Positions 1 to 64,000 of a stretch of DNA of 64,000 nucleotides are shown here, one piece after another. Both the position numbers and the translations under genes were made by a program. The stretch is taken from positions 92,473-156,472 of the forward strand of contig JACPNK010000005.1 in NCBI GenBank assembly GCA_016185525.1. The letters are read 5' to 3'. This DNA is from Candidatus Yanofskybacteria bacterium. GTDB lineage: Bacteria > Patescibacteriota > Minisyncoccia > 2-02-FULL-40-12 > IGHO2-12-FULL-4. The notes beneath the pieces are model-generated. The model was not told where the DNA came from. It did not search any database and saw only the letters and a list, made by a program, of their open reading frames with translations. How positions within the stretch are numbered: the stretch's first letter is position 1; each line of letters opens with the position of its first letter.

Positions 1-107
1 TTGTTTCCGTTTTTTGTTTTTTTGGCCTGAACACTTTTTCAGCCGAAAAAACAGTTCAAGAACCGACCCAGTTTAGAGTAGAGGTTAAGAATGTTCACCT
101 ACCGCTC

Positions 108-1145
108 TTGATTTTTGATAAGGGACAGACAATAAAGCTTGACAAAGAAAATTTCCGAATTTTTGAGGGCGAAAAAGATGTTAACAGACAAATCATCTGG
201 ACCGAGCAGGGAATAGTGAGTTTTAGCAGATACGAAGACCAAGCTATCGCTTTGGCGGTGGCCATAGACTCAAGCGAGTCTATGATTCCCACTTTTCAAC
301 CCAACGCGCAACTTGAAGAAAACAAACTGGAACAAGCCAAAAATGCCGCTCGTTCACTTTTTCGTTCTGTTTTCAGGGAAGAAAAAGACATTGGTTTGGC
401 TTCAGAAATCGCTTATGAAATTAACTTTCTGGATTCTGATAAACTTGAAGATATCTTCGGTGCCAATATCCCAAGAAATTTCTTTTTTAGAAACACCTAC
501 TTCTCTTTCATCAAAAGATACGGCAGTGTAACTTTTGCTTCAACCAGCCTTTTCATCAACCAAGATTGGACTGACAATTTAAAAAAAATTGAAATTGGCA
601 TAAGCAAAGCCAACCAGCCCGGTGGCAACACGCCTCTAAGGGACGCCGTGTTTAATTTAGCCCAACACTTTTCTCATGTTAACGGCGACTTTCTAAGAGT
701 TGCGGTTGTCCTAACTGACGGTCTGGATATGCCAGACCCTCAAGTGGCAGGTGAAGTAAAAATTAATAGACACAGTCTGGCGGAAGTTATAAACGAACTG
801 CAAAATAATCAAGTGCTGGTCTATACTGTCGGCCTTTACCAGCAGGAACCGGCTCTTTTGTTCGGTTCTAACCGGGCAGTCCAGGCGACAGACTTTTTGG
901 AAGAGTTGGCCAAAACCACAGGTGGGTTGGCTTTCTTTGAAGTAAACCTTTCCAGACTAAGCGCTGTGTTTTTCAAAATTGGCGCCATGATAAGAAGTGT
1001 TAACTTTTTGAGCTATGAACCGATTAGCAACACGGAAGGCGAGAGACTGATTAAAGTAGAAGCGGGGGAGTGGGACACCCACAACAAATGGCACAAAAAA
1101 AATTACACGCTCTTTCATAGACAAGGATATTTTTACAAAAAGTAA
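108..1145 (+). CDS. von Willebrand factor type A (vWA) domain protein. The reading frame stays open back to window position 1, so the true start may lie upstream of the window.
   Basis: MIDAS-type motif residues in translation: DSSESM, GGNTPL, VVLTDGLD. ORF track gives a TTG start at 108. A hairpin terminator follows. Confidence 0.7.
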   Translation: MIFDKGQTIKLDKENFRIFEGEKDVNRQIIWTEQGIVSFSRYEDQAIALAVAIDSSESMIPTFQPNAQLEENKLEQAKNAARSLFRSVFREEKDIGLASEIAYEINFLDSDKLEDIFGANIPRNFFFRNTYFSFIKRYGSVTFASTSLFINQDWTDNLKKIEIGISKANQPGGNTPLRDAVFNLAQHFSHVNGDFLRVAVVLTDGLDMPDPQVAGEVKINRHSLAEVINELQNNQVLVYTVGLYQQEPALLFGSNRAVQATDFLEELAKTTGGLAFFEVNLSRLSAVFFKIGAMIRSVNFLSYEPISNTEGERLIKVEAGEWDTHNKWHKKNYTLFHRQGYFYKK

Positions 1146-1168
1146 GTGGCAAAAAATGCCACTTTTTT
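1146..1168 (+). terminator. rho-independent terminator after the vWA gene
   Basis: gtggca-aaaaa-tgccac stem-loop followed by a TTTTTT tract. Confidence 0.7.
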
Positions 1169-1225
1169 GTTATTTGTGTGTCGCTTCGCCAATAGCGCTT
1201 TCTCCGGTCAGTCAAAACCAAGCTT

Positions 1226-1376
1226 CGCAGATACAACTCCTTCAGTACGTTCGCTACACCAGCGGTTTCGCTCACTCGCGACGTCGGCATATTTGAAATG
1301 AAGTGAGAAAAATTATACTTCATTTCAACCGTGCAATATGCCTTCTCAGCGACTTCAGGAGCTGTATCTGCTACGC
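1226..1376. repeat. long imperfect palindromic intergenic element, copy A of a two-member family (other copy at 25096-25290)
   Basis: Outer arms cgcagatacaactccttcagtacgttcgctac and ctcagcgacttcaggagctgtatctgctacgc are inverted complements. Inner palindrome is ggcatatttgaaatgaagt ... acttcatttcaa ... atatgcc. It shares the ordered motifs agtacgttcg, tcactcgcg and aattatact with the copy at 25.1 kb. Confidence 0.6.
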
Positions 1377-1434
1377 TTTCATATGTTACCTAAAGTTCAC
1401 CAAAAACCCCTTATTTCTCAATGCTTTTTGACCA

Positions 1435-1464
1435 TTGACTAGGGTACTATAAATTTGTTATAAT
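1435..1464 (+). promoter_or_regulatory. sigma-70-like promoter (TTGACT, 17 bp spacer, TATAAT) upstream of the GC-rich gene at 1530
   Basis: ttgact at 1435-1440, 17-bp spacer, tataat at 1459-1464. A good RBS (gagaaggaaATG) lies before 1530. Confidence 0.55.
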
Positions 1465-1529
1465 ATAAGTACGGTATAGATCTTAAAAAACAAGGTTTTT
1501 AGCCCAAACGGGCAGAAAGAGAGAAGGAA

Positions 1530-2282
1530 ATGTTGAAAAACTTTTTGAGAATCGCCGGTTTTTTGAGTCTGCTTTTCGGCGGCCAGTTCACGCTGACCGC
1601 CATGGCCCAAGGCGACCTGGGTCGAGTGGTCCAGGGAAACTTGGACATCATTTCCAGAAACCACATCCGAGGGGATGTGGCCAATCTGGAAGCCCAGATC
1701 CATAGCCTCATTTACCACGAGCGCTACGGGTATGGATATCTCGATGATGGTTATTTCTACGGGACCGACCAGTACGGTCGGGGTAACCGTGGAAGAGTTC
1801 ACATCAGCCCCATTGAAGTCGGGATTGGTGGGGCCATGATTGGTGGATCGGTCGATGGTTGGCGAGGTGCCGCTATCGGTGGAACTGCCGGCTACTTCGG
1901 GACCAAGGCTGTAAAGGCCGTTGTCCAACACAAACGCAACAAGCGAGAACAGAAGGAAGCCGAAGCCATGGCCGCCCAAGCGCAAGCGGAAGCTCAAGCC
2001 ATGCTCGAGAAAAAATTCTTCTGGAACGACACCGAGTCCGTGAATGCCGGGGTTTTTTATCAGGACAATAACGGTACCCAGTATGTCCGGGTGGGTCCTG
2101 GACAAAAAATCCTGCTGTTTATTCTGCCTGGCTCCAATGTTGGTGTTATGGCCGAGGGAGTAGTAACACCCAGTGGCCGGACCATCAACAAAGAGATCCC
2201 CTACGGCAAGGGGAAACAGTTCCTCCCAGCCAATGCTGGCTGGCGAATTTTCAACGTCCAGCTGGACAAGCTGGACTGGTAA
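1530..2282 (+). CDS. secreted glycine-zipper domain protein (signal peptide plus GGAMIGGSVDGWRGAAIGGTAGYFG); GC-rich relative to neighbouring genes
   Basis: N-terminal signal peptide. Gly-zipper-like segment. Has its own promoter and RBS. High GC3 codon usage unlike its neighbours. Confidence 0.6.
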   Translation: MLKNFLRIAGFLSLLFGGQFTLTAMAQGDLGRVVQGNLDIISRNHIRGDVANLEAQIHSLIYHERYGYGYLDDGYFYGTDQYGRGNRGRVHISPIEVGIGGAMIGGSVDGWRGAAIGGTAGYFGTKAVKAVVQHKRNKREQKEAEAMAAQAQAEAQAMLEKKFFWNDTESVNAGVFYQDNNGTQYVRVGPGQKILLFILPGSNVGVMAEGVVTPSGRTINKEIPYGKGKQFLPANAGWRIFNVQLDKLDW

Positions 2283-2297
2283 AGAAAGGATAAAAAA

Positions 2298-2669
2298 ATG
2301 AGAGCAAGTGGGCAAATCGTTATGGGTGGCAGAAGAATCGCCACTCAAAATTTTCATGTTCTTGGGCCGGGTGGTGGGACCTGGTGGGTGAAGTATTCTT
2401 GGTGGGTGATACCACTGGGAGTGGTGTTGTTGGTCCTACCGGCAGTCGGCTACTGGTCCGGGGCAAGGGTTTTTTCCTTCTCCGGTCAGACGACCACCTC
2501 TGCGCCGGCGGTAATGACACCACAACCGATTGTAGTAACACCGGTACCGGTTGTGATTCAATCACCACCACCGCCGGCACTAACAACTCCTTCAGCTCTG
2601 GGCGAAGCGGAAGAGGCTGGTGTAAAGCCTCCTCCTAAGCCCAAAAGCTTGTGGGAGTTAAACCCCTAG
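2298..2669 (+). CDS. small membrane protein with a Pro/Thr-rich C-terminal tail; GC-rich
   Basis: Transmembrane segment WWVIPLGVVLLVLPAVGYW, then a PQPIVVTPVPVVIQSPPPPALTTP tail. Co-oriented with the 1530 gene. Confidence 0.5.
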   Translation: MRASGQIVMGGRRIATQNFHVLGPGGGTWWVKYSWWVIPLGVVLLVLPAVGYWSGARVFSFSGQTTTSAPAVMTPQPIVVTPVPVVIQSPPPPALTTPSALGEAEEAGVKPPPKPKSLWELNP

Positions 2670-2697
2670 TGTATTTCTCTGGCCAAGAATTTCGGCC

Positions 2698-2727
2698 ACC
2701 CTGCACCATCCGGTACAGGGTTTTTTT
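2698..2727 (+). terminator. hairpin plus T-tract terminator after the GC-rich gene pair
   Basis: ccctg ... caggg stem followed by ttttttt. Confidence 0.5.
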
Positions 2728-2755
2728 ATCCAGAAAAAGTTACTCCTGAACAAGA

Positions 2756-3016
2756 TTATCGGTAAATATCTTTGCGGTTTGCAACTCTGATTAACTGGAC
2801 TGTGTCGGGACTAAGAAGTTGAAAAATCACCCGGTAGTCACGGGTGATTCGGAAAGAGTAGAAACCAGACAAATCTGCGGAGAGCTGTTTAGTATGCAAA
2901 AGCGGATGAAAAATATTTTGTTCAAGCAAAGCTGTCTGGGTGTCAAGTTTGTTCTGGATTTTATCTGGCAAGTCCTTAGCTGACTTAAGAAATACCCTAG
3001 TAAAAACAACTCTCAT
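2756..3016 (-). CDS. type II toxin, RelE/ParE family
   Basis: Translation ...GFYSFRITRDYRVIF...LIRVANRKDIY is typical of RelE/ParE. It overlaps the upstream small gene by 4 bp (ATGA). Confidence 0.75.
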   Translation of the reverse strand: MRVVFTRVFLKSAKDLPDKIQNKLDTQTALLEQNIFHPLLHTKQLSADLSGFYSFRITRDYRVIFQLLSPDTVQLIRVANRKDIYR

Positions 3017-3234
3017 TTAACTTTTTTGATAGCTTCCAGCAGAGAACCGCAACCATTGAAAGTATGAGTGGGTTTTTCCTTGGCTGCTCTTAAAATTTTA
3101 CGAACAAAGACAGGATTGTACTCTCCCTCTTCATCACGGCCAAGCATGCCAATCACTAGCGAACGCATTATGCCCATCTCTCTTTTAATGGTTGAAATCT
3201 CAGAATAAATTTTTTCGTTAGTAACTCTATTCAT
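3013..3234 (-). CDS. putative cognate antitoxin of the adjacent RelE/ParE toxin
   Basis: 73-aa ORF immediately upstream of the toxin and translationally coupled to it. The fold is not recognised from sequence alone. Confidence 0.45.
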   Translation of the reverse strand: MNRVTNEKIYSEISTIKREMGIMRSLVIGMLGRDEEGEYNPVFVRKILRAAKEKPTHTFNGCGSLLEAIKKVK

Positions 3235-3306
3235 AATTCAACTATACTCCAATTACGAATAAAGTCAAAAATTGAAAAATAAGTACAAAAAAGATAAGAT
3301 AAAGTT

Positions 3307-3759
3307 ATGAAGTTTTTGTCAAAGAGTCCTAAAGAAACGCAAAAAGCGGCGGGAGTTCTGGCTAAGAAAATAACCCGAAAAACTTTGCAAAAAAGAACTG
3401 CTTTGGTGCTGGGTTTGGAAGGGGAGCTTGGCGCCGGCAAAACTACTTTCGTGAAAGGTTTTGCCAAAGGTCTAGGCCTCAAAAACAAAATTTCTAGCCC
3501 GACTTTTGTTTTAATAAAGTCTTATAACTTAAAACTTACGACTTATAACAACCTCTTCCACATTGACGCCTACCGGCTTAAAGACCACGAGGATTTAATC
3601 AGGCTGGGCATAAAAGAAATTTTTAGTAATCCCAAAAATTTAATCTTAATTGAATGGTCAGATAGAGTAAGAAAAATATTGCCAAAAAACTATCTTAGAA
3701 TTCACATAGACCACATAGACGAGAATGAAAGAAAAATTGTTATAGAAAATGACAAATGA
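3307..3759 (+). CDS. tsaE: tRNA threonylcarbamoyladenosine biosynthesis protein TsaE (YjeE-type P-loop ATPase)
   Basis: LGLEGELGAGKTTFVKG Walker A followed by SPTF. Size 150 aa. Confidence 0.8.
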   Translation: MKFLSKSPKETQKAAGVLAKKITRKTLQKRTALVLGLEGELGAGKTTFVKGFAKGLGLKNKISSPTFVLIKSYNLKLTTYNNLFHIDAYRLKDHEDLIRLGIKEIFSNPKNLILIEWSDRVRKILPKNYLRIHIDHIDENERKIVIENDK

Positions 3760-3870
3760 CAAAACTCAAATGACAAATCAATGACAAAATCTAAAATCTT
3801 AAATTTATTAGTTTGACATTTGAGCTTTGGATTTGAATTGTCATTAGTCATTTGGATTTAGTCATTAACT
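3745..3870. repeat. iterated AATGACAAA repeats (4 direct copies, 3 inverted copies) spanning the tsaE stop and the region upstream of polA
   Basis: aaatgacaaatgacaaaactcaaatgacaaatcaatgacaaaatc ... ttgtcattagtcatttggatttagtcatt. A similar string caaatgacaaatgacaaaaatcttaaaac recurs at 55565-55600, where it forms the 5' end of fba. Confidence 0.5.
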
Positions 3871-3871
3871 T

Positions 3872-6490
3872 ATGAAGAAACTCATTCTTATTGACGCCAA
3901 CGCTTTGGTCCACCGAGCCTTTCATGCTTTACCGCCCCTGACCTCACCTCAAGGCATGATTGTTAACGCAGTCTATGGCTTTACCTCGGTATTGCTTAAG
4001 ACCATCAAAGATATGCAACCGGACTATATGGCCGCCGCTTTTGATTTGGCCGGACCGACTTTCCGCCACGAAGAGTTTGAAGAATACAAAGCTCACCGCC
4101 AAAAAGCGCCCGATGAACTTTATGCCCAAATACCTCTGATCAAAGAGGTGTTGCAATCTTTCGGTGTTGAAATTTTTGAAAAAGAAGGCTTTGAGGCCGA
4201 CGATTTAATCGGCTCTCTGGCGGAAAAATCAAAAAAAATTCAACAAGACGACGGTCTTCAAACAATAATTTTAACCGGAGATCTGGACACCCTCCAACTG
4301 GTAGAAGAAGACAAAGTGGTTGTTTTTACTTTGAGAAAAGGCGTAACCGACACCGTTATTTACAATGAAAAGGGCGTCAAAGAAAGATACGGCCTGGAAC
4401 CTTATCAAGTTGTGGATTTCAAAGGATTGAAAGGCGATCCGTCAGACAATATTCCCGGAGTGCCAGGTATCGGTGAAAAGACGGCCATAACCTTGTTGCA
4501 GAAATACGGCACAATAGAAAATTTATACAAAGAACTGGCTAAAATAAAAGAATTTAAAAAAGGCGATGCCATAAGCGTTAAACTCGCAGAAAAATTAAAA
4601 GAAAACGAAAAGCAGGCAATTTTTAGTAAAAAATTGGCGACAATCGTTACTAATCTTGACATTGATTTTTCGTTGGAGAAAGTAAGCTGGAAAAATAAAT
4701 ATGACAAAACAACAGTTATTCAAATCCTGAAAAAATTAGGTTTTAACAGCTTGCTTGCCCGTCTTCCGAATGGACGAGCACCTCTATCCGAACTTGACAC
4801 GATAAAAAACAAAAACCAAGCCGAAAATCAAGGGAGTGAGCAAAAAAGCTTGGGTTTTAATGAGTCACAGCCTTTGATTTTACAAAACTCCGACCCGAAT
4901 GCCGTTTACTTAAACGGCAATACTACTATACCGGAAAAAGTATCTTCAAGACTTAAGGACATTTTAGAAGATAAAAGCATTGCCAAAAGAGGGCATAACT
5001 TAAAGCCTGTTGTTAAACTTCTTCTAGACCAAGGCGTTCGCATTAAAAATCTTGACTTTGATACAGCTGTGGCGTCTTACTTGGTGAGGCCGGAACTTAA
5101 AAATTACGATTTAGACAAAATCTACTTTGTGGAATTCGCCCAGTCTTTTACAGACATGGGTTCGGCCTTGCCGAAATTAGTGAAAGTTCTTGAGAAGAAG
5201 CTAAAAGAAAAAGAGTTGCTTAAAGTTTTTGAAGAAATTGAGATGCCTTTGATTCCCGTCTTAGCGGAAGTGGAAAGAAACGGCATCAAAATTGATACGG
5301 CTGGTTTAGAAAAATTGTCAGAAAAAGTAAATTATGAAATTACCGGCTTAGAAAAGAAAATTTATGAGCAAGCTCGCCTGCCGGACGAGCAAGCTGGACA
5401 AGAATTTAATATCAACTCACCCCAGCAACTCGGAGAAATTCTTTTTGACAAGCTTCAACTTAAAACCAGAGTCAAGAAAACCAGCGGGGGAGCCCGTTCC
5501 ACAGCCGTCTCCGAACTTGAAAAACTGGTTGACGAACATCCGATAATTGAACTGATAATGCAGTACCGAGAGCTTCAAAAACTAAAAACGACCTACATCG
5601 AACCGTTTCCAGCCTTAATTAACCGGAAAGACCATCGCATACATACCACGTACAACCAAATGGGTACAGTTACCGGCAGACTTTCCAGCCAGGACCCAAA
5701 TTTACAGAATATTCCCGTTCGCACTGAACTTGGGCAAGAGTTTAGAAAGGCCTTTGTCGCTGAAAACGGCTGGCAACTTTTATCCCTTGACTACTCACAA
5801 ATTGAATTAAGAATAGCCGCTTATCTGTCAGGCGACCGGAAGATGCTTGAGGCTTTCCAAAACAAGGAAGATATTCATACCCGTACGGCCGCCGAGGTCT
5901 TTGAGGTCAGTCCAGACAAAGTTACTCCTCAAATGCGCCGACAAGCCAAAGCCCTGAATTTTGGCATTTTATTTGGTATGGGTGTCCTTGGCTTCGCCCG
6001 TTCCGCTGGAGTAGACAAAATGCGTGCCCGAGAGTTCATCACAAAATATTTAAAAAAGTTTTCCGGCATGGCCGCCTACATGGAAAAAGCTAAGACTGAA
6101 GCTAGAGAAAAAGGTTTTGTCCAAACCTACTTCGGCAGAAGAAGAGACTTACCAGAGATAAATTCCAGCATGCCCCACATGGTGGCCCAAGCCGAGAGAA
6201 TGGCCGTCAATGCCCCGATTCAGGGAACAGAGGCTGATATAATGAAACTAGCCATGATAGGGGTTTACAATTTCATCCACGAAAATAAACTTGAAGATGA
6301 AGCTAAAATTTTACTGCAAGTTCACGATGAGCTATTATGCGAGGTGAAAGAGGAAAAGACGGCAAAAATCGCATTGAAATTCAAAGAAATCATGGAGAAC
6401 ATTTGGTCTCCTAACGCGCAAAAGGGGCAGGTCAAAGTACCCGTAGTAGTTGAAACTAAAGTCGGGAGAAATTGGTCAGAAATGTCATGA
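3872..6490 (+). CDS. polA: DNA polymerase I (5'-3' exonuclease domain plus polymerase domain)
   Basis: Motifs DYSQIELR and QVHDELL. N-terminal FEN-like domain. 872 aa. Confidence 0.95.
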   Translation: MKKLILIDANALVHRAFHALPPLTSPQGMIVNAVYGFTSVLLKTIKDMQPDYMAAAFDLAGPTFRHEEFEEYKAHRQKAPDELYAQIPLIKEVLQSFGVEIFEKEGFEADDLIGSLAEKSKKIQQDDGLQTIILTGDLDTLQLVEEDKVVVFTLRKGVTDTVIYNEKGVKERYGLEPYQVVDFKGLKGDPSDNIPGVPGIGEKTAITLLQKYGTIENLYKELAKIKEFKKGDAISVKLAEKLKENEKQAIFSKKLATIVTNLDIDFSLEKVSWKNKYDKTTVIQILKKLGFNSLLARLPNGRAPLSELDTIKNKNQAENQGSEQKSLGFNESQPLILQNSDPNAVYLNGNTTIPEKVSSRLKDILEDKSIAKRGHNLKPVVKLLLDQGVRIKNLDFDTAVASYLVRPELKNYDLDKIYFVEFAQSFTDMGSALPKLVKVLEKKLKEKELLKVFEEIEMPLIPVLAEVERNGIKIDTAGLEKLSEKVNYEITGLEKKIYEQARLPDEQAGQEFNINSPQQLGEILFDKLQLKTRVKKTSGGARSTAVSELEKLVDEHPIIELIMQYRELQKLKTTYIEPFPALINRKDHRIHTTYNQMGTVTGRLSSQDPNLQNIPVRTELGQEFRKAFVAENGWQLLSLDYSQIELRIAAYLSGDRKMLEAFQNKEDIHTRTAAEVFEVSPDKVTPQMRRQAKALNFGILFGMGVLGFARSAGVDKMRAREFITKYLKKFSGMAAYMEKAKTEAREKGFVQTYFGRRRDLPEINSSMPHMVAQAERMAVNAPIQGTEADIMKLAMIGVYNFIHENKLEDEAKILLQVHDELLCEVKEEKTAKIALKFKEIMENIWSPNAQKGQVKVPVVVETKVGRNWSEMS

Positions 6491-7470
6491 AAATTTCTAC
6501 AACAAAAATACTTTTAATTGGACTCGGGATCGTTGGCTTTATTGCCGGCTGGTTTTTGTTTTTCAGTAACAACAAAATTGAGGTCAAAAGGGGTGAAGCC
6601 ATGCTGGAAGGAATGAATTTTCCGGAGTCAGATCTCTCCGGCATTAAATGCGAAAAAGCCAAAGTCAGACCGCTGGCAGTCATGTTGGCTTCTGATCCGG
6701 AAACCAGACCCCTTTCGGGCATTGGAGAAGCTGACTTAGTCTTTGAAATGCCCGTAACCGACGGCGGGGTCACAAGAATGATGGCTGTTTTTCAATGCGA
6801 CTGGCCAGAAGAAATCGGCTCCATAAGGTCCTCGCGTTCTGACTTTATTCCGCTGGTACAGGGACTGGGAGCGGTTTATGCCCACTGGGGAGGAGAGAAA
6901 GAGGCGCTTTCAGAACTAAACCGTGGCGTAGTTGATAACATAGATGCTATGAAATACGACGGCACAATATATTACAGGAAAAAAGGAGCAAAACCTCCTC
7001 ATAACGGTTTCACCAATCCAGAACTTATAAACAAAGCTATTGTCAGTTTAGAGTATGGACTAAGCAAATCATTGAGTTCATATTCCCACCAAAACTCAAA
7101 GAGCTCTGGCGACATCCAACCGCCAACAATCTACAAAGATGAGTTTCAGATAGCTTGGGAGTATGATCAAGCCAGCAACTCATACCGCCGGAAAAGAGGC
7201 GGTAAAGAAGAAATAGACAAAAACACCTCCAAACAAGTTGAGGCAAAAAATATCGTTCTCATGAAAACAACATGGTCTCCTGTCAGTAAAGACTATATCC
7301 GAGTAAAAACTGTCGGCTCCGGCGAGGCAACCTTCTACCAGAACGGGCAAGAAATCAAAGGCTTCTGGAAAAAAATTACGGCCAAAGAAAAGCTTTATTT
7401 TTACGATGCCGAAGGTGGTGAGTTAAAATTTACACCGGGAACGACCTGGGTTGAGATAGTTACAGATTAA
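6487..7470 (+). CDS. DUF3048 (YerB-like) domain protein, membrane-anchored. Start taken at the ATG that overlaps the polA stop (ATGA).
   Basis: RPLAVMLASDPETRPLSGIGEADLVFEMPVTDGGVTRMMAVFQ matches the DUF3048 signature. N-terminal TM segment. Confidence 0.6.
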   Translation: MKISTTKILLIGLGIVGFIAGWFLFFSNNKIEVKRGEAMLEGMNFPESDLSGIKCEKAKVRPLAVMLASDPETRPLSGIGEADLVFEMPVTDGGVTRMMAVFQCDWPEEIGSIRSSRSDFIPLVQGLGAVYAHWGGEKEALSELNRGVVDNIDAMKYDGTIYYRKKGAKPPHNGFTNPELINKAIVSLEYGLSKSLSSYSHQNSKSSGDIQPPTIYKDEFQIAWEYDQASNSYRRKRGGKEEIDKNTSKQVEAKNIVLMKTTWSPVSKDYIRVKTVGSGEATFYQNGQEIKGFWKKITAKEKLYFYDAEGGELKFTPGTTWVEIVTD

Positions 7471-7492
7471 AACCCCCCCCAACGACAAATTC

Positions 7493-8470
7493 ATGTTTCA
7501 CTTTTTTTACGGCCAAGAAAATTTTTCGGTTAAAGAAGCTGTCAAAAAAAAGACAGCTGATTTTTTGAAAACAGCGCCCGACTTAATCATTGAAAAAATA
7601 GACATCAATCAAGAGGGGGGGGTGAAATCATTAAAAGACGCTTTGGAGACTAGATCCATATTCAATGAAGGCAAGATTGTTATTGCCAACGCTCTTTTTG
7701 CAAACGGCCAGACACAAGAGGCTGTCTTGGAAATATTAAAAAAATATTTCCAAGACCCTGAAAAAAACTTCCATTTGATTTTTTACGAATTCTACTCCGG
7801 TCCGGAGTTAAATAAAAAGGGCAAAAAACTTTTTCAATTTTTATCTCAAAACGCTCCGAAGTCAGGAGAAATTTTACCGCTCAAGAGCTCCGCCTTAGAA
7901 AAATGGTGCATAGAGGAGTTTAAAAGTGCGGGACTAAAAATTCAAGTACCGATGGCCAGAAAATTGCTTTTTCTGGTTTCACAGTCCCAAGAAAAAGCAA
8001 AAAACGAAATTGCCAAATTGATAGCTTACAAAAACTTTGACAGCCAAAGCAAAGACAAAGAAGTCAAAGAAGCCGACTTGGACAAAATAGTGGCGCCGGA
8101 ACTGACTCTAAACAATTTTGATTTAACCGATACCATGGCCGGTAAAAATCAGAGAAAAGCCATCTTACTGCTGGACCGATATCTTTCAGAAGGGGAAGAC
8201 CCCTACGCAATTCTGGGGTTAGTCATATATCAGTTCCGCGTCCTTTTGCGGATAAAGTCTCTAACCAAAAAAGCCGTGCCCTATAGCCAGCTTGCCGGCC
8301 TGTCTAAACTGCACCCTTTTGTTATCAGAAAAAATTACGAAAATGCCCGCAAGTTTGAGATGGAGGATCTTAAGAGAATATATCAAGAGTTGCGCGATGC
8401 AGATATCAATGCTAAAAACGGCGTCCTAAATCTGTCGGACTTCCTCTTTAGTTTTTTAATGAAAAACTAG
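7493..8470 (+). CDS. holA: DNA polymerase III delta subunit
   Basis: MFHFFYGQENF start. Size and synteny next to polA. Fold-level resemblance only. Confidence 0.6.
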   Translation: MFHFFYGQENFSVKEAVKKKTADFLKTAPDLIIEKIDINQEGGVKSLKDALETRSIFNEGKIVIANALFANGQTQEAVLEILKKYFQDPEKNFHLIFYEFYSGPELNKKGKKLFQFLSQNAPKSGEILPLKSSALEKWCIEEFKSAGLKIQVPMARKLLFLVSQSQEKAKNEIAKLIAYKNFDSQSKDKEVKEADLDKIVAPELTLNNFDLTDTMAGKNQRKAILLLDRYLSEGEDPYAILGLVIYQFRVLLRIKSLTKKAVPYSQLAGLSKLHPFVIRKNYENARKFEMEDLKRIYQELRDADINAKNGVLNLSDFLFSFLMKN

Positions 8471-8544
8471 CTTGACTCCATAATATTTTTAAATTACGCT
8501 TGCCATAATCAGGTCTTTAAAAAATTAAAGAAAAAAGGTGAAAA

Positions 8545-10614
8545 ATGTCTGAAAAAGTCATGACTGTTGATGACAACAAAAGCCTACTCTTTCATGTCAA
8601 AGAGGTACTGCAAGGCCGCAGAAAATTTGAAACAGTCTCCGAAGCCGTTCTTAGAATGGTTTTGTCAGAGGGAGTAGAGAAAAAAGTCCATGCCGGAAAA
8701 ACCATATATGATTTTATGTTTTTTCGTAAAGGCTCAAAACACATAGTCGGATGGTATGACGAAATAAATGACTTTGTACACTTTCTCAAAGACGCCGTTG
8801 AAGGCGGCCCTGCCAAAGAGCTGGCCTTTGTTTTTGTTGGAGAGCCTGGCAATGGCAAAACTTTTTTCATTGACTATCTTTGTGGCAGGTATAGGCAGTT
8901 TTTAGCAAGACCGGAAAATAGAAAATACACGTTTAAATTTATTGGCTTGGATAAAGTTCTCGGTTATGACAAAAAAGTTGCGGAGCTGCCGTCTCTTACC
9001 TTTGAAAATCCTATGATTTTAGCCATGAATCTTTTTGAAAACCAAGACCAAACAAAAGAGTTTTTAGCTCAACAGGGGTTTAGGGACACTCAAATTGAAG
9101 CATTTTACAAAAACCATCGTCCTTTGGGCGCCTCCTCGGAGTATTTGTGGTACGAACTGTTTGCTCATTATGACGGCGACCTTGTGGAAATGCTTAAACA
9201 TATTCAAGTCACTCCTGTACCCATGAGAGAAAGTTTGGGCATTACTACGGGAAAGTACGCGGCTAAAGACAAAATTACCGCTTCGGCCGCTGATCTCTTG
9301 GGAGAAGAATCTCTGCAGCTTATGCTGTTGTTGCCGATCGGGGACCCGAACCGATACGATCTGCAGATAGGTGCTTTAGCCAGGGTTGGCGACGGTGGGA
9401 TACATTTTGCTGACGAAATATTTAAGAATAAAACTGACTTCAACCATATTTATCTGCAGGTTGTTCAGAATAGAACCTTGGAACTGGGAGCATTTAAGTG
9501 GTGGCTGGATGTTTTAGTGCTTGCAACTTCCAACTCTGACGAATATCAGAAACTGGTAAGCATGAAAGAAGAATCACCGCTCAAAAGCAGATGTCGAATT
9601 TGTTATGTCGGTCATAATACTGACTATATACTTCAACAAGAACTGACAAAATATTCTATGGGCAGTCAAAAAAAGAAGACTATTTTGGGCGAAGACATGC
9701 ACGAGGACCCGAATTTAAACTTTGCTATTTCTGTTGGGGTGGTTTTTACCAGACTTCCACATTCAGAGAAGCTTACACCCATAGAAACATTGAAACTTGA
9801 AGCCGGTGAAACAGCCGGTGAAAAGGGCATAAAAACAATACTAGAAGTTAAGAAGACCTTAAACGCCAACCCCGATGTCACTAAAAGGTGGGGGCAGAGT
9901 GGATTGGGCCACCGTGATGAAGGCAAAGTTATACAAATTCTGGAAGCTATGCCTGAAAGTAACGAAGGTAAGTGCTTGTTTGCCAAAGATGTTTTTGAGG
10001 CATTTGAAAGAATCGTACTTGACTATGTGGAGGAAGCGGCAAAGCGTGAAAAGTATTTTGAAGACCTAAAAATAGCAAGACAGCTTTATCGTGAACAGGT
10101 GAGAACTTCCATTTTTAACGCTTACCGTGAAGATTCACAAGCCGTTCGTAAAGATGTTTTAGCTTATGTCAACATGATTATTGGAATGGATCAAGAAAAC
10201 TTGGGTCCGGATAAGATGTGGAAGTATCGTGATCCACAAACCGGAGAGTTGAAACCCCTTAAAATAGACACGAGTTTTATTGACAGCGTTGAAAACCGAA
10301 TGGGTCTTTCCAGCGATGAAAGAAAAGAATCTCACCGTAATACCGTACGCAAGATTTACGGTCAGAAAGTTTCCACAGATCCTAATTATGATTTTATGGA
10401 CAATCAGTTATTGGTTAAAGCAGTAACTGACGTAAGACTGGAATCGGATGTTGCCGGGGCAGGCAGTCTGGCTGGCGCTTTGGCCAATAGAACCAATGAA
10501 GAAAACCTAAAAATTTACGACAGGACGGTTAGAGCTATGCTGAAACTTGGCTATTGCCTAACCTGCGCTCAGAAGACGATAGAATACTTTATTACAAAAG
10601 AAGACGAAAGTTAG
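8545..10614 (+). CDS. PrkA-family AAA-type protein (Ser protein kinase PrkA/YeaG paralog 1)
   Basis: Walker A FVGEPGNGKTFF. MHEDP motif. ~690 aa. Immediately followed by yeaH-like and spoVR-like genes. Confidence 0.65.
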   Translation: MSEKVMTVDDNKSLLFHVKEVLQGRRKFETVSEAVLRMVLSEGVEKKVHAGKTIYDFMFFRKGSKHIVGWYDEINDFVHFLKDAVEGGPAKELAFVFVGEPGNGKTFFIDYLCGRYRQFLARPENRKYTFKFIGLDKVLGYDKKVAELPSLTFENPMILAMNLFENQDQTKEFLAQQGFRDTQIEAFYKNHRPLGASSEYLWYELFAHYDGDLVEMLKHIQVTPVPMRESLGITTGKYAAKDKITASAADLLGEESLQLMLLLPIGDPNRYDLQIGALARVGDGGIHFADEIFKNKTDFNHIYLQVVQNRTLELGAFKWWLDVLVLATSNSDEYQKLVSMKEESPLKSRCRICYVGHNTDYILQQELTKYSMGSQKKKTILGEDMHEDPNLNFAISVGVVFTRLPHSEKLTPIETLKLEAGETAGEKGIKTILEVKKTLNANPDVTKRWGQSGLGHRDEGKVIQILEAMPESNEGKCLFAKDVFEAFERIVLDYVEEAAKREKYFEDLKIARQLYREQVRTSIFNAYREDSQAVRKDVLAYVNMIIGMDQENLGPDKMWKYRDPQTGELKPLKIDTSFIDSVENRMGLSSDERKESHRNTVRKIYGQKVSTDPNYDFMDNQLLVKAVTDVRLESDVAGAGSLAGALANRTNEENLKIYDRTVRAMLKLGYCLTCAQKTIEYFITKEDES

Positions 10615-10630
10615 TTAAAGGAGTCTTCCA

Positions 10631-11803
10631 ATGCCCAACGAATCCTTTGAAGAACTTTTGAAAAGAGACGCGCAGAGAGAAAAAGACGGATTCAAGAAGA
10701 AAATAAGGATAAGAAAAATATTGTCCGGGCCGGACAGGGTAATCGCAATTCCTTATGTCGTTGAGGAAAAACTCATTCATGGAGATTTTGAGCCGACCGG
10801 CGAACACGGGATAGACCAAGCCGGACACGGAGAAGGAGAGGTCGGAGATATTATCAGCGAAATACCTCTTTCCGAAAGCGGTGAAGACGGCGACGGCGAT
10901 GAAGAGATTGAAGATGGAGAACCCGAAGCCGGCGAAGGTGAAGGTGAACACGGCATAGAAACGGGAGCTTACCAGCTGGGCAAAGAGCTTTCGGAAGAGT
11001 TAAAGCTTCCTGACTTGAAAGATAAAGGCAAAAAAGTGCCGACTGACGAGTATGTTTATGATCTGACGGACAGACACAAAGGATCCGGCCAATTTTTAGA
11101 CAAAAAAGCAACACTGGTAAGCGTTGTAAAGAGCAATGTTGCTCTGGGCCGCATTGACAAAGACAACATTGATACGACAAAACTCATTGTTGGTCCGCAG
11201 GATAAAATTTATCGTGTTCTTTCCAAAGAAAGGGTCTGGAAGTCTCAAGCGATTGTGTTTTTCTTAAGAGATTATTCTGGTTCTATGCAGGGCGACCCGA
11301 CCAAAGCAATATTAAGCCAACACCTAATGATATATTCATGGCTTTTATTTCAGTATAAGCATCTGGTAATACCAAGGTTTTTTGTTCATGATGTTGAAGC
11401 TGAAGAAGTTTCAGTAGAAGCCTACTTTACAAAGGCTACCAACGGCGGCACTTTTATACCCTCCGTTTATCAAGAGGTTAACAGGATTGTTGAAAAGGAA
11501 AATCTTGCCAGAGATTATAACATTTACGTCTTTCAGGGCACTGACGGCGACGACGGAGACGACGGAGAAAAAGCAGTCCCGGAAATAGAAAAAATTCTAA
11601 GCTATGTCAACCGTATGGGTGTTAGTGTTTTGAGGAACCCACGCCATCTTGAACTTAAACAAGAAAGCCTTTTTGAGCTATATATAAAAGAAGGCAGCTT
11701 TACAGACAGAAAAGATGTTTTCAGAATGCATATTATGTCTGACAGCAACGTAACCGATGAAAAAAATAAACAAGCAGTCAAAGCTTTGGTTGCTGAAGAC
11801 TAG
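10631..11803 (+). CDS. YeaH/YhbH family protein (DUF444, vWA-like) with an acidic D/E/G-rich tract
   Basis: Position between PrkA and SpoVR homologs. Acidic GEDGDGDEEIEDGE region. 390 aa. Confidence 0.6.
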   Translation: MPNESFEELLKRDAQREKDGFKKKIRIRKILSGPDRVIAIPYVVEEKLIHGDFEPTGEHGIDQAGHGEGEVGDIISEIPLSESGEDGDGDEEIEDGEPEAGEGEGEHGIETGAYQLGKELSEELKLPDLKDKGKKVPTDEYVYDLTDRHKGSGQFLDKKATLVSVVKSNVALGRIDKDNIDTTKLIVGPQDKIYRVLSKERVWKSQAIVFFLRDYSGSMQGDPTKAILSQHLMIYSWLLFQYKHLVIPRFFVHDVEAEEVSVEAYFTKATNGGTFIPSVYQEVNRIVEKENLARDYNIYVFQGTDGDDGDDGEKAVPEIEKILSYVNRMGVSVLRNPRHLELKQESLFELYIKEGSFTDRKDVFRMHIMSDSNVTDEKNKQAVKALVAED

Positions 11804-11809
11804 AGTCAG

Positions 11810-11834
11810 CGGATGGTATCACCGTCCGTTTTTT
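11810..11834 (+). terminator. terminator between the yeaH-like and spoVR-like genes
   Basis: cggatgg-tatca-ccgtccg hairpin (one G-U pair) followed by tttttt. Confidence 0.55.
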
Positions 11835-11910
11835 AGTCCTTGTATTTATCTAATAATCCTGTAAATTTTAAGAAAGAACCTTAAAAATAAGGAAAAACGA
11901 GGCAAGAACT

Positions 11911-13617
11911 ATGGAACTGTTAGGACAAGAGACCAAGAAAATTATGGAGGAGTGCAAGACTAGAGCAAGAGCCGAGGGCTTAAGCTTTGAGGGAGAGACC
12001 TTAGAGTACATCGCCACCAATCAAGATTTCCTGGCGCTTATGCCAAAAGCGATGATTCCCACGCTTTATGATTTTTGGGTTGATGACGTGGAGGTTATCA
12101 AAAATAAGTGGGTTTACAAATTATATCCCGACAACCCTTATGAGACCGTAGTCAACACCAGACCTCCATTGTCATTTTACAACGACAACAACGCTGATTG
12201 GTTTAATATAATGATTTTCTACCACGTTTTGTTTCACATAGACTACTACCAGAACAATGTTTTTTTCAGAAACACATGGAATCGGGATTTTTGCGGTGAA
12301 GCGCTGGCCGATAAGCGCCTTATAAACAGGATCCGGGAAGAAATGGGAACCGAAAAGAGGTGGGTTGACTACGTAATTGAATTTGCCAGAGGCGCGGACA
12401 ACTTGGTCGGTTACTATCAGGAACTTAGGGAAGAAGACAGGAACCAGACAAGAGAAACTGCAGGCTCCTTTTCTAAAAAAGTTGACTTTTACTTCGGCGA
12501 ATTCCTGAAACAACGCCACGAAGAAAAGAACATAACGCTCAAGTTTTATTACGACGAACTTGAACGGCTCAATGTCTGCCATAAGCAGTTTGGCCAGAAA
12601 GTAGGAGACGACATTTTCTTCAACGACACGGCTTTCAGAAGCAAGTTTCCGGAATTTGACGGTGTCTTTAAGAAGCGTGAAGAGAAAAAGAAGCCAAAGA
12701 CAAAAGACATTCTTCAATATCTTGCGGACCGCTCCGAGTTTGTAAACAAAGAAGGCAACGGGTGGATGAAAGAAGTCCTTGAAGTAGTAAGAAGAACGTC
12801 GCTTTTTTTTCAGCCTCACTTCAGAACCCATAACAGCAACGAAGGCTGGGCCAGTTTGTGGCACGAAAGGTTGTTTATAGCCGACCCCCGGATTCGCTCT
12901 CATGAGATTGACTACAGCATAGTCAACTCTAGAGTTGTTGTTGACCCGGAAATAATAGGACTTAACCCTTATATCGGTTTCAAGCGTCTCTATGAATTTA
13001 TTGAAGAACTCGCGGCAAAAGGCAAGCTCTCCTACCAATACCAGCTGATAAAAGACGCTGAAGCTAGAAAACACTTTGACCAAAAACTGGGAGAAGAAAC
13101 GGGCAAAAAAGCCCTGTTTGAAGCCAGAAAAAATTTTGACGACTTTATGCTTGTCAATTTTCTTTCCGACGACGACTTTCAGGACTTCGTTGATAAATAC
13201 AATCTTTTTGTCGCCGGCCTTCATCTAAACTTAGAAAGATTGTCGCTTCAAGTTTATATCAAGTCGAGAAGCGGAAAAGAGTATCGGAAGATGCTCAACG
13301 ACAGCTTATACCACCCGCCCCACATCATAATCAGTGAAGATAAAGCCAGGGAAGGAGAGCTGTACCTTGACCATTCCTTTGAGGGCCGGTCTCTGGTTAC
13401 GGCCTATATTCCGGCAGTTTTAATCGGTCTGTCTTATTTGGCCGGTAATACGGTTAAGCTTGAAACAACAGAATTTGATTCTGGTCCGATAAGACTAGAC
13501 AGTCCACTTTTGGAAGCAGGATATACGCCAGAGTACAAAAAACTTCGTGTGCTTTACACTTGCAAAGGTAAAACAGTGGAAAAAACTTTGATTTCCGAAG
13601 AAGAGGGGGGAGAGTAA
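11911..13617 (+). CDS. SpoVR/YcgB family protein
   Basis: 568 aa. RTHNSNEGWASLWHE-type region. Synteny with PrkA and YeaH homologs. Confidence 0.7.
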   Translation: MELLGQETKKIMEECKTRARAEGLSFEGETLEYIATNQDFLALMPKAMIPTLYDFWVDDVEVIKNKWVYKLYPDNPYETVVNTRPPLSFYNDNNADWFNIMIFYHVLFHIDYYQNNVFFRNTWNRDFCGEALADKRLINRIREEMGTEKRWVDYVIEFARGADNLVGYYQELREEDRNQTRETAGSFSKKVDFYFGEFLKQRHEEKNITLKFYYDELERLNVCHKQFGQKVGDDIFFNDTAFRSKFPEFDGVFKKREEKKKPKTKDILQYLADRSEFVNKEGNGWMKEVLEVVRRTSLFFQPHFRTHNSNEGWASLWHERLFIADPRIRSHEIDYSIVNSRVVVDPEIIGLNPYIGFKRLYEFIEELAAKGKLSYQYQLIKDAEARKHFDQKLGEETGKKALFEARKNFDDFMLVNFLSDDDFQDFVDKYNLFVAGLHLNLERLSLQVYIKSRSGKEYRKMLNDSLYHPPHIIISEDKAREGELYLDHSFEGRSLVTAYIPAVLIGLSYLAGNTVKLETTEFDSGPIRLDSPLLEAGYTPEYKKLRVLYTCKGKTVEKTLISEEEGGE

Positions 13618-13619
13618 CC

Positions 13620-15818
13620 GTGGATGAAACCAAAAAAGCGCTGGAGACGTTAAGAACCGATATTGAGGATAAAGAGAAAAGAAAAGTTTTGAGGTTTGAT
13701 GAATTTTTGGACGTTGCAAAAAGAGAGCCCGAGAGGTCTCTGCGGGATATTTTTCAGCTTTTTCACGACATGGTCAAAAGTTGTGTCGGCAAAGGAGAAG
13801 ACGAATATCCTGACGACCCCGAAAGCATCGGTTTCATTAAATACGACTGTTCAAAAATTTTTGTCAGGGATTCTGACAACCCCTTTTTTGCCGACAGGCT
13901 TTTTGCCAACAGATTTGTAAGGCAGGTGGAGTCGCTTAGGCAGGGCTCCAGGCAGAATCGGATATATGTCTACGAAGGGCCTCACGGATCCGGCAAAAGC
14001 ACATTTTTGAACAACCTTCTTCAGGCATTTGAAGAATACACAGCCACAGAGGAAGGGCAGAGCTTTGAGATTTTTTGGGATATTGATATTGGAGGGGGGG
14101 AAAAGGTTAATGTCTCTTGTCCAAGCCATGACTATCCGATGCTGGTTATCCCCAAAAGTTATCGCGCTGCTTTCTTGGACAAACTTCTGTCGGAAAAGAT
14201 GTCTGAATTTAAGTACAAGCTCTCTCACGAAAAAGAGTATGAGTGGCTATTTAAAAGAGAGGTCTGCACAATATGCAAGTCTCTTTTTTGGGCTTTGTTT
14301 GAAAAACTTGGCTCTCTTGACAAAGTTTTCGACATGATTAAAGTTCGTAATTGCAAATTTGATCGTCGGCTAGGCGAAGGCATTAGCGTTTTTAACCCCG
14401 GCGACAGCCCCATCAAAGAGGCTTACTTAACTGTTGCTCGGACCCAAAGAAAGCTCGATACCATATTCGGCGCCAATCTCGTAAAATACGTGTTTTCGCC
14501 CCTTGCCAAAACCAATAATGGCATATATGTCCTTATGGACATCAAGTCTTTCAACAAAGACAGACTTTTGGAACTTCACAATGTCATTTCCGAAGGCGTT
14601 CATAAGGTCAACGGCATGGTAGAAGAAAGAATAAGTTCGCTTTTTTTAGCTCTCATGAACCCGGAAGACAAAGAAAGCATAAAGGAAGAGAAAGCCGAAT
14701 CATTCCAAGGAAGAATCCAGTATAACAAAGTTTCATACGTTTTAGACGTGCCTACCGAGGTTAAAACTTACTATAGTGTCTTCGGTGAACAAATCGATCT
14801 GCAGTTTCTTCCGAGGGTTCTTAAAAACTTCGCAAGAGTAATAATTTCTTCCAGAATGAATGCCGAATGCGCAGCGCTTAAAGAGTGGATTCTGGACATG
14901 AAAAAATACAACCGTTACTGCGACGAAGCGGGACTTCTGCTAAGGATGGCGATAAATGGCGGCACCATTCCACAATGGCTATCTGAAGAAGACAAGAAAA
15001 AAATGACGGCTGTCATCAGGCGGAAACTGATTGCGACTGGAGAATTAGAAGGAGTAAAGGGTTTTTCCGGAAGAGAGTCTATCGATCTTCTTGGTGAATT
15101 TTTAAGGCGTTATGGCGGAAAACCCAAGTTGATAAACATGGACAACGTTTGTGACTTCTTCAAGCACAAGGTTGATAGAGACACGAGAAACGAAAATATA
15201 CCCAAAAACTTTATCGGCTCGCTTGTGAACTGGTATGACTACTTAGTGTTAAACGAAATAAAAGAGTCTCTTTATTTTTATAATAAGGAACAGATTCAAA
15301 AAGATATTCTAAATTATATCTACGCCGTAAACTACGATGTTGGGAGCAAAATAAAATGCGAGTGGACTCAGCAGGAATTAGAGGTTTCAACTGAATTTTT
15401 TAAAATGTTTGGTTCTTATTTTACCGGCATAGTTCTGGGTGATCACGGCGCTTTAGAGTTTGCAAAAGAAACTCAAAAAAAATTCAGAAAAGTTATTGCC
15501 CAATGCCAAAATAAAAAAATAACCGGCGAGAAAATATCTGAAACGGAGTTATACCAAGAACTCTTTACGGCTTACACCAAGAACTTGAAAGAAAAACTGT
15601 CCGAGCCGTTCCTTAAAAGCGACAACTTTAAAGAAGCGGTAAAATGTTTTGGAACCGAAAAATTCAAAACCTTTGACACTCGGCTGAAAGAACATGTTGC
15701 TCACATGACCAAGAACTTAGAAGAAAAGTTTGGATATTCGGAACAAGGAGCCAAAGAAATTTGTCTTTACGCGATTGAACAAAAGCTGGTTGACAAATTT
15801 CCTTCAAAACATTCTTAG
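13620..15818 (+). CDS. prkA: PrkA-family Ser protein kinase (canonical-looking paralog; GTG start)
   Basis: RIYVYEGPHGSGKSTFLNNLLQAFEEYT closely resembles the PrkA AAA region. 732 aa. Confidence 0.7.
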   Translation: MDETKKALETLRTDIEDKEKRKVLRFDEFLDVAKREPERSLRDIFQLFHDMVKSCVGKGEDEYPDDPESIGFIKYDCSKIFVRDSDNPFFADRLFANRFVRQVESLRQGSRQNRIYVYEGPHGSGKSTFLNNLLQAFEEYTATEEGQSFEIFWDIDIGGGEKVNVSCPSHDYPMLVIPKSYRAAFLDKLLSEKMSEFKYKLSHEKEYEWLFKREVCTICKSLFWALFEKLGSLDKVFDMIKVRNCKFDRRLGEGISVFNPGDSPIKEAYLTVARTQRKLDTIFGANLVKYVFSPLAKTNNGIYVLMDIKSFNKDRLLELHNVISEGVHKVNGMVEERISSLFLALMNPEDKESIKEEKAESFQGRIQYNKVSYVLDVPTEVKTYYSVFGEQIDLQFLPRVLKNFARVIISSRMNAECAALKEWILDMKKYNRYCDEAGLLLRMAINGGTIPQWLSEEDKKKMTAVIRRKLIATGELEGVKGFSGRESIDLLGEFLRRYGGKPKLINMDNVCDFFKHKVDRDTRNENIPKNFIGSLVNWYDYLVLNEIKESLYFYNKEQIQKDILNYIYAVNYDVGSKIKCEWTQQELEVSTEFFKMFGSYFTGIVLGDHGALEFAKETQKKFRKVIAQCQNKKITGEKISETELYQELFTAYTKNLKEKLSEPFLKSDNFKEAVKCFGTEKFKTFDTRLKEHVAHMTKNLEEKFGYSEQGAKEICLYAIEQKLVDKFPSKHS

Positions 15819-15872
15819 CACCTTCGCTTCGTTTGACTGTTTGCAAAACTTAATTTATTATTTGTTGCAATA

Positions 15873-17441
15873 ATGGACTATACCAAATTAAGCAAATCTT
15901 TAGACCTTTCTGATAAAAAAGAAAGGTTTTTATATCGTTTTTTTGAGTTTTTGCCGGGCTTTTTAGCCTGGCTTACGCTATTTTTGATTACCTTTTTATC
16001 CTTCATTGCGCCGGCTTTTACTGCCGTTTTTATAATTTTATTTGACACCTATTGGCTTATTAAAACAGTTTATCTTTCTCTGCACTTAAGACACGCCTAC
16101 AAAAAACTAAGGCTTAATCTGACTATTGACTGGCTTGAAAGGCTGGAGAAACTGCCAACTACAGAGTATAAACTGCAAAGCATTAAATCCTGGCAAGACG
16201 TTTACCACCTAATAATACTGCCTCGCTACAAAGAAGGCAGGGAGTTGGTTACAGCCTCAATTGAAAGCCTGTTAAATTCAAACTACCCCAAGACAAAGAT
16301 GATCTTGGTTTTAGCCCAAGAATCCAGAGCCGGCGAGGAAGAAAACAAACTGGGCTATGAGCTGGAAAAAGAATATGGCAGTAAATTTTTTCAGTTTATA
16401 GTCACTGAACATCCGGACAATATTCAAGGAGAAATGTCCGGCAAAGGTTCAAACGCGGCCTATGCCGGCAGATTGGTCAAAGAAAAAATCATTAATGTTC
16501 TGGGTATAAAATACGACCATGTTATCGTCTCAAACTTTGATATCGACACTGTCGTCTCCAGCCACTATTTTTCTCTTTTAACATACCTTTATCTTACTAC
16601 CCAAAATCCTCTACGTACCTCTTATCAACCGGTACCTCTTTATGTTAACAACATTTGGGAAGCCCCGGCCTTAGCCCGAGTGGTCGCTTTCTCTGCCACT
16701 TTCTGGCACACGATCCAGCAGGAAAGACCGGAGAGGTTGACTACGTTTTCCAGCCACTCAATGCCATTTCAGGCCCTGGTTGATGTTGATTTTTGGCAAA
16801 CCAATATGGTCTCTGAAGACTCGCGCATTTTTTGGCAGTGTTTTCTTAGATACAACGGCAATTATAAGGTAACGCCCATGTTTTACCCTGTATCTATGGA
16901 TGCCAATGTTGCTTCCAACTTTTGGCAGACGATGAAAAATATATACAAACAACAGAGGCGGTGGGGTTACGGAGTAGAGAATATACCGTACTTCTTTTTT
17001 GGTTTTTACAAAAACAAACTAATTCCTTTGAAAAAAAAGCTCTACTATATCTTTAATGTCCTTGAAGGTTTCCACTCTTGGGCTACTAATGCGATCATAA
17101 TATTTCTTCTGGGCTGGCTGCCGGTTGCAGTTGGCGGAGCAAAATTCAACCAGTCTGTCTTGTCTTTAAACCTGCCTCAATTCACGAGAACCATAATGAG
17201 CTTAGCCATGATAGGACTTATCTCCTCGGCCGTCTTGTCTATAGTTCTCTTGCCGCCAAAACCCTTACGCTACAGACGCTTTAAGTATTTTTGGATGGTT
17301 TTGCAGTGGTTATTATTCCCCATAACCACAATCGTCTTAGGTGCTTTACCTGGTCTTGAGGCTCAAACTAGACTGATGATCGGAAAGTATCTGGGTTTTT
17401 GGGTTACACCTAAGAATAGAATCATGAATCACGAATCATGA
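15873..17441 (+). CDS. membrane glycosyltransferase family 2 (processive, cellulose-synthase-like fold)
   Basis: TM helices at both ends. NFDIDTV (DxD-like) and QRRWGYG (QxxRW) motifs. Confidence 0.65.
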   Translation: MDYTKLSKSLDLSDKKERFLYRFFEFLPGFLAWLTLFLITFLSFIAPAFTAVFIILFDTYWLIKTVYLSLHLRHAYKKLRLNLTIDWLERLEKLPTTEYKLQSIKSWQDVYHLIILPRYKEGRELVTASIESLLNSNYPKTKMILVLAQESRAGEEENKLGYELEKEYGSKFFQFIVTEHPDNIQGEMSGKGSNAAYAGRLVKEKIINVLGIKYDHVIVSNFDIDTVVSSHYFSLLTYLYLTTQNPLRTSYQPVPLYVNNIWEAPALARVVAFSATFWHTIQQERPERLTTFSSHSMPFQALVDVDFWQTNMVSEDSRIFWQCFLRYNGNYKVTPMFYPVSMDANVASNFWQTMKNIYKQQRRWGYGVENIPYFFFGFYKNKLIPLKKKLYYIFNVLEGFHSWATNAIIIFLLGWLPVAVGGAKFNQSVLSLNLPQFTRTIMSLAMIGLISSAVLSIVLLPPKPLRYRRFKYFWMVLQWLLFPITTIVLGALPGLEAQTRLMIGKYLGFWVTPKNRIMNHES

Positions 17442-17504
17442 ATTAATGTCCTTAAAAATCTGTTTCTCTCCTTGATTCTTGACTCATACTTCATAATTCC
17501 TTTT

Positions 17505-19751
17505 TTACTCAAAGTGTCTTATTTTTTGAAAGTTAGCCACTTGAGTCTTAAGAAGGGGAGACTTTTTCAGATTCGGGTCATCTTTCAACAAAAGCTTAGC
17601 TTCCAGCCGAGCTTTTTTTATTAACTCCAAATCGGTTAGAGAAGCCATTGCCAAGTCGGGTAAACCGGATTGTTTGGTGCCGACAAATTCTCCGGGTCCG
17701 CGCAAAAGCAAGTCTTGTTCAGCCAGCTTAAACCCGTCATCGCAACTCTCTAAAGCTTTGAGTCTTTTGTTCTCAAAACGGTTGTTGCCACCGTTGACCA
17801 AAAAGCAATAAGACTGATGTTCAGCCCGCCCCACCCTGCCCCTAAACTGGTGCAGTTGCGACAAACCGAACCTTTCAGCATTTTCAATCAGCATGACCGA
17901 GGCATTTGGAATATCAACGCCAACTTCAACAACCGAGGTAGACACCAAAATGTGATACTTCCTGTTTTTAAAATCTTCCATGATTTTTTCTTTTTCTTTA
18001 GGCTTCATCTTTCCATGAAGCATGGCGATTTTAAAATTGGGAAAAATACTTTTTGAAAGTTTTTCGTATTCAGCAGTAACAGCCTTAACTTCCGCCCACA
18101 ACACATTCATCTTGTTTTGTTTTCCCGAAGTCTTAATCACCTCTTGCGGGTTGCCCAGCTCAATACGGGGACATATCACAAAAGACTGTCGGCCGGATAG
18201 AATTTCTTTTTCAACAAAACCATAAACTTCAGAAGATTTATCTTTTGTAAAAACTTTGGTAATAATTTTCTTTCGGTCTTTTGGCTTTTCTTTGATTAAA
18301 GAAACATCCAAGTCGCCGTATACCGTCAATGCCAAAGTGCGGGGGATGGGAGTTGCTGTCATAGATAGCAAGTGCGGTGTTAGTTCTTGATTTTTAACAA
18401 GCTTCATTCTTTGCTCAATACCGAAACGATGCTGTTCGTCTATTACTATCAAACCGAGATTTTTAAACTTCACATTTTTTTGTATAACCGCGTGCGTGCC
18501 GACTATAATGTCTATCCGGCCATAGGCAATTTTCTTTTGCATTAACTTTTTAGGTATTTTTTCTTCGGTAACTTCATCAGTCGGCCATTGTTTTGTCTCG
18601 TTTCCAGTCAAGAGTCCAATGGTTAAGTTAGGCAAATCAGCCACACCCCTACTCGAAAATTCCCGAGCGAAGAGTCGAGGGTCGAGAGTGGGCGGTGTGG
18701 CTGATTTGCTATCAACTTTGTATTGTAAATTTACCAGTAACGACTTTATCGTTGCGTAATGCTGATGCGCCAGTATCTCTGTTGGCGCCAAAAAAACTGC
18801 CTGAAAACCTGAGTCAGCTGCCTGATATGCTGCGATTACGGCAACGATCGTCTTGCCTGAACCGACATCTCCGTTCAACAGCCTATTCATGGGATAACTT
18901 CTGCCAAAATCTTTCATAATCTCAAAAGCGCAGATCCTTTGATCATTTGTCAGAGCAAATGGCAAACTCTCAACAAAATCTTTTACCAACTCCGGTTTGA
19001 AGATTACTGAAGGCGCTTTAAGTTTAGAAAGGCCGCGCCGGCCCAGAAGAGATTTAATCTGAAATAAAAGCAATTCGTCAAAGGCGACTCTTTTTCTGGC
19101 AACTTCGGCTTCGACAACAGATTCCGGAAAGTGGATTGTTTTAATTGCTTGAACCAAATCCGGAAAATCGTATTTTTTTCTGATACCTTCAGGCAGGTAG
19201 TCGTAAATTCCGTCAACGGTAGCCAGCAAAGGTTTTATTAAAAAACGGAGATATTTTGAGGAAATACCCTCTGTTTCCGGGTACACAGGAACCAATCTGC
19301 CGGTATGAACCAGTTCCGTTTGCGGTTGGTAGTTTGAGTTATGAATCTTTTCGTAAGAAGGGCTGGAAAGATAAATTCCACGCTTATCCAAAGCCACCTT
19401 ACCGGATAAACTGACCAGACTTCCTTCAGCAAGAGAGTTTTCTATATACGGTTGATTGAACCAAACCACCCGGAGTTGTTCATCGGCATCTTTTATATGA
19501 GCCTCCGTTATAGACAACCGGCGGTGCCAAATATTAGTTGTCTTTATCTTCATCACTTCGCCCACCACGCTAACAACCCTGCCAGTCTCTTTGACCTCGC
19601 CAACACCAACTATTTGGGTAAAATCTTCGTAACGGCTGGGAAAATGCCAGAGCAAATCTTTGATAGTTTTAATGCCCAGTCTTTTCAGTCTTGGCAAATT
19701 CTTAGGCCCAACTTTAGGCAATTTTTCTATAGGAGTAGTCAGATCAAGCAT
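17505..19751 (-). CDS. recG: ATP-dependent DNA helicase RecG
   Basis: Wedge-domain N-terminus. Helicase motifs GDVGSGKT and DEQHRFG. 748 aa. Confidence 0.9.
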   Translation of the reverse strand: MLDLTTPIEKLPKVGPKNLPRLKRLGIKTIKDLLWHFPSRYEDFTQIVGVGEVKETGRVVSVVGEVMKIKTTNIWHRRLSITEAHIKDADEQLRVVWFNQPYIENSLAEGSLVSLSGKVALDKRGIYLSSPSYEKIHNSNYQPQTELVHTGRLVPVYPETEGISSKYLRFLIKPLLATVDGIYDYLPEGIRKKYDFPDLVQAIKTIHFPESVVEAEVARKRVAFDELLLFQIKSLLGRRGLSKLKAPSVIFKPELVKDFVESLPFALTNDQRICAFEIMKDFGRSYPMNRLLNGDVGSGKTIVAVIAAYQAADSGFQAVFLAPTEILAHQHYATIKSLLVNLQYKVDSKSATPPTLDPRLFAREFSSRGVADLPNLTIGLLTGNETKQWPTDEVTEEKIPKKLMQKKIAYGRIDIIVGTHAVIQKNVKFKNLGLIVIDEQHRFGIEQRMKLVKNQELTPHLLSMTATPIPRTLALTVYGDLDVSLIKEKPKDRKKIITKVFTKDKSSEVYGFVEKEILSGRQSFVICPRIELGNPQEVIKTSGKQNKMNVLWAEVKAVTAEYEKLSKSIFPNFKIAMLHGKMKPKEKEKIMEDFKNRKYHILVSTSVVEVGVDIPNASVMLIENAERFGLSQLHQFRGRVGRAEHQSYCFLVNGGNNRFENKRLKALESCDDGFKLAEQDLLLRGPGEFVGTKQSGLPDLAMASLTDLELIKKARLEAKLLLKDDPNLKKSPLLKTQVANFQKIRHFE
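18633..18708. repeat. palindromic in-frame insertion inside recG, between helicase motifs I and II
   Basis: 15-bp inverted arms caaatcagccacacc / ggtgtggctgatttg flank a 46-bp core. The segment encodes SKSATPPTLDPRLFAREFSSRGVADL, which is absent from the equivalent stretch of E. coli RecG. Confidence 0.5.
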
Positions 19752-19826
19752 ATAATCTTAATATCATTTCTAGCCGCGCCTTAAAAGCGTGCGCAAACTT
19801 TCAAGACAGCACATATGAGTTTGAGG

Positions 19827-20192
19827 TTAGAAAGACCTCAATAGCAACCAAAAGAAAAGAAAGCCAAACCCCCATATTGGTATGGTTAAATAGCTGGTAT
19901 GGCGTCCGGGCAAAGGATAGCGCTCATATAACCAAAGACGAGAACCCATAACTTTGTACCAAGAAAAACCCACCGCCCATTCAAGAGCCGGTCCTATTAA
20001 AGATGTAACCAAGAAAACATATAATGGTTTCCATCCTAGCCAAAATACAAGCAGGACAATACCTATAGTCGGTATCAAGATAATAAAAAAATATTCTTGC
20101 CACAAGAATTGATGTTTGCCTTTACTATATAAAAAGGCCAACAGAAATCCTGTGAAGATTAAGACTAAATAAAAGATTGAGAATTTTATCAT
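19827..20192 (-). CDS. small polytopic membrane protein. Conservative ATG start is used; the ORF track offers a TTG at 20225.
   Basis: Four hydrophobic segments. No recognisable domain. Confidence 0.4.
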   Translation of the reverse strand: MIKFSIFYLVLIFTGFLLAFLYSKGKHQFLWQEYFFIILIPTIGIVLLVFWLGWKPLYVFLVTSLIGPALEWAVGFSWYKVMGSRLWLYERYPLPGRHTSYLTIPIWGFGFLFFWLLLRSF

Positions 20193-20422
20193 GACCGTTT
20201 TCTGTAAAAACCCAAACCCTTCCAAAACTTATAGAGAGGCGTACTGACTTGTCCGTCCGAAGCTTTAGCGAAGGAGGATGACAATTTCCAAATTTTCTTT
20301 GGCGGAGTTCGGATTACTGAAATTCTAGCGAATTTCAGTCTTGGCGGCAAATTCTTTGAAAAACAAAACCGCCAGAGGCCTTTCGACATAGCGGTTTGAG
20401 CAGTCAGTCTGCTTAGTCCTTT

Positions 20423-20887
20423 TCAGGAACGAGTCGGTTTCTCCGAAAGGAGAGTACCGATCCATTCCATGTTGCCTTTGTGGTTCTCGAACCAGGGCCA
20501 TCGAGCTCTTGCGGCATCACGATTGAAAGGGTCGCCGATAATAAGCTCGACGGTCTCGTTGTCCTCGATTGCGATCTTGACCTTGTCGAAATCCGCAACC
20601 TCGATAGTACAGACTTCTTCACGACCAAACTCGTTCTCAGCTGGTGCATAGATACGCACCTTAACCTCGAAGGGATTGTAGTCATTTTCCCCACGAATAT
20701 CGACGTCGAGAGAATGAGTGGCTTGTTGAGGATTCTGTCCTCTGACGAAGTGCTCTGGACACATGCACTCATCGATCTTGAAGAAAAACATTGTCCCTTG
20801 AAGATCCTCAATCATGCAATTCTCGCCACGATGAGCATCAAAATACTTTCCTTTAACCAACGAACGAAGTCCTGTATAGACATGCAT
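20423..20887 (-). CDS. hypothetical protein, GC-rich relative to its neighbours; strong SD (AAGGAGGT) 7 nt upstream
   Basis: 154-aa ORF with a perfect RBS. The antisense ORFs in the same region were rejected. Composition is atypical. Confidence 0.55.
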   Translation of the reverse strand: MHVYTGLRSLVKGKYFDAHRGENCMIEDLQGTMFFFKIDECMCPEHFVRGQNPQQATHSLDVDIRGENDYNPFEVKVRIYAPAENEFGREEVCTIEVADFDKVKIAIEDNETVELIIGDPFNRDAARARWPWFENHKGNMEWIGTLLSEKPTRS

Positions 20888-21070
20888 TTACTACCTCCTT
20901 TTTTGACAAAAACCGACTGAAACGAAAGTTCAGCCCACATCATACCATATCTTATCGTTGTTGTAAATAGCAACAACAAACAAGATAACAAAAAAGCCCA
21001 TATTCAGGCTATTTCTTACTCTTAAACTCTTATTAAAATTTTTCTTTTCTGCTTCTATAAAATATGGTTT

Positions 21071-21138
21071 CCTCTAGAGGCGGGGTTTTCGGGGAAGTGA
21101 AACTTTTCACTTTCCCTCAATACCCTTCTCATCCCACC
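21071..21138. repeat. conserved ~68-bp tRNA-flanking element, copy at tRNA-Leu (second copy at 30489-30556)
   Basis: cctctagaggcggggttttcggggaagtgaaacttttcactttccctcaatacccttctcatcccacc is ~80% identical to the copy next to tRNA-Ser(GCT). It contains the agtgaaa..ttcact hairpin and ends in an inverted partial copy of the tRNA T-arm. Confidence 0.6.
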
Positions 21139-21190
21139 AAAACAGATAATTAACAATACCTTCAAAAGGAAGATATTGTTAATTCCTGAT

Positions 21191-21274
21191 GTGCTCGGGG
21201 TGGGATTCGAACCCACATGGGCTTGCGCCCACAGCATTTTAAGTGCTGCGTGTAAACCATTCCACCACCCGAGC
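21191..21274 (-). tRNA. tRNA-Leu (anticodon TAA), long variable arm
   Basis: Hand-folded: acceptor GCTCGGG/CCCGAGC, anticodon loop CTTAAAA, T-arm GGGTTCGAATCCCAC. Confidence 0.8.
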
Positions 21275-21285
21275 AATTTAGATTT

Positions 21286-21996
21286 TCAAGTCTTCTCACT
21301 CTTCTTAGCCCATTCTACCGCCTCGGCCAAAGAGTGGAAAGTGCCTGCGTCAACCCAAAAACCCCCAACAAATTCAGCTTTCATTTTTTTATTCCGGATG
21401 TAGGCGTTGTTTACGTCAGTGATTTCAAATTCGCCGCGAGCCGACGGCTTAAGCGTGCGGATAATATCAAACACTTTTGAATCATACTGATACAACCCGG
21501 TAACAGCAAAAGGGGATAGCGCTTTTTTGGGCTTTTCAACGATGGCCGAAACCAGCTTGCCTTTTAACGTCGCCACACCGAATCTTTCCGGATCCGGAAC
21601 CTTCTTTAAAAATATCCTTGCTCCGCCGGAAAAAGTTTTGATTGCTTTGGAAAAAGTATCCTCAAAAACATTATCGCCTAAAATTACAGTCATTAAATCT
21701 TTGCCGACAAATTCTTCGGCTAGCAAAAGAGCGTGAGCTATGCCCAAAGTTTTTTCTTGCACTCTATAGGTAAAATTTGCCCCGAAATCTCTGCCCGAAC
21801 CAAGATATTCTATAAAATCTCCGGAGTGCTCGCGCCCGGAAACGATTAAAATGTCTTTTATACCAGACTTTAAGAGGGTGTTTAGTGGGTACTCAATCAA
21901 GGCCCGGTCAAAAACGGGCAACAAACTTTTGTTTACTAAATTTGTCAGCGGCCGAAGGCGCGTACCGTTGCCGCCGGCCAAGATGACTCCACGCAT
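21286..21996 (-). CDS. sugar-phosphate nucleotidyltransferase (glucose-1-phosphate thymidylyltransferase-like, short form)
   Basis: N-terminal GxGTRLxPLT motif (MRGVILAGGNGTRLRPLT). 236 aa. Confidence 0.65.
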   Translation of the reverse strand: MRGVILAGGNGTRLRPLTNLVNKSLLPVFDRALIEYPLNTLLKSGIKDILIVSGREHSGDFIEYLGSGRDFGANFTYRVQEKTLGIAHALLLAEEFVGKDLMTVILGDNVFEDTFSKAIKTFSGGARIFLKKVPDPERFGVATLKGKLVSAIVEKPKKALSPFAVTGLYQYDSKVFDIIRTLKPSARGEFEITDVNNAYIRNKKMKAEFVGGFWVDAGTFHSLAEAVEWAKKSEKT

Positions 21997-22007
21997 GGAT
22001 AATTTGT

Positions 22008-22442
22008 TTAAATTGGTTTGTGTCTAGATTTATTTAAAACTTTCATTCTTAAATAAATCTTTTCTAGCCTTGCATCACTCTCTGGATTTGACTTGGGTTT
22101 TATAATAGAAAGGGCATCTAGCAAGAGCTCGGCTTGTTTTTTCTTTACACGGATGTGCTGTAACATGGGTGGCAAGAACTTTCTAATCTCGTTTGAATAA
22201 AGAGTGAGATAGTACATTAACCGTTTACTGCCTTTTGCTTCGCGCAATCTTTTTTTATCAAATTTTTGCATGATAAACTCCAATCCCTCTTTATCTGACA
22301 TTCCAACAGATATGCGTAACTCCCAAACCCAGCCCCGCTTGCCACAATGTTTTGTTTTTGCAAAATGTTTAGCAACTACAAAACTTCCTTCGCCGTCGAG
22401 TAGCCCTGCTATATAAGCATAGTCCGTATCAGTTAATTCCAC
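22008..22442 (-). CDS. free-standing LAGLIDADG homing endonuclease
   Basis: YIAGLLDGEGSF motif (single LAGLIDADG, homodimer type). 144 aa. Confidence 0.7.
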   Translation of the reverse strand: MELTDTDYAYIAGLLDGEGSFVVAKHFAKTKHCGKRGWVWELRISVGMSDKEGLEFIMQKFDKKRLREAKGSKRLMYYLTLYSNEIRKFLPPMLQHIRVKKKQAELLLDALSIIKPKSNPESDARLEKIYLRMKVLNKSRHKPI

Positions 22443-22508
22443 GGGTTAATTTTATCATACTGTATTGAGATTACCACCCGCACAATATACACCTTTCATT
22501 GTTGAAAG

Positions 22509-23063
22509 TTAGTAATTTTTAGGCGATGTTGGATCGTAATTAAAATGAAAATACTCTCGTTTTTTGCCTAATCTAAAACCATTATTCTGCATAATGCCTA
22601 TGAGTATTTCTTGAAGTTCTTGGTAGCTTCTGTTGCTTTGTTTATAAAAATCAACAAAATAGCCATTAATTCCATCTTTCTTGTCATGTAAAATAATTTT
22701 TTTACCATCTTTCCACGATGCCACGTCTACTGACTTGCCAGTCGAGTGGGGCATATCGATTATATTTAGTATACGATTGGTATCAACTTCGCCGATTTTC
22801 TCTTTCATTTTGTTATTAACAAGAGTATACAAGTCTTTTGATCTGTATCCTTCTGTAATGTAAAGCCGATACTCTTTATTTTGAAGTTCTCTATCAGCAC
22901 TTTTTAATGCCTGAACTATGTCTTTATGAACCAAAACACGCTCGTCGTGCAAATCAACACTTACTAGATCTTCCTTAGAAATTCCTATTTCAACTCCTTT
23001 GCGCCAATAAAAATTACTGCCTAACAAGTCATAATCGTCAATGTAAACAAAGTTTTTGTCCAT
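22509..23063 (-). CDS. peptidase M15 family (D-Ala-D-Ala dipeptidase/carboxypeptidase, VanX/VanY-like)
   Basis: HSTGKSVDV (SxHxxGxAxD-like) and EYFHF (ExxH) zinc-ligand motifs. Confidence 0.5.
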   Translation of the reverse strand: MDKNFVYIDDYDLLGSNFYWRKGVEIGISKEDLVSVDLHDERVLVHKDIVQALKSADRELQNKEYRLYITEGYRSKDLYTLVNNKMKEKIGEVDTNRILNIIDMPHSTGKSVDVASWKDGKKIILHDKKDGINGYFVDFYKQSNRSYQELQEILIGIMQNNGFRLGKKREYFHFNYDPTSPKNY

Positions 23064-23139
23064 TGAGGCGGCAGCGAGAATTGCACTCGCGTATATTCCT
23101 TTTGCAGAGGAACGCCTTACTCCTTGGCTATGCCGCCGT

Positions 23140-23481
23140 CTATTTCTCTTTAACTTTTTCTATTATTTTCTCTACTTCAGCTGCTCTTTCCTCTGTTTCA
23201 TCCAGAACAAAAAACAATTTGGGAACTGGCCGCATTTGCAGTTTTTTATTCAACGTCTGCTGAAAAAAATATATATTTCTGTTAATATTTTCCAAAACTT
23301 TTTTAGCGACATCTAAAGGAAAAATGGAGACGTAGACCCTGGCGTGATTATGATCCTCCGAAATAACTGCCCGGGTTACCGTAACCAAAGCTTCAAAATC
23401 AAGATCAAGTTCGCGATGCAAAATCTTTCCCACCTCATCTCTAACCAAATCGCCAATCTTTTCTTTACGATATAACGACAT
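23140..23481 (-). CDS. rbfA: ribosome-binding factor A
   Basis: 113 aa, immediately downstream of infB. KH-like RbfA sequence. Confidence 0.8.
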   Translation of the reverse strand: MSLYRKEKIGDLVRDEVGKILHRELDLDFEALVTVTRAVISEDHNHARVYVSIFPLDVAKKVLENINRNIYFFQQTLNKKLQMRPVPKLFFVLDETEERAAEVEKIIEKVKEK

Positions 23482-23510
23482 AAAAAATTAATAAGAAATA
23501 AATTTTTAAC

Positions 23511-25040
23511 CTAGAGCGATCTTTTTATTTTTTCCTCTTCGTAAACTTCTAAGATGTCTCCCTCTTTGACAAACATATTTGGAGCGATCGGCTGACCGAA
23601 ATCAACTCTTAAGCCGGCCTCTAAACCCTCGGCGACTTCTTCAACATCCGCTTTTTGCTGTTGAAGCTGTCCGAGCTTTCCTTTCGTTATTACATTACTG
23701 TTTCTAGTTACCTCAATCAACGCGCCTCTCTTGATTTTACCAGAAACCACTTTTCCTCCCACAACCTGATTTTTAGGATCCTTTTTGAATAAGGCCAACA
23801 CCTTAAGCTTACCCAAGGAAATTCTATTAATTTCCGGGTCTAAAAGGTCGGACATCTTTCTTTTTACCTCCTCCACCAGTTCATATATTATATCAAAGGA
23901 TTCCACAACAACTCCTTCTCTTTCTGCTATCTGACGAAGAGAACTACTGACCGGAACGTGAAAACCGACAACCACCGCTTTGGTTGCTACGGCCTTTTTA
24001 ATATCGCCCTCCGAAATATTACCGACACCGTAATCTACAATTTTGTAACTTACCTCCTCCGATTTTATCGTCCTCAAAACTTGGTCAATTGCCTCAAGAG
24101 AACTTGAAACATCGGCTTTCACAATTAAGTTCAGGCTTTTATTTTTACTTTTTTCCGGACCGCTTTCTTGGACAAAAATTACCGGCTGGCCCAACGTTGA
24201 ATTCTCTTTGGCCAGTTTTAAAGCTTCTTCTCTGGACTCAGCTTTTCTTACAATAGAGCCTAGGATTGGGGGAGTACCCCAGCCCAAAACTACCGAAGGC
24301 TTTGAAGCGCCGGCTTCCGTTATACTTCTGCCCAAAAAGTCTGACATTGATTTTATCCTGACAGCTTCCGCTCCAGCAACGACCCAGTCGTTAACACGAA
24401 AAAAACCGCTTTTCACTAAAATTGTAGCCACGTAGCCACGTCGGCTGTCAAGATGCGAATCAATTATAATTCCGGTGGTGGAGGTGTCGTCTGATTTCAG
24501 TTCTTCCAGCTCGGCTACCAGAAGAATCATCTCCAGCAAAGAATCTATGCCTTGCCCTGTTTTCGCTGATACTTCAACTGCCGGGACTTTACCGCCCCAC
24601 TCTTCTATAAAAACATTATTTTCAGAAAGTTCCTGTTTAACTCTCTGCACATTGGCATTTTCTTTGTCCACCTTGTTTATGGCAACAATAAAAGGAGTTT
24701 TGGTGTCTTCAATAATTTTGATAGCTTCCTTTGTTTGCGGCTTGACTCCTTCATCGGCGGCTACAACCAGAACAGCTACATCGGCCACGTTAGCGCCTCT
24801 GGAACGTATGGCTGAAAAAGCTTCGTGGCCGGGTGTGTCCAAGAACGTAATCATCTTTCCATTAGACTCTACTTGATAAGCTCCGATATGTTGGGTAATC
24901 CCGCCAGCTTCGCCTTCGGCAATTTTAGTCTTACGAATATAATCCAGAATTTTGGTCTTACCGTGGTCAACGTGTCCCAAAACAACCACAATTGGTGGTC
25001 TGGTTTGAAAATTTACCTTTTTTCCCTGTGTTTCTGCCAT
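23511..25040 (-). CDS. infB: translation initiation factor IF-2, short form lacking the long N-terminal region
   Basis: G1 motif VVVLGHVDHGKT. G-domain plus C-terminal domains. 509 aa. Confidence 0.9.
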   Translation of the reverse strand: MAETQGKKVNFQTRPPIVVVLGHVDHGKTKILDYIRKTKIAEGEAGGITQHIGAYQVESNGKMITFLDTPGHEAFSAIRSRGANVADVAVLVVAADEGVKPQTKEAIKIIEDTKTPFIVAINKVDKENANVQRVKQELSENNVFIEEWGGKVPAVEVSAKTGQGIDSLLEMILLVAELEELKSDDTSTTGIIIDSHLDSRRGYVATILVKSGFFRVNDWVVAGAEAVRIKSMSDFLGRSITEAGASKPSVVLGWGTPPILGSIVRKAESREEALKLAKENSTLGQPVIFVQESGPEKSKNKSLNLIVKADVSSSLEAIDQVLRTIKSEEVSYKIVDYGVGNISEGDIKKAVATKAVVVGFHVPVSSSLRQIAEREGVVVESFDIIYELVEEVKRKMSDLLDPEINRISLGKLKVLALFKKDPKNQVVGGKVVSGKIKRGALIEVTRNSNVITKGKLGQLQQQKADVEEVAEGLEAGLRVDFGQPIAPNMFVKEGDILEVYEEEKIKRSL

Positions 25041-25095
25041 ATTAGAAGTTCAGAAAATATAGCATTTTAAAGTGTTTTGGGCAAATTGTTGTATC

Positions 25096-25290
25096 ATATC
25101 AAACTTGGCAAACACTGCTTCTTTAGTACGTTCGTCTGCTCCTGCCTGCCTGCCGGCAGGCAGGCGGCAGACTCACTCGCGCTGAAGTTGGGGTTTGCTC
25201 GCAGTTAAAAGAATAATTATACTGCTCGCAACCAAGCAACCCTCAACTTCAGAGCGACCGCAGAAGCAGTGTTTGCCAAGTTTGATATAA
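25096..25290. repeat. long palindromic intergenic element, copy B, with 27-bp perfect terminal inverted repeats
   Basis: atatcaaacttggcaaacactgcttct ... agaagcagtgtttgccaagtttgatat. Internal imperfect palindrome. Shares agtacgttcg / tcactcgcg / aattatact with copy A at 1226-1376. Confidence 0.7.
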
Positions 25291-25338
25291 AAAAACCGCT
25301 TCTTGCGAAGCGGTACCTGTTTGTTTAGATACCGGAAT

Positions 25339-27282
25339 TTATATAGGATTTATAATCTTTTGAACCTTTTCCTCCACGGCAGAAGAGAAGCTGGCTTTAG
25401 GTTTGTCTTTGTATATTTCTTCTATAATCCGCCTGCATATCGGGGCGGCAAGCAAACCTCCGGTTTGTCTGGCACCGATGCTTTTAGGCGTATCGTAGCC
25501 AAGCCTGACTCCGACCGTATAACCACGGCTACCGGGGGTGAAACCAAAAAACAAAACATCTCGTGACTCATTTGTTGTTCCTGTTTTTCCGGCAACTTTT
25601 TGTTCTATGCCTTTGAAAGTTAGTTTAGCCGTTCCAATTTCGGTAACCGCTCTCATCAAAACTGTCATGTCTTCAGCAACTTTGGGAGAAAGTACATTTT
25701 TTACTACCGACTCTTTTTGAAAAAGTATCTTGCCTTCAGAGTCGGCAATTTCGTAAACGATAACCGGTTCGTAATAAGAGCCTTGATTGGGAAAGACAGA
25801 AAAAGCGGTCGTAAGCTCCAAAAGACCGACTGACGAAGCGCCTATTGCTGTCGGCAAGTATGGATCAAGTTTGCTTTTTATGCCCATCTCGTGAGCTGTT
25901 TCTATTATCTTCTTAATGCCGATCCGGCTAGCCAAAAATATTGTCGCAACATTTCTGGAGAGAATAAATCCATCGCTAGTGTCGATGAGACCCATAAAGT
26001 CGGGGTGAGATTTCTCGTGGTAATTTCTAGGACTCCACCACTTTATAACCTGCCCATGAAAACTTATTTTTCCCGGCAAATGAATTGGACAGTCACAGAT
26101 TTTATCGTTAAATTTCCAACCTTCTTTCAAGGCCGTAGCATAAGTAAAAATTTTAAAAGCTGAACCCGGTTGACGTATGGCCGACTCTTGGACAGCCCGA
26201 TTGTATTTCGTCTCAGCAAAATCGTGCCCACCGACAACTGCCACTATTTTTCCGGAAAAGTTCTCAATCACCACTACCGCGCCTTCAAGCTTTTCTTTGG
26301 TATTACCCCAATCATTATTTAACTTAGCAAGATGTTCACTCAAAGCACTGACAGCAATATGCTGAATATGGCTGTCTATTGTAGTTTTGACTTTCAGACC
26401 GCCTTTGTGCCAAATTTCCTCACTATCATAGCCCTTTTTCAAGAGAACCCGGCGAACAAAATCTTTTGCGTAGTTAAAACTGGAGTCAACCTTTGACAAG
26501 TTCAGGCTTATTGGCTCCTTAGTCATTTTTTCGTACTCCGACTGACTGATAAATTTGTTCTCTTTCATTAAAAGCAAAACCAAATTTCTTCGCTCCAGAG
26601 CCGCCTCTTTTTTGTTTATCGGAGAAAAGCGTGCGGGGGATTTAACCAAGGCGGCCAGCATGGCTGTTTCCGGCGCCGTAAGTTCTTTGAGTTCTTTGCT
26701 AAAATAATATCGGCTGGCTTCAACTATGCCGAAGCGGCCATAGCCGAAATAAACATAGTTTATATAAGCTTCAAATATTTCTTGCTTGGTATAACGGCGT
26801 TCAAGCTGTATAGCCAGACGAGCTTCCTTTATTTTTCTCCAGTAAGTTTGATCTCGTCTCTTAAACTCCGGTATCTCGTCTTCGTAAAGAAAACGATCTA
26901 GTTGTTGAGTAATTGTGCTAGCACCAGAAACTACACGCCGGCTCATTTTGTTATGAAGCCAAGCCCGTAATATCGCTCTCGGATCAACACCCCAATGAGA
27001 AAAAAATCTCTTGTCTTCTGCCGCTAAAATAGAGTTTTTGACAAGTTCCGGAATGTTGTCAAATTTAACCGGATCCCTGTTTTCATAGAAAAACCTGCCG
27101 GCAATTTTTTCATCTTTTGAATAGATGTATGAAGACTGCTTGAGTTCAAGATGAGAAAGTTTCTTAATATCCGGCAAATCATCTGTTTTAAAATACAGAT
27201 AATAAAAACCGTAAGAGCCGGTCAAAATAACTGCCGTCAGCAAAGACAACAAAAAAAGGCCTATTTTTTGACGTAATCTCAA
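25339..27282 (-). CDS. penicillin-binding protein 1A (bifunctional glycosyltransferase GT51 / transpeptidase)
   Basis: N-terminal TM segment. GT51 motif EDKRFFSHWGVD. Transpeptidase SAFK motif. Confidence 0.85.
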   Translation of the reverse strand: MRLRQKIGLFLLSLLTAVILTGSYGFYYLYFKTDDLPDIKKLSHLELKQSSYIYSKDEKIAGRFFYENRDPVKFDNIPELVKNSILAAEDKRFFSHWGVDPRAILRAWLHNKMSRRVVSGASTITQQLDRFLYEDEIPEFKRRDQTYWRKIKEARLAIQLERRYTKQEIFEAYINYVYFGYGRFGIVEASRYYFSKELKELTAPETAMLAALVKSPARFSPINKKEAALERRNLVLLLMKENKFISQSEYEKMTKEPISLNLSKVDSSFNYAKDFVRRVLLKKGYDSEEIWHKGGLKVKTTIDSHIQHIAVSALSEHLAKLNNDWGNTKEKLEGAVVVIENFSGKIVAVVGGHDFAETKYNRAVQESAIRQPGSAFKIFTYATALKEGWKFNDKICDCPIHLPGKISFHGQVIKWWSPRNYHEKSHPDFMGLIDTSDGFILSRNVATIFLASRIGIKKIIETAHEMGIKSKLDPYLPTAIGASSVGLLELTTAFSVFPNQGSYYEPVIVYEIADSEGKILFQKESVVKNVLSPKVAEDMTVLMRAVTEIGTAKLTFKGIEQKVAGKTGTTNESRDVLFFGFTPGSRGYTVGVRLGYDTPKSIGARQTGGLLAAPICRRIIEEIYKDKPKASFSSAVEEKVQKIINPI

Positions 27283-27450
27283 GTAGCTTGCCTCCTTTCT
27301 TCAGATTTTAAGGTTCTTTGTTTTGAATAAAAATACCACTTTTGTGAAGTAGTTCAAGCGCTTAGCGTTTTTGGCGGTAAGTTTACTTTTTTAAAATCTT
27401 CTTCTATACTTTGGGCAAATAGGTCTTATGTTCTTTGAAAAGGGGGCGAT

Positions 27451-28569
27451 ATGAAAGTAGATACAGCCATCATTGGCGGAGGAGTTGTGGGATGCGCAAT
27501 AGCCAGACGCTTAGCCACAACTCAACCAGGAACAAAAATTGTCGTATTGGAAAAGTTGGAAAGCGTCGGTCTGGAAACCAGCAGTCTGAATAGCGGTGTT
27601 TTGCACTCCGGCATCCATCAGAATCCAAACTTTCTGAAGTCAAAATTGGCCAAAAAAGGCAGTAAAATAGCGGCCTGCTACATGAAAATACGCTCCATAC
27701 CGATAATGCGTTGCGGAATGCTGATAGTGGTTTCTTCAGAATCTCTTAGGCACGGCCTTTACAAAGAGTGGCTGGATCTGTGGCGCTTGATAAAAAGGGG
27801 ACAGGAACAAAAAATAGACTTAAAATTTTTGACTCCTTTCGGCATAAGAAAAATTGAACCAAATATAAAAGCGCTTGGCGGAATTTTTATACCCAATGTT
27901 TGGGTTGTTGATCCAGCAGGCTTCACAAATTCTCTTTATCAGGAAGCTAAAGCAAAAAAAGTTGAGTTCTTTTTTAAAAATCCCGTCCTGTCGGTTTCCA
28001 AAAACAACGACTCTTATTGCCTCGCGACTCCAAGCAAAGAATTTTTTGCAAAAAAAGTAGTCAATGCTGCAGGTCTTTATGCCGACGAAGTTGCCAAAAT
28101 GGCCGGTTTTGCGGGATACAAAATCTACCCTTGGCGAGGCGAATATTATGAGGTGATCGGTGAAAAGAAAAAACTAGTCAGCCGTCTGGTTTATCCGGCA
28201 CTGCCCGCCAACTACCCGGGAAAGGGGATACATTTTAGTCCCAGAGTTGATGAGAGATTATTCATTGGTCCAAATGCCCGGCCGGTTCCCAGAAAAAATT
28301 TCTACACAGAATGTAAAACTCCTGTTGAAGAATTTTTAAAAACAACACAAAAATTTTGTCCTCAAATTAAAGAAGAAGATTTGGTTTGGGCTTATTCCGG
28401 TATCCGGCCCAAATTGACCAATGCCGCCGAAGAGTCAGATTTTATAATAAGGTTGGATAACCGTAATCCCCATTGGTTAAATTTGATCGGCATTGAATCT
28501 CCCGGACTTTCTTCTGCTATGGCTACTGCTGAATATGTAGAAAAGCTTTTAAACTCACCGCCAGGGTGA
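27451..28569 (+). CDS. FAD-dependent oxidoreductase (L-2-hydroxyglutarate oxidase/dehydrogenase-like)
   Basis: N-terminal GGGVVG dinucleotide-binding motif. 372 aa. Confidence 0.6.
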   Translation: MKVDTAIIGGGVVGCAIARRLATTQPGTKIVVLEKLESVGLETSSLNSGVLHSGIHQNPNFLKSKLAKKGSKIAACYMKIRSIPIMRCGMLIVVSSESLRHGLYKEWLDLWRLIKRGQEQKIDLKFLTPFGIRKIEPNIKALGGIFIPNVWVVDPAGFTNSLYQEAKAKKVEFFFKNPVLSVSKNNDSYCLATPSKEFFAKKVVNAAGLYADEVAKMAGFAGYKIYPWRGEYYEVIGEKKKLVSRLVYPALPANYPGKGIHFSPRVDERLFIGPNARPVPRKNFYTECKTPVEEFLKTTQKFCPQIKEEDLVWAYSGIRPKLTNAAEESDFIIRLDNRNPHWLNLIGIESPGLSSAMATAEYVEKLLNSPPG

Positions 28570-28580
28570 GTTTTTGTTAC

Positions 28581-28666
28581 TGGCGGAGAGGGTGGGAGTC
28601 GAACCCACAAGTCCTTACGGACGCCGGTTTTCAAGACCGGTGGAATAACCATTATCCGACCTCTCC
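28581..28666 (-). tRNA. tRNA-Ser (anticodon TGA), CCA encoded
   Basis: Hand-folded: acceptor GGAGAGG/CCTCTCC, anticodon loop CTTGAAA, long variable arm, 3' GCCA. Confidence 0.75.
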
Positions 28667-28790
28667 AGGGTATTAAGGAATCTCACTTTGTGCATATTCT
28701 AACAGGTACACATTCTGACAGGCAAGGCCTGTAAAAGTGCGCATATTTTCTTCTCTCCTTCGCGACCTACTTCCCGCTGTCGCGTTCTTC

Positions 28791-28875
28791 TGGCGGAGGA
28801 TGCAGGAGTCGAACCTGCAAGGGATTGCACCCGGCGGTTTTCGAAACCGCTGCCATGCCATTAGGCGAACCCACC
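28791..28875 (-). tRNA. tRNA-Ser (anticodon CGA), CCA encoded
   Basis: Hand-folded: acceptor GGTGGG..., anticodon loop TTCGAAA, long variable arm, T-arm GGTTCGACTCC, 3' CCA. Confidence 0.7.
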
Positions 28876-28896
28876 AAGTTTTTCGGTAAGACCCAA

Positions 28897-29151
28897 TCAA
28901 TAAATGTTATGTTTGCCGACAGCATAAAATCTTATGATATTCTTGTCGGCAAAATCAAATATTATCCGGTACTGATAATTTATAGAAAAAGCCCAAAACT
29001 CACCAAGTTCACCGTGAAGTTTGTGGGTTTTGAGGTGTAAATCAAACGGGTTTATTCTAAAAATTTTCTCTTTTTTTATTGCCAGCGACTTGACCTCTTT
29101 GGGCAGTTTCTTAAATTGCTGTTTAAACTTGGAGTAGTAAAATATCTTCAT
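28897..29151 (-). CDS. type II toxin, RelE/ParE family
   Basis: LHGELGEFWAFSINYQYRIIF...IIRFYAVGKHNIY. 84 aa. Confidence 0.75.
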   Translation of the reverse strand: MKIFYYSKFKQQFKKLPKEVKSLAIKKEKIFRINPFDLHLKTHKLHGELGEFWAFSINYQYRIIFDFADKNIIRFYAVGKHNIY

Positions 29152-29156
29152 TTTAT

Positions 29157-29366
29157 CTATTCCAAATCTTCCAGAGACTTAAGGATTTTCCAATTCTTGC
29201 CTTTACCAAAGTCCCTCTTGGCTTTTTCAAGTTCTTTGGCCAGTTCGTGGACACGCAAAAGATGGCGAAAGAACTCGCTGACACTGGCAAAGTTGCCGGT
29301 CTTTACTTCGTCCCTAACTTTTCTGGTTAATTCTTGGGGCAAGGATATGTTAATAATGTTTCTCAT
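29157..29366 (-). CDS. ribbon-helix-helix (CopG/ParD-like) antitoxin paired with the downstream RelE/ParE toxin
   Basis: 69 aa. The N-terminal beta-strand then helix-helix pattern NISLPQELTRKVRDEV. Sits 5 bp upstream of the toxin. Confidence 0.6.
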   Translation of the reverse strand: MRNIINISLPQELTRKVRDEVKTGNFASVSEFFRHLLRVHELAKELEKAKRDFGKGKNWKILKSLEDLE

Positions 29367-29567
29367 GGCTGTAATAATTTATATTACAATCCTAACAAAA
29401 ATTAAGAAAGAGGTCAAATCGCGAAGTTTCTATTGGCGGTGTATTCTGAAGATAGCTCGAACGCATTTCGCCGCCGAAGGCGGCGTGGTTGGCGGGCAGA
29501 AATCCGCGCGGCGAAGCCGCGAACATTAACAATTTCAAGTTTTTCTTTGGCGGCAAATTCAGAATTC

Positions 29568-30266
29568 TTATTTCGTAAATCCGAAAGTCCCCGTAATCTG
29601 GTCAATAAAGAAAGTTTTGTTGGCTAAGACAGAAACACTTTCTTGAGGTATACCATTATTGCCTGTGTAAAATTGGAATAATTTACCATCTTTGATGAAC
29701 TCAATGTCCCGCTCTTTATTTCCGACGCCCTCTCCCTCGGACATTTCAAAAGTATTTACGATAGCTTTAACACCGCCGATAGTTTTATATGAGGTCACAC
29801 AATTCGAATTTGATGAACATGCCCTTTCTTCAATGGTTTTGGATGGACTTGGATCAACTATTTGAAAACCAACAAACATGTTCTGTCGGTCATAAAAATT
29901 TTTCTGTTTCTGTTGTAATTTACTATCTTGAAAATAGAATGAAAAAGTATTTAATTTATTGTTGTAAAGTGGTGGTTCCTGTTTTTGTTCTTGAAAACCT
30001 TCAACTATCCAATCTTGTGGATACTGAACTTCAAAACCATATTTTTCACTTCTATATATTTGCCAACCAGGAATTTTATTTGATGATTGTGTGTTGTTTG
30101 AGGTTGTCGGTTTTTCGGCAGTCTGGTTATTCGTTGGGGCTGGGGTATTGATCTGTTGAGCAATTTCCGGCGATTTTTTCACAAATGCAAAATACCCCAC
30201 TACACCAGCAAGCACTACAACTAAAACTATGAGAACAATATTCACAAATCCTTTTTGTTGGTTCAT
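29568..30266 (-). CDS. membrane-anchored secreted protein of unknown function
   Basis: N-terminal TM/signal anchor. Low-complexity T/N/Q linker. No recognisable domain. Confidence 0.45.
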   Translation of the reverse strand: MNQQKGFVNIVLIVLVVVLAGVVGYFAFVKKSPEIAQQINTPAPTNNQTAEKPTTSNNTQSSNKIPGWQIYRSEKYGFEVQYPQDWIVEGFQEQKQEPPLYNNKLNTFSFYFQDSKLQQKQKNFYDRQNMFVGFQIVDPSPSKTIEERACSSNSNCVTSYKTIGGVKAIVNTFEMSEGEGVGNKERDIEFIKDGKLFQFYTGNNGIPQESVSVLANKTFFIDQITGTFGFTK

Positions 30267-30420
30267 GTGTTTAAAATTAATTTCTTAATTATGCAAAAAT
30301 TTCTTTTGCCCTTCACTCTCAAATCCTTTTCCTTTTCGCCAAAAAAGCCTTTTCAAATCCTATGCGAGCGGCGCATCTCGCGCCGCGAGCTGACCTCTTC
30401 AAATTTGCATTTTCCCAACT

Positions 30421-30439
30421 GGCGGAGGGAGTGGGAGTC
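30421..30439 (-). repeat. direct repeat of the 3' end of tRNA-Ser(GCT); identical 18 nt are also at 30611-30628
   Basis: gcggagggagtgggagtc occurs twice, 189 bp apart, in the same orientation. This is the pattern of an att-site duplication at a tRNA gene. Confidence 0.6.
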
Positions 30440-30449
30440 CTCTTCCTCC

Positions 30450-30487
30450 GAAAATTTCTATATGCCTAAAGGCATATAGAAATTTTC
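30450..30487. repeat. perfect palindrome with 17-bp arms
   Basis: gaaaatttctatatgcc-taaa-ggcatatagaaattttc. A second palindrome, gcataaatagttagc-aaaa-gctaactatttatg, lies at 30574-30606. Confidence 0.7.
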
Positions 30488-30488
30488 T

Positions 30489-30556
30489 CCTCCAGAGCCG
30501 GGGTTTTCTAAAAAGTGAAATTATTCACTTTTTCTCAATACCCTTCGACTCCCACT
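30489..30556. repeat. conserved ~68-bp tRNA-flanking element, copy at tRNA-Ser(GCT)
   Basis: cctccagagccggggttttctaaaaagtgaaattattcactttttctcaatacccttcgactcccact. The hairpin agtgaa-attat-ttcact is flanked by A and T runs, so it looks like a bidirectional terminator. It ends in an inverted copy of the tRNA-Ser T-arm (ttcgactcccact). Confidence 0.6.
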
Positions 30557-30611
30557 CTTGCATCGACAAGTAGCATAAATAGTTAGCAAAAGCTAACTAT
30601 TTATGTACATG

Positions 30612-30697
30612 CGGAGGGAGTGGGAGTCGAACCCACCTGACCCCTTTCGGGGTCGGAGATTAGCAATCTCCTGCACCAGCCGATATGCGCCCCCTCC
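30612..30697 (-). tRNA. tRNA-Ser (anticodon GCT)
   Basis: Hand-folded: acceptor GGAGGGG/CCCTCC(T), anticodon stem-loop GGAGA-TTGCTAA-TCTCC, long variable arm, T-arm GGTTCGACTCC. Confidence 0.75.
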
Positions 30698-30722
30698 AAA
30701 TTCACCAAATTTTACCATATTT

Positions 30723-31475
30723 TTACCCTTTGGCAACGACCAAACCGATGACTTTTTTTGCTCCGGCTTCTTTTAATATCCGAGCGCATTCGTCTAGGGT
30801 TGCTCCAGTGGTGGCAATGTCATCCACCAAAACGACTGTTTTGTTTTTTATTTTTTCCGGCCTGGGGCAGACAAATATGCCTTCCGTATTTTTTATCCTT
30901 TCTTCTTTGTTTTCTATCTCCGCTTGAGGCTTTTTATTTTTTGTCCTCTCCAAAACACCAACAGCAATTTCTAATTTAAATTCCCCGGCCAGCTCTTCGG
31001 CTAAAAGTTCTGACTGATTGTAAGAGCGCCAGTTAAGCCTTAAGCGGTGCAGGGGCAGGGGAATAAGGACAACCTCGCTTCGGTAACTGTCAAAAAAGCG
31101 GTCTTTGTTTTTTTCTTTTAAAAACTTTATCAGAAGTTTGCCAAGGGGTTTTTTTGCCGAAACTATAAACTTATATTTTAAAGCCCAAAGCATTTTTTTG
31201 ACTAAAGGTTCTTCGTAACTGGCGGCTATCCAGATAAAGTCCAAGTAATGATTCTTTTTGCAAAATGGGCAGGTTTCGCCCTGGCTGGCCGGGGATGAAC
31301 AGAAGGCGCACTCAAAACCTTTTCTTAAGTTTATTTTTTCAAAACAAAGCCGGCAGAGGTGTTTGTCGGGGTCAGAAGCATTTTGTATTTGGCGGCAACC
31401 AAGGCAGTGAATAGGGAAAAGAAGGTCAAACAAAAAGTCCTTTAGGCTTTCTATGGATAACTTGCACAACTTCAT
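30723..31475 (-). CDS. comFC: competence protein ComFC (double zinc-ribbon plus phosphoribosyltransferase domain)
   Basis: CLGCRQ...CRLC...C..C N-terminus. PRTase motif VLVDDIATTGATL. Confidence 0.75.
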   Translation of the reverse strand: MKLCKLSIESLKDFLFDLLFPIHCLGCRQIQNASDPDKHLCRLCFEKINLRKGFECAFCSSPASQGETCPFCKKNHYLDFIWIAASYEEPLVKKMLWALKYKFIVSAKKPLGKLLIKFLKEKNKDRFFDSYRSEVVLIPLPLHRLRLNWRSYNQSELLAEELAGEFKLEIAVGVLERTKNKKPQAEIENKEERIKNTEGIFVCPRPEKIKNKTVVLVDDIATTGATLDECARILKEAGAKKVIGLVVAKG

Positions 31476-31505
31476 TTTATTTTTATGGTATAATCAAGAT
31501 TAACT

Positions 31506-32600
31506 ATGAACTTCGGTTTCTTCAAGAATTTTTTATCTAAAGGCACGCTTGGAATAGATATAGGCACTGCCTCAATCAAAGTTGCCGAGCTTTCAAGAGA
31601 AAGCGGGCACTTTAAGTTACTGAATTATGGAATCTTCCAGCTTGAGAATCAAGAAGAAGCTATTGAGACCAAGCAGAAGATTACCAAATTGCCCGATCAG
31701 GATATTGTTTGGGGCATAAAAGAGCTTATCTCTCGTTCGGGAGTGAAGAGCAAAAACGTAGTTGCCTCTATTCCCTCGTTTTCAACTTTCTCAACGACTA
31801 TCTCCTTGCCCTACTTGTCAGAGAAAGATTTGGCAAAAGCCATTCCTTTTGAGGCTAAAAAATATGTGCCAATTCCGATTGATGAAGTTATTTTAGACTG
31901 GTCAATCATCAATTTGGCTTCTGACCATGCTGGCGGCGGACAGGCGTTGGCGGGAGGGCGGGTTACTCCCACAGTAGAAGTTTTTCTGGCGGCGGTGCCG
32001 AAGCATGAGACAGAAAGATATAAAAAAATTATGACTGCCGCGGGTTTGAATTTGGCGGCCCTTGAACTTGAAAATATTGCTTTAATCAGATCTCTGATTG
32101 GCAACGACCTAAGTCCGGTTGCGATAGTTAACATTGGAGGCAGAAGCACGTCTATATTGGTGGTGGACCGGGGTTTTGAGAGGATAAGCCACAATTATGA
32201 GATCGGAGGATTTGAGATAACCAAGTCCATTGCCCGATCTATGGGCGTCAGTCTTTCCAGAGCGGAAGAATTTAAAAGAACAGTCGGTTTAAAATCAGAC
32301 AGCACCAAAGTTGTGGGAGAAGCAATGATTTCTTTGTTGGACATGATTGTCTTTGAATCAAAAAAAACCATAACCACCTATGAAAATAACAAGGGCGCCA
32401 AAATACAAAAAGTTTTTTTGTCCGGCGGAGTGGCCAACATGCCGAGCTTTCTTGAATATTTTAAGTCCAAGATTAATTTAGAAACCGCTATTAGCAATCC
32501 TTTTGTACGCGTTGTCTACCCAAAAGAGCTTGCCAAGATGATTCCTGAACTAAGCCCGACTTTTTCAATAGCTGTGGGTTTGGCTATGAGAGAAGTGTGA
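31506..32600 (+). CDS. pilM: type IV pilus assembly protein PilM (actin-like ATPase fold)
   Basis: GIDIGTASIKVAEL N-terminus. 364 aa. Followed by pilN/pilO-like genes. Confidence 0.8.
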   Translation: MNFGFFKNFLSKGTLGIDIGTASIKVAELSRESGHFKLLNYGIFQLENQEEAIETKQKITKLPDQDIVWGIKELISRSGVKSKNVVASIPSFSTFSTTISLPYLSEKDLAKAIPFEAKKYVPIPIDEVILDWSIINLASDHAGGGQALAGGRVTPTVEVFLAAVPKHETERYKKIMTAAGLNLAALELENIALIRSLIGNDLSPVAIVNIGGRSTSILVVDRGFERISHNYEIGGFEITKSIARSMGVSLSRAEEFKRTVGLKSDSTKVVGEAMISLLDMIVFESKKTITTYENNKGAKIQKVFLSGGVANMPSFLEYFKSKINLETAISNPFVRVVYPKELAKMIPELSPTFSIAVGLAMREV

Positions 32601-32681
32601 TATAATAAGTTTAGTTAAAAGTTTATCAAGTTACTTTATAACTTTACAAACTTTATAACTTAGAACTAGCGCGAAGCGCTT

Positions 32682-33242
32682 ATGCCAGAACAAGGGTTAA
32701 TACAACTTCTTCCAGAAACAAGAAGAAAACTGGAAATCAAACTTCCCGGAGAAAACCGGCCGGTTTATTTAGCGACGGGTTTTTTGGTTTTAGTCTTTTT
32801 GGTTTTTGGAGGTTTAAAAATATATTCTTCTTCCTTAAAAAATAATTTGAAATCCCTAGACCAAGAGGCTGTTGCTTTGGAAACAAGCAGAGACAGGGCT
32901 TTTGAGTCTGAACTTTTGGTTTTAAACAAGAGATTTGCTTTGTCTTCGGGTTTGATTAACGAACATATTATCTGGTCGGGAGCTTTAAGCAAGCTTCAGA
33001 ATCTTATGCCCAAGCAGTCGCAGATGGACACATTTTTCGCCGACTCTCAAGCCGGCAAGATAGAGCTTAAGGGCAGGGCTGTCAGTTATACTGTCATTGC
33101 TCAGCAGATTGCCAGTTTTTTGACGGATGAAGCCGTTGCAGACATTGAATTAAACAAGATTAACAGTTTATCGTCCGGCGTGCTGGAGTATGATATGAAA
33201 ATCGTTTTTGACAAAAACAAGTTTTTAGTTTTTAAGAAGTGA
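32682..33242 (+). CDS. pilN: PilN-like pilus assembly protein
   Basis: Single N-terminal TM then a coiled/periplasmic domain. Synteny. Confidence 0.6.
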   Translation: MPEQGLIQLLPETRRKLEIKLPGENRPVYLATGFLVLVFLVFGGLKIYSSSLKNNLKSLDQEAVALETSRDRAFESELLVLNKRFALSSGLINEHIIWSGALSKLQNLMPKQSQMDTFFADSQAGKIELKGRAVSYTVIAQQIASFLTDEAVADIELNKINSLSSGVLEYDMKIVFDKNKFLVFKK

Positions 33243-33249
33243 CTTTGGG

Positions 33250-33801
33250 ATGAACTACAAAAAATTAATTGGATCGGGTCTGATTGCTTTAGGCATTATT
33301 TTTCTGCCCATTTTGGTCGTACCAGAATATCGCGCCGTCTCGGCTATTAAAAGCGCTATACAGCAAAAAAAGGCGGCTTTTGATAAAAAAAAGGTTTTGA
33401 TGGACAAGATAGACACTTTAAGAATACAGACCAAAGAAAGACGCGCTGATCTTGAAAAGTTGGCGACTATTTTACCGGAGAGCCGAAAGACCCAAGAGGT
33501 GGTTGTTAACATTGAAGAAATGTCTAAAGAGGCGGGAGTTGAATTAAAGACATTAAAAACGGCCATTGTTCAACAAGGGAGAGCGGGTGTCAGCGGGACG
33601 GGAGCCATGCAAATTGAGATCAGCAGCTCCGGACAGTACAGATCCCTTCTTGATTTTATAAAATCAATTGAGAAAAACTTGAGAATATTGGATGTTCAGG
33701 AGTTTACTTTATCATTGGACAGTTCAGCGGCATCAGTGGGCGGTCTTACTTTTGCCGCCAAGATTTTAACTTATTTTATTGAAAAACCTTTAACGCCTTA
33801 G
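33250..33801 (+). CDS. pilO: PilO-like pilus assembly protein
   Basis: N-terminal TM, coiled-coil. Synteny after pilN. Confidence 0.6.
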   Translation: MNYKKLIGSGLIALGIIFLPILVVPEYRAVSAIKSAIQQKKAAFDKKKVLMDKIDTLRIQTKERRADLEKLATILPESRKTQEVVVNIEEMSKEAGVELKTLKTAIVQQGRAGVSGTGAMQIEISSSGQYRSLLDFIKSIEKNLRILDVQEFTLSLDSSAASVGGLTFAAKILTYFIEKPLTP

Positions 33802-33813
33802 GCGCAACTTCTT

Positions 33814-34101
33814 ATGGCTCAATCAAGTATAAAATCGGATTCAGAAAATTTGTTTGTCGGTTTGATAATATTCGCCGGATTGGCAGCGGCTTATCTTTTT
33901 TACTCAAATCTGGTTCCGGTTGAACCTTCTGACTTTTCTCCTCCCGCTCCGGCCAGATCGGAAATTGCTTCGGAAATTGAAACAATGAGTTTGGACTTTA
34001 GTGTTTTTGACCACATCCTTTTCAAGCAGTTAAAAGTTTTTGGAATCATTCCTGTCGGTTCGGGCCAAACTGGCAGAGAAAACCCCTTTGCTCCTTTTTA
34101 G
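33814..34101 (+). CDS. small membrane protein in the pilus operon (PilP-position gene)
   Basis: 95 aa. One TM segment. Position only. Confidence 0.4.
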   Translation: MAQSSIKSDSENLFVGLIIFAGLAAAYLFYSNLVPVEPSDFSPPAPARSEIASEIETMSLDFSVFDHILFKQLKVFGIIPVGSGQTGRENPFAPF

Positions 34102-34104
34102 ACC

Positions 34105-35886
34105 ATGATCAAAATTCCCCAAGTTCTCATTCAGGAACTGGTAAAAAGAAATCTTGTCGCTGAAGAAAAGATTGACGAATATGCGGGGCAAGCCCAGGAC
34201 CAGAACAAAGACTTCGGGAGGATTTTGATTGAACAAGGGCTTATCGGCGAAGAAGACCTGTTGAAGATAAAAGAAGAGGTTTATCACCTGCCTGTTTTTG
34301 ATTTAATCAAATCAAAAACAGAAATAAATCTTGAACTTTCCAAGATTATTTCCGAAGACGTAATAAATTTTTATCAGATAATTCCTTTTGCTAAGACGGA
34401 GTCTGTTTTAAGGGTTGGCATTCTCAATCCGGAAGATATCAACGCTTTGGAAGCTTTAAAATTCATAGGCGAGGATAAGGGTTTGGAGCTGGAAAGATTT
34501 CTCATAAGTTATAAAGATTTTGACCGTCTTTTGCAGAGTTATTCTTCTATTACCAGCGAGGTTGGTGAAGCCTTAGAAGTTAAATCTGTCGGCGAAGCCG
34601 ACGCTTCTAAGCTCAAGCTTGAGATACCGAAAACCGGCTCCTTGGATCAAATCACAGCCGATTCACCCATAACTCGGGTGGTTGCGATTATGGTTAAACA
34701 CGCGGTTGAGAATAAGGCCTCTGATATACACATTGAACCGATGGACAGTATTATTCGTGTCCGTTTCAGGGTTGACGGAATTTTGCAGGCGACCCTTTCT
34801 CTGCCCAAAAATCTTTTGTCAGCGATTGTTACCAGAATTAAAATCTTGTCGGAGATGAAGATTGATGAGACTCGTTTACCGCAGGACGGGCGCTTCAGCA
34901 CTTATCTGGACAGAAAGATTGACTTTAGGATTTCTTCTTTGCCGACTAGGCACGGAGAGAAGATAGTCATGCGTATTTTGGATCCTTTGGTCGGCAATAT
35001 TGACCTTCCTGATTTGGGACTTTTTGGCCGTTCGCTGGAGCTGGTTTTAAAAAATATAGAGAAGCCTTTTGGCGAGATATTAATTACCGGCCCCACCGGT
35101 TCCGGCAAGAGTACCACTCTATACTCTGTTTTAAAAAAATATAATAAAGAGGGGGTAAACATTATTACTTTGGAGGATCCGATAGAATATTTTTTGGAAG
35201 GAATAAACCAGTCTCAAGTCCATGAGGAAATCGGTTATACTTTTGCCAGCGGTTTGCGCCACATTTTACGCCAAGACCCCGATGTCATCATGGTGGGGGA
35301 GATAAGAGATAGCGAAACGGCCGGCTTGGCTACTAATGCCGCTTTGACCGGCCACGTGGTTTTGTCTACTTTGCACACCAACGATACTATCGGTGTGATT
35401 CCGAGGCTTATAGATATGGGCGTGGAAAAATACCTCATTGCGCCGACAGTCAACCTGGCTATTGCCCAGAGGCTTTTGAGAAAGTTATGCAAAAAGTGTA
35501 AAATCAAGACAAAGCCTAACGCCGCTGAAAAGAAGATACTTGATCAAGGGATAAAAAATATGCCGACAGCTTACAGAAAAGATTTGCCCTCGGAGACAGA
35601 TTTTATTTATAAACCGTCAGAAAAAGGTTGTCAGGAGTGTAACGGCAAGGCTTACAAAGGACGGATTGCTATTTTCGAGGTTCTGGAGATGACCGATGAG
35701 CTTGAGCAGATAATTTTGGGCCAGATCTCGGAGGCAAAAATCAGATCTGAAGCTGTTAGACAGAATATGATTACGATGTTTCAAGACGGTATCATAAAAG
35801 TTTTGCAGGGCACGACTTCTTTGGAAGAGCTTTTAGAAACCGCCCAGGAACAAGAAGAAAAAGAAGAGGAAAAAATTAAAGCTTAA
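34105..35886 (+). CDS. pilB: type IV pilus assembly ATPase PilB (GspE family)
   Basis: Walker A GPTGSGKSTTLYS. GspE N-terminal domain. Tetracysteine CKKCK...CQEC. Confidence 0.9.
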   Translation: MIKIPQVLIQELVKRNLVAEEKIDEYAGQAQDQNKDFGRILIEQGLIGEEDLLKIKEEVYHLPVFDLIKSKTEINLELSKIISEDVINFYQIIPFAKTESVLRVGILNPEDINALEALKFIGEDKGLELERFLISYKDFDRLLQSYSSITSEVGEALEVKSVGEADASKLKLEIPKTGSLDQITADSPITRVVAIMVKHAVENKASDIHIEPMDSIIRVRFRVDGILQATLSLPKNLLSAIVTRIKILSEMKIDETRLPQDGRFSTYLDRKIDFRISSLPTRHGEKIVMRILDPLVGNIDLPDLGLFGRSLELVLKNIEKPFGEILITGPTGSGKSTTLYSVLKKYNKEGVNIITLEDPIEYFLEGINQSQVHEEIGYTFASGLRHILRQDPDVIMVGEIRDSETAGLATNAALTGHVVLSTLHTNDTIGVIPRLIDMGVEKYLIAPTVNLAIAQRLLRKLCKKCKIKTKPNAAEKKILDQGIKNMPTAYRKDLPSETDFIYKPSEKGCQECNGKAYKGRIAIFEVLEMTDELEQIILGQISEAKIRSEAVRQNMITMFQDGIIKVLQGTTSLEELLETAQEQEEKEEEKIKA

Positions 35887-35898
35887 AATTGTAATTTT

Positions 35899-36978
35899 AT
35901 GAAAGACATCACAACTTATAAAAGTGAAATTGACGAATTACTTCTGCTTTTGGCTCAAGAACGGGGTTCGGATATCCACCTTTCTCCGGGTGTTTTTCCG
36001 ACCATCAGAGTGGATGGCAGGCTTATTCCTTTGTCAAACAGAACCATTTTGGATTCTGAAACCATTGAAGGCTACGCCACGGCGCTTATCGGAGAAGAAA
36101 GAAAAGCAAGATTTATCCAGGAAAAAGAAGCCGACTTTTCGTATATGGTTGGGGAAAAAGCCAGATTCAGAATGAACATTTATATAAGCAGGGGCAGTTT
36201 TGCCATTACCGGCCGGTATGTACCTTTTGAAATTAGGACTATTGAGGAACTAAAACTACCCAAAATCTTAAAATTTTTTGCACAGCTTTCTCAAGGTTTT
36301 GTTTTGATAGTCGGACCCAACGGACATGGCAAATCAACGACTTTGGCGGCTTTGATAAATTTAATCAACAAAGAGAGAGTGGAAAAAATAATTACTATAG
36401 AAGACCCGATTGAATATATGTTTGTGTCTGACCAGAGCATTATTGACCAAAGAGAGGTTTATCGTGATACAAACTCTTTTGCCAATGCTTTGCGGGCAAC
36501 TTTCCGAGAGAATGTAAATGTCATCATGGTGGGGGAGTTGCGTGATTATGAAACTATGAACGCCGCCGTCTCGGCGGCTGAAACCGGACATTTGGTTTTT
36601 GCGTCTTTGCATACCAACAACGCCGCGCAGACAATTGAAAGAATCATTGACAGTTTTCCGCCTGCCCAACAATCCCAAATTATTTCCCAGCTTGCCAACA
36701 CGGTTTCCGGCATTATTTCCCAAAGGTTGGTTCCCTCAACAAAAGGAGGTTTGGTTCCGGCGGTGGAAGTTTTGGTGGCCAACTCCGCCGTAAGAAATTT
36801 AATTAGAGAGAATAAAACGGAACAGCTGAATGTAGTTATTGATACCAGCGAGGAGGCCGGCATGATCTCAATGAATAAATCTTTGGCTGACCTGGTCAAG
36901 AAAGGAGAAATTTCCGCAGAGCAGGCCGGATTTTTCTCTCTAAATCCCAAAGAACTAAAGCTCCTGCTTAAGCAATAA
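35899..36978 (+). CDS. pilT: twitching motility / retraction ATPase PilT
   Basis: Walker A GPNGHGKSTTLAA. 359 aa. PilT-type C-terminus. Confidence 0.85.
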   Translation: MKDITTYKSEIDELLLLLAQERGSDIHLSPGVFPTIRVDGRLIPLSNRTILDSETIEGYATALIGEERKARFIQEKEADFSYMVGEKARFRMNIYISRGSFAITGRYVPFEIRTIEELKLPKILKFFAQLSQGFVLIVGPNGHGKSTTLAALINLINKERVEKIITIEDPIEYMFVSDQSIIDQREVYRDTNSFANALRATFRENVNVIMVGELRDYETMNAAVSAAETGHLVFASLHTNNAAQTIERIIDSFPPAQQSQIISQLANTVSGIISQRLVPSTKGGLVPAVEVLVANSAVRNLIRENKTEQLNVVIDTSEEAGMISMNKSLADLVKKGEISAEQAGFFSLNPKELKLLLKQ

Positions 36979-36988
36979 GTTTTTAATT

Positions 36989-38200
36989 ATGCCCCAATTT
37001 ACTTATGAAGCGAAAGATAAAGAAGGCAAGCTGGTTCAAGGCGCCATAGACGCCTTGTCTGAAAATGCGGCCGTTGACACTCTCCACGATAAAGACCTTA
37101 CTATTTTAAGCTTGATTGCCGTTGAGAAAACTTTATTCAAAGGCGATATTGGCTCTATTCTGATAAAACCGAGCAAAAAGGACGTTACCGTCTTTACAAG
37201 ACAACTGGCTACAATTATCGCGGCGGACATCCCTTTAATTGAAGGTCTGGAAACGATAGCCAGCCAGGCGGAAAAAGAAGGCTTTGCCAAAATCATAAAA
37301 GAAATGGCCGAGGATATCAGGGGCGGCAGTTCGCTTTCGGCGGCTGTTGCCAAACAGCCGAAACTTTTCGGAGATTTTTACGTCAGTCTGGTCAAATCAG
37401 GAGAGGTGTCCGGCAGATTGGAGCAGACATTGAACTACCTTGCTGATTATTTGGAGAGAAGCCAAAGTTTGAACTCCAAAATAAAAGGGGCAATGGCTTA
37501 TCCGATGTTTATAGTTTTTGCTTTGGGTTTAGTTGGTTTTATTATGATGACTTTTGTTTTGCCCAAACTGCTTGGTATTTTGACCGAGTCAGGAGTTGAA
37601 GACATTCCCTTAATTACAAAAGTTCTTATTAAGCTGACCGACTTTGTCAACAATTACAGCTTACTAATTTTGGTATCGGCGGTTTTCTTGGTCTGGTTTG
37701 TCAGACAGTATGTAAAAACCAAATCAGGCAAATATCGGATTGACCGTTTGAAAATACGTTTTCCCAGACTCGGTGTGATTGCCCGCAATATCTACATCGC
37801 CCGCATGTCGGAGACACTCTCAACATTGGTGAAAGCCGGAGTGCCGATACTGGAAGGCCTAAGAATTACTTCCGAAATAGTCGGCAATTTTATTTTTAGA
37901 GATATGCTTTTAGAAGCGGAAAAAAATGTCAGAAATGGAGGCAATATATCAACTGTTTTGTCTCAACACGAAGACGTGCCAAAGTTGGTTTCCTCAATGT
38001 TGGCTATCGGTGAAAAGACCGGTAAGACTAATTTTATGCTTGATAATATATACAAATTTTATAATGCCGAAGCCGAAAGAGATATACAAAACCTTTCCCA
38101 GTTGATTGAACCGATTCTAATCCTGCTTTTAGGTGTTGGCGCCGGACTTTTGGTGGCAGGGATATTGTTGCCGATATTCAGTCTAGTGGGTGCGGCGTAA
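36989..38200 (+). CDS. pilC: type IV pilus platform protein PilC (GspF family)
   Basis: Two T2SS-F repeats. 403 aa. Polytopic membrane protein. Confidence 0.85.
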   Translation: MPQFTYEAKDKEGKLVQGAIDALSENAAVDTLHDKDLTILSLIAVEKTLFKGDIGSILIKPSKKDVTVFTRQLATIIAADIPLIEGLETIASQAEKEGFAKIIKEMAEDIRGGSSLSAAVAKQPKLFGDFYVSLVKSGEVSGRLEQTLNYLADYLERSQSLNSKIKGAMAYPMFIVFALGLVGFIMMTFVLPKLLGILTESGVEDIPLITKVLIKLTDFVNNYSLLILVSAVFLVWFVRQYVKTKSGKYRIDRLKIRFPRLGVIARNIYIARMSETLSTLVKAGVPILEGLRITSEIVGNFIFRDMLLEAEKNVRNGGNISTVLSQHEDVPKLVSSMLAIGEKTGKTNFMLDNIYKFYNAEAERDIQNLSQLIEPILILLLGVGAGLLVAGILLPIFSLVGAA

Positions 38201-38240
38201 GAAAATTTATGAGCTAAGAAAATCAAAAGGCCCGACCTTC

Positions 38241-38279
38241 AGAGGACTGTCCTTAAATTCGAAAAAAGGACAGTCCTCT
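38241..38279. repeat. inverted pair of the 13-bp palindrome GAGGACWGTCCTC in the pilC-pilin intergenic region
   Basis: agaggactgtcctt-aaattcgaaaaa-aggacagtcctct. There is no T-tract after it, so it is not a canonical terminator. Confidence 0.7.
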
Positions 38280-38427
38280 AGTCGGACAGGTATTCCTGTT
38301 GATAACCTTCATTTGCAAACTACACGCGACTATTATAAAATCCTATTAGTTAGATATTAAAAAACAGCAATCGGTAGACACAAGCAACGTCGATTGCTTT
38401 TGTTTGTCGGTTACTGCTTTGCTATAA

Positions 38428-38985
38428 ATGTATATTTTTTCCAGAAAAAGTTTCAAACCCAGTTCGTTTGGTTTGTCTCGCGGTTTTACTCTGGTCGAGT
38501 TGTTGGTTGTTATCGCTATAATCGGTATTTTAGCGACTTTGTTGCTTTTACAACTTGGTACTGCTCGATCCAAAGCTAGAGACGCGGCTAGGATTGCTCA
38601 CGTCAACCAAATTCGCACCGCAGTTGAGTTTTACTTTGACGACAATGGTAAGTTTTTCGAGTCTACTACTATGGCTGCTCTTGCTCCCAAATATATTACG
38701 CAAATACCCAGAGATCCGCTTGCTTCCGATTGCACCAATGGTGTTTATGATGGCAGAGTGAGCGGTGCGGCTCAATGTTATGGTTATGCTTGGAACCCGG
38801 CGACCAACCCGATTCGTTATCAAGCTTGGGCAGAACTAGAAATTTGGGCTAAAGCCTTAGACCAGGATGTGGATATTAACTCAACCGGTTGGAATGGTGC
38901 AGCGGTGAATGGTGCGACTGACCTTAAAACCAATTGTACGACAGCTACTACCAGTGACTGCATTTACGACCAAGGCCAACTATAG
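38428..38985 (+). CDS. pilA: type IV major pilin (prepilin with class III signal, G|FTLVELL)
   Basis: ...[26 protein letters not shown]-methyl-Phe cleavage motif plus hydrophobic helix. Four Cys in the C-terminal region. Confidence 0.8.
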
Positions 38986-39004
38986 TCTAATAAATTCGTA
39001 TTAT

Positions 39005-39033
39005 AAAGCCGCCTTATCAGGCGGCTTTTAGTT
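39005..39033 (+). terminator. terminator after the pilin gene
   Basis: aaagccgcc-ttatca-ggcggcttt then t-rich sequence. Confidence 0.55.
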
Positions 39034-39062
39034 TGTTACAATTATCCATAGGACAACTAGTA

Positions 39063-39116
39063 AGCATGCCTCTTTTATAGTCGACAGCGACAGTTCGGCG
39101 CAAAAAAGAGGCATGC
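39063..39116 (+). promoter_or_regulatory. SD/start-codon-sequestering hairpin, copy 1 (14-bp stem, 26-nt loop) spanning the pilD start
   Basis: agcatgcctctttt ... aaaagaggcatgct. The right arm supplies AAGAGG plus the pilD ATG (39113). The left arm has the anti-SD-like CCTCTT. Loop is atagtcgacagcgacagttcggcgca. Confidence 0.55.
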
Positions 39117-39991
39117 TCACTAGTTATAGCAACTCTGTTATAAATATGTTTTTGCTTACTACAATTTTTCTGCTGGGCTTAACTGTTGGCAGTTTTTTGA
39201 ATGTTCTTATTTACCGTTTACCGAGGACTGTCCTCAGTAAGCGACTGAGGACAGTCCTCGGGAGCATTGTTTATGGCCGATCCAAATGTCCAAAATGCAA
39301 GCATGTTTTGGCTTGGTACGATCTTGTTCCTCTTTTCAGCTTCATTTTTTTGAAAGGCCGGTGCCGTTATTGCAAAAAACCCTTTTCTGGACGGTACTTT
39401 TTTGTGGAAATTTTGACAGGTTTATTGTTTTTAACTTTCTTTGCTTTGCAACGGCCCGGTAGCCTCTACGGATATCTGGATCTTTCTTTTTGGCTCTTTG
39501 TTTTCTCAACACTATTGGTTTTGGCTTTCATTGACTTGGACTATTTTATTATTATTGATAAAATATTGATAGTTTTAGTTCTTATTACATTTTTGTATCA
39601 AGTTTTTAGGAAATACGTCGTCCTGGCAGAACCGGCGACCATCGGAGGAATTTTTAACATATATCCCAACCTGCTGACTGCTTTTTTGTCTGGCCTGATT
39701 TTTCTTTTAATTTTTTGGGCCACTAAGGGTAGGGGCATAGGACTGGGAGACGTAAAGTTTATTTTTGTTTTGGGGTTTTTGCTGGGTTTTCCCGGTATTC
39801 TGATTGTTGTTTATCTTTCTTTACTTGCCGGCATGATTTGGGGACTGGCGCTAATTTTATTTTTCGGCGCCTCAATGAAGTCAAAGATCGCTTTTGGCTT
39901 TATCCTGGCTAATGCTGCCATTGTTTTTATGCTTTTTAACCAGTTTTTAACAGCAAAGTTCGCGCCTTATATTTTTAGACTGTATCTCTAG
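39113..39991 (+). CDS. pilD: prepilin peptidase / N-methyltransferase PilD (A24 family)
   Basis: YRLP...CPKC...CRYC zinc-binding N-terminus. Polytopic. Contains the in-frame 41-bp perfect palindrome at 39221-39261. Confidence 0.8.
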   Translation: MLTSYSNSVINMFLLTTIFLLGLTVGSFLNVLIYRLPRTVLSKRLRTVLGSIVYGRSKCPKCKHVLAWYDLVPLFSFIFLKGRCRYCKKPFSGRYFFVEILTGLLFLTFFALQRPGSLYGYLDLSFWLFVFSTLLVLAFIDLDYFIIIDKILIVLVLITFLYQVFRKYVVLAEPATIGGIFNIYPNLLTAFLSGLIFLLIFWATKGRGIGLGDVKFIFVLGFLLGFPGILIVVYLSLLAGMIWGLALILFFGASMKSKIAFGFILANAAIVFMLFNQFLTAKFAPYIFRLYL

Positions 39992-40035
39992 CTTTTATCA
40001 AAAAATAATGAAAAAGATTTTAATTAGAACCGAAG

Positions 40036-40090
40036 CAAATGCCTCTTTTGCAGTTGGCGGCGACAGTCCGACGCAAAAAAGAGGCATTTG
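40036..40090 (+). promoter_or_regulatory. SD/start-sequestering hairpin, copy 2 (arms covary with copy 1)
   Basis: caaatgcctctttt ... aaaagaggcatttg. Loop is gcagttggcggcgacagtccgacgca. The arms differ from copy 1 (gcatg vs caaat), but the change is compensated on the opposite arm. Confidence 0.55.
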
Positions 40091-40566
40091 CGAAGGTTTG
40101 CACTAGTTTGAAAAAAAAAGAAGATAAGAAAAAAGTTAAATATTACGTAATTCTAATCGGCATCGGCTTGGGATTTTTGCTTTTTCTGGATTTGTTTACT
40201 TTGGGCTCCAACATTTTTAATTTGAAAAAGATCCAGACGACGGAATTTAAAAGAACCGCAGAGGTCAGAATTTCTGGTCAGACGGGTGAAACCAGAACGT
40301 TTTCGGGTGAAGTAGTTGAGAATATGACGGTGTTGGATGCTCTTCTTGCCGCCGCCCAAAGCGCCAACTTTAACGTTGATTACCTTATTGCGAATGGAGA
40401 GCTGGATATCCGTTTAATTAACGGTTTGCCGGAGTCACCGGTTATGTTTTGGAATGTTTACTTAAATGGCGCGCCTATTAGCATTAAAAATTTGAATTCA
40501 CTTGAAATTGAGAATGGCGACCTTGTTGAATTTAAGCTTAAGCCTGTTGTAAATGAAAATAAATAA
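40039..40566 (+). CDS. secreted/membrane-anchored hypothetical protein. The true start may be the TTG at 40105 downstream of the hairpin rather than the ATG at 40039 inside it.
   Basis: KKKEDKKKVKYYVILIGIGLGFLLF signal-anchor. No recognised domain. Confidence 0.45.
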   Translation: MPLLQLAATVRRKKEAFAKVCTSLKKKEDKKKVKYYVILIGIGLGFLLFLDLFTLGSNIFNLKKIQTTEFKRTAEVRISGQTGETRTFSGEVVENMTVLDALLAAAQSANFNVDYLIANGELDIRLINGLPESPVMFWNVYLNGAPISIKNLNSLEIENGDLVEFKLKPVVNENK

Positions 40567-41095
40567 AAAAAATGCGGGCTTTACCCTGATAGAGATGATT
40601 GTTATAGCTCTATTAGTGGGTATCTTTTCAACTTTTTTGCTCATTAATCTTAGAGGTTTTTCCACTAATACCGTGATCTTGGAACGCGCGGCATTGGGGA
40701 TGATTTCTAATTTAAGAAAGGCTCAAAGCCTATCTATTGCCGGGGTTTCTTTTCAGGGCGCTTCTGTTTGCGGTTATGGTGTTCATTATGTTGATAATGA
40801 AACCTACCTAATCTATGCCGGAGGTGAAAGTGTGTGCATTTCATCAAATAAAAACTATCAAATTGGCAACGACCTTTCTTACCAGCTGGTAAAAATTTCT
40901 GAAAAAAACGTGGAATTTAAAAACTCTTTTAATGACGTTTTTTTTCTATTGCCGGACCCCAAAACATACATTAACAACAGCTTTTCTTTATCAGACCCAC
41001 CCTTGACTATAAGCATTGGTTTTAAAGGTCTTACTTGTCCGGCTTACTGTAAAACAATTTCTATATTTCCTTCTGGAAAAGTTGACTTAAATTGA
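40553..41095 (+). CDS. minor pilin / pseudopilin (prepilin-type N-terminal cleavage/methylation domain)
   Basis: KKNAGFTLIEMIVIALLVGIF. Confidence 0.7.
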   Translation: MKINKKNAGFTLIEMIVIALLVGIFSTFLLINLRGFSTNTVILERAALGMISNLRKAQSLSIAGVSFQGASVCGYGVHYVDNETYLIYAGGESVCISSNKNYQIGNDLSYQLVKISEKNVEFKNSFNDVFFLLPDPKTYINNSFSLSDPPLTISIGFKGLTCPAYCKTISIFPSGKVDLN

Positions 41096-41096
41096 T

Positions 41097-41585
41097 TTGA
41101 TGAAACCAAAAAAAAACAACGAAGGGTTTACTTTAATTGAGTTGATTACGACTCTTTTGGTTTTAGTCGCAGTTATTCAGATATTCGTTCTGATAACCGG
41201 CGATATTACCAGTTCGTTTCTGGTCAGAGACAACCTTATTGCCGCTAACCTTGTGCAGGAGGGTATAGAGGTTGCCCGCAACATAAGAGACCGCGACTGG
41301 TTTTTGGGAAACAGTTTTGGCGCATCCTTGCCAGCTGGTACTTGGAGAGTCCAGTGGAACTCAAACTCTCTTCTTTCCCTTGGTTTAAATCCTCCGCTAA
41401 AAAAAGATTCAAATTCAGGGGTTTTCAGTTATGACGTTGGAACCGACACTGTTTTTAAAAGAACGCTTTCAATAACCGCGATTTCATCTCAGGAAATTAG
41501 AGTTACCTCCACTGTCATTTGGAATTTCAAGGGTTCAGCCAAAAACATTACTGCTGAAGCTCATCTTTTTGACTGGTTTAGATAA
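41097..41585 (+). CDS. minor pilin / pseudopilin
   Basis: NNEGFTLIELITTLLVLVAVIQI. Confidence 0.7.
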   Translation: MMKPKKNNEGFTLIELITTLLVLVAVIQIFVLITGDITSSFLVRDNLIAANLVQEGIEVARNIRDRDWFLGNSFGASLPAGTWRVQWNSNSLLSLGLNPPLKKDSNSGVFSYDVGTDTVFKRTLSITAISSQEIRVTSTVIWNFKGSAKNITAEAHLFDWFR

Positions 41586-41607
41586 ACCGACGAAGTCTGC
41601 AAACAAA

Positions 41608-42144
41608 ATGGAGACAAAAAAACAAAAAATAAAAAACTCTGAAGCCGGATTTTCTTTGATTGAGTTTCTGGTGGCAATCACTTTGGGGTCTGTTGCCGTT
41701 ATGGTAATCAGCGGTATTTTTGTCCAAACTTTGCGTTTGCAAAGAAAGGCATTTTTTATCCAAAGGGTTCAGGAGAATATAAGTCTTGCTTTGGAAACCT
41801 TAGCTAAAGAGATTAGGGTCAGCACGATTTCAACTTTTAATACGAACTGTCCGGCTTCTCCTGCCCAGCTTTTAGCCGTAGCCCATCCAATTAACGGCAA
41901 TCTGGAGTATTTTTTGTCCGGCGGGGCGATTCATCGCAGGGCAGTTGATTCCGGCATTGACACCACTTTGAGTTCAAGCGGAATTTCGGTAACCCGTTTG
42001 GGTTTTTGCGTCAGCGGCAACTCTTTGGACGACAATTTTCAGCCCAGGGTGACAATTTTGCTTTCTGTGCAAAATACTAATGGCAGTGAAGTCATTCAGG
42101 TAGACATACAAACCACGGTTTCTCAAAGATTGTTGAGTAATTAA
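41608..42144 (+). CDS. minor pilin / pseudopilin (PilW-like). Start taken at the internal ATG; the ORF track starts at 41569.
   Basis: METKKQKIKNSEAGFSLIEFLVAITLGSVAV. Confidence 0.65.
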   Translation: METKKQKIKNSEAGFSLIEFLVAITLGSVAVMVISGIFVQTLRLQRKAFFIQRVQENISLALETLAKEIRVSTISTFNTNCPASPAQLLAVAHPINGNLEYFLSGGAIHRRAVDSGIDTTLSSSGISVTRLGFCVSGNSLDDNFQPRVTILLSVQNTNGSEVIQVDIQTTVSQRLLSN

Positions 42145-42154
42145 GATACAAACC

Positions 42155-42499
42155 ATGACTAAAAAAATAAAATTACAAGACGGCCAGATACTAATTTTCG
42201 CCGCAATTATATTGGGGGTTATGGTGCTGACCTCTATATCTTTGCAGGCAATTCTTTTGTCCAAGCTAAGGCTGTCTGCAGAAGTAAAAAATTCAGTTGG
42301 TGCGGCTTTTGCCGCAGAAAGCGGTTTGGAGTGGTGTTTATACAATAACCAAATTTCTCCTTCGCCCACGCCTTGGCCGGCGCCAATTATGGCAAATGGG
42401 TCAACCTATCAGGTTTTTCCTCCCGATTGCACCGGCGAAGTCTTAAAATCAATCGGCACTTATAAAGGTGTTGTCAGGTCTTTTGAGGCAAGTTTCTAA
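42155..42499 (+). CDS. PilX-like minor pilus protein (hydrophobic N-terminal helix, no G-F cleavage motif)
   Basis: GQILIFAAIILGVMVLTSISLQAILL. Position at the end of the minor pilin cluster. Confidence 0.45.
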   Translation: MTKKIKLQDGQILIFAAIILGVMVLTSISLQAILLSKLRLSAEVKNSVGAAFAAESGLEWCLYNNQISPSPTPWPAPIMANGSTYQVFPPDCTGEVLKSIGTYKGVVRSFEASF

Positions 42500-42591
42500 C
42501 CATAATTTTTGTGTTTTGGCCGGCTAACCTGCATATCTAAGAGTTTTAGACTTGGCCAAACGCCAAAGTTTTGGTATTTTGCTTAGTAATC

Positions 42592-44598
42592 ATGCTTTTA
42601 AATGAAGCCAAAAATAGAATAGAAAAGCTAAAAATTCTTATTAACAAATACCGTCACAGCCGGTTAGTTTTTGATAAGCCGGTAGTGGAAGAGTCGGTTG
42701 AGGACTCTCTCAAGAAAGAACTTTTTGACTTGGAGCAGGCTTTTCCGGGGCTGATAACGCCGGATTCTCCGACGCAGAGGGTCGGCGGAGCGCCCCTCAA
42801 AGAATTTAAAAAATTTGTCCATCCCGAAAGGATGCTCTCTTTTAACGACGCGTTTGGAGAAAAAGATATGCTGGATTGGGAGGAGAGACTAAAAAGAATT
42901 GACCCGCGCGCGACTGAAGGCGGCTTTTATTGCGAGCTTAAAATAGACGGACTAGCCATAGGGCTTTTGTACAAAGATTCTGTTTTCCAAACAGGCGCTA
43001 CGCGCGGGGACGGTTTGGTGGGCGAAGATGTGACCCAAAACTTAAGAACAATTGAAGCGGTTCCTCTTAACCTTACAATGGGCATCATTGCAAATGCAAT
43101 GATGCCCATTGTAGTTCGGGGAGAAGTTTTTATTACTAAGAAAGAATTTGAGAGAATCAACAGAGAACAAAAGTCCAAAAGCATTTCTGCTTATGCCAAT
43201 CCGCGCAATTTGGCTGCCGGTTCAGTCAGGCAGTTGGATCCCAAGATAACCGTGAGTCGAAGGCTTGATTCTTTTGCTTACGCTTTGGTTACCGACCTGG
43301 GCCAGCAAACGCACGAAGATGAACATAAAATCCTTCACCGACTTGGTTTTAAAACCAATCCCCACAATAAGTTTTGCCGTAATCTGGCGGAGGTTCAGGA
43401 GTTTAGAGACTACTGGGAAAAACACAGAGAAAGGTTGGACTACGAAATTGACGGAATTGTTGTTCAGGTGAACAGCAATCAGATGTTCAAAAAGTTGGGT
43501 GTCGTCGGCAAAGCGTCCAGAGCCGCCATTGCTTACAAATTTTCTCCAAAAGAATCCACGACTAAGGTTAAAGATATAACCGTCAGTATTGGCCGGACCG
43601 GAACAGTTACTCCGATTGCAATTTTGGAACCGGTTGAGATCGGCGGTACGACTGTTTCTCGCGCAACACTGCACAACGAAGACGAGATTAGGCGTCTGGA
43701 TGTTAGAGTGGGGGATACGGTTGTTGTCGGCCGGGCCGGCGACGTTATTCCCGATATTAAAAAAGTTCTTAAAGAGTTGCGCGTCGGTCGTGAGAAGATT
43801 TTTCACTTTCCGGAAAAGTGTCCGGTATGCGGCCAGCCAATCAAGAGAATTGAGGGCGAAGCGGCTTTTAAGTGTGTGAATAAAAATTGCTCGGCTATCA
43901 AGCGTGAGGGAATTTACCACTTTGTGTCCAAGGGAGCGATGAACATAGACGGCGTCGGCCCGAGGATTGTTGACCAGTTGATGGATGTCGGGTTAATCAG
44001 GGATTCAGCCGACCTCTATACTCTTAAGAAGTCAGATCTTCTTAATCTTGAACGTTTTGCCGACAAATCAGCTGAAAACACGATTAACTCCATCAATTCA
44101 CGCAAAGAGGCGGCTCTTGACCGATTTGTTTTTGCTTTGGGTATCCCTCATGTTGGATCGGAAACGGCTCTTGATTTGGCTCGCAACTTTGGCTCGCTAG
44201 AGAATATTAGCAAGGTTAGTCTGGAGGATCTTTTGAAAATAAAGGATGTCGGGCCTGTTGTGGCTAAAAGTATTTACGACTGGTTTCGTTCTGACCATAA
44301 TCAAAAACTTTTGAAAAAATTCACTTCGGCGGGTTTACGTGTTCTTAAGCAGGAGTTGGTTCAAAAGTCCTCAAAGTTGAAAGATAAAACTTTTGTTTTT
44401 ACCGGCACCTTGGAAGAGTTGACCAGAGAAAAAGCCGAGGAGTTGGTCAGGGAACATGGCGGCAATGTTTCATCTGCGGTATCCAAAGAAACCGCCTATG
44501 TCGTGGCAGGAGAAGAATCCGGTTCCAAATTCAGTAAAGCCAAGAGGCTGGGCGTGAAAATTATTGACGAAAGAAACTTTCTTGACATGATAAAGTAG
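42592..44598 (+). CDS. ligA: NAD-dependent DNA ligase
   Basis: KxDG adenylation motif (CELKIDGLAI). Zn-finger CPVCGQP. HhH. C-terminal BRCT. Start placed at the ATG at 42592. Confidence 0.9.
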   Translation: MLLNEAKNRIEKLKILINKYRHSRLVFDKPVVEESVEDSLKKELFDLEQAFPGLITPDSPTQRVGGAPLKEFKKFVHPERMLSFNDAFGEKDMLDWEERLKRIDPRATEGGFYCELKIDGLAIGLLYKDSVFQTGATRGDGLVGEDVTQNLRTIEAVPLNLTMGIIANAMMPIVVRGEVFITKKEFERINREQKSKSISAYANPRNLAAGSVRQLDPKITVSRRLDSFAYALVTDLGQQTHEDEHKILHRLGFKTNPHNKFCRNLAEVQEFRDYWEKHRERLDYEIDGIVVQVNSNQMFKKLGVVGKASRAAIAYKFSPKESTTKVKDITVSIGRTGTVTPIAILEPVEIGGTTVSRATLHNEDEIRRLDVRVGDTVVVGRAGDVIPDIKKVLKELRVGREKIFHFPEKCPVCGQPIKRIEGEAAFKCVNKNCSAIKREGIYHFVSKGAMNIDGVGPRIVDQLMDVGLIRDSADLYTLKKSDLLNLERFADKSAENTINSINSRKEAALDRFVFALGIPHVGSETALDLARNFGSLENISKVSLEDLLKIKDVGPVVAKSIYDWFRSDHNQKLLKKFTSAGLRVLKQELVQKSSKLKDKTFVFTGTLEELTREKAEELVREHGGNVSSAVSKETAYVVAGEESGSKFSKAKRLGVKIIDERNFLDMIK

Positions 44599-44604
44599 AG
44601 TGCT

Positions 44605-45258
44605 ATGCTCTATCAGGCTTACTTAAATGAGCCTTTGTACTTTTTAAAACAGGAGAAAAAAGTGAGAAAATCGGGGATAGTTTTTTTGGTGATCTTAGCG
44701 GTTGCTGCAACTTTAACGAATTCTGTCTTTGCGCAGAACGACGATGAAAGGCGCGGACTGTTTTCCGTTCAACTGGGCGGAACTTCAAATATTGGGTCAT
44801 CTGAAGCCAATAAGTTCAACATCGGCGGAAGTTTTGCTTACAGGTTGTTTGAATCGCGCAACTTTTATATTGAGCCGGGTCTGTCGCTGAATTGGCCGAG
44901 CAAAGAGTACCTTTTTGTTGAGGAGTATCCTTATCCTGTGGGGAGGATAAGCTCAAAGACTGTTATTGTGGATTTCAACGCTTCACAATCTTTTGTTGGA
45001 AAAAGGCAGAAGCGTTGCGTTCCTTATCTCACCGGGGGCGTCGGTTTTATAAGAAACTGGTCAACTTTGACAGACGGATATTATGTTTATGACTGGGGTT
45101 CGGAGACCAGTTTTACCAAAAACTTAGGCGGTGGATTCAGAATTTTTTTAGGGGAAGATCAGAACATTTTTGTTGGCGGAGAGTATAAAAATTACTGGGC
45201 CGGCGATATCGGTGGCTTTCGTGTTTTTTCCGGTAAGATCGGGTTTAGGTTTGAGTAA
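44605..45258 (+). CDS. signal-peptide protein with an OMP-like beta-barrel pattern ending in a C-terminal F (..GFRFE)
   Basis: Signal peptide ...NSVFAQ. Alternating hydrophobic beta-strand pattern. Aromatic-rich C-terminus. Confidence 0.4.
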   Translation: MLYQAYLNEPLYFLKQEKKVRKSGIVFLVILAVAATLTNSVFAQNDDERRGLFSVQLGGTSNIGSSEANKFNIGGSFAYRLFESRNFYIEPGLSLNWPSKEYLFVEEYPYPVGRISSKTVIVDFNASQSFVGKRQKRCVPYLTGGVGFIRNWSTLTDGYYVYDWGSETSFTKNLGGGFRIFLGEDQNIFVGGEYKNYWAGDIGGFRVFSGKIGFRFE

Positions 45259-45262
45259 TAAA

Positions 45263-45300
45263 AATCCCACACATAATTTTGTGTGGGATTTAACTTTTTT
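45263..45300. terminator. bidirectional terminator between convergent genes
   Basis: aatcccacac-ataatttt-gtgtgggatt, flanked by A-run and T-run. Confidence 0.7.
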
Positions 45301-46291
45301 ATTTCTTTGAAGAAAAATAATTTTCTAAAACTTTTAGTCTGGGTTTGGTCAACTGTAGTTTTCTGGCTATATCACTTCTGTTTGGAAAAGTTGTAACCAA
45401 CTTTTCCAGCAAGGAAACTTCTTTTTCTAAGACCAACCACTCATTTTTACTTTTTCCGCCGTTCATGAATTTTTCACGCTGATCGTCGTAAACTTCAGCC
45501 AGCAGTAAGGCCGATTCAAGCCATGTTTTTTTAAGCCACGGTTTGTCATAGCTGTTTTCGTATGATTTTTCAATCCATTTTAGGGCGGTACTTTTGTTAA
45601 AAACATCGTCATCAGCAAAATAATAAAGCTCACTGTAAGTGTAAGACTTCCATCTGACAAAAAGCCTTTTTAGGCTCAACGGATCTGTTTTGCTGGCAAG
45701 TCCGTAGCGGGTAGCTCCCAGAAAAAAATAAGCGGAGTGAAAATCGGGATTTTCCTTTAAAATTTTTTTCAATATTTTTATGCCGTCGGCCGTGTCTTTG
45801 TCTGCCTGCGACAGTCCGGATAAGTTGCCTTCAAACCTATAAATGAATTTGGCTTGGCTGAAAAGCAAAATTGCTTGTGCCAACAAGTGTTTGTGGTTAT
45901 CTTGACTGCTTGCCAGTTTAAAACCTTGACCGACAATCTCGTGATATTTTTTGGCTCTGCCTGCCAATTCCATGTTGTCAGAAATATTTTTTTGCTTATC
46001 TAACCCCACGCCAAGTTCGTGGCCCAGTAAAACCCACTCTATTGATGCCCAAAGATCGTAAAAATAAGGGTCATCCGGATATTTACGCAACAGTTCCCAG
46101 GCGTCCTTTAAGTCTTGAGCATTGCTTTCTTTTGATTCAAAATTGTTGTAAAAGCTGTCTACGACCCTATTAAGCTGTTCGTACCTTTGTTCTTCTTGAT
46201 TTTGTTCCTGCGGAGTTGGCCAGGCTATTGCTGTGGCCGGAGGACTTAACATGACAAAAGCAAGGAAAGCAAGTATTTTTTTAAGTACCAT
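45299..46291 (-). CDS. secreted alpha-helical (TPR-like) hypothetical protein
   Basis: Signal peptide MVLKKILAFLAFVMLSPPATAIA. No recognised catalytic motif. Confidence 0.45.
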   Translation of the reverse strand: MVLKKILAFLAFVMLSPPATAIAWPTPQEQNQEEQRYEQLNRVVDSFYNNFESKESNAQDLKDAWELLRKYPDDPYFYDLWASIEWVLLGHELGVGLDKQKNISDNMELAGRAKKYHEIVGQGFKLASSQDNHKHLLAQAILLFSQAKFIYRFEGNLSGLSQADKDTADGIKILKKILKENPDFHSAYFFLGATRYGLASKTDPLSLKRLFVRWKSYTYSELYYFADDDVFNKSTALKWIEKSYENSYDKPWLKKTWLESALLLAEVYDDQREKFMNGGKSKNEWLVLEKEVSLLEKLVTTFPNRSDIARKLQLTKPRLKVLENYFSSKK

Positions 46292-46366
46292 CTTTGCCTC
46301 TGACTGACTTTATTTTCAAGGTAGCTTGCCTATTTTACAATCAAAAACAAGTTTTTGCAAGGGTCC

Positions 46367-46395
46367 ACCCCTTGTCAGGGTCATCCTGACAAGGG
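46367..46395. promoter_or_regulatory. candidate operator: perfect palindrome CCCCTTGTCAGGGTCATCCTGACAAGGGG plus an extra TGACAA half-site, in the divergent promoter region upstream of grx-sodA
   Basis: 11-bp perfect inverted arms. Third half-site ggtgacaa directly downstream. Lies ~45 bp upstream of a tattataat -10-like box. Confidence 0.5.
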
Positions 46396-46452
46396 GTGAC
46401 AAATTATGCATTGGCTTGCTGTTGATTGGGCGGTATATTATAATTAAAAATT

Positions 46453-46692
46453 ATGGATAATAACGTAGAGATTTACACAACTCCCTCTTGTCCTTACTGC
46501 CATCTGGCCAAGGAGTATTTTAAGAGCAAAGGTATTGATTATAAAGAATACAATGTTGCTCAAGATGTTAAGAAGAGAGAAGAAATGCTTAAGTTGGTCG
46601 GTCAGATAGCTGTGCCGGTGATAGTTATAAACGGCCAAGCGATTCTCGGTTTCAACAAGGCTAAGATAAATGAGTTGTTAGGAATAAATTGA
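46453..46692 (+). CDS. glutaredoxin-like protein (CPYC active site)
   Basis: IYTTPSCPYCHLAKEYF. 79 aa. Confidence 0.8.
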   Translation: MDNNVEIYTTPSCPYCHLAKEYFKSKGIDYKEYNVAQDVKKREEMLKLVGQIAVPVIVINGQAILGFNKAKINELLGIN

Positions 46693-46718
46693 GTTCAAAC
46701 TCACAAAGTATCCTATGT

Positions 46719-47321
46719 ATGTACGAAATTAAACCTCTAAACAAAAAAGAAGTTCCGGGTATATCAGAAAAGACTTTATCAATCCATCACGACAAACTTT
46801 ATACCGGCTATGTAAATAAGAGCAATGAGATTCTTCAAAAACTCAAAGACTTGCGAGCTAGCGGCAAGGCAGAAGGCAATACTACTTACAGCGAGTTGCG
46901 GGCATTAAAAGACGCTGAGACTTTTGCCATTAATGGCATTTATCTTCACGAGAATTACTTTGACTTGCTGGGAGGAGGCGGGGATTGGAGAAAGGCGCCG
47001 GAGCTGTCGGCGGCGATGGCAGAAAAATGGGGCTCGGTTGAAACCATCGTCGGTTGGTTTTCAACTTGCGCCACGGCGGCCCGAGGCTGGTCTGTTCTTT
47101 GTTGGGACCCTTATATTGGAGACCTAAGGCACTACAACGGCGATGCTCACAATCAGGGAGTCTGGGGCTGTATCCCAATTATCGCTCTGGATGTTTACGA
47201 ACACGCTTACTTTATAGATTATGGTTCAGACAGGAAAGCCTACATTGAAGCCTTCTGGAAAAGCCTTGACTGGATGAAAGCGGAAGCTATCTATTTGAAA
47301 GCAAGGGAAGTAAAACTATGA
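46719..47321 (+). CDS. sodA: Fe/Mn superoxide dismutase
   Basis: HHDKLYTGYVN and DVYEHAYF motifs. Start placed at MYEIKPL (46719). Confidence 0.9.
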   Translation: MYEIKPLNKKEVPGISEKTLSIHHDKLYTGYVNKSNEILQKLKDLRASGKAEGNTTYSELRALKDAETFAINGIYLHENYFDLLGGGGDWRKAPELSAAMAEKWGSVETIVGWFSTCATAARGWSVLCWDPYIGDLRHYNGDAHNQGVWGCIPIIALDVYEHAYFIDYGSDRKAYIEAFWKSLDWMKAEAIYLKAREVKL

Positions 47322-47740
47322 GCAAACTCAAAATAGGTTTGTTGATAATTGTCGTCATATTTTTGGTTTTCTTATTATCGCCCTGGAGTCTTATTTCTGA
47401 CTATCTGACAGTCAAAGCAGTCAGAGGAATGATTAGTTACTTAAACGATTACTATGCTACTAATGGCACCTACCCGACACACAGTGAATTTTACCAAAGA
47501 TTTTCGGAAGGATTGAATAACGGGTTATACAAATATAGTTATATAGATATGGTGGGTGCTGCAGACCAGATCGACAACATTATTTTAGCCTATCCTACTG
47601 ACGGACGGAGATTTTTTGCAATCGGCGATCCGGTTTCTGAACTCGGTTTTGTTAGAGGGTATACAATACGTTCATGTGGTGTTGCTGGTTATACGCAAAC
47701 AGCTCTGCAGTGTCACTATAGTGATAGAAGCAAGAAATAA
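47318..47740 (+). CDS. membrane-anchored hypothetical protein
   Basis: N-terminal TM LLIIVVIFLVFLL. 140 aa. Confidence 0.4.
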   Translation: MSKLKIGLLIIVVIFLVFLLSPWSLISDYLTVKAVRGMISYLNDYYATNGTYPTHSEFYQRFSEGLNNGLYKYSYIDMVGAADQIDNIILAYPTDGRRFFAIGDPVSELGFVRGYTIRSCGVAGYTQTALQCHYSDRSKK

Positions 47741-47744
47741 ACCA

Positions 47745-49091
47745 CTACCTCCATGTTGGCAGCCAAAAAAGAAGATTTTGCTCGGGTGCAGTCAGGGGCA
47801 GACCGTATGTAAAAGGGGAGAAGAATAAGAAAAACAAAATAGAAAAAAATACAAAAAGGGCAAAAACGCCTTTTTTGTTTTGTTTATCAAGCAAATAACC
47901 TAGAGCTAAGATTGCAAATACCAGAGAAGTAAAGTAGTGGTACAAAAACATAACTCTGCCGACACCGATAAAAGGCAGCAGATTTATAAAAAAACCGGCC
48001 AATATAAAAGAGGAGGTAAAATCAAGCTTCCATTTTTTTATTTTTGGTACTGAAACAATAAGCAGATAAAGTATGGCTATGGCAGATGACCACCAAATGA
48101 AGGGATTGCCCAAAAGATAAATCTTGCTTTCGGTCTGGACTGCGGCTTTGTTCCAGTAGTAAATGGTTCGGGTCATAAACGGCCAACTGTACCACTTGCT
48201 GCCGTAAGGGTGTACGGCAGTCAGTGTTTTATTGGAACGATACATTTGAAGATTTAGTTCAACAAATTTTTTAAAAAAACCGATCGGTTTAACTGACAGG
48301 TTGCTTTCGTGACTGTTATTAAGCAAAGTTTTTTGGAAACTTGGCGTCATAAAAGCGTTGCCCGGTCCAGACTTGGGCAAGAGTTTGAAGTGTATGGCAA
48401 ATATGCCGAGATAGATTACGAACGGAAGCAAGACAAGAGAAGCAAGGTTTAAAGAAAATTCTTTAAGATTCTTCTTTTGTTTCAGAAGGTCAAACAGTTG
48501 GAAAAGTACTATCAGAGCTAAAAATCCCAAACCGGTCCATTTGATTGAGGCGGATAATCCGGCTAATATCCCGGTCAGCAAAAGCATTCGGAAAGATCGG
48601 CTGGACTTATATTTCAAGTAGGCCAAAATTGCACCGAAGCCAAAAATCAGCAGCATTGAATCTAGAAGTATAAAACGTGACTGAACGAGAAGGGCATTCT
48701 CAAAAATTATAAATAATGACGTCAGTAAGGATATTTTTTTAGAGAAACCCAGCCGCAACGCTAGGAAGAAAACTACAAGCGGCAACAGAGTTCCGGCTAT
48801 AATTGGCAGGAGACGGAGAGCCAAGTAATGCTTGTCTGGAAATACCTCGCCGATATTAGCAAAAGAGAAGCCTGGTTTAAAACCACTGGCGTAGCCCGCC
48901 GCACTTAGTAGAAGTTTGCCAAGCGGCGGGTGTATGTCAAAAAAGTATTCTCCGGTAAAATATCCGGATAAAAATTTTCCAAAGTGAACTTCGTCAAAAA
49001 CGGTCTGGTTTGGGTGTCCAAAGCGTATAAAATGAGTAAAAAGGCTTAAGGCCAGAATGATTATAATAAGCGTCTTTTTATTTTTAAACAT
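47745..49091 (-). CDS. glycosyltransferase family 39 (PMT/ArnT-like dolichyl/undecaprenyl-phosphate-sugar transferase)
   Basis: N-terminal FDEVHF (DE motif) in the first loop. Polytopic. 448 aa. Confidence 0.65.
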   Translation of the reverse strand: MFKNKKTLIIIILALSLFTHFIRFGHPNQTVFDEVHFGKFLSGYFTGEYFFDIHPPLGKLLLSAAGYASGFKPGFSFANIGEVFPDKHYLALRLLPIIAGTLLPLVVFFLALRLGFSKKISLLTSLFIIFENALLVQSRFILLDSMLLIFGFGAILAYLKYKSSRSFRMLLLTGILAGLSASIKWTGLGFLALIVLFQLFDLLKQKKNLKEFSLNLASLVLLPFVIYLGIFAIHFKLLPKSGPGNAFMTPSFQKTLLNNSHESNLSVKPIGFFKKFVELNLQMYRSNKTLTAVHPYGSKWYSWPFMTRTIYYWNKAAVQTESKIYLLGNPFIWWSSAIAILYLLIVSVPKIKKWKLDFTSSFILAGFFINLLPFIGVGRVMFLYHYFTSLVFAILALGYLLDKQNKKGVFALFVFFSILFFLFFSPFTYGLPLTAPEQNLLFWLPTWR

Positions 49092-49141
49092 ATGGTTTGA
49101 GGGTTGTTTTGCAAAGCTTCCATATATAGTATAATTTAAGC

Positions 49142-50071
49142 GTGGAAAATAAAGAAGTATATGACTTAATTATCATTGGCGGTTCAGCGGCGGCAACTTC
49201 TGCCGGTATTTATGCCGCGCGGAGAGGCTTAAATTTTAAGATTATAACTAAAGAATTCGGCGGTGAGGTGGCAACTTCAGGTGAAATCGGCAATTGGCCG
49301 GGAGTCAATAAGACAGATGGCATCACTTTGGCTGGGCAGTTTAAGGAGCATTTAAAATATTACGGAATTGAGCCGGAAGAGGGGGTTGAGGTGGAAAAAG
49401 TGATAATAGAGCCAGATGGCAATTTTTTAATTAAATCAAACAATGGGAATTATGCCGCTAAAACAATCATTGTAACTACCGGAGTCCATCCGCGCGAACT
49501 GGGCGTGACCGGGGAAAAAGAGTTTCGCAACAAAGGAGTCAGTTACTGTACAGTATGTGACGGCCCCCTTTTTGCCGGCAAAGTTGTGGCTACAATCGGC
49601 GGGGGCAATTCGGCTCTGGAGTCTGCCTTGATGTTGACTGACGTCGCTTCAAAAGTTTATGTTATTAACAAAAATATGCAGTTCAAGGGCGACCAGATAT
49701 TGATTGAAAACTTGAACCAAAAGAAAAATGTAGAGATAATTTATAACGCTAAAACTGCTCAAATAGAGGGCAATGAATTTGTGACTGGGTTAAAATACAA
49801 AACTGAGGACAGTCCTCAGGAGCTAGAGATCAAGGTTGATGGTATTTTTATTCACATTGGCATGGTGCCAAACAGCGGTTTGGCCCCTGATGGGGTAAAA
49901 AAAGACAAGTTTGGTCAGATCGGGGTCAATGCTAATTGTGAGACCAGTATTCAAGGACTTTATGCTGCCGGTGATGTTACTGATACACCATACAAACAAA
50001 TTGTCATTGCTGCCGGCATGGGCGCGACAGCGCTTTTGTCGGCTGTTAATTACTTAAATAGAATGAAATGA
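49142..50071 (+). CDS. trxB: thioredoxin reductase (GTG start)
   Basis: GGSAAATSAGIYAARRG FAD motif. Redox-active CTVCDG. Contains the palindrome ctgaggacagtcctcag at 49803-49819. Confidence 0.85.
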   Translation: MENKEVYDLIIIGGSAAATSAGIYAARRGLNFKIITKEFGGEVATSGEIGNWPGVNKTDGITLAGQFKEHLKYYGIEPEEGVEVEKVIIEPDGNFLIKSNNGNYAAKTIIVTTGVHPRELGVTGEKEFRNKGVSYCTVCDGPLFAGKVVATIGGGNSALESALMLTDVASKVYVINKNMQFKGDQILIENLNQKKNVEIIYNAKTAQIEGNEFVTGLKYKTEDSPQELEIKVDGIFIHIGMVPNSGLAPDGVKKDKFGQIGVNANCETSIQGLYAAGDVTDTPYKQIVIAAGMGATALLSAVNYLNRMK

Positions 50072-50562
50072 TTTACCTAGGCGCTGACCATCGGGGGTTC
50101 GAACTTAAAGAAAAAGCCAAACAATGGCTGTCTGAATTGGGATATCAATATGAAGATTGTGGGGCGTTTGTGTATGACAAAGACGACGATTATCCTGACT
50201 TTGCTCGGGCGGTAGCGGAAAAAGTCCATCAAGGTTCAACCTTGATGGACAGAGGTATTTTGATTTGCGGGTCTGGAATTGGTGTCTGTATCGCCGCCAA
50301 CAAAATTAAAGGCATTCGCGCCGGCACGGCGGCTAGCCCGGAGCAAGTCAAAGCGTCGGTCAACGACGAAGATCTCAATATTCTTTGCCTGTCAGCAGAC
50401 TATCTTCCGAATGCCGACCTGCCCGCCAGTCGCCTTGGCTCCAGGCCATGGCAGGCGGGAGTTGCCGCTAAAGAAATTATCAAAACTTTCTTGGAAACCA
50501 AATTTTCCGGAGAGGAGCGGCATAAGCGGAGAATAGACAAAATTGAACAATTAGAACAATGA
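50068..50562 (+). CDS. rpiB: ribose-5-phosphate isomerase B
   Basis: MIYLGADHRGFELKEK N-terminus. 164 aa. Confidence 0.8.
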   Translation: MIYLGADHRGFELKEKAKQWLSELGYQYEDCGAFVYDKDDDYPDFARAVAEKVHQGSTLMDRGILICGSGIGVCIAANKIKGIRAGTAASPEQVKASVNDEDLNILCLSADYLPNADLPASRLGSRPWQAGVAAKEIIKTFLETKFSGEERHKRRIDKIEQLEQ

Positions 50563-50822
50563 AAAAGATTGTAATTATCGTGTTGCTTGCCGTAGTTACT
50601 AATTTCATTATTTTTTGGATTACCGGGAATGATTCTTGCCCTAAAGAGCCCGGGGTAGTATCAATTCCAGAATGCGTTTTTGATATTACAGGAGGTTTGC
50701 CCTTAAAATATGACTTGGAAGTATTCGGTAGCAGCACATCATTTCTAGGACTTATAGTTGATATATCATTTTGGATTACAGTTATTTATTTGGTAAATAG
50801 AGTTTTATTGAATCGAAAATAG
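50559..50822 (+). CDS. small membrane protein
   Basis: Two hydrophobic segments. 87 aa. Confidence 0.35.
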   Translation: MKKIVIIVLLAVVTNFIIFWITGNDSCPKEPGVVSIPECVFDITGGLPLKYDLEVFGSSTSFLGLIVDISFWITVIYLVNRVLLNRK

Positions 50823-50883
50823 GCCTAAAATTTTTGTAATCCGACCTTTGACTATTATCCGATAATTTGCTAAAATTCAAGCA

Positions 50884-51144
50884 ATGAAGAAAACATTTAA
50901 TTCTCAGTACTCAATTTTTCCCATTACTATCGAGCCTATGGGAGAAGGCGGTTATTTTGCTTTTACCGAAACCTTGCAAGGCGCTCATGCCGAAGGGGAA
51001 ACGCTGGGTGAGGCGATAGACAATATTAAAGATGTTATTGAAAAACATTTGGAAGTAAGAAAGGAGCACGGGGAAAATATCGGAAACTTTGAGATTGGCG
51101 TAGAACCCAGGATTTCAATTCCTTTGCCTTTGCTTTCCAAATGA
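50884..51144 (+). CDS. hicB: HicB-family antitoxin (UPF0150)
   Basis: YSIFPITIEPMGEGGYFAFTETLQGAHAEGETLGEAIDNIKDVIEKHLE. 4-bp overlap with the downstream hicA. Confidence 0.65.
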   Translation: MKKTFNSQYSIFPITIEPMGEGGYFAFTETLQGAHAEGETLGEAIDNIKDVIEKHLEVRKEHGENIGNFEIGVEPRISIPLPLLSK

Positions 51145-51383
51145 GTAGAAAATTTCCGGCCTTGAATTATAGACAAACAGCCAAGGTTGCCAAGCGCCTT
51201 GGTTTTTATTTGGTCCGTCGAGCTAAAGGTAGTCATGAAATATGGCGCCGGGAATCTGATAAAAGACAAACCACAATTCCTAACCACGGAAACAAAACAA
51301 TAAAGCGCAGAACATTAAAAGCGATACTTGATGACTTTGGAATTACGTTGGAGGGTTTAAATAAAATTTTGAAAGACTTATAA
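51141..51383 (+). CDS. hicA: HicA-family toxin (YcfA-like mRNA interferase)
   Basis: RLGFYLVRRAKGSHEIWRR...TIPNHGNKTIKRRTLKAIL. Confidence 0.7.
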   Translation: MSRKFPALNYRQTAKVAKRLGFYLVRRAKGSHEIWRRESDKRQTTIPNHGNKTIKRRTLKAILDDFGITLEGLNKILKDL

Positions 51384-51390
51384 TCATTGT

Positions 51391-52362
51391 ATGCCTAAAA
51401 TTTTTGTAACTCGTCCAATTCCCGATAGCGGAATCAAGCTCTTACAAGAAAAGGGCTGTGAAGTAGTGATCAACGAGGCGGCTAGGGATAGGGTGGCGAC
51501 AAAAGAAGAAATATTGGCCGGTGTAAAAGATGCTGACGGCCTGCTTTCAATTTTGACGGAAAAGATTGATACGGAAATTATGGATGCGGGTCTGCCGAAC
51601 TTAAAAATCATTGCCAACTATGCTGTTGGTTTTGACAATATTGACTTGGAAGCCGCCAAGCAACGTAATATTTTGGTAACTAACACGCCCGGAGTTTTGA
51701 CAAATACCGTCGCTGAACATACTTTTGCTCTGATGCTGGCTATTGCGCATCGCATTGCCGAAGCTGACAAATTTTCTAAAGCGGGAATGTATAGAGCTTG
51801 GGGTCCGGAATTGCTTTTAGGTACGGACGTTTCGGGAAAAACTTTGGGTGTTGTCGGTTTGGGCAGAATTGGTTCTCGGGTGGCTTACCACGGTGTAAAA
51901 GGTTTTGACATGAAAGTTGTGTATTGTGACCCTAATCGCAACGAAGAATTTGAAAAAGAATTTGGCGCGCAGTATGTCGCCAATGTTGAGGAAATGCTTT
52001 CTTTGTGCGACTTTGTCTCAATACATGTTCCTCTCCTAGATTCAACAAAGCATTTGTTCAACGAAGCCAGATTTAAACTGATGAAGCCGACAGCCTACTT
52101 GATTAACACATCTCGCGGACCGATTGTGGACGAGCAGGCTCTTGCGAATGCTCTTAAAAAAGGCACAATCAAAGGAGCGGCGATTGATGTCTTTGAAAAC
52201 GAGCCGGAAATTACACCAGAGTTGAAAGACTTGGAAAATGTAATTTTAACTCCCCACATTGCTTCGGCTACCGAAGAAACGAGGCAGGCGATGTCGCGTT
52301 TGGCCGCCGAAAATATAATTGAAGCTTTGGAAGGCAGAGTCCCGCCAAATTTGATTAAATAG
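51391..52362 (+). CDS. D-isomer-specific 2-hydroxyacid dehydrogenase (glyoxylate/hydroxypyruvate reductase or glycerate dehydrogenase-like)
   Basis: NAD-binding VVGLGRIGSRVA. Catalytic R/E/H pattern. 323 aa. Confidence 0.75.
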   Translation: MPKIFVTRPIPDSGIKLLQEKGCEVVINEAARDRVATKEEILAGVKDADGLLSILTEKIDTEIMDAGLPNLKIIANYAVGFDNIDLEAAKQRNILVTNTPGVLTNTVAEHTFALMLAIAHRIAEADKFSKAGMYRAWGPELLLGTDVSGKTLGVVGLGRIGSRVAYHGVKGFDMKVVYCDPNRNEEFEKEFGAQYVANVEEMLSLCDFVSIHVPLLDSTKHLFNEARFKLMKPTAYLINTSRGPIVDEQALANALKKGTIKGAAIDVFENEPEITPELKDLENVILTPHIASATEETRQAMSRLAAENIIEALEGRVPPNLIK

Positions 52363-52363
52363 C

Positions 52364-52996
52364 ATGGTAGAAATTATTCCTTCAATTTTAGTAAAAACAA
52401 AAGAAGAATTTTTAAACAAGATTTTAGCGGTTGAAAACATATCTGAACGGGTTCACCTTGACATTGCTGATGGTATTTTTGTGCCCAATATGACCATCAG
52501 CGGTTTTGAGGAAGTTGAGAGCATTGAGACCAATTTGAAGATAGACGTCCATCTTATGGTTTCAAAACCTGAAAACCATATTATTCGTTGGCTGGAGACT
52601 CCGGTTGACTCCATCACTTTTCATATAGAGGCGACTCAAAAAGCTCAAGAAATTATTGAAAAAGCCAAAGAGGCGGACAGAAGAGTTGGGATTGCTCTTA
52701 ACCCGGAGACGCCTATATCGGCACTGGCGACTTTTATAGACCAGATTGACTTTGTTCATTTTATGACTGTGGAACCTGGTTTTTACGGAGGACAATTTGT
52801 TGAATCGGTTTTGGACAAGATGTCTGACTTCTTTTATTTTTATCCTGATAAGCCAATTTCCGTAGACGGCGGTGTTAATCCGGAAACTGCTCCGAAGTTG
52901 ATCCAGGCGGGAGCGAATATGTTGGTGGCGGGAAGTTATATATGGAACAGTGGAAATATAACCGAAGCAATCGAAAAAATAAGAAATGACATTTAG
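52364..52996 (+). CDS. rpe: ribulose-phosphate 3-epimerase
   Basis: IIPSILVKT...HLDIADGIFVPN. 210 aa. Confidence 0.8.
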   Translation: MVEIIPSILVKTKEEFLNKILAVENISERVHLDIADGIFVPNMTISGFEEVESIETNLKIDVHLMVSKPENHIIRWLETPVDSITFHIEATQKAQEIIEKAKEADRRVGIALNPETPISALATFIDQIDFVHFMTVEPGFYGGQFVESVLDKMSDFFYFYPDKPISVDGGVNPETAPKLIQAGANMLVAGSYIWNSGNITEAIEKIRNDI

Positions 52997-53025
52997 TTGG
53001 TAAATTAAACATTGCATATTAATTT

Positions 53026-53217
53026 ATGAAAGTTTTGGGAATAATAATTTACTTTGTCATTGCCGCATGGTTTATATTTATAGGCATTGGTTTCATCTCC
53101 GAAGATCTATTTAGACCGGGTAGTTTTAGAAATGGGAGTGAAAAGGGTTACTTTTTACTTGCTATCGCTGTACTATTTATTTGGCGAGTAGTGGCCATTA
53201 TTAAAAGAAAAAGATAA
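53026..53217 (+). CDS. small membrane protein
   Basis: 63 aa, two hydrophobic helices. Confidence 0.35.
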   Translation: MKVLGIIIYFVIAAWFIFIGIGFISEDLFRPGSFRNGSEKGYFLLAIAVLFIWRVVAIIKRKR

Positions 53218-53219
53218 TT

Positions 53220-54197
53220 ATGTACGACATAATCACAATCGGTTCTGCCACACGGGATGTTTTTTTGAGAGCGGAGGGTTTTGAGTTGCGGAAACATGAA
53301 GATTCGCCATCTGGCGTTGAACAGTGTTTTCCTTTGGGTTCCAAAATTGAAGTAAAAGAAATAACTTTTACCACCGGCGGGGGCGGAACGAATGCGGCGG
53401 TAACCTTTGCCAGACAGGGATTGAAAACGGCCTGCATCGGTTCGGTTGCTGATGACATAAACGGCAAAGAAATTCTGGAGGAACTGAAAAAAGAAAAAGT
53501 TGAAACTAAATTTTTTCAGAAAAATGCTTCAGGGCATACTGCTTATTCGGTCATATTTATCCATCCAAACGCCGAAAGAACAATTTTAAGCTACAAGGGC
53601 GAAGGCCAAAACCTCAACGCCGAAGAAACTCTTTTCAAAAAGATTAAAACAAAATGGCTGTTTCTTAACAGTCTGGGCGGCAATTATGAATTATTGGAGA
53701 AAGCAGTTTTGTGGGCTAAAGAAAATAGCGTCAAAATCGCCTCAAACCCCGGAGGCAAGGAACTGGCGTATGGTTTGGAAAAGTTGAAAGTTCTTTTGGA
53801 AAACGGCGACATCATAATTATGAATCAAGAGGAAGCGGCGCGTCTTGCCGGCGTTAACTATGAAAATGAAAGTGAAATTTTCCAAGCCATGGACAAAGTT
53901 GTGAAGGGCATTTTCGTTATGACTAAAGGACACGAAGGCGTTGCCGTTTCTGACGGCAAAAATATTTACAAAGCCGGTGTGCCGGATTCGCCCATAGTTG
54001 AACGCACGGGCGCCGGCGATGCTTTCAGTTCGGGCTTTGTTTCGGAGTTTATCAGAAGCGGTGATGTTGCTAAAGCTATACAGCTGGCAACAGCCAATGC
54101 TTCTTCGGTTGTAACAAAAGTCGGCTCTAAGGCGGGGATATTAAAAGAAGGCGATTGGGGGCCATGGCCGTTAGTTGAAGTTAAAACAAATTTCTAA
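53220..54197 (+). CDS. PfkB-family carbohydrate kinase (ribokinase/fructokinase-like)
   Basis: GGGGTNAAV and C-terminal GAGDAF motifs. Confidence 0.75.
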   Translation: MYDIITIGSATRDVFLRAEGFELRKHEDSPSGVEQCFPLGSKIEVKEITFTTGGGGTNAAVTFARQGLKTACIGSVADDINGKEILEELKKEKVETKFFQKNASGHTAYSVIFIHPNAERTILSYKGEGQNLNAEETLFKKIKTKWLFLNSLGGNYELLEKAVLWAKENSVKIASNPGGKELAYGLEKLKVLLENGDIIIMNQEEAARLAGVNYENESEIFQAMDKVVKGIFVMTKGHEGVAVSDGKNIYKAGVPDSPIVERTGAGDAFSSGFVSEFIRSGDVAKAIQLATANASSVVTKVGSKAGILKEGDWGPWPLVEVKTNF

Positions 54198-54304
54198 TTA
54201 TTCTAATTGCTCTAATTAACCTAAATAATAACTAAGTCCCCAATTCTAAAATGTCTAAAATACTTAGTTATTAGGTTATTAGGATTTATTTAGGTCAACT
54301 TACT

Positions 54305-55561
54305 GTGGTCTTTGCCCACGAAAAACTTGCGAGGATTTTACGCACTAAACCAGAAGTGCTTTTAAGTTTGGAAGAAAAAATGAACTCTCTTACCGGTAAA
54401 AGCGGGGTTATGGAAAAAATATTGATAGAGAACGATATTTTGGTAAAACGTACTTTGAGCGAATTGGGTTTGTCTGAAGCCGGACTTAAGGCCGAGAAGG
54501 TTTATGATGCTTTAGTTGCCAGAATTGAGTATATGGATAAGGATTTATATAACTTTTTAGGCAGACCAATTCTTTCTGAAATGTCAGGTGTTTGCGGAAA
54601 ACTTTGCGAAACCTCTCTGTTTTTAAACAAACCTAAAACCGGTTTTTTTATCAAAAAAGAGAAAGCTGTTGAAATGCTGGAAAAATTTCCACCACAAAAT
54701 TTGCTGGACCATTTCGGCTATAAAACGGCCGAAGAGCTTGTTCGGAAAGAAGGCTTCTCGTCTGTCGTCTCGGCATTGCGCTTTGCTCAGGACTCAAAAT
54801 GGATGCATGAGTTTTTTGATAGGGCATATAATGAGCTTACAGCCGAAGATTTTGAAGAACGTGAAGTTGAGCTGAAAGTTTTGGAAACTAAGTGGCTGGA
54901 TGTGGCGGAAAAATTTTTGGAAAAGAAATACCACAATGTCAGCCATCTTAAAGAATTTGGCGTTATTTTTATTATTCCGTTGGAAATAGACACCAAAGGG
55001 GAAACCCTGAGAATGTTTACTTTGATACTCCACTACCTCAATGAGGTGCCTTTTTATTCAAAACTTTTCAAAAAGTTTTCTGTGGAGGAAAATTTTCCTC
55101 CTAAATTAAAATCACTGCTGCGTGGTGACGTTGCAGAAGGGCCGGCGCCCGACAATGCCGTCAGAATTGTTCAACGGTATCTCGCCAAGGACGACAAAAA
55201 TGACTTTAGGCTTTTTGAGCCGCATATCAATCCCGAGGCCGAACACTGGTACAAAGCGGAAACTGATTTGGCAAACTTGAACTCTGTGCCTGAGGAAAAA
55301 GGGCGCGCTACGGGTTACTGGCGCGGGTTGGATTTTGTCGGCGACTTTTTTCCGGACGGGTTGGAAAAAGGCGAAAAAGAAAATTTAGTGAGTTTTGACC
55401 TTATTGACTTGGTTATGTCTTTGGTTAAGAAAGGAGAAATAAAATACTTATATCACCAGCAAGAAGCTCTCTGGAATAAGATTTTTATAGAATATCTTGG
55501 AAGGGAAAAGTTAAATGAACTAGTTGAAGAGAATATAGTTAGTGGGTTTATAAAATTTTAA
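54305..55561 (+). CDS. hypothetical protein (start uncertain)
   Basis: 418-aa ORF. No motif recognised. Confidence 0.35.
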   Translation: MVFAHEKLARILRTKPEVLLSLEEKMNSLTGKSGVMEKILIENDILVKRTLSELGLSEAGLKAEKVYDALVARIEYMDKDLYNFLGRPILSEMSGVCGKLCETSLFLNKPKTGFFIKKEKAVEMLEKFPPQNLLDHFGYKTAEELVRKEGFSSVVSALRFAQDSKWMHEFFDRAYNELTAEDFEEREVELKVLETKWLDVAEKFLEKKYHNVSHLKEFGVIFIIPLEIDTKGETLRMFTLILHYLNEVPFYSKLFKKFSVEENFPPKLKSLLRGDVAEGPAPDNAVRIVQRYLAKDDKNDFRLFEPHINPEAEHWYKAETDLANLNSVPEEKGRATGYWRGLDFVGDFFPDGLEKGEKENLVSFDLIDLVMSLVKKGEIKYLYHQQEALWNKIFIEYLGREKLNELVEENIVSGFIKF

Positions 55562-55574
55562 TGGCAAAATCCAA

Positions 55575-56498
55575 ATGACAAATGACAAAAATCTTAAAAC
55601 TTACTTAAGCAAGGCGCAACAAGAACATTGGGCGATTGGGCATTTTAATTTTTCTACGGCGGAGCAGCTTAAAGCCATAGTTGAAGCGGCGGCGGAACTT
55701 AAAAGTCCGGTGATGGTCGCAACTTCTGAAGGAGAAGCGGAGTTTGTCGGTTATGACCAAGCCGTAGCGCTTGTTAAGTCTTACCAGCAGGCGGGGTATG
55801 CTGTTTGGCTTAACGCCGACCATCATAAAAGTTTTGAGTCGGCCAAGAAAGCGATCGATGCCGGTTACGATACGGTTTTAATTGATGCATCAAGGTTGAA
55901 CCTTGATGAAAACATCGGTACGACATCGCAAGTCGTACAGTATGCCCATAGAGGTTTAACCTCTATAATGGTGGAAGGGGAGTTGGGGTATTTGCGCGGG
56001 TCATCAGAAGTTCAGGAAAAAGTGGAGATTAATCCAACCGACTATACCCAACCCGAACAAGCGGCGGATTTTGTGGCGCGGACAGGCGTGGAGAGATTAG
56101 CGGTAGTGTTTGGCAATATCCACGGAATTGTTACAGAGGTTATAACAACAACCCCGACGCCCAATGGGGTCGGGGCCCCGACCGAAGCGTCGGGGGAAGA
56201 AAAATTAGACATTGAACATCTTAAAAAAATTACTGTGGCTGTGCCGGAAACAATTTTGGTATTGCATGGCGCTTCGGGTTTGCCGGATGAAGACGTGCGT
56301 GCTGCTATTGCCGCCGGCATTTCTAATGTCCATATCAACACCGAACTGAGGGTTGCTTACCACGACACTCTTCACGCTGAACTTGAAAAAGAACCAAACC
56401 AAACCACACCCTACAAATTTCTGGCGTCATCGCAAGATGCAATGAAAGAGTTGGTGAAGAAGAAGCTGAAGCTCTTTGGGTCGGTTGACAAAATTTAG
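55575..56498 (+). CDS. fba: class II fructose-bisphosphate aldolase
   Basis: AIGHFNFSTAEQ...VLHGASGLPDEDV. 307 aa. Confidence 0.85.
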   Translation: MTNDKNLKTYLSKAQQEHWAIGHFNFSTAEQLKAIVEAAAELKSPVMVATSEGEAEFVGYDQAVALVKSYQQAGYAVWLNADHHKSFESAKKAIDAGYDTVLIDASRLNLDENIGTTSQVVQYAHRGLTSIMVEGELGYLRGSSEVQEKVEINPTDYTQPEQAADFVARTGVERLAVVFGNIHGIVTEVITTTPTPNGVGAPTEASGEEKLDIEHLKKITVAVPETILVLHGASGLPDEDVRAAIAAGISNVHINTELRVAYHDTLHAELEKEPNQTTPYKFLASSQDAMKELVKKKLKLFGSVDKI

Positions 56499-56520
56499 CC
56501 TTCAGGTAAAATCATACTTC

Positions 56521-57216
56521 ATGCGAAAAGTTGAGATAAAAGCAGAAAAAAGAAGCGTGGTCGGCAAGTCTATGGCCGGTATTATGGGCCGTGGCTTTTT
56601 GCCTGCGGTAATTTACGGCCACGATTTTAAATCAACTCCTGTTCAGGTGAATCTTAAAGATTTTGAAAGAGCTTATCTGGAGGCCGGAGAGTCCTCTCTG
56701 GTTTATGTAAATTTGGACAGTAAAGATTTGCCGGTGATTATTCACGACGTTGCCAGAAACCCAATTTCCGATAGATTTATTCATGCTGATTTTTATAAAG
56801 TTAATTTGGCTGAAAAAATTACTGCTGATGTGCAATTGATTTTTATCGGCGAAGCTCCGGCAGTTAAAGATTTTGCCGGCATTTTGGTTAAGAATGTAAA
56901 TGAAGTTAAAGTTGAGGCTCTGCCTCAAAACTTGCCGCACGAAATTCAAGTTGATATTTCTGCGCTGAAAAATTTTACCGATCAGATTTTAATCAAAGAC
57001 CTTAAACTGCCAAAAGGCGTTGAGGTTAAAGAAAAGCCGGAAGAAATTATTGCGCTTATTCAGGAGCCAATTTCACAGGAAGAACTGGACAAGCAGTTGG
57101 CCGTACCGGAAGCTGGTGTGGCTGAAGTTGAGGTAATCAAGAAAGAAAAAGAAGCTGAAGAAGGCGAAGCAGTTGTTGCAGATGAAGGAGAGGTTGGAGA
57201 AAAAAAGAACTCATAA
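56521..57216 (+). CDS. rplY: 50S ribosomal protein L25 / general stress protein Ctc (with an acidic C-terminal extension)
   Basis: MRKVEIKAEKRSVVGKSMAGIMGRGFLPAVIYGH. Confidence 0.85.
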   Translation: MRKVEIKAEKRSVVGKSMAGIMGRGFLPAVIYGHDFKSTPVQVNLKDFERAYLEAGESSLVYVNLDSKDLPVIIHDVARNPISDRFIHADFYKVNLAEKITADVQLIFIGEAPAVKDFAGILVKNVNEVKVEALPQNLPHEIQVDISALKNFTDQILIKDLKLPKGVEVKEKPEEIIALIQEPISQEELDKQLAVPEAGVAEVEVIKKEKEAEEGEAVVADEGEVGEKKNS

Positions 57217-57230
57217 AAATAAACCCCACT

Positions 57231-57258
57231 TAGTGGGGTTTATTTTTATTTCAAGTAC
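57231..57258. terminator. bidirectional terminator between rplY and the convergent gene
   Basis: aaaccccac-tta-gtggggttt followed by atttttattt. Confidence 0.7.
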
Positions 57259-57725
57259 TGTCTGAATTTTTCCAATTTGCTTTCTGAAAGAGCCAAAGAC
57301 TCTCTAACCGCCTGTTCTATGTCTGCCTTTGTAAATTGCGCTTTTTCTCCGAGGACAAAAAATTTTCCGTCCATTTTGCTTTTGAAAAAATTGTCTATGT
57401 AAAGTTTTTGTTCCGGTTTGAGTTTAATTTCCGGAAACTCTTCAAGGTATTTATTTAAAGCTTTGCGTGAGAGGGCGATGATACCGTCGCCTTTTTCTAC
57501 AGAGACTTCCAAAAAGTTAGCGGTTAACGGCTTGTTTTCAGTATTTACTGTTTTTGAGGGTCGGCTGAAAGCTGAAGCAATTCCGATAAGCAACACCACC
57601 GCGGCAACAAAAGGTAAAATTCTTTTCCCGAAATTTCTTTTAAACCAACTGCTGACTTTTTTGCCCCAGCCCGGACCTGCTTCAAAAACAGGACCGGTAG
57701 GCAACGAGACTTGTTCTTCTGTCAT
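57246..57725 (-). CDS. membrane-anchored hypothetical protein, translationally coupled upstream to prfA
   Basis: 159 aa with a TM segment [18 protein letters not shown]. 4-bp overlap with prfA. Confidence 0.45.
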
Positions 57726-58606
57726 TGATTTTTAGAGGCGTCTGTCAGGGCTTGGACAACTTGGTCCAAGTTTCCGTTCAAGATATCGCCAATATTACTC
57801 CAACTTTTTTTAATTCGGTGGTCGGTGATTCTGTCTTGTGGGAAATTGTAAGTTCTTATCTTTTCGGAGCGGTTCGCTGAACCTATTTGTGATCTTCTTT
57901 CTCCGCCAATCTTTTTTTCTTGTTCTTCTTTGTGAGCGGCTGCCAACTTGGCTCTCAAAATTTCCATAGCTTTTTCTCTGTTCCTGCCTTGAGACCTTTC
58001 TTCACGAGAAAATACTACCAAACCGCTGGGTTTATGTAAAATCCTTACGGCAGTTTCAACTTTGTTTACATTCTGACCTCCCGGTCCGCCGGCTCTGGTG
58101 AAAGTTATTTCCAGATCCTCTGGTTTAATCTGAACCTCACTTTCTTTTACTTTGGGCAGTACGGCTACGGTGGCGGTAGATGTGTGAACTCTGCCACTTT
58201 TTTCTGTTTCGGGAACTCTCTGTACTCTATGGACGCCGCTTTCATATTGCAGCAGGTTGTAAATGTTTTTTCCTGAAATCTCAAAAACAGCCTGTTTGTA
58301 GCCGCCGAGCGGGTTTTGGTTGTAGTCGATGATCCGCACCACAAAGTTGTTAAGAGCCGAAAACTTTTTATACATGGAAAATAAATCTGCGGCAAAAAGA
58401 CTTGCTTCGTCACCGCCGGCGCCGGCCCGAATCTCTACAATTACCTCGTTAATGCCGCTGCCATCGTTTTCTTGTTCCAAAGTTCTTTTAATTTCGGCAT
58501 GCTTCTTTCCGAGTTCGGCAACTTTTTTATAGTCAACGAAAATTTCCGGATTGGACATCTGAACCTCAATTTCTTGAAGCTCTTTTAAAAGCCTTTCTTT
58601 TGACAT
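57722..58606 (-). CDS. prfA: peptide chain release factor 1 (short form)
   Basis: GGQ motif. RVQRVPETE (PxT-type). C-terminal ...[15 protein letters not shown]. 294 aa. Confidence 0.85.
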
Positions 58607-58831
58607 CTATTTTTTTAGAGTTTTTCTTTGGGATTTTTCCAGCCTCTTTTTAAACTTGTCCACCCGTCCTCTTGTGTCTAAGACTTTTTCTTTGCCGGAG
58701 TAAAAAGGGTGGCAGTTTGAGCAGATTTCAATTTCAAGATCGGGCTGGGTTGAGCCGGTGGTCCAAGTTTTTCCGCAGGCGCAGCGGACTTTGGCGTTGT
58801 CGTAATAGGTTGGATGAATAGCTGATTTCAT
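58607..58831 (-). CDS. rpmE: 50S ribosomal protein L31
   Basis: MKSAIHPTYY...CACGKTW...CSNCHPFYSGK. Confidence 0.9.
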   Translation of the reverse strand: MKSAIHPTYYDNAKVRCACGKTWTTGSTQPDLEIEICSNCHPFYSGKEKVLDTRGRVDKFKKRLEKSQRKTLKK

Positions 58832-58887
58832 TGCTGTCTATCCTATCACTCTTGATTCAAAAGGTCAATTTTGATATACTGCATTTC

Positions 58888-59571
58888 ATGCTAAAAAACG
58901 AAACACAGTTGCCAACTTATGAAGATATGATTAAGGCCGGTATGCACTTGGGGCGCAAAAAATCTATTTTTAATCCCAAGATGAAGTCCAATGTCTATCT
59001 GATGAGGGACGGCATTCATATTATAGATTTGATAAAAACAAAACAGGGGATGACTTCAGTGGTGGATTTTTTGAGAAAATCTTTGGAAGATAAAAAACTA
59101 GTTTTATTTGTTGGTATTTCCAAACAGTCATCTGATTTGGTCAAAGACCTGGCGGAAAGCCTCGGTATGCCCTATGCGATCAATCGTTGGCTTGGCGGCA
59201 CTTTGACAAATTTTAAGACTGTAATTTCGCGTCTCCACTATCTTGAATCTTTGGAGACTGATTTTGCTTCGGGGGCATTTGAAAAGTACACAAAAAAAGA
59301 AAGACTGATGAAAGAAAAAGAAATGGCAAAGTTGAAAGAAAAATTTGATGGTTTGAGGAAGTTGAACCGTGTTCCAGACATTTTGTTTGTTTCTTCGGTT
59401 AAAGAGAACGAACTCCCAATTAGAGAAGCCAAAAAAATGAAAGTCAAAATTGTCGGTTTGATTAATACCGAAAGCGATCCTAGCCGAATTGATTTCCCGA
59501 TTCCAGCCAATGACAACGCACGCAAATCCCTGGAATTGATTATTAAAGCTATCAAAGATTCTCTTTTGTAA
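58888..59571 (+). CDS. rpsB: 30S ribosomal protein S2
   Basis: MLKNETQLPTYEDMIKAGMHLGRKKSIFNPKM. Start trimmed to avoid overlap with rpmE. Confidence 0.85.
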   Translation: MLKNETQLPTYEDMIKAGMHLGRKKSIFNPKMKSNVYLMRDGIHIIDLIKTKQGMTSVVDFLRKSLEDKKLVLFVGISKQSSDLVKDLAESLGMPYAINRWLGGTLTNFKTVISRLHYLESLETDFASGAFEKYTKKERLMKEKEMAKLKEKFDGLRKLNRVPDILFVSSVKENELPIREAKKMKVKIVGLINTESDPSRIDFPIPANDNARKSLELIIKAIKDSLL

Positions 59572-59582
59572 TTTAAACTACT

Positions 59583-60032
59583 GTGTCTGTCATAGAAAAA
59601 GTAAAAAAAATCAGAGAGGCTACCAGTTTATCTGTCGGCGAGATATCTAAGGCTTTGGTTGAAGCGGCCGGAGACGAGTTTCGGGCTTTGCAAATTTTGA
59701 AAGACCGGGGGGTTCAGATTGCCAACAAGAAGTCCTCTAGAGAAATCAAAGAGGGGATTGTAGAGTGCTATGTGCATGGCAACAGAAAAATAGGTGCTAT
59801 GGTTGAACTTGGCTCGGAAACGGACTTTGTCGCTAAAAATGAAGAATTTAGGAAATTAGCTCACGAATTGGCAATGCAGGTTGCTTCAATGGAACCCAAG
59901 GACTCTGAAGATCTGCTTTCGCAGACATTTATCAAGGACCCCTCAATGACTATCGCCGATCTGGTCAATCAGTATATTGCCAGACTGGGAGAAAATATAA
60001 AAATCAGAAAAATAGTCAGATTTGAAATATAA
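59583..60032 (+). CDS. tsf: elongation factor Ts (short form)
   Basis: N-terminal UBA-like region. TDFVAKNEEF. C-terminal IGENIKIRKIVRFEI. Confidence 0.85.
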   Translation: MSVIEKVKKIREATSLSVGEISKALVEAAGDEFRALQILKDRGVQIANKKSSREIKEGIVECYVHGNRKIGAMVELGSETDFVAKNEEFRKLAHELAMQVASMEPKDSEDLLSQTFIKDPSMTIADLVNQYIARLGENIKIRKIVRFEI

Positions 60033-60034
60033 TC

Positions 60035-60637
60035 ATGTACCTCATCATACCCCTCTTCATAATTTTTGTTTCTTTGTTTGGTGTTATGCTTATCGTTTGG
60101 CGTAAGATCCCATACTTAAAGAAAATTACCAATCCGGCGCCAATATCATTTTCAGAGTCCGTGCCACTTGTTCTGCTTTCAGATTTTTTTCCGGAGGTTG
60201 CCAACTATCTCAAAAAATCAGATCTCACAGCCTACAGAAATCATCTAATGAAAGAGTTGGAAAAGTTTTTGCGCAGACTAAGGGTGCTTTCGTTGAAGCT
60301 GGATAGTTTTACCAACAAATTGCTGGCCAAGATTAAGTCGGAAAATCTAAAAAACGGGCATACCTTGGCGCAGGAATTTAAAGAAGCAGCCGAAGTAAAA
60401 ACAATTCAGAGAAAAGAAAGTTTTACAGAGCGCGCTAAAAAAGAAGAACAGGCTTTAATCATTGAAATTGCCAAAAATCCTAAAAACCCTGAACTTTATA
60501 AAAAACTGGCCGAAGTCTATCTTTCTGTTAAAAATTTTTCCGATGCCAAAGAGTCGCTGGAGACGGCTTTAGAACTTGATCCGGAAGACCAGCAGACGAG
60601 GGAAAAACTGGAGACAGTAAGGAGGCTATTGTCTTAA
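60035..60637 (+). CDS. membrane-anchored TPR-like hypothetical protein
   Basis: N-terminal TM. C-terminal helical repeat ending ALELDPEDQQ. Confidence 0.4.
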   Translation: MYLIIPLFIIFVSLFGVMLIVWRKIPYLKKITNPAPISFSESVPLVLLSDFFPEVANYLKKSDLTAYRNHLMKELEKFLRRLRVLSLKLDSFTNKLLAKIKSENLKNGHTLAQEFKEAAEVKTIQRKESFTERAKKEEQALIIEIAKNPKNPELYKKLAEVYLSVKNFSDAKESLETALELDPEDQQTREKLETVRRLLS

Positions 60638-60709
60638 GCCGCCTTAGTTCAGTGGCAGAACGCCATCCCCGTAAGATGGATGTCCCCAGTTCGATTCTGG
60701 GAGGCGGCT
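60638..60709 (+). tRNA. tRNA-Thr (anticodon CGT)
   Basis: Hand-folded: acceptor GCCGCCT/AGGCGGC, anticodon stem-loop CCATC-CCCGTAA-GATGG, T-arm CCCAGTTCGATTCTGGG. Confidence 0.8.
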
Positions 60710-60764
60710 CTTGAAAAGTTATTCTAGAGTTACTTTACTGAAAAAATGTTATAGTTTACTTAAC

Positions 60765-60838
60765 GCCGGAGTAGCTCAATGGTAGAGCAGCCGATTTGTA
60801 ATCGGCAGGCTTGTTGGGTTCGAGTCCCACCTCCGGCT
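60765..60838 (+). tRNA. tRNA-Thr (anticodon TGT); variable region appears to be 7 nt
   Basis: Acceptor GCCGGAG/CTCCGGC. Anticodon stem-loop GCCGA-TTTGTAA-TCGGC. T-loop TTCGAGT. Confidence 0.65.
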
Positions 60839-60840
60839 CA

Positions 60841-61482
60841 ATGGCTTATAATTTTTATAGTTCGAGAGAGTATAAAAAAAGACAAAGCTTGTTGGTAAAG
60901 GCTGCTTGGAAAAGAGGAGACTTTGATTTTTTTAGGAAAAAAGAAGAAAGAGTATGTAGGCGAAATGATTGTGGCGAGGTTTTTACTGTTAAGCCAAGCG
61001 ATTCAAAGGTTTTTTGTTCTCATTCCTGTTCTGCCATGGTAAATAATAGGAATCGACGCATTGTTAGATATTGTCTAAGTTGCGAAAAAAAAGTATTAAG
61101 GCCAAGTTACAAATATTGTTCTAACGCGTGTCATGTTGTTCACAAATTTAACTCCTATGTAAAAAGATGGAAGAAGGGGGAGGAGAGTGGTTTAAAGGGT
61201 AGCCTGGGTATAGTATCTAGACACGTTAAAAGATATTTAAGAGAGAAATATAGAAATAGATGCTGTTTGTGTGGCTGGTCAAAAATTAATCCCAAAACTA
61301 ATGTAGTTCCGTTAGTGGCCGACCACATTGATGGAAACTGGCAAAATAATAAGGAGAAAAATTTGAGACTATTGTGTCCAAACTGTGACTCTTTAACTCC
61401 AACTTTTTGCGGATTAAATAAAGGGAGAGGGAGGAAAAATCGAGCCGTAAGTAAAAGAATTCGAATCAGTAAATTATTATAA
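60841..61482 (+). CDS. HNH endonuclease (Cys-rich, homing-type) inserted in the tRNA cluster
   Basis: CCLCGW...HIDGNWQNN...LRLLCPNCD HNH core. Several CxxC pairs. Start trimmed to the ATG after the tRNA. Confidence 0.7.
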   Translation: MAYNFYSSREYKKRQSLLVKAAWKRGDFDFFRKKEERVCRRNDCGEVFTVKPSDSKVFCSHSCSAMVNNRNRRIVRYCLSCEKKVLRPSYKYCSNACHVVHKFNSYVKRWKKGEESGLKGSLGIVSRHVKRYLREKYRNRCCLCGWSKINPKTNVVPLVADHIDGNWQNNKEKNLRLLCPNCDSLTPTFCGLNKGRGRKNRAVSKRIRISKLL

Positions 61483-61544
61483 TTATTTAAGGAAAGTTAA
61501 ATTTGATTATGGCTAGAAAGCTTAGTTAAATGGACAGATTGTTG

Positions 61545-61628
61545 GGGCAGTTGGTGGAGTAGTCAAACACACCACGCTGTAAACGTGGCGGCCTTAGGCC
61601 TTCGGGGGTGCAAATCCCTCACTGCCCA
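61545..61628 (+). tRNA. tRNA-Tyr (anticodon GTA), long variable arm
   Basis: Acceptor GGGCAGT/ACTGCCC. Anticodon stem-loop CCACG-CTGTAAA-CGTGG. Variable hairpin GGCCTTAGGCC. T-arm GGGGGTGCAAATCCCTC. Confidence 0.7.
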
Positions 61629-61639
61629 CAAAAAACAAA

Positions 61640-61710
61640 GCCAGCGTAGCTTAGTGGTAAAGCACCCCCTTGGTAAGGGGAAGACCGTCGGTCCGATTCC
61701 GACCGCTGGC
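61640..61710 (+). tRNA. tRNA-Thr (anticodon GGT)
   Basis: Acceptor GCCAGCG/CGCTGGC. Anticodon loop TTGGTAA. T-arm GTCGGTCCGATTCCGAC. Confidence 0.7.
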
Positions 61711-61713
61711 TCT

Positions 61714-61872
61714 ATGAGTCAAGATAATTTAATAAAAATGAAGTGCGGAAAGTGTAAGCGTTTCAATTACCACACTTTCAAGAATAAAAAGAAAGTGGAG
61801 CGGACCATCACTTTAAAGAAGTTTTGTAAGTGGTGCCGCGCGCACACCGAACATAAAGAAACCAAAAAATAA
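61714..61872 (+). CDS. rpmG: 50S ribosomal protein L33
   Basis: MKCGKCKRFNYHTFKNKKK...KKFCKWCRAHTEHKETK. ~52 aa. Start trimmed to avoid the tRNA. Confidence 0.85.
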   Translation: MSQDNLIKMKCGKCKRFNYHTFKNKKKVERTITLKKFCKWCRAHTEHKETKK

Positions 61873-61886
61873 TTTTGGTTTCTTTT

Positions 61887-61957
61887 GGGGATGTCGTTCA
61901 ATGGCAGGACTCTTCTCTCCAAAAGAAGGTATTCCCGTTCAAGTCGGGACATCCCCG
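61887..61957 (+). tRNA. tRNA-Trp (anticodon CCA)
   Basis: Acceptor GGGGATG/CATCCCC. Anticodon stem-loop CTTCT-CTCCAAA-AGAAG. T-arm TCCCGTTCAAGTCGGGA. Confidence 0.75.
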
Positions 61958-62060
61958 CAGGAAAGGGCTGGACAATTCCCTCAACTCCCGCCATGCACCG
62001 CGTGGGGTGCATGGTTGCCCTGAATCCTACGTGGTTCAGGGCGTCACACCCTACAAATCA

Positions 62061-62087
62061 AAAAGATGGCCAGTTGCCATCTTTTTG
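62061..62087 (+). terminator. terminator after tRNA-Trp and the structured trailer
   Basis: agatggc-cagtt-gccatct followed by ttttt. Confidence 0.65.
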
Positions 62088-62140
62088 ATTTATGATAGTA
62101 TCATCCCAAATTTGATCTTTGAAAATTAAAGGAGAAAAAA

Positions 62141-64000
62141 ATGGGAAGCCAAAAGGGAGCAAAAATTGGTTTTGCTTCTCGCGTTGACTATGGCTCGTCA
62201 GGTTTCCGCAGTGGACTTGTCAGGGCAGGGTTTGAGATTTTTGTTAAGGAGCAAGTTAACTTTATTGTAATGCCGGGCGGGTTGGTGGCAAAAAAGGCGT
62301 TAACTGAAAAAATGAATGCTTGGATTAAAGAGCGGTTAAGTATTAGAAAGTCTGGCGGGTCTAAAAAAAACAATGGAAGAACTAAATTAGGAAAAAAGAA
62401 AAACGGCAACGGCCTTTCTGCTTCGGAAAAGTTGAGAATAAAAAAAGGAGAACTGCGGGCGGAATTCTTGTCCGGGGTTGCCAAAGAACTCGCCGAACTT
62501 ATTCCGGTAACGACTGTCACGGATCCCGAAGATGCGACCAAGAAAAAAAGTCTGGATTTGTTTATCACAACCAGTCCGGCTTTTGACGGAGAAATCGGAG
62601 AAGATGTGGCCCAATTGTTGGCCGAACTGCGCCCAGATATAAAAGTCTGGAATGTCGGCGGTGATCGTTTTCCGGTTCTTTACGTGGATAAGCTTATCTG
62701 GGCGCTAGCTCCATCCAAAGCAACCTGGATGCGAGGCGACTACTTCAGCACTCCCGTAGAAAGAGTTATTAAGGACAAAATAAAACAAACTTCGCAAAGT
62801 TCACCTGACCGTTTTGTTGTCGGTTGTTTTGGTTCAAGCATCAACAAAACCAAAGGTGAGTTAAAATATGCTTACGTTTCCGTTCCGGCACTTTCACGCT
62901 TAGAAGAAACGCGGGTCAACGAAAACCAGATTGGCGTTTGTGTGCTTGAGTACCCTGCCGATAATAGCGATTCGCTTTGGCGCAATTACAGCTTAAAGGA
63001 CGTGGTTAGTCGGGAGTTAGACTTTATTGTTCCACCGACAGAAACCAGCAGTCTTCAGAAAAAAATGATTGACATCATGAAGACCAGGGGGTGGGCTACT
63101 CCGGGAATATTGAGAAATGCTCTTAAAGATATTCCTTTGGATAAGATTAAGGCTGGAATGGCGGAATTAATGAAGTTAAAAACCTTCAGGCGTATGGGGG
63201 AAAACTGGCCTGGTATTGTTTACAAAGAAAGTGGCAAGAAGTATTACTTTGATCTTGACTTCATCCAACACCGTCTAAAATATGCTTTGCCGAACGGACC
63301 ATTCAAAGAAGATCGTATCGTGTCTTTTTCTTGTCTTCACACCGGTTCCATAGAAACTGACTACGATTTTTTTAGAAACGAACTACCCAAAATTATTCTA
63401 AAACATAACGTAGATATTCTTGTTAATGTCGGCGATCTCATAGAGGGTATGAAGCATTTTTTGGACCGAAAAGGTGAGATTATTGCCGGAATGAATAATT
63501 ATACAATCCAAGAAGAAGCTGCTGCTAATCTGGTGGGTGCTGTCATGGAAGAAGTGTTCAACATTCGTTTTGCCAAGGCTTTAGCGGGAGAAACGGGAGA
63601 AGTAACTCCAGACATAGTTCATTCCATCGTTAAACAGAGTTTGATTGATTTGAAAAACAAACTAGGCAACCATGACCTTTGGCAGATAGATGACGGACAT
63701 ACTCCTTTGCGAGTTTTTGAACTCACTATAGTAAATTATTTAGCCGACAAAATTACAGAAACACTTGCTAAAAAAAAGTTGTCTTGTTCGGACCTACGGG
63801 GAATAGTTGAAAGTAAAATTATCCGTAGTGATCTTTTTGAACTGCCATCGGGCTTGAAAGTTTCCGTTCAGCATCCGCATATGGCTCGGGCCAAAACCAC
63901 TTCTCTGCGTCCGCAGGAAATGCTGGAGTTTGCCAAAAGGCAAGGGTGCCAAGTTGCTATCGGCGGAAATTTCCACGTGAGCGAAAATATTGAAGAGTGG
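62141..64000 (+). CDS. large multidomain protein, 3'-truncated by the window end; C-terminal half carries calcineurin-like metallophosphoesterase motifs
   Basis: Strong RBS aaaggagaaaaaaATG. Open frame runs to the window end (>619 aa). It is not in the ORF track, presumably because there is no stop in the window. Motifs CLHTGS..., VGDLIEG, GNHDLW, GGNFHVSE. Confidence 0.5.
   Translation, partial: MGSQKGAKIGFASRVDYGSSGFRSGLVRAGFEIFVKEQVNFIVMPGGLVAKKALTEKMNAWIKERLSIRKSGGSKKNNGRTKLGKKKNGNGLSASEKLRIKKGELRAEFLSGVAKELAELIPVTTVTDPEDATKKKSLDLFITTSPAFDGEIGEDVAQLLAELRPDIKVWNVGGDRFPVLYVDKLIWALAPSKATWMRGDYFSTPVERVIKDKIKQTSQSSPDRFVVGCFGSSINKTKGELKYAYVSVPALSRLEETRVNENQIGVCVLEYPADNSDSLWRNYSLKDVVSRELDFIVPPTETSSLQKKMIDIMKTRGWATPGILRNALKDIPLDKIKAGMAELMKLKTFRRMGENWPGIVYKESGKKYYFDLDFIQHRLKYALPNGPFKEDRIVSFSCLHTGSIETDYDFFRNELPKIILKHNVDILVNVGDLIEGMKHFLDRKGEIIAGMNNYTIQEEAAANLVGAVMEEVFNIRFAKALAGETGEVTPDIVHSIVKQSLIDLKNKLGNHDLWQIDDGHTPLRVFELTIVNYLADKITETLAKKKLSCSDLRGIVESKIIRSDLFELPSGLKVSVQHPHMARAKTTSLRPQEMLEFAKRQGCQVAIGGNFHVSENIEEW

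Follow-up and report, generated by a model that had tools for sequence, protein, structure and literature searches.

A structured repeat beside tRNA genes of Candidatus Yanofskybacteria appears to represent an undescribed family of site-specific, non-autonomous mobile elements

Introduction

Why do two different tRNA genes of one bacterial genome carry the same short element on their 3' side, and why does each copy end in an inverted likeness of the T-arm of the tRNA that it adjoins? The question arises from a 64,000-nt stretch of DNA (hereafter, the window) of a Candidatus Yanofskybacteria bacterium (GCA_016185525.1, JACPNK010000005.1:92473-156472). An initial annotation of this window, made from the sequence alone, described such an element of ~68 bp next to tRNA-Leu(TAA) and tRNA-Ser(GCT), and proposed for it three candidate roles, namely a tRNA-specific terminator or processing module, a regulatory RNA pairing with the tRNA, or the remnants of tRNA-targeting insertions that each copied part of their target.

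Results

Repeat and Inverted T-Arm Copies in the Window

Ten tRNA genes were identified in the window by ARAGORN. The shared repeat is real, since the stretches 21070-21137 and 30488-30555 (direct-repeat family D4) are 81% identical over 68 nt; just these two copies occur within the 64 kb, and motif searches returned 2 matches against 0.00-0.07 expected by chance. Because both tRNAs lie on the minus strand, the repeats stand 3' of tRNA-Leu(TAA) and tRNA-Ser(GCT), as the ARAGORN calls confirm, and on the plus strand the end of each repeat reads as the neighbouring tRNA in sense from the T-loop onward, that is, as an inverted repeat of the gene. The T-arm mimic was likewise recovered, with 11/13 matches for Leu (TTCtcATCCCACC, 21126-21138, against TTCGAATCCCACC in the tRNA) and 14/14 for Ser (TTCGACTCCCACTC, 30544-30557), corresponding to tRNA positions 54-66 and 54-67, respectively. 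In this stretch, only 2 positions discriminate tRNA-Leu from tRNA-Ser, and the window pair alone is therefore weak evidence that each copy mimics its own tRNA; the claim stands because seven further loci from other assemblies all abut a tRNA.

Elsewhere in the window, two intergenic stretches, 39066-39114 and 40039-40087, share a repeat of 49 nt at 86% identity, the ends of which are palindromic (ATGCCTCTTTT...AAAAGAGGCAT; repeat families D6 and I25).

Full Unit at tRNA-Ser(GCT)

On the far side of the Ser copy lies a distal repeat of the tRNA 3' end with the native CCA, which the initial annotation had missed. Moreover, a second conserved hairpin and more of the core (30440-30487) extend beyond the 68-nt repeat, and the full unit is therefore about 190 nt; the repeat itself holds at 68 bp, as a part of this unit and not as the whole of it. 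The unit has no ORF, and its parts are as follows.

30611..30697, minus strand: tRNA-Ser(GCT), intact (ARAGORN; Rfam tRNA, 35.5 bits)
30422..30610, minus strand: whole insertion, 189 nt relative to empty orthologous sites (alignment with L018 and L008)
30611..30628, minus strand: proximal copy of tRNA positions 57-74, GACTCCCACTCCCTCCGC (sequence; direct-repeat family D2)
30558..30610, minus strand: left arm ("spacer"), with a perfect 14-bp palindrome, 30574-30587 / 30592-30605
30544..30557, minus strand: inverted copy of tRNA positions 54-67 ("T-arm mimic"), in tRNA sense GAGTGGGAGTCGAA, complementary to the tRNA
30440..30543, minus strand: conserved core (folds, alignment fold, covariation, covariance-model match of 137.9 bits)
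30500-30503 with 30540-30543, minus strand: P3a, in the conserved core
30510-30533, minus strand: P3 hairpin, in the conserved core
30440-30443 with 30494-30497, minus strand: P2a, in the conserved core
30444-30449 and 30488-30493, minus strand: symmetric internal loop, GGAGGA/GGAGGA on the tRNA-sense strand
30450-30487, minus strand: P2 hairpin, in the conserved core
30422..30439, minus strand: distal copy of tRNA positions 57-74, the original 3' end (sequence; family D2; alignment)

The 189-nt insertion comprises 171 nt of element and the 18-nt duplicated tRNA segment, and owing to the repeat its boundaries can equally be drawn as 30440-30628. The proximal copy is the working 3' end of tRNA-Ser and is followed by CAT, not CCA; the distal copy runs on into the native CCA (30420-30422) and flank. 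The core, of ~105 nt, is 81-95% identical among all copies, and pairwise identities indicate that the left-arm sequence is unique to each insertion lineage. In the window, the spacer palindromes occur in situ only, with no copy elsewhere as a source of the arms. In the predicted folds, the tRNA 3' end, the left arm and the inverted copy form a single long hairpin with a bubble over tRNA positions 68-74, and the distal copy would pair with the inverted copy as helix P1, closing a three-way junction.

Truncated Copy at tRNA-Leu(TAA)

21191..21274, minus strand: tRNA-Leu(TAA), intact, followed by CAT (ARAGORN)
21139..21190, minus strand: left arm, with a 17-bp near-palindrome, 21148-21164 / 21168-21184
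21126..21138, minus strand: inverted copy of tRNA-Leu positions 54-66, 11/13, degenerate at 57-58
21071..21125, minus strand: truncated core, with P3a, P3 and only the 5' strand of P2a (alignment)

On the tRNA-sense strand, the near-palindrome of the left arm is followed by a T-rich stretch. This copy has neither the P2 hairpin nor the distal tRNA repeat, and it scores 54.3 bits with the covariance model, vs 125-145 bits for the full copies; judged from its sequence, the Leu copy (21071-21138) is a decayed, 3'-truncated member of the family. The tRNA-Leu(TAA) loci of relatives are empty (L021, L022, and L025). As a separate observation, L021 and L022, which share the same NTP-transferase protein, diverge right past the CCA of tRNA-Leu(TAA), after position 3412, and this variable region, anchored at the tRNA 3' end, is unrelated to the element.

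Further Copies in Other Assemblies

A pattern scan of one genome per species yielded five further copies in three assemblies, all adjoining a tRNA 3' end (Asp, Ala, Ser-gct, Asp, and Ser-act), and when loci were retrieved via genes homologous to the neighbouring ComF-like one, two further lineages with the unit at tRNA-Ser(gct) emerged, L009 and L011/L012/L013. The seven extra loci, from Parcubacteria-type assemblies, hence lie at Asp (two), Ala, Ser(gct) (three), and Ser(act). None of these copies lies away from a tRNA, which would have spoken against the association, 7/7 loci abutting one. All copies are placed 3' of the tRNA in one orientation, the tRNAs being Ser-gct, Ser-act, Asp-gtc, Ala-cgc, and Leu-taa.

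In tRNA sense, complete copies follow the order of tRNA to position 73/74, arm, inverted segment, core, positions 57-74 again, and native flank. CAT follows position 73/74 in 7/9 copies. The arm consists of 50-60 nt of unique sequence with a long near-perfect palindrome, the inverted segment of ~14 nt complementary to tRNA positions 54-67, and the core runs GAAGGGTATTGAG...GGAGGAAGAG; in all cases the direct repeat spans tRNA positions 57 to 73/74 (17-18 bp). Most of the extra copies have both a matching inverted copy and the direct repeat. Over positions 57-67, the inverted segment agrees with its own tRNA at 8-11 of 11 positions, and the own tRNA is the best match in 7/9 copies; in L004 and L009 the segment is slightly closer to another tRNA. 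The distal copy is perfect in the window, L003, and L011, differs from the proximal copy in L004 (G73 versus A73), and is damaged by deletion in L009. Most tRNAs of the window genome are without an encoded CCA.

No diverged extra copies were detected by covariance model R1 on the window and 23 loci, and pattern scans of JGI metagenomes returned either nothing or two chance matches inside coding sequences (L014 and L015). The strain of the window is present in source metagenomes, SRR12113384 and SRR12113428 among them.

Filled and Empty Sites

When the window is aligned with L018 and L008, a 189-nt block is present in the window only and consists of the element plus the duplicated positions 57-74. 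L018 reads ...CCCTCCGCCAGTTGGGAAAATGCCAATTTGAA..., which is the tRNA of the window joined straight to its distal flank, and both the tRNA and the downstream flank (CAGTTGGGAAAATGC...) are collinear between the two. Given the empty orthologous tRNA-Ser loci and the flank shared with L018, the unit is therefore an insertion. The tRNA-Ser(gct) site is filled in the window, L003 (ComF 84% identical), L011/L012/L013 (59%), and L009 (59%), and empty in L008 (87%), L016 (64%), and L018 (52%), filled and empty sites interleaving along the scale of ComF identity.

L009 and L010 encode an identical ComF protein, and their sequences differ immediately after tRNA C74. Beyond C74 of tRNA-Ser(gct), L010 (4884-5393) carries unrelated sequence with an inward-facing serine-recombinase-type zinc-ribbon fragment; the first 7 nt past its tRNA (TGTCAAT) are the reverse complement of those of L009 (ATTGACA), and by eye the post-tRNA sequence has no obvious likeness to the element.

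Other irregularities were observed at or near these loci. In L017 (3286-3330), from the assembly that also holds L001, tRNA-Ser(gct) breaks off in the anticodon loop, with GAGGTTTG before the break and TTCCCAATTTG... after it, which could reflect an intron, another insertion or a misassembly. Compared with L018, the window has a second small insertion at 30348-30393, a GC-rich hairpin of ~35 nt in a genome of 41% GC, reading on the minus strand TCAGCTCGCGGCGCGAGATGCGCCGCTCGCATAGG plus ATTTGAAAAGG, in which an 11-bp direct repeat (ATTTGAAGAGG / ATTTGAAAAGG) flanks the hairpin. GC-rich inserts, rich in CTTCGGC/GCCGAAG, are also seen at L009 5066-5140, L011 4938-4985, and L001 ~2805-2840; in L009 and L011 the insert is nested behind the CCGCC of the distal tRNA copy, with CCGCC repeated at its flanks, and in L001 it stands in place of the P2 hairpin. 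These inserts may constitute a second family of tiny hairpin insertions.

Fold, Covariation and Transcription

On either strand, the window unit is predicted to fold into a three-way junction (z = -7.0 and -8.9), in which the inverted tRNA segment and the distal repeat form P1, one arm is built of P3a and P3, and the other of P2a, the 6x6 loop and P2. In the alignment of eight copies, 94.6% of the cells are paired, and two-sided changes affect 20/47 pairs, compared with 7.7 ± 2.0 in shuffles (0/500) and 2-3 in slid controls. P2a changes from CTCT/AGAG to CTTC/GAAG in the Asp copies, P3 has a compensatory change of G:C to A:T, and P2 is almost free in sequence with its hairpin kept. Across the aligned copies, the helices of the three-way junction are shown to be maintained by compensatory changes. 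From the sequences we infer that the junctions after position 73/74, proximal and distal, are both placed 6-7 nt 3' of a helix that involves one and the same internal segment.

For the transcript of tRNA plus element (30412-30697, minus), the MFE conformer is predicted to put the distal 3' copy in the acceptor and T stems, the proximal copy being taken up by the inverted segment, and the outcome is a tRNA that carries a "T-loop insert" of ~190 nt; if folding proceeded during transcription, the ordinary tRNA would be favoured over this conformer. The fold is highly stable (z = -7 to -10.7), and complementarity of a read-through transcript to the T-arm, as suggested earlier, is borne out in these predictions. 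According to the promoter scan, the sole promoter-like site near the Ser locus is that of the tRNA itself (30736-30709, minus), none being predicted inside the element at this locus, and any transcript would therefore be a read-through in the tRNA sense. On the tRNA-sense strand, in a small sample with conflicting signals, the wobble pairs of P2 and P3 comprise 7 G·U cells vs 0 A·C; the mismatches of P1 are mostly A·C (4 vs 1).

The cumulative GC-skew minimum of the window falls at ~31500-32000, where gene orientation passes from minus to plus, and this may mark the region of a replication origin; the two tRNAs that bear the element are oriented in the direction of the inferred fork.

Evolutionary Pattern

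The window and L011 share 93% identity in the core and 85% in the arm, vs just 80% in tRNA positions 1-56. Within one genome, the copies at tRNA-Ala (L002) and tRNA-Ser(act) (L005) are 93% identical in the core and 97% in P2, with unrelated arms and different inverted segments. A core that is more conserved than the host tRNA, and near-identical at different tRNAs of one genome, points to spread beyond vertical descent. Direct signs of recent movement, such as identical copies or an excision circle, were not seen among the loci found, where few copies occur; a function in the host, and not recent spread, could be what conserves the core and keeps the distal repeat perfect.

L011 combines a window-like arm with a P2 that is 100% identical to that of L009, of which the arm and the tRNA are unrelated. 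The histories of the modules are therefore discordant, and a simple model in which one unit moves does not explain them; recombination, gene conversion or nested replacement could do so. P2, which is flanked by identical GGAGGA hexamers in tRNA sense (30444-30449 and 30488-30493 in the window), swaps its sequence between lineages independently of the rest of the unit, and may be a nested hairpin insertion into an ancestral CTCT-GGAGGA-AGAG hairpin. In L002 and L009, both repeats are closer to the host tRNA than the inverted segment is, a pattern of the sequences that leans slightly toward target duplication or selection for tRNA function.

Searches for Relatives and Enzymes

Rfam 15, searched with the whole window at the gathering threshold and with the element at E ≤ 10, returned tRNAs and noise only, with no family for the element, and its covariance models detected no group I or group II intron ribozyme core in either. 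Autonomous relatives gave no match in core-motif scans of IMG/VR or in blastn against phage and plasmid collections. Pfam was applied to 28 window ORFs (positions 108-35886) and to 10 neighbours of other copies, which correspond to housekeeping or unknown proteins; neither the first ~36 kb of the window nor the neighbours tested yielded a recombinase, a transposase or a reverse transcriptase, and neither an IS110-type DEDD transposase nor a Y1 HUH transposase (TnpA) or TnpB was seen in the same set, in which the other loci are 3-9 kb long. Full-text literature searches retrieved no published description of such an element.

Several candidates were tried and rejected. The serine-recombinase lead of L010 was abandoned, its homologues being short zinc-ribbon/recombinase fragments, mostly without a catalytic domain, and without tRNA linkage in the one context examined. 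A hammerhead or K-turn motif in P2 was discarded by inspection, as the P2 sequence is not conserved; SRP RNA and tmRNA were not detected; and small-ORF coding was set aside because the helices covary. IS91 targeting of GTTC fits one junction and not the other, by inspection, and a tRNA-primed retroelement using the distal repeat as primer-binding site was dismissed since the CCA is native and the inverted copy ends at position 67. As an observation apart, many CPR genomes encode proteins of 140-250 aa (P0242-P0360) that have, of the domains of large serine recombinases, just the recombinase and zinc-ribbon ones and apparently not the catalytic one.

Discussion

We consider it likely that the family consists of non-autonomous, site-specific mobile elements that home to the tRNA T-loop/3' end. 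Its members are ORF-less, about 170-190 bp long and MITE-like in status, without terminal inverted repeats, and their hosts are Parcubacteria-type CPR bacteria (Candidatus Yanofskybacteria and relatives), described as tiny groundwater bacteria. As a kind of site-specific non-autonomous mobile element, it appears to be undescribed. The copies show that insertion is specific in both site and orientation, with the repeat at fixed positions 57-74. Among the roles first proposed, that of tRNA-targeting insertions which copied their target is sustained by the 189-nt difference between filled and empty sites, by the position of all copies against a tRNA, and by an inverted segment that tracks the tRNA; termination or processing and anti-tRNA regulation find no support as the primary explanation. 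The tRNA stays intact because its last 18 bases are duplicated, and the inverted T-arm copy in each insertion hints at a base-paired choice of target.

As a mechanism, we envisage that an enzyme encoded elsewhere would move the element in trans, recognising a folded single strand, either DNA or an RNA copy. In this folded strand, the internal tRNA-complementary segment would pair with the T-arm/acceptor strand of the tRNA, and the pairing would set both junctions in one context, 6-7 nt 3' of the helix, after position 73/74. The register would be fixed relative to tRNA structure, an equivalent reading placing the junction right after G53-T-T-C56. The 18-nt repeat might be a target duplication from a staggered cut or an element-borne replacement of the tRNA end, and the junction of an excision circle would read ...GGAGGAAGAG-GACTCCCACTCCCTCCGC-ATGTACAT.... 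Recognition as a folded single strand, through pairing of the internal segment with the target, is probable. A more specific proposal, which we put forward as tentative and rather doubtful, is guided homing, whereby the 11-14-nt segment would pair with the T-arm/acceptor strand and thereby guide a nuclease or recombinase, acting in trans, that cuts at set tRNA coordinates, after tRNA position 56 and/or 73/74. The conserved three-way junction would then be a protein-binding scaffold and the segment a new class of guide, and since T-arms are so similar, few changes of the guide would suffice for retargeting between tRNAs.

The copies might instead be scars of tyrosine- or serine-integrase islands or prophages, that is, T-loop integrations with a replacement 3' end, reduced by internal deletion to their attL and attR arms. 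Integrase-mediated insertion is classically marked by a direct repeat that extends from the T-loop as far as the tRNA 3' end, tRNA-Ser(gct) is a hotspot, and L010 carries its serine-recombinase-like fragment directly after C74. However, the ~190-bp architecture recurs at no fewer than six independent sites and at five tRNA species with no integrase nearby, and independent deletions would not leave this same unit time and again. Furthermore, compensatory change that preserves three helices would be unexpected in attP arms, as would an inverted core copy 50-60 bp away, and the L010 sequence bears no obvious likeness to the element by eye, the homologues of its protein being fragments that are not tRNA-linked in the one context examined. 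We therefore regard an origin as island scars as improbable.

We hold it equally unlikely that the unit is a cis-acting RNA of the host, in which a structured 3' trailer would serve as a terminator, a processing signal, a stable sRNA or a regulator pairing with the tRNA. With the promoter of the tRNA as the sole promoter-like site, transcription would be by read-through, and the P2/P3 wobble pairs favour the tRNA-sense strand; the predicted fold is very stable (z = -7 to -10.7), conservation is strong, and the arm hairpins resemble tRNA terminators. Nevertheless, close relatives are without the element at the same tRNA (L008, L016, and L018), the Leu loci of relatives are empty, and the Leu copy of the window, a truncated remnant, has lost half of the structure beside an intact tRNA. 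Such a function would need to be dispensable, yet tied to five unrelated tRNAs, and insertion rather than function accounts for the duplicated tRNA end.

An intron-like T-loop insert, in which the ~190-nt block between C56 and G57 would be removed or tolerated in the RNA and the distal 3' end with CCA used, matches the predicted MFE fold of the whole transcript, which is exactly such a conformer, and the perfect distal copy of the window, L003, and L011, but is very improbable, given that Rfam detected no ribozyme family, inspection reveals no bulge-helix-bulge, the 5' junction being embedded in an uninterrupted helix, every copy keeps a perfect tRNA end on the proximal 3' side, a distal exon is missing from the Leu copy, the distal copy of L009 is deletion-damaged, and an encoded CCA is missing from most tRNAs of the genome anyway.

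Returning to site-specific mobile elements as the preferred reading, streamlined genomes would, on its conservative form, host an element that enters essential tRNA genes without damage, which would account for "partial tRNA" fragments and conserved trailers otherwise misread by annotation pipelines; a covariance model is now available for a census of such elements. If guided homing were true, this would be an ORF-less mobile module with its target written in a short exchangeable sequence beside a conserved scaffold, an architecture like that behind the programmable omega RNAs (TnpB/IscB) and bridge RNAs, and a partner enzyme would await discovery in CPR bacteria.

Comparison With Known Systems

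Integrase islands and prophages resemble the element in the T-loop-to-3'-end direct repeat, the tRNA kept intact and the single orientation at the tRNA. The element differs in its size of ~190 bp without an integrase, its internal inverted core copy, its folded scaffold and its five tRNA species. Among the features of islands, the direct repeat of the 3' part of the tRNA is present at both ends and an integrase is absent, inside or adjacent, the neighbours being housekeeping genes. With MITEs the element has in common a length of ~190 bp, the absence of an ORF, its occurrence at ≥9 loci and a target repeat of 17-18 bp; inspection of its ends, AT(G/C)... and ...GGAGGAAGAG, reveals no terminal inverted repeats, and the sole inverted repeat of the unit is tRNA-derived and internal. 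Casposons generate long target duplications (14-15 bp), sometimes at the 3' end of a tRNA gene, and are alike in this respect; in contrast, they encode Cas1 and a polymerase and have terminal inverted repeats, and the element has none of these and no ORF.

The bridge or seek RNAs of IS110/IS1111 are similar in being element-encoded structured RNAs with target-matching segments, in elements without terminal inverted repeats that use palindromic-repeat targets. IS110 recombination duplicates only a 2-nt core, in contrast to the 17-18-bp repeat of the element. In bridge RNAs the guides lie in internal loops, whereas the target-matching segment of the element lies in helix P1 and its sole internal loop is invariant (GGAGGA/GGAGGA); the predicted fold is a three-way junction, and not an RNA with two guide-bearing internal loops. 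The ssr9 of ISPpu9 is a stand-alone RNA-gene module, a selfish non-autonomous element that uses the IS110 transposase in trans, from which it follows that ORF-less structured modules can be mobilised in trans (PMC12288879).

Members of IS200/IS605, which transpose as single strands (with IS608 as the paradigm, and including the ORF-less derivatives PATEs and REP/BIME), are also small and structured, without terminal inverted repeats, and in them hairpins matter over sequence; the cleavage or target site is paired by an internal "guide", the junctions lie at a fixed distance 3' of the helix, and the process is strand-specific. Hairpins are present in the element, as is an internal stretch with complementarity to what lies 5' of both junctions, in a geometry and with a guide length unlike those of IS608. 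Guides of IS200/IS605 comprise 4-5 nt with non-canonical pairs, compared with 11-14 Watson-Crick pairs for the segment of the element, and these families leave no long direct repeat, unlike the element, which has one as well as a non-conserved left hairpin. The XerCD-dependent integration of CTX-phage and IMEX is alike in that no recombinase of its own is encoded, two inverted target-like segments form a stem mimicking the target, and the integrated inverted copy sits one hairpin loop from the junction; it is unlike in that the target is dif and not a tRNA, and that the phage genomes are kilobase-sized.

In brief, membership in the IS110 family fails on the defining features tested and membership in the IS200/IS605 and CTX-type families is doubtful, and by analogy the logic of the mechanism would be closest to the guide-directed site choice of IS200/IS605 and to the target mimicry of a folded strand in CTX-type integration.

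Follow-up and report, generated by a model that had tools for sequence, protein, structure and literature searches.

The tRNA-Ser(GCT) Locus

The stretch of DNA analysed here (the window, 64,000 nt) comes from Candidatus Yanofskybacteria, and our sample covers one genomic neighbourhood of this single lineage of CPR bacteria. On the minus strand, an intact tRNA-Ser(GCT) gene is followed by a block of about 190 bp that ends in a second copy of the tRNA 3' end. An earlier note on this DNA had listed the tRNA, the repeat, three palindromes and an inverted copy of the T-arm, and each of these features is present. The parts of the locus, together with a related copy found elsewhere in the window, are as follows.

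30709-30736, minus strand: promoter-like site upstream of tRNA-Ser(GCT), with TTGCCA, a 16-nt spacer and TG-n-TAAAAT (consensus scan)
30611-30697, minus strand: tRNA-Ser(GCT), intact (ARAGORN; Rfam tRNA, 35.5 bits)
30611-30628, minus strand: proximal repeat copy, the last 18 nt of tRNA-Ser(GCT), tRNA positions 57-74
30440-30610, minus strand: F1 element proper, the 171-nt unique part of the insertion (alignments; nhmmer)
30571-30609, minus strand: hairpin H1, arms 30574-30587/30592-30605, loop TTTT
30544-30557, minus strand: anti-target GAGTGGGAGTCGAA, complement of tRNA positions 54-67 (inverted-repeat search)
30500-30543, minus strand: Domain 1, a GGG/CCC closing helix around hairpin HA (30510-30533) (folds)
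30440-30499, minus strand: Domain 2, linker GGCTCTGGAGGA, hairpin HB (30450-30487) and tail GGAGGAAGAG
30420-30439, minus strand: displaced original 3' end of tRNA-Ser(GCT), made of the distal repeat 30422-30439 (positions 57-74) and CA at 30421-30420
30287-30421, minus strand: flank element FE, not part of F1 (blastn, 92-97% identity to L074, L079, L024, L109 and L122)
21064-21184, minus strand: second, truncated F1-family copy, 3' of tRNA-Leu(TAA) (21191-21274) (nhmmer E = 1.8e-12; alignment)

The direct repeat GCGGAGGGAGTGGGAGTC is exact over 18 nt (30422-30439 and 30611-30628); shuffled sequences are expected to give 0.03 matches with up to 3 mismatches, and none of 100 shuffles equalled the observed count. 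The proximal copy, within the intact tRNA-Ser(GCT), is followed by AT, and CCA is not encoded. The distal copy is followed by CA, which gives ...CCGCCA, the same ending as in the two neighbouring, CCA-encoding Ser tRNAs; the displaced end as a whole reads ...CCCTCCGCCA. The earlier note had missed this CA. Upstream, the promoter-like site agrees with the consensus at 10 of 12 positions and has an extended -10 TG; by this consensus match, it is the sole site of its kind that could drive both tRNA-Ser(GCT) and the element.

Hairpin H1 corresponds to a palindrome first described with 15-bp arms; it does lie at 30574-30605, but its perfect arms are of 14 bp, with 3 further pairs beyond one bulged C. 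The arms of HA are of 10 bp (AAAAAGTGAA..TTCACTTTTT, 30510-30519/30524-30533), and those of HB are of 18 bp with a 2-nt loop (30450-30467/30470-30487), which is the same as the 17-bp arms with a 4-nt loop originally reported. The inverted T-arm copy TTCGACTCCCACTC (30544-30557, 14 nt) is 100% complementary to 30618-30631. Read as the anti-target, it spans the complement of the T-loop, of the 3' half of the T-stem and of the start of the acceptor strand, and it has the capacity to form 14 bp with the proximal repeat copy or 11 bp with the distal one. The block folds far more stably than shuffled sequences on both strands (z = -11 on the minus strand and z = -14 on the plus strand). As had been stated before, it holds no plausible ORF; the ORFs found there are overlaps only, and the 74-aa ORF at 30255-30479 is the relic of a recombinase C-terminus located in the flank. 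AT-rich perfect hairpins are common after genes in the window.

The region beyond the block had been taken for an accessory islet with a RelE/RHH toxin-antitoxin pair. The RHH protein does pass the Pfam cut-off and the pair is common to the window and L005; however, the RelE-like match is weak, and the first 135 bp of the flank are a solo repeat of another mobile element. This repeat, FE, is the ~135-bp terminal inverted repeat of a 1.6-kb large-serine-recombinase element and occurs as inverted pairs in L074 and L079. In relatives, the 1.6-kb element abuts the CCA end of Ser tRNAs, and its recombinase ORF carries the Pfam domains Resolvase, Recombinase and Zn_ribbon_recom. The tRNA-Ser locus is a hotspot that also draws the large-serine-recombinase element and GIY-YIG cassettes.

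Occupied and Empty Sites

Compared with relatives, the block is a discrete 189-bp insertion, composed of the 171-nt element and the 18-nt repeat of tRNA positions 57-74. In L064, the upstream ComF end, the promoter and the start of the downstream flank are as in the window and the block is absent. It is likewise absent in L004 and L046, the closest relatives by PilM (94%), where the tRNA ends in CCA. The earlier note had asked for such a comparison and held that a lack of any empty-site variant would point to a conserved processing or termination structure; L064 and L004 provide empty sites. L024 was rejected as an empty site because the flank that it shares with the window proved to be the mobile inverted repeat of the serine-recombinase element, and the valid comparisons are L064 and L004.

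Since the duplicated segment covers positions 57-74, the insertion point can be read as T-loop 56/57 or, equally, as after position 74. The element-proximal copy restores a tRNA that looks functional and lacks CCA, and the original 3' end, with its CCA and native downstream sequence, has been displaced. As judged from these alignments, the 190-bp block is a real insertion. The junction of the empty allele would read ...GGGTTC-GACTCC...CCGCCAGTTGG, and that of a circular form would read GGAGGAAGAG-GACTCCCACTCCCTCCGC-ATGTAC.

The F1 Family

F1 also occurs at tRNA-Ser(GCT) in L005 and L047, with 90-94% identity to the window over the 171 nt (nhmmer E = 6e-57 to 2e-53 for the three loci, which hold the only 3 full copies). 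Across the same genomes, PilM is 78-87% identical. The linkers of F1 are invariant in the three copies, including the Domain 2 linker GGCTCTGGAGGA and the tail GGAGGAAGAG that abuts the distal repeat, and compensatory changes keep all three hairpins. In L047, H1 is preserved via 3 double compensatory changes, and HB retains its pairing at many differing positions. The HA stem is preserved by a change from G-C to A-U in L047 and from AA..UU to GG..CC in the tRNA-Leu copy. The similarity of the three loci stops exactly at the distal repeat, beyond which lie three different flanks.

The copy at tRNA-Leu(TAA) consists of a hairpin (21148-21184), the anti-target GGTGGGAT, which fits the T-stem of tRNA-Leu, and the F1 core (21064-21137); both HB and the distal repeat are absent. 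The proposal that a ~68-bp element within the block is conserved is borne out by this homologous core. It surfaced only in the HMM search, and a pattern search of the window for further copies of the hairpins returned none. By this pattern of substitutions, F1 is under structural constraint and not decaying.

The F2 Family and the Tracking of the Target tRNA

A sister family, F2, is present in about 18 copies at Ser, Leu, Asp and Arg tRNAs, with the same architecture as F1. In both families the order is a tRNA end without CCA, a hairpin, a complement of the local tRNA (covering its T-loop, T-stem and acceptor 3' strand), two hairpin domains and a repeat of the tRNA 3' end; every part of this order is found at 30420-30628, with homologues recovered by HMM. 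Conservation concerns sequence in the linkers and pairing in the stems. The HMM of the F2 core gives 18 hits at E <= 1; among those with E < 0.01, 15 of 16 follow a tRNA of the same strand at 35-155 nt on its 3' side, and the remaining one lies at 885 nt with cargo between. A clean pair of occupied and empty sites is available for F2 at tRNA-Asp (L106/L107).

The inverted T-arm copy, which the earlier note had seen only in the block, is a family-wide feature that shifts with the target tRNA. An inverted copy of at least 9 nt lies downstream in 14 of 105 tRNA contexts and upstream in 1 of 105. The equivalent anti-target segment of family members fits their own tRNA and changes with it: in most of 18 elements tested the match to the own tRNA was the best or tied for best, nearly all ties being with tRNAs that have almost identical 3' ends, and the L055 copy was degenerate. 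The occupant of a given tRNA also varies, which speaks for repeated, independent insertion. Depending on the genome, tRNA-Ser(GCT) holds F1 or F2 of subfamilies a, b or c, and tRNA-Leu(TAA) holds F1, F2a or F2c. In L031 (Ser-ACT) and L105 (Ser-GCT), the first core domain is nearly identical and the target-specific segments differ, which we read as probable retargeting.

The duplication measures 17-29 nt across F1 and F2 elements. Its left boundary is fixed at position 56/57 and its right boundary varies; at tRNA-Asp it totals 29 nt, of which 10 nt are host trailer. The spacing of direct copy, hairpin and inverted copy is nearly fixed (about 51-60 nt in 10 of 14 cases). The distal repeat is not always conserved and has diverged in some copies (Arg, L105 and L055). 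Larger, cargo-bearing inserts bounded by copies of the tRNA repeat are found in L078 (1.8 kb), L031 (1.8 kb) and L026, and in L031 ORF-less and cargo-bearing units stand in tandem, each closing with a repeat copy.

Taken together, F1 and F2 are probably very small (110-190 bp), ORF-less, non-autonomous elements found only at tRNA 3' ends in Yanofskybacteria. The suggestion that the block is a small non-autonomous element that targets tRNAs is thereby strengthened by the empty sites, by its recurrence in L005 and L047, by the tRNA-Leu copy and by the F2 family. In a search of Rfam 15 at permissive E-values with the block and the F2-bearing loci L005 and L114, the only matches besides tRNAs were far below the gathering cut-offs, and F1 and F2 correspond to no RNA family described there. 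No free or attP form was found in a viral collection scanned with the tRNA 18-mer, an F1 17-mer, F2 18-mers and a gapped pattern of the F2 core, the matches being a phage tRNA cluster or chance matches within phage coding genes. No description of such elements was found in the literature searched, and the family is previously undescribed.

Conserved Structure

When folded independently, 14 F2 cores adopt the same two-domain shape, with GNRA-like GGAA loops and conserved G.U pairs. Helix P3 has double compensatory changes at 6 of its 9 pairs, with 96% of cells paired and two G.U pairs kept. Its covariation score of 0.67, against 0.29 in shuffles and reached by 0 of 500 of them, comes from an alignment that was drawn from the folds of individual sequences and is biased toward the structure. 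For F2 cores aligned with MAFFT, RNAalifold also indicates covariation of the helix that closes the core; it recovered this closing helix only, because the variable hairpins were out of register, and the cores were therefore folded one by one.

In folds of 16 elements, all 16 are more stable as the sense strand than as the antisense strand. Of 13 trailer RNAs folded on their own, 12 close by pairing of the anti-target with the distal repeat; in F1 this tRNA-like closure is of 11 bp and is lost in the fold of L005. Terminator-like hairpins of native origin follow the distal copy in L005, L106 and L055. These features are consistent with a structured RNA. However, attC sites were once called as RNA motifs (PMC5737381), and single-stranded DNA structures can give the same covariation, with G.T pairs, so that the RNA reading is not proven.

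Proposed Explanation

The most likely explanation, on the evidence of the sequences compared, is that F1 is a non-autonomous element, specific for tRNA 3' ends, that would be co-transcribed with its tRNA. The element would sit within the tRNA transcription unit, between the tRNA body and the native trailer, and would therefore be transcribed from the tRNA promoter. CCA inhibits RNase Z, and the regenerated tRNA end lacks it, so that RNase Z could cut the tRNA free. In the trailer RNA thus released, the anti-target is predicted to pair with the displaced tRNA 3' end and to close a junction that holds the two domains. In the predicted F1 fold, the 3' tail CCUCCGCCA remains single-stranded; in several F2 members, the helix may continue through the acceptor strand and leave NCCA, like an acceptor/T minihelix of a tRNA.

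Neither tyrosine nor serine recombinase genes were detected in the 64-kb window (motif scan; tblastn with the Xer-like and large serine recombinases of relatives). Among the window and all loci, the motif scan found Xer-like tyrosine recombinases only in L012, L015, L069, L088 and L090, and no recombinase or transposase is associated with any F1 or F2 copy. Since it carries no recombinase, the element must be moved in trans or be spread by recombination. The mechanism that we judge the most likely, although it is the least certain part of our interpretation and is held only tentatively, is site-specific recombination in the T-loop, in which crossover would take place in the manner of tRNA-gene tyrosine integrases and the replacement 3' end would be supplied by the element. 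The block had been described as the classic scar of integrase-mediated insertion; the geometry is indeed that of such a scar, but with no integrase in or near the element it amounts to a resemblance. The occurrence of the same core with different repeats speaks against a simple attP model. Because of this retargeting, and because the 29-nt duplication at tRNA-Asp includes trailer, a target-copying mechanism would fit these two observations better.

It is possible, though we consider it somewhat doubtful, that F1 and F2 represent a new class of mobile, tRNA-dependent non-coding RNA genes, defined by insertion in the T-loop, a replacement end without CCA and a target-complementary segment, and perhaps moved by an undescribed guided process. 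If so, the tRNA would survive, cut off by RNase Z, and the RNA of the element would take over the promoter, the 3' acceptor strand, the CCA and the terminator of the tRNA. The product would be a structured RNA of two domains, with a tRNA-like acceptor/T helix closing it. The target-complementary segment would let the family shift between Ser, Leu, Asp and Arg tRNAs, and movement may use a mechanism guided by RNA or by a single strand.

Alternative Explanations

Among the alternatives, the one that survives best, while still unlikely, is that the target is duplicated at insertion by a transposase or by a casposase-like or target-primed retro-type mechanism. Staggered cuts at 56/57 and at or beyond the tRNA 3' end would produce a duplication of 18-29 nt, and the anti-target would be a guide or an annealing site for the target. 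This would account for repeats that always equal the local tRNA, even where the cores are nearly identical (L031 and L105), for the 10 nt of host-specific trailer at tRNA-Asp and for a fixed left and variable right boundary. Long target duplications made by Cas1-type integrases at tRNA 3' ends are known, and target-primed retrotransposition gives target duplications of variable length. However, no transposase, Cas1 or reverse transcriptase was seen in a non-exhaustive examination of the loci, there are no terminal inverted repeats besides the tRNA-derived ones, and it is unexplained how a guide would change with each new target.

Somewhat less probable is integration of a folded single strand by a host tyrosine recombinase, as for attC cassettes or the CTX-phi attP(+). 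The proximal copy and the inverted copy, joined by H1, would form a duplex that mimics the T-arm of the tRNA gene, and once such a hairpin had integrated, a direct repeat would flank it on either side and an inverted copy would lie close to one of its ends, as is observed. The regular succession of direct copy, hairpin, inverted copy (at ~51-60 nt in 10 of 14) and second direct copy agrees with this, as do the tandem ORF-less and cargo units of L031, each ending in a repeat copy, and the lack of an internal recombinase, as in integron cassettes; asymmetry of folding between strands is also expected of a recombinogenic single strand. Yet an integron-type integrase and an attI context are missing, the conserved two-domain core, with its GGAA loops and G.U pairs, would have no role, and the paired arms have a large internal loop between them (9 x 12 nt in F1). 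Nor does this model account for retargeting.

The earlier note had also considered a decayed island remnant, with attL and attR separated by ~170 bp of junk after an internal deletion. The regenerated tRNA and the displaced 3' fragment in direct orientation do follow the geometry of tDNA islands (for the principle, see PMC4383910), and relatives carry larger cargo inserts between copies of the tRNA repeat (L078, L031 and L026). We nevertheless regard this reading as improbable. The 171 nt are more conserved than PilM (90-94% against 78-87%), with invariant linkers and compensated hairpins; a homologous core stands at another tRNA of the same window; about 18 mini-elements share the ordered architecture, on which independent deletions would not converge; and a relic of an integrase is absent.

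There is very little likelihood of a local, non-mobile rearrangement, in which template switching during replication at the T-arm palindrome would have made an inverted triplication that then drifted. The three copies of one segment do stand in the order direct-inverted-direct, a signature of template-switch rearrangements, but the sequence between the copies is a conserved family with homologues at other tRNAs and in other genomes, and the same core would not arise from independent rearrangements. The least probable reading, to which we give almost no credence, is a native, vertically inherited trailer with a terminator or processing structure and no insertion, since, although AT-rich perfect hairpins frequently follow genes of the window and HA resembles a weak bidirectional terminator, empty sites with the same flanks exist (L064, L004 and L046), the 18-nt duplication with CCA on the distal copy is left unexplained and the same tRNA holds different element families in different genomes.

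Three further candidates were rejected: a T-loop or group I intron, because the tRNA is unbroken and a catalytic core is lacking; a scaffold and guide of the TnpB/omega-RNA type, because the guide would match the occupied allele too; and a degenerate tandem tRNA copy, because the anti-target complements the asymmetric T-loop TTCGACT and does not repeat it directly.

Significance

Integrase-bearing islands classically insert at tRNA genes. The logic of islands, which regenerate the tRNA and displace its end, is used here by gene-less elements about 100 times smaller than a typical island. F1 and F2 keep a covarying structure and a target-complementary segment despite carrying no gene. Should F1 and F2 be expressed, CPR bacteria, in whose tiny genomes retained non-coding elements merit attention, would have a new family of structured RNAs, and these would be an unusual case of an RNA gene that borrows half of a tRNA acceptor stem. 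If their movement is guided or uses a folded strand, their programmable target match would be interesting for its mechanism and perhaps for technology. More practically, F1 and F2 create Ser tRNA genes without CCA, as well as tRNA 3' fragments, that mislead tRNA and island finders.

Comparison with Known Systems

The closest parallel is offered by the islands and prophages that tyrosine integrases insert in tRNA genes (T-loop/T-stem class; for example mycobacteriophage Ms6 in tRNA-Ala and islands of the Islander database), which have the same split target and the same replacement 3' end supplied by the element. They also share with F1 and F2 the regenerated tRNA and displaced direct 3' fragment at the two ends, an identity block from the start of the T-loop to the 3' end, and tandem accretion at one tRNA (PMC4383910; PMC1762012). 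An attP in the T-stem region was assigned to 1836 of 3919 islands, which are defined by carrying an integrase and whose sizes peak at 13.6 and 39.9 kb (PMC4383910). In contrast, F1 and F2 are of 110-190 bp and ORF-less, with an inverted target copy, a conserved structured core and no nearby integrase. Set against the Islander definition, F1 has the bounding tRNA and the displaced fragment, but it has no integrase inside and, at 189 bp, neither kb size nor cargo.

Integron cassettes (attC) and the hairpin attP of CTX-phi resemble F1 and F2 in being small and without a recombinase, in having a key folded hairpin conserved in structure and not in sequence, in forming arrays at one site and in a bordering direct repeat with an inverted copy near one end. 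An attC hairpin bears R''-L''/L'-R' boxes, and an intI integrase and attI lie nearby. F1 folds into a hairpin that has an internal loop, and L031 has tandem units. F1 and F2 have no intI or attI and no integrase adjoining their arrays, their target is the T-loop of a tRNA and they possess an additional two-domain core.

MITEs have family-specific terminal inverted repeats and target duplications of 2-10 bp, and insert at many sites. Like MITEs, REP/BIME, Correia and RPE elements and IS200/IS605-derived PATEs, F1 and F2 are short, ORF-less, hairpin-rich, multi-copy and presumably moved in trans. Unlike MITEs, they always lie at a tRNA 3' end in one orientation, with a duplication of 17-29 nt, and their terminal inverted repeats are tRNA copies only: in F1, the sole such repeat (30429-30439 with 30547-30557) is tRNA sequence that varies with the target. 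Palindrome-associated elements of IS200/IS605 have subterminal hairpins at both ends, insert 3' of a short motif and duplicate no target; F1 has hairpins too, but the sequences of H1 and HB are unrelated and its insertion comes with an 18-nt duplication. Group I introns of bacterial tRNA genes, which interrupt the tRNA in the anticodon loop and have a conserved P3-P9 catalytic core, are set apart by an unspliced, intact tRNA, by the lack of any Rfam intron hit at E <= 1 to 5 and by a length of 110-190 nt, and intrinsic terminators or native trailers by the empty sites of L064, L004 and L046.

Lastly, the tRNA-like domain of tmRNA, mascRNA and viral 3' tRNA-like structures may be compared with F1 and F2 for their possible mode of working, as distinct from membership in the same class. 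The predicted F1 and F2 RNAs would likewise end in an acceptor-type helix with a single-stranded CCA tail (NCCA in several F2), and this helix would likewise pair a 5' segment with the 3' end, the remainder of the RNA lying in between. In contrast to these tRNA-like RNAs, those of F1 and F2 have neither a T-loop nor Rfam homology, and their 3' strand would be borrowed from the tRNA gene of the host.

The block behind tRNA-Ser(GCT) is an insertion

The window has a GC content of 41.5%, and the nearest public relatives of its PilM come from Candidatus Yanofskybacteria and Paceibacterota MAGs (CPR). The sequence features listed in the earlier note (direct repeat, palindromes, inverted T-arm copy) were all recovered, and the locus reads as follows:

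30736-30709, minus strand: promoter-like site, good match, just 5' of tRNA-Ser(GCT)
30611-30697, minus strand: tRNA-Ser(GCT)
30422-30439 and 30611-30628: 18-nt direct repeat (chance expectation 0.03)
30574-30605, 30510-30533 and 30450-30487: three perfect palindromes
30544-30557: 14 nt of tRNA T-loop/T-stem sequence, inverted
30287-30421: solo terminal inverted repeat of ~135 bp after the distal CCA, 92-97% identity to relatives

On the tRNA strand, the tRNA end (...CCGC) is followed by AT, the hairpin H1, the inverted copy (hereafter the anti-target), GGGTATTGAG, the hairpin HA, AGAAAACCCCGGCTCTGGAGGA, the hairpin HB, GGAGGAAGAG, a repeat of tRNA positions 57-74, and CA. Because CA comes directly after the repeat, the distal copy ends in CCA, and both neighbouring Ser tRNAs do likewise; within the intact tRNA-Ser(GCT), the copy is without CCA. 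This block, called F1, has no coding capacity.

Relatives were compared at 28 genome loci and 80 metagenome loci retrieved via the adjacent PilM gene, among which the tRNA-Ser(GCT)-ComF-PilM synteny is kept. Empty sites at tRNA-Ser(GCT), which the earlier note had proposed to seek, were found in three of them. In L064, the ComF end and promoter upstream of the tRNA are the same as in the window, the tRNA is joined directly to the sequence that follows the window's distal repeat, and the 189 bp are absent. In the closest relatives (L004 and L046, PilM 94%), the tRNA ends in CCA and the block is absent. A fourth locus, L024, was dropped as an empty site because the flank it has in common with the window is itself mobile. 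A clean occupied/empty pair is also provided at tRNA-Asp by L106 and L107, which have common flanks (upstream identical, downstream ~89%) and a duplication of 29 nt, 10 nt of them trailer. These comparisons show that the block is a discrete insertion in which 17-29 nt of the tRNA 3' part are duplicated.

A Logan short-read contig from the same organism (L001) stops within the proximal repeat (...CCCACTCC); its end could mark a point where occupied and empty alleles diverge in the assembly graph, or could just reflect low coverage.

F1 is a conserved element

F1 also lies 3' of tRNA-Ser(GCT) in two relatives, L005 (PilM 87%) and L047 (PilM 78%). When the three sequences are aligned, their single-stranded linkers do not vary, and the differences in H1, HA and HB are compensatory double changes, three of them in H1 of L047. 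The likeness ceases precisely where the distal repeat ends, and the three flanks beyond are unrelated. The further copy of the conserved element that the earlier note suggested looking for was found in the window with an HMM of the 171 unique nt (E = 1.8e-12):

21064-21137: truncated F1 core copy, 54 nt 3' of tRNA-Leu(TAA); whole locus 21064-21274
21148-21184: a hairpin of this copy's own

Its anti-target, GGTGGGAT, complements the T-stem of tRNA-Leu, and its HA stem carries the compensations AA..UU to GG..CC; HB and the distal repeat are missing. F1 is a conserved element rather than a scar. Of the two origins first considered, a decayed remnant finds no support, given the invariant linkers and the compensated hairpins in L005 and L047, and a small non-autonomous tRNA-targeting element is supported by the empty sites, the recurrence of F1, its second copy at tRNA-Leu and the sister family described below.

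A wider family, F2, tracks its target tRNAs

When all 105 distinct tRNA contexts of the fetched loci were scanned for inverted copies (at least 9 nt, within 200 nt) of the tRNA's own 3' end, 14 had one downstream and 1 in the upstream control; direct repeats of tRNA 3' ends were likewise recurrent. The cases with such copies have a GC-rich core in common, which defines F2. Its HMM gave 18 matches at E <= 1. Sixteen had E < 0.01, 15 of them on the tRNA strand at 35-155 nt 3' of a tRNA and the remaining one at 885 nt, with a cargo ORF intervening. The target tRNAs are Ser(GCT), Ser(TGA), Ser("ACT"), Leu(TAA) and Asp(GTC), and related elements occur at Arg(GCG) tRNAs. The architecture equals that of F1:

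Part 1: CCA-less tRNA end, then usually A
Part 2: perfect hairpin of variable sequence
Part 3: complement of the local tRNA T-loop, T-stem and often acceptor 3' strand, 9-21 nt, usually 51-60 nt past the tRNA
Part 4: two hairpin domains
Part 5: repeat beginning at tRNA position 56-58 (60 in one case)

One tRNA can hold different subfamilies in different genomes. L031 (at Ser-ACT) and L105 (at Ser-GCT) carry elements whose first core domains are nearly identical and whose differences fall exactly in the target-matching segments. In most of 18 elements tested, the anti-target matched its own tRNA best or tied-best, nearly all ties being with tRNAs of almost identical 3' ends. Family-wide, the structured core is shown to be conserved, and the target-complementary segment tracks the tRNA.

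The F2 element of L113 (1042-1240), which has an 18-nt repeat, is joined to a 5'-truncated tRNA-Ser fragment that lies just 3' of an intact tRNA-Ser(GCT). L031 (2680-4753) holds a tandem: tRNA-Ser("ACT"), with an anticodon (ARAGORN) that is unusual, an F2 mini-element, repeat and CCA, 1.8 kb, and a third repeat and CCA; the 1.8-kb unit codes for a 119-aa ORF and a 266-aa membrane protein, and its right end resembles the F2 3' hairpin. The window's tRNA-Ser(CGA) (28791-28875) has a U3-U70 mismatch in its acceptor stem. Its orthologue in L005 (2310-2392; ~94% identity over 627 bp, including the toxin-antitoxin genes alongside) has the anticodon TGA, carries an F2 element, and differs in the T-stem and acceptor 3' strand, with complete Watson-Crick pairing; the 3' end may have been swapped in the past.

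Structure, strand and proposed expression

Fourteen F2 cores, each folded independently, gave one common shape: hairpin A sits on a closing helix interrupted by a GGA/GA internal loop, and hairpin B, often with a GGAA loop, sits on a second long helix, P3. Covariation in the closing helix takes the forms GCC:GGC, AGC:GCU and GGC:GCC. In an alignment that was itself extracted from the folds, P3 shows double compensatory changes in 6 of 9 pairs, 96% of cells paired, two conserved G.U pairs and a covariation score of 0.67, a value attained by none of 500 shuffles (0.29); slid controls collapse. The tRNA strand folds more stably than its complement, with more G.U pairs, in all 16 elements. In 12 of 13 trailers folded alone, anti-target and distal repeat form a helix that closes a junction around the two domains and leaves 4-9 nt single-stranded, CCA among them where encoded. 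Where an anti-acceptor segment exists, NCCA alone stays unpaired, which resembles a tRNA acceptor stem. F1 closes with 11 bp, and its tail reads CCUCCGCCA.

Several loci have native terminator-like hairpins 3' of the distal copy, which therefore place the element inside the tRNA transcription unit. The element would be co-transcribed with the tRNA, which RNase Z would free, since the regenerated end is without CCA, an established anti-determinant for this enzyme. Seven of the 10 window tRNA genes do not encode CCA, so the organism must add it enzymatically anyway. The released trailer RNA would adopt a closed, tRNA-like fold. Similar signals are given by sites that act as single-stranded DNA, for example attC (PMC5737381); the more likely reading here is RNA.

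Movement

The insertions have the geometry of T-loop-class tyrosine-integrase sites (PMC4383910; PMC1762012), and by this analogy movement by trans-acting site-specific recombination is put forward tentatively. The geometry fits the integrase attribution of the earlier note, which is unproven; no recombinase gene was found in the 64-kb window. Retargeting while cores stay unchanged, and the host trailer taken into the tRNA-Asp repeat, speak rather for copying of the target or for a guided mechanism. A further rival is integration of a folded single strand, which would leave the direct-hairpin-inverted-direct order seen here.

Ser tRNA 3' ends as an insertion hotspot

In six relatives (L074, L079, L122, L024, L109 and L022), homologues of 30287-30421 adjoin Ser tRNAs at their CCA end. 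In L074 (1835-3455) and L079 (2150-3771), two inverted ~135-bp copies form the ends of a 1.6-kb element and enclose its 507-aa ORF, a large serine recombinase (Resolvase, Recombinase and Zn_ribbon_recom domains). This element adjoins Ser tRNAs at ...CCGCCA/ATTGGGAAAATG, and its ORF traverses one repeat and continues antisense into the tRNA. The window has only the solo terminal repeat, and a 74-aa ORF (30255-30479) is a relic of the recombinase C-terminus. The genes beyond code for a 232-aa protein, hydrophobic near its N-terminus and weakly matching PsbP_2, for an RHH protein and for a weak RelE-like protein, the last two being common to the window and L005. The proposed accessory islet is partly right: it has its RHH protein, the RelE-like match is weak, and the 135-bp flank belongs to the serine-recombinase element.

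In other relatives, GC-rich hairpin repeats (TTCGSC..GTCCGCCA) directly follow the Ser-tRNA CCGCC (L010 ~2300-2650; L016/L072 ~2050-2430; L022; L078 1920-2260; L047 ~1200-1300), and a 78-aa protein that is nothing but a GIY-YIG domain (Pfam E = 2e-13) often comes next. With F1/F2, the serine-recombinase element and the GIY-YIG-type inserts, at least three kinds of insert thus share Ser tRNA 3' ends as their hotspot.

In L078 (2222-4084), a gene for a 468-aa FAD-binding oxidase lies between ~110-bp inverted repeats whose outer ends are GGATTCG/CGAATCC (T-loop sequence); the limit of this unit is marked by 19 nt of the tRNA-Ser(GCT) 3' end, which recur 1843 nt away from the tRNA. Window intergenic regions hold many perfect palindromes with 13-19-bp arms (43074-43113, 57213-57249, 39221-39261, 62055-62091 and others), and two 22-nt inverted-repeat pairs (39055-39125 and 40028-40098) have the common motif GCCTCTTTT/AAAAGAGGC.

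Comparison with known elements

A literature search found no description of such elements. Islander-type islands require an integrase, whereas the F1 block has none and is 100 times too small. Nor does it pass the defining tests of a MITE, an IS200/605 derivative, a group I intron or any Rfam family. The comparison with integron cassettes showed a hairpin with an internal loop and, in L031, tandem units, with no integrase next to the arrays. We rate the block as belonging to a known kind, the tRNA-gene insertions that regenerate the tRNA, and give a smaller but fair chance to its being something more distinct, a mobile tRNA-dependent RNA gene.

Follow-up and report, generated by a model that had tools for sequence, protein, structure and literature searches.

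A 701-residue Parcubacteria protein predicted to join a degenerate and a motif-bearing metallophosphoesterase fold through a winged helix

The window analyzed here is a 64,000-nucleotide stretch of DNA from Candidatus Yanofskybacteria, and its 3′ end carries tRNA genes and a ribosomal protein gene followed by a large open reading frame. Genes for tRNA-Thr lie at 60638-60710, 60765-60839 and 61640-61712 and one for tRNA-Tyr at 61545-61629; they are followed on the forward strand by rpmG, encoding ribosomal protein L33 (61714..61872; NCBIfam L33, E = 9e-15), and by tRNA-Trp(CCA) (61887..61958; ARAGORN and Rfam), both of which belong to a conserved upstream synteny. Rfam found five tRNAs and nothing else over positions 60000-64000. 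The order tRNA-Thr/Tyr/Thr, rpmG and tRNA-Trp ahead of the reading frame is present just as an initial annotation, made from the sequence alone, had described it. That annotation also placed a terminator after tRNA-Trp, where a stem of 11-16 bp that folds strongly is visible, although a consensus scan calls no terminator, and it mentioned a neighboring HNH endonuclease, for which the Pfam match exists but is sub-threshold (HNH_3, E = 0.018). In many bacteria the position after rpmG and tRNA-Trp is commonly occupied by secE-nusG. With approximate E. coli sequences as queries, tblastn gave no homolog of NusG or L11 in the window or at the loci of the family's other members.

Between tRNA-Trp and the reading frame, the consensus scan detected a promoter-like site on the forward strand (62074..62101) made up of a -35 element TTGCCA, a 16-nt spacer and a TG-extended -10 element TAGTAT. 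A TTG and a TAttAT-like hexamer are kept in the spacers of the related loci L011, L012 and L015, and the site may act as the promoter of the gene, a role read only from its sequence. A Shine-Dalgarno sequence, AGGAG, is found by direct reading at 62130..62134 (forward strand), 6 nt ahead of the ATG, in agreement with the ribosome-binding site noted earlier. From the ATG at 62141 the frame is stop-free to the window end at base 64000, so that the coding sequence on the forward strand (62141..64000) comprises codons 1-620 in the window; it was missing from the supplied list of open reading frames because it leaves the window before reaching a stop, as had been supposed. Six independent Logan assemblies that overlap the window with 0 mismatches carry the frame 81 codons further to a TAA, 3′ of which is a perfect hairpin with a T-run (AAAAACCCGATTGTAATCGGGTTTTTT). 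The complete product is 701 aa long, the gene finishing 246 nt past the window at a would-be coordinate of 64246, and it is 100% identical to the 701-aa 'hypothetical protein HYX21_02705, Candidatus Yanofskybacteria'. Since the frame reaches a stop and a terminator in six assemblies, the gene is not a pseudogene, and the observation of a large uncharacterized open reading frame with metallophosphoesterase (MPE) motifs after rpmG and tRNA-Trp is confirmed.

A search among 1.84 billion (1.84e9) representatives returned ~211 clusters at E ≤ 1e-3. Unannotated and confined to Patescibacteria/Parcubacteria, the family has sharp limits, and its members are nearly always full-length; we found no literature on it, and one member is named 'helix-turn-helix transcriptional regulator' at NCBI. 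Some members carry extra N-terminal helical repeats, in which Pfam did not confirm a Myb/SANT assignment.

The C-terminal MPE domain (aa 385-701, of which aa 385-620 fall in the window at 63293..64000, forward strand) is the catalytic candidate, as indicated by Foldseek, BFVD, Pfam and PHROG. All motifs quoted in the initial annotation as an ordered MPE set are present and correspond to the columns that never vary among family members. The first, motif I, reads Cys398-Leu-His400 (tgt ctt cac, 63332..63340) and follows beta-strand 389-397 in the AlphaFold2 model, with Cys398 in the position held by Asp in nearly all MPEs. Motif II is Gly431-Asp432 (63431..63436), the presumed bridging metal ligand, and is followed by a helical insertion at aa 454-500; motif III is Gly509-Asn510-His511-Asp512 (63665..63676), motif IV is His578 (63872..63874), and in motif V, Asn610-Phe-His612 (63968..63976), Asn replaces the first His of GHxH. 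Of 191 full-length members, all have C398, H400, G431, D432, G509, N510, H511 and H578 and 164 have D512; N610 and H612 occur in all 190 aligned members. This complete invariance argues for catalysis. The superfamily motifs II (GD), III (GNH[DE]) and IV (H) thus occur in order, and in place of the canonical DxH of motif I and GHxH of motif V every member has CxH and NxH, which are variant ligands rather than losses.

The AlphaFold2 model of the full-length protein (pLDDT 92, pTM 0.90) shows the four-layer alpha/beta sandwich that marks membership in the metallophosphoesterase (calcineurin-like) superfamily. Foldseek comparison of this model with the PDB gave 91 matches at E ≤ 1e-3, the best 50 of which are all MPE-fold proteins, led by PolD-DP1 (1.2e-7), Mre11 (1.7e-6) and SbcD (6.7e-6), and the Mre11/SbcD-type fold proposed earlier is therefore upheld as the nearest structural relative together with PolD-DP1. 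BFVD gave phage MPE proteins and proteins labelled 'DNA polymerase II small subunit', with E-values down to 6e-11. By sequence, the only recurrent profile match to the C-domains is a phage profile, phrog_7339 'DNA repair exonuclease' (13/22 C-domains, best 3.9e-6); TIGR00619 sbcD gave weak matches in 2/22, at E ≥ 0.0027 and far under the cut-off. Pfam Metallophos was sub-threshold in 16/50 members at E ≤ 0.1 (best 2e-4), and the window protein scores 14.8 bits against PF00149, below the gathering threshold of 21.5. Pfam matched no families other than Metallophos and winged helix-turn-helix (wHTH) ones. Sequence searches of the PDB returned no MPE and only weak wHTH matches, whether the query was the protein itself, the full-length profile or that of the C-domain. 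Alignment by hhalign of either half with the single sequences of PfMre11 (1ii7) and EhDbr1 (5uki) was insignificant, with a probability below 1% for EhDbr1, and the nuclease subfamilies are therefore not discriminated.

The N-terminal ~380 aa had been described as lacking any recognizable motif, a view replaced by AlphaFold2, Foldseek and profile evidence for a degenerate MPE fold and a winged helix. The first of these, aa 1-295 (62141..63025, forward strand), was modelled alone with a pLDDT of 90.9 and matched Mre11 best in the PDB (2.4e-7), followed by LpxH, PolD-DP1 and the B-subunits of Pol delta and Pol epsilon; there were 158 matches at E ≤ 1e-3, and the best 50 are again all MPE-fold proteins. 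Each half thus matches the MPE fold independently of the other, a point that the initial annotation had proposed to check. SRxDYGS, GGL and SPAFDG occupy the metal-ligand positions of this N-domain, so that motifs II, III and IV are all absent and no metal ligands are left, which marks it as a pseudo-enzyme. Its conserved residues are non-metal ones, namely S13, R23, D149, D166 and E261-N262. The Lys-rich linker reported in this half is a real Lys/Gly-rich stretch, but it forms the disordered tip (aa ~71-91, pLDDT ~50) of a helical hairpin at aa 51-120, and its length differs among homologs. The following region, aa ~296-384 (63026..63292, forward strand), is a wHTH domain with a linker; it has three helices and a beta wing in the model, the family profile matches small wHTH and Z-alpha-type chains in the PDB (E 0.005-0.03), and Pfam HTH_24, HTH_11, MarR and DeoR match it in some members. 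The predicted architecture of a degenerate MPE fold, a winged helix and a motif-bearing MPE domain in one chain is solid. Since hhalign detected no sequence similarity between the N- and C-terminal halves that would indicate an internal duplication, the two-fold architecture rests on structure prediction.

We propose that the protein is a phosphodiesterase of nucleic acids built like an Mre11 dimer in one chain. It would be a housekeeping enzyme specific to the Parcubacteria lineage, with an asymmetric pair of MPE folds, and we assign this reading a probability of roughly one half. Nuclease-type MPEs rank first in Foldseek both for the full model (PolD-DP1, Mre11, SbcD) and for aa 1-295 alone (Mre11), consistent with this proposal. 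Only 1-2 orders of magnitude in E-value separate them from purple acid phosphatase and LpxH, so that the fold alone leaves the substrate unfixed. The C-domain could instead be a phosphodiesterase or phosphatase for small molecules or nucleotides (for example a hydrolase acting on pyrophosphate or on (oligo)nucleotides, cyclic or linear, or a protein phosphatase) coupled to the wHTH, making the protein an enzyme-regulator with the dead N-domain pocket as ligand sensor. Such activities dominate the MPE superfamily, and LpxH, purple acid phosphatase, Lmo2642 and 5′-nucleotidase are among the significant fold matches; a polar pocket of the N-domain is strongly conserved (S13, R23, D149, D166, E261, N262), MltG, a cell-wall protein, is often encoded next to the gene, and the NCBI label of one member fits a regulator. 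Against this, nuclease-type MPEs top both fold searches, 'DNA repair exonuclease' is the sole recurrent profile match, and no kinase, cyclase or nucleotide-signaling gene recurs near family members, and we regard such a function as rather unlikely.

The genomic neighborhoods of homologs bear on whether the gene belongs to the housekeeping complement of the lineage. A tRNA-Trp gene lies <200 nt upstream of the homolog in L011, L012, L015 and L039, where, as in the window, rpmG-tRNA-Trp precedes the gene, and the L33 gene is upstream in L005 and L039 too. The order tRNA-Tyr/tRNA-Thr/rpmG/tRNA-Trp/gene recurs beside a homolog of only ~34% identity (L039), indicating old vertical inheritance among housekeeping genes. 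In other loci dnaG-rpoD is found upstream, metK and uvrD are flanking, or MltG and a ClpB-D2-like AAA+ protein are encoded downstream. The ClpB-D2-like AAA+ gene recurs in 7 loci and MltG in 12, but both lack operon-like spacing and are absent from the window's lineage; they were therefore set aside as partners and treated as synteny rather than as a system. Because neighbors differ between lineages and are often convergent, the context gives flavor and no pathway. The initial annotation had proposed looking downstream for a partner such as an SbcC-like ATPase or a protein kinase, and in ~27 neighborhoods no SbcC/Rad50-like ATPase, SMC protein or protein kinase is encoded, so that the adjacent ATPase expected of the Mre11/SbcD family is missing from them. 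A giant downstream reading frame was considered as a Rad50-like partner and rejected, since it encodes a membrane-anchored surface protein with beta-helix/tail-fiber-like repeats. This surface-protein gene itself begins with an HTH_17-like domain, and the HTH_17 gene belongs with it.

These neighborhoods also speak to the earlier suggestion of a defense or mobile-element protein, considered here as a nuclease inserted at the tRNA-Trp gene. With three diverse members as queries, PADLOC-DB v2 returned 0 defense families at E ≤ 1, and no relatives were found in IMG/VR, GenBank phages or PLSDB plasmids. Neither an integrase or recombinase nor an SbcC-like partner is encoded at any locus, and the GC content, 0.41-0.45, is similar to that of the flanks. 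The adjacency to tRNA-Trp persists to ~34% protein identity, other members sit between the core genes rpoD, uvrD, metK and mltG, and the HTH_17 gene goes with the giant surface-protein gene. This idea is largely refuted and we consider it very improbable, leaving the interpretation given in the initial annotation partly supported as a whole.

Mre11/SbcD offers the closest comparison for the proposed phosphodiesterase. Both halves of the protein share its fold and find it among their best PDB matches, and the GD, GNH(D) and His motifs and the helices after motif II are common to the two. Mre11 is a dimer of two MPE domains, whereas the 701-aa protein has two MPE folds in a single chain, and we propose that its N- and C-domains may pack in an Mre11-dimer-like manner. 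The protein differs in having one dead fold, a wHTH between the folds, CxH and NxH in place of DxH and GHxH, no nearby SbcC/Rad50 gene, no capping/DNA-binding domain by Pfam (Mre11_DNA_bind/SbcD_C) and no significant sequence similarity. In the proposed mechanism, the C-domain would hold a two-metal center with an alpha site of Cys398, His400, Asp432 and His612 and a beta site of Asp432, Asn510, His578 and Asn610. This center would hydrolyze a phosphodiester bond in nucleic acid, with His511 as the acid protonating the leaving group. The metal-free N-domain would stand in for the second protomer of Mre11/SbcD dimers. Positioning of a DNA or RNA substrate would fall to this domain together with the winged helix and the pair of helical hairpins that follow motif II, joined by the N-terminal repeats in those members that carry them. 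The gene would be its own transcription unit, with the promoter-like site and the terminator, and would need no adjacent partner. Metal binding, the nucleic acid substrate, the pseudo-dimer geometry and a cellular role in end-processing/repair or RNA processing are all inferred.

Partner-free nuclease action has a precedent in a Pseudomonas putida MPE, reported to be a stand-alone Mn-dependent ssDNA endonuclease acting without a Rad50-like ATPase, with a single canonical MPE domain and a gene in an Lhr-Core/ligase repair operon (PMC7826289). It makes such action by the 701-aa protein feasible; we detected no sequence relationship between the two proteins, and no Lhr-Core/ligase operon of this kind surrounds the 701-aa gene.

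An inactivated MPE fold retained as a structural module has its precedent in the polymerase B-subunits, which match the N-domain and have phage counterparts in BFVD; PolD-DP1 is the top match to the full model (1.2e-7 in Foldseek). Polymerase B-subunits also combine an MPE fold with a winged-helix-type domain. In the 701-aa protein no OB-fold was identified and the domain order differs, and unlike PolD-DP1 and the B-subunits it has an active and an inactive MPE in one chain; we know of no DP2-type polymerase in bacteria. The inactive N-domain and its matches to the Pol delta and Pol epsilon B-subunits might suggest a non-catalytic scaffold, like the inactive MPE domains of the eukaryotic polymerase B-subunits or Vps29. 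Every metal-ligand position of the C-domain is kept in 191/191 members, which is unexpected for a pure scaffold and makes this reading extremely improbable.

The cysteine of motif I raises the question of a C-domain acting like the lariat-debranching enzyme Dbr1, as a 2′-5′ phosphodiesterase or another RNA-processing phosphodiesterase, whose substrates might be lariats of group II introns or other RNA, branched or modified, in intron-rich reduced genomes. We know of no debranching requirement in bacteria. In Dbr1 the Asp-to-Cys change at motif I is invariant and essential (PMC4176325). The 701-aa family shares this Cys in 191/191 members, within a CxH motif, along with the GD, GNH[DE] and His motifs; the gene sits amid translation and RNA genes (rpmG, tRNAs, rpoD), and the central wHTH is weakly similar to Z-alpha and dsRNA-kinase wHTH domains. 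Dbr1 structures (4pef, 5k71, 5uki and others) are nevertheless not in the best 50 of the 91 PDB fold matches, where DP1, Mre11 and SbcD are found, and neither the lariat-recognition loop nor the Dbr1 C-terminal domain was detected by Pfam. The insignificant hhalign result for EhDbr1 and the difference in motif V (NxH rather than HxH) likewise count against a Dbr1-like activity, which is unlikely. The family further differs from Dbr1 in being bacterial and in having two MPE folds and a wHTH.

A large part of bacterial diversity falls within Patescibacteria, whose small genomes are missing many of the standard enzymes of repair and RNA processing and hold much conserved gene content that is unannotated. 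The 701-aa family is conserved across Parcubacteria lineages amid core information-processing genes, with fully invariant active-site residues including a Cys-for-Asp substitution that otherwise marks the eukaryotic enzyme Dbr1. Speculatively, and with low probability, it might be an unrecognized core nucleic-acid-processing enzyme of Parcubacteria, combining a Dbr1-type Cys-His site with a fused pseudo-dimer and replacing a lost housekeeping nuclease, for example in 2′-5′ debranching or RNA/DNA end-processing. As a clean case of an active enzyme fused to an inactive counterpart, the protein can be compared to an Mre11 dimer in one chain; it is also a concrete expressible target with a high-confidence model. 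Identification of its substrate would close a gap in the picture of DNA or RNA maintenance in Parcubacteria.

The open reading frame that begins at ATG 62141 on the forward strand, 6 nt after a Shine-Dalgarno sequence (AGGAG, 62130-62134, +), is a single frame of 620 codons without a stop to position 64000 and is missing from the mechanical ORF list only because the window ends before its stop codon. Among 5.8 billion proteins searched was P0001, a 701-aa protein 100% identical to this ORF and labelled 'hypothetical protein HYX21_02705, Candidatus Yanofskybacteria bacterium'. Six independently assembled contigs, with 0 mismatches in the window overlap, extend the frame by 81 codons to a TAA, past which a perfect stem and T-run form a terminator. 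The nearby frameshift or stop that had been proposed as a refutation is absent, confirming that the ORF is real and not a pseudogene.

The AlphaFold2 model of P0001, built from a 50-sequence alignment, is a confident single body (pLDDT 92, pTM 0.90) in which pLDDT falls below 50 only at residues 1-3 and 77-88. The latter residues, the Lys/Gly 'linker' of the initial annotation, form the end of an extended helical hairpin spanning aa 51-120. In Pfam, Metallophos at aa 392-470 is sub-threshold (14.8 bits vs a cut-off of 21.5), and this family is touched by 16 of the 50 members and winged-helix families by several. The best Foldseek matches of the full model in the PDB, PolD-DP1 (1.2e-7), Mre11 (1.7e-6) and SbcD (6.7e-6), followed by Lmo2642, purple acid phosphatase and LpxH, agree with the phosphoesterase fold that had been predicted. 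To identify the N-terminal half, in which no motif had been recognised, aa 1-295 were modelled separately (pLDDT 90.9), and this region also matches the metallophosphoesterase (MPE) fold, with PDB matches to Mre11 (2.4e-7), then LpxH and DP1, and also to the Pol delta and Pol epsilon B-subunits, which are inactive. Its motif I-III positions read S13-R-x-D-Y-G-S, G-G47-L and S-P-A-F-D149-G, so that the metal ligands are lost, while several polar residues are nearly invariant despite this loss. A winged helix-turn-helix (wHTH) of ~80 residues separates the two MPE folds; in profile searches it weakly matched small wHTH and Z-alpha chains as well as Pfam HTH_24, MarR and DeoR. No sequence similarity between the N- and C-halves was detected with hhalign, indicating that a duplication, if any, is ancient, or that the halves are separate in origin. 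P0001 is very probably composed, in order, of a dead MPE domain, a wHTH and a live MPE domain.

In an alignment of 191 members, comprising all full-length sequences recovered, C398, H400, G431, D432, G509, N510, H511 and H578 are invariant in 191/191 and N610 and H612 in 190/190, and the ordered phosphoesterase motifs proposed for the C-terminal half thus fall on invariant columns. In this domain (aa 385-701) the MPE motifs stand in their usual order, with two residues systematically exchanged: motif I has Cys in place of Asp, and motif V has Asn at the position of its first His. Its sequence predicts a set of ligands of the two-metal type that is fully conserved and has Cys and His at the alpha site; a pure scaffold is given almost no weight. 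The motif-I Cys, present in 191/191, is a chemical feature in common with Dbr1, the enzyme that debranches RNA lariats, in which this change is invariant and essential (PMC4176325), and would suit a Dbr1-like 2'-5' or RNA-processing enzyme. However, Dbr1 is absent among the best 50 of 91 PDB fold matches of the full model, its loop and C-terminal domain were undetected in the family, and hhalign against the verified EhDbr1 sequence was insignificant. A Dbr1-like enzyme is improbable; we take the Cys for a piece of common chemistry that is worth following, and do not count it as a sign that the family belongs with Dbr1. The sole recurrent outside sequence match was phrog_7339, a phage protein family that carries the annotation 'DNA repair exonuclease' and was matched by 13 of 22 C-domains (3.9e-6 at best), and sbcD gave two weak matches among the C-domains. 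The nearest neighbours are nuclease-type both by fold and by this only recurrent profile match; a small-molecule or nucleotide phosphodiesterase coupled to the regulator-like wHTH is an unlikely reading.

A word-indexed protein search gave ~100 relatives of 650-770 aa, none with a precomputed Pfam domain or informative name and, where labelled, mostly Yanofsky-, Sung- or Kaiserbacteria, Paceibacterota, Parcubacteria or Patescibacteria. When 1.84 billion cluster representatives were searched exhaustively with the family profile, only 211 proteins matched at E<=1e-3 (151 at E<=1e-30), and no halo of distant single-domain relatives appeared; matches being few, and nearly all of the 211 spanning the whole profile, the family is sharply bounded. 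One peptide pattern retrieved 26 loci from GTDB species genomes, all Patescibacteria apart from a small number of probably mislabelled bins. Members also turn up on contigs whose labels read Hodarchaeales archaeon, Gammaproteobacteria, Vicinamibacterales and Acutalibacteraceae (P0013, L025, L032, L035); since the distribution is otherwise exclusively Patescibacteria, these contigs are probably mis-binned, and many 'uncultured Candidatus Saccharibacteria' labels may be generic Patescibacteria labels. Some members have 170-240 additional N-terminal residues, and the extensions of the longer members lack a Pfam match. In P0131, P0139, P0140, P0118, P0151, P0178 and P0075, the N-terminal 100-240 aa contain 2-3 repeats of a Trp-containing helical motif that look SANT/Myb-like by eye.

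Upstream lie tRNA-Thr(cgt), tRNA-Thr(tgt), an inserted ORF, tRNA-Tyr, tRNA-Thr(ggt), rpmG (L33; 61714-61872, E=9e-15) and tRNA-Trp (61887-61958), the layout that the initial annotation had read. The true rpmG start is ATG 61714 (52 aa), two bases past the end of tRNA-Thr(ggt); the mechanical list has instead a 95-aa GTG ORF (61585-61872) overlapping tRNA-Tyr and tRNA-Thr. rpmG and tRNA-Trp are directly upstream of the family gene in the window and in loci L011, L012, L015 and L039, and five other loci have tRNA-Trp within 1-5 kb on the upstream side. In L039, tRNA-Tyr, tRNA-Thr(ggt), rpmG and tRNA-Trp precede a homologue ~34% identical to the window protein, indicating that the slot after tRNA-Trp is ancient, not a recent insertion. 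With E. coli NusG and L11 as tblastn queries, no homologue of either was found in the window or any locus, and for these lineages the proposal holds that the gene sits at the usual place of secE-nusG. A promoter-like TTGCCA-16-(TG)TAGTAT (62074-62101) was located by consensus scan, the TTG and -10-like hexamer are kept in relatives' spacers, and the gene appears to be transcribed as a unit by itself. The 182-nt spacer after tRNA-Trp contains three strong GC-rich hairpins (61990-62092; MFE -74.9 kcal/mol, z = -6.9), unique within the window, absent from the shorter spacers of L011, L012 and L015 and unmatched in Rfam; the third stem overlaps with the promoter-like -35, and the hairpins could represent stacked terminators, a small RNA or an insertion remnant.

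The inserted ORF (60841-61482), between tRNA-Thr(tgt) and tRNA-Tyr, has an HNH motif (…DHIDGNWQNN…NLRLLCPNCD…), with only a weak match to Pfam HNH_3 (E=0.018) and none in NCBIfam. The two tRNAs are 13 nt apart without an ORF in L015, different ORFs fill gaps in the cluster in L011, L012 and L020, and the HNH-like ORF is a separate insertion, probably homing-type and unrelated to the studied gene. For the family itself, PADLOC gave 0 matches at E<=1 with three diverse members, IMG/VR 45 pattern matches with 0 confirmed, and tblastn none in GenBank phages or PLSDB plasmids, and its GC content (0.41-0.45) is as in the flanks. Given these results and the separate HNH-like insertion, the suggested defence or mobile nuclease is not supported and is highly improbable.

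Downstream in the window's lineage are two genes: a small MerR/HTH_17 (BldC/excisionase-like) gene (71-85 aa), convergent with the family gene, and next to it, in divergent orientation, a giant ORF (>2545 aa; L020 13565-21199, L005 12961-16689, L008 12940-17082, also L012 and L018) inside which every contig carrying it breaks. The giant ORF has an N-terminal HTH_17-like domain, one transmembrane helix, then long beta-helix/tail-fibre-like repeats, with weak Peptidase_G2 and bactofilin matches; as a surface protein it was rejected as a Rad50-like partner, and the joining of a cytoplasmic HTH to a giant surface protein is unusual. The partner sought downstream did not emerge, as no SbcC-like ATPase, kinase or integrase recurs across ~27 distinct neighbourhoods. 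Recurring neighbours are housekeeping genes: MltG/YceG in 12 loci, a ClpB-D2-like single AAA+ in 7, metK and uvrD in one clade, and dnaG-rpoD in one locus. The AAA+ recurs just downstream of the family gene in lineages other than the window's (L028 3257-4558, L026 2943-4226, L033 12590-13921, L031 2995-4245, L016 3608-5761, L013 12259-12984, L025 14702-16006), with MltG/YceG usually next and, in L031 and L033, a small HNH-like ORF intervening. This single-ring protein of ~430 aa, whose Walker motifs are separated by a coiled-coil insert, corresponds by homology to the D2 half of ClpB/ClpA and is not a canonical ClpX. Inheritance of the family is vertical and housekeeping-like.

We estimate a probability of roughly 0.5 that P0001 is a nucleic-acid phosphodiesterase. 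The C-domain would hydrolyse a DNA or RNA phosphodiester, and the dead N-domain may take the part that the second protomer plays in dimers of the Mre11/SbcD type. The substrate would be held by the wHTH together with the Lys-rich tip of the hairpin and, where members have them, the extra N-terminal helical repeats. The Mre11 dimer interface is formed by long helices inserted after motif II, and both MPE domains of P0001 have long helices at this position. MPE DNA endonucleases that stand alone, with no ATPase partner, have a precedent in the P. putida MPE (PMC7826289).

The fold and chemistry of the family are already known in kind. The combination of a fused inactive/active MPE pair with an intervening wHTH, an invariant CxH/NxH site, restriction to Parcubacteria and the slot after rpmG-tRNA-Trp appears undescribed, as nothing was found in the literature on this MPE-pair family, called hypothetical in every source. 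P0001 is less a surprise in its own right than a good and clearly delimited target for biochemistry, and its interest would be much higher if the Cys site confers a Dbr1-like or otherwise unusual specificity.
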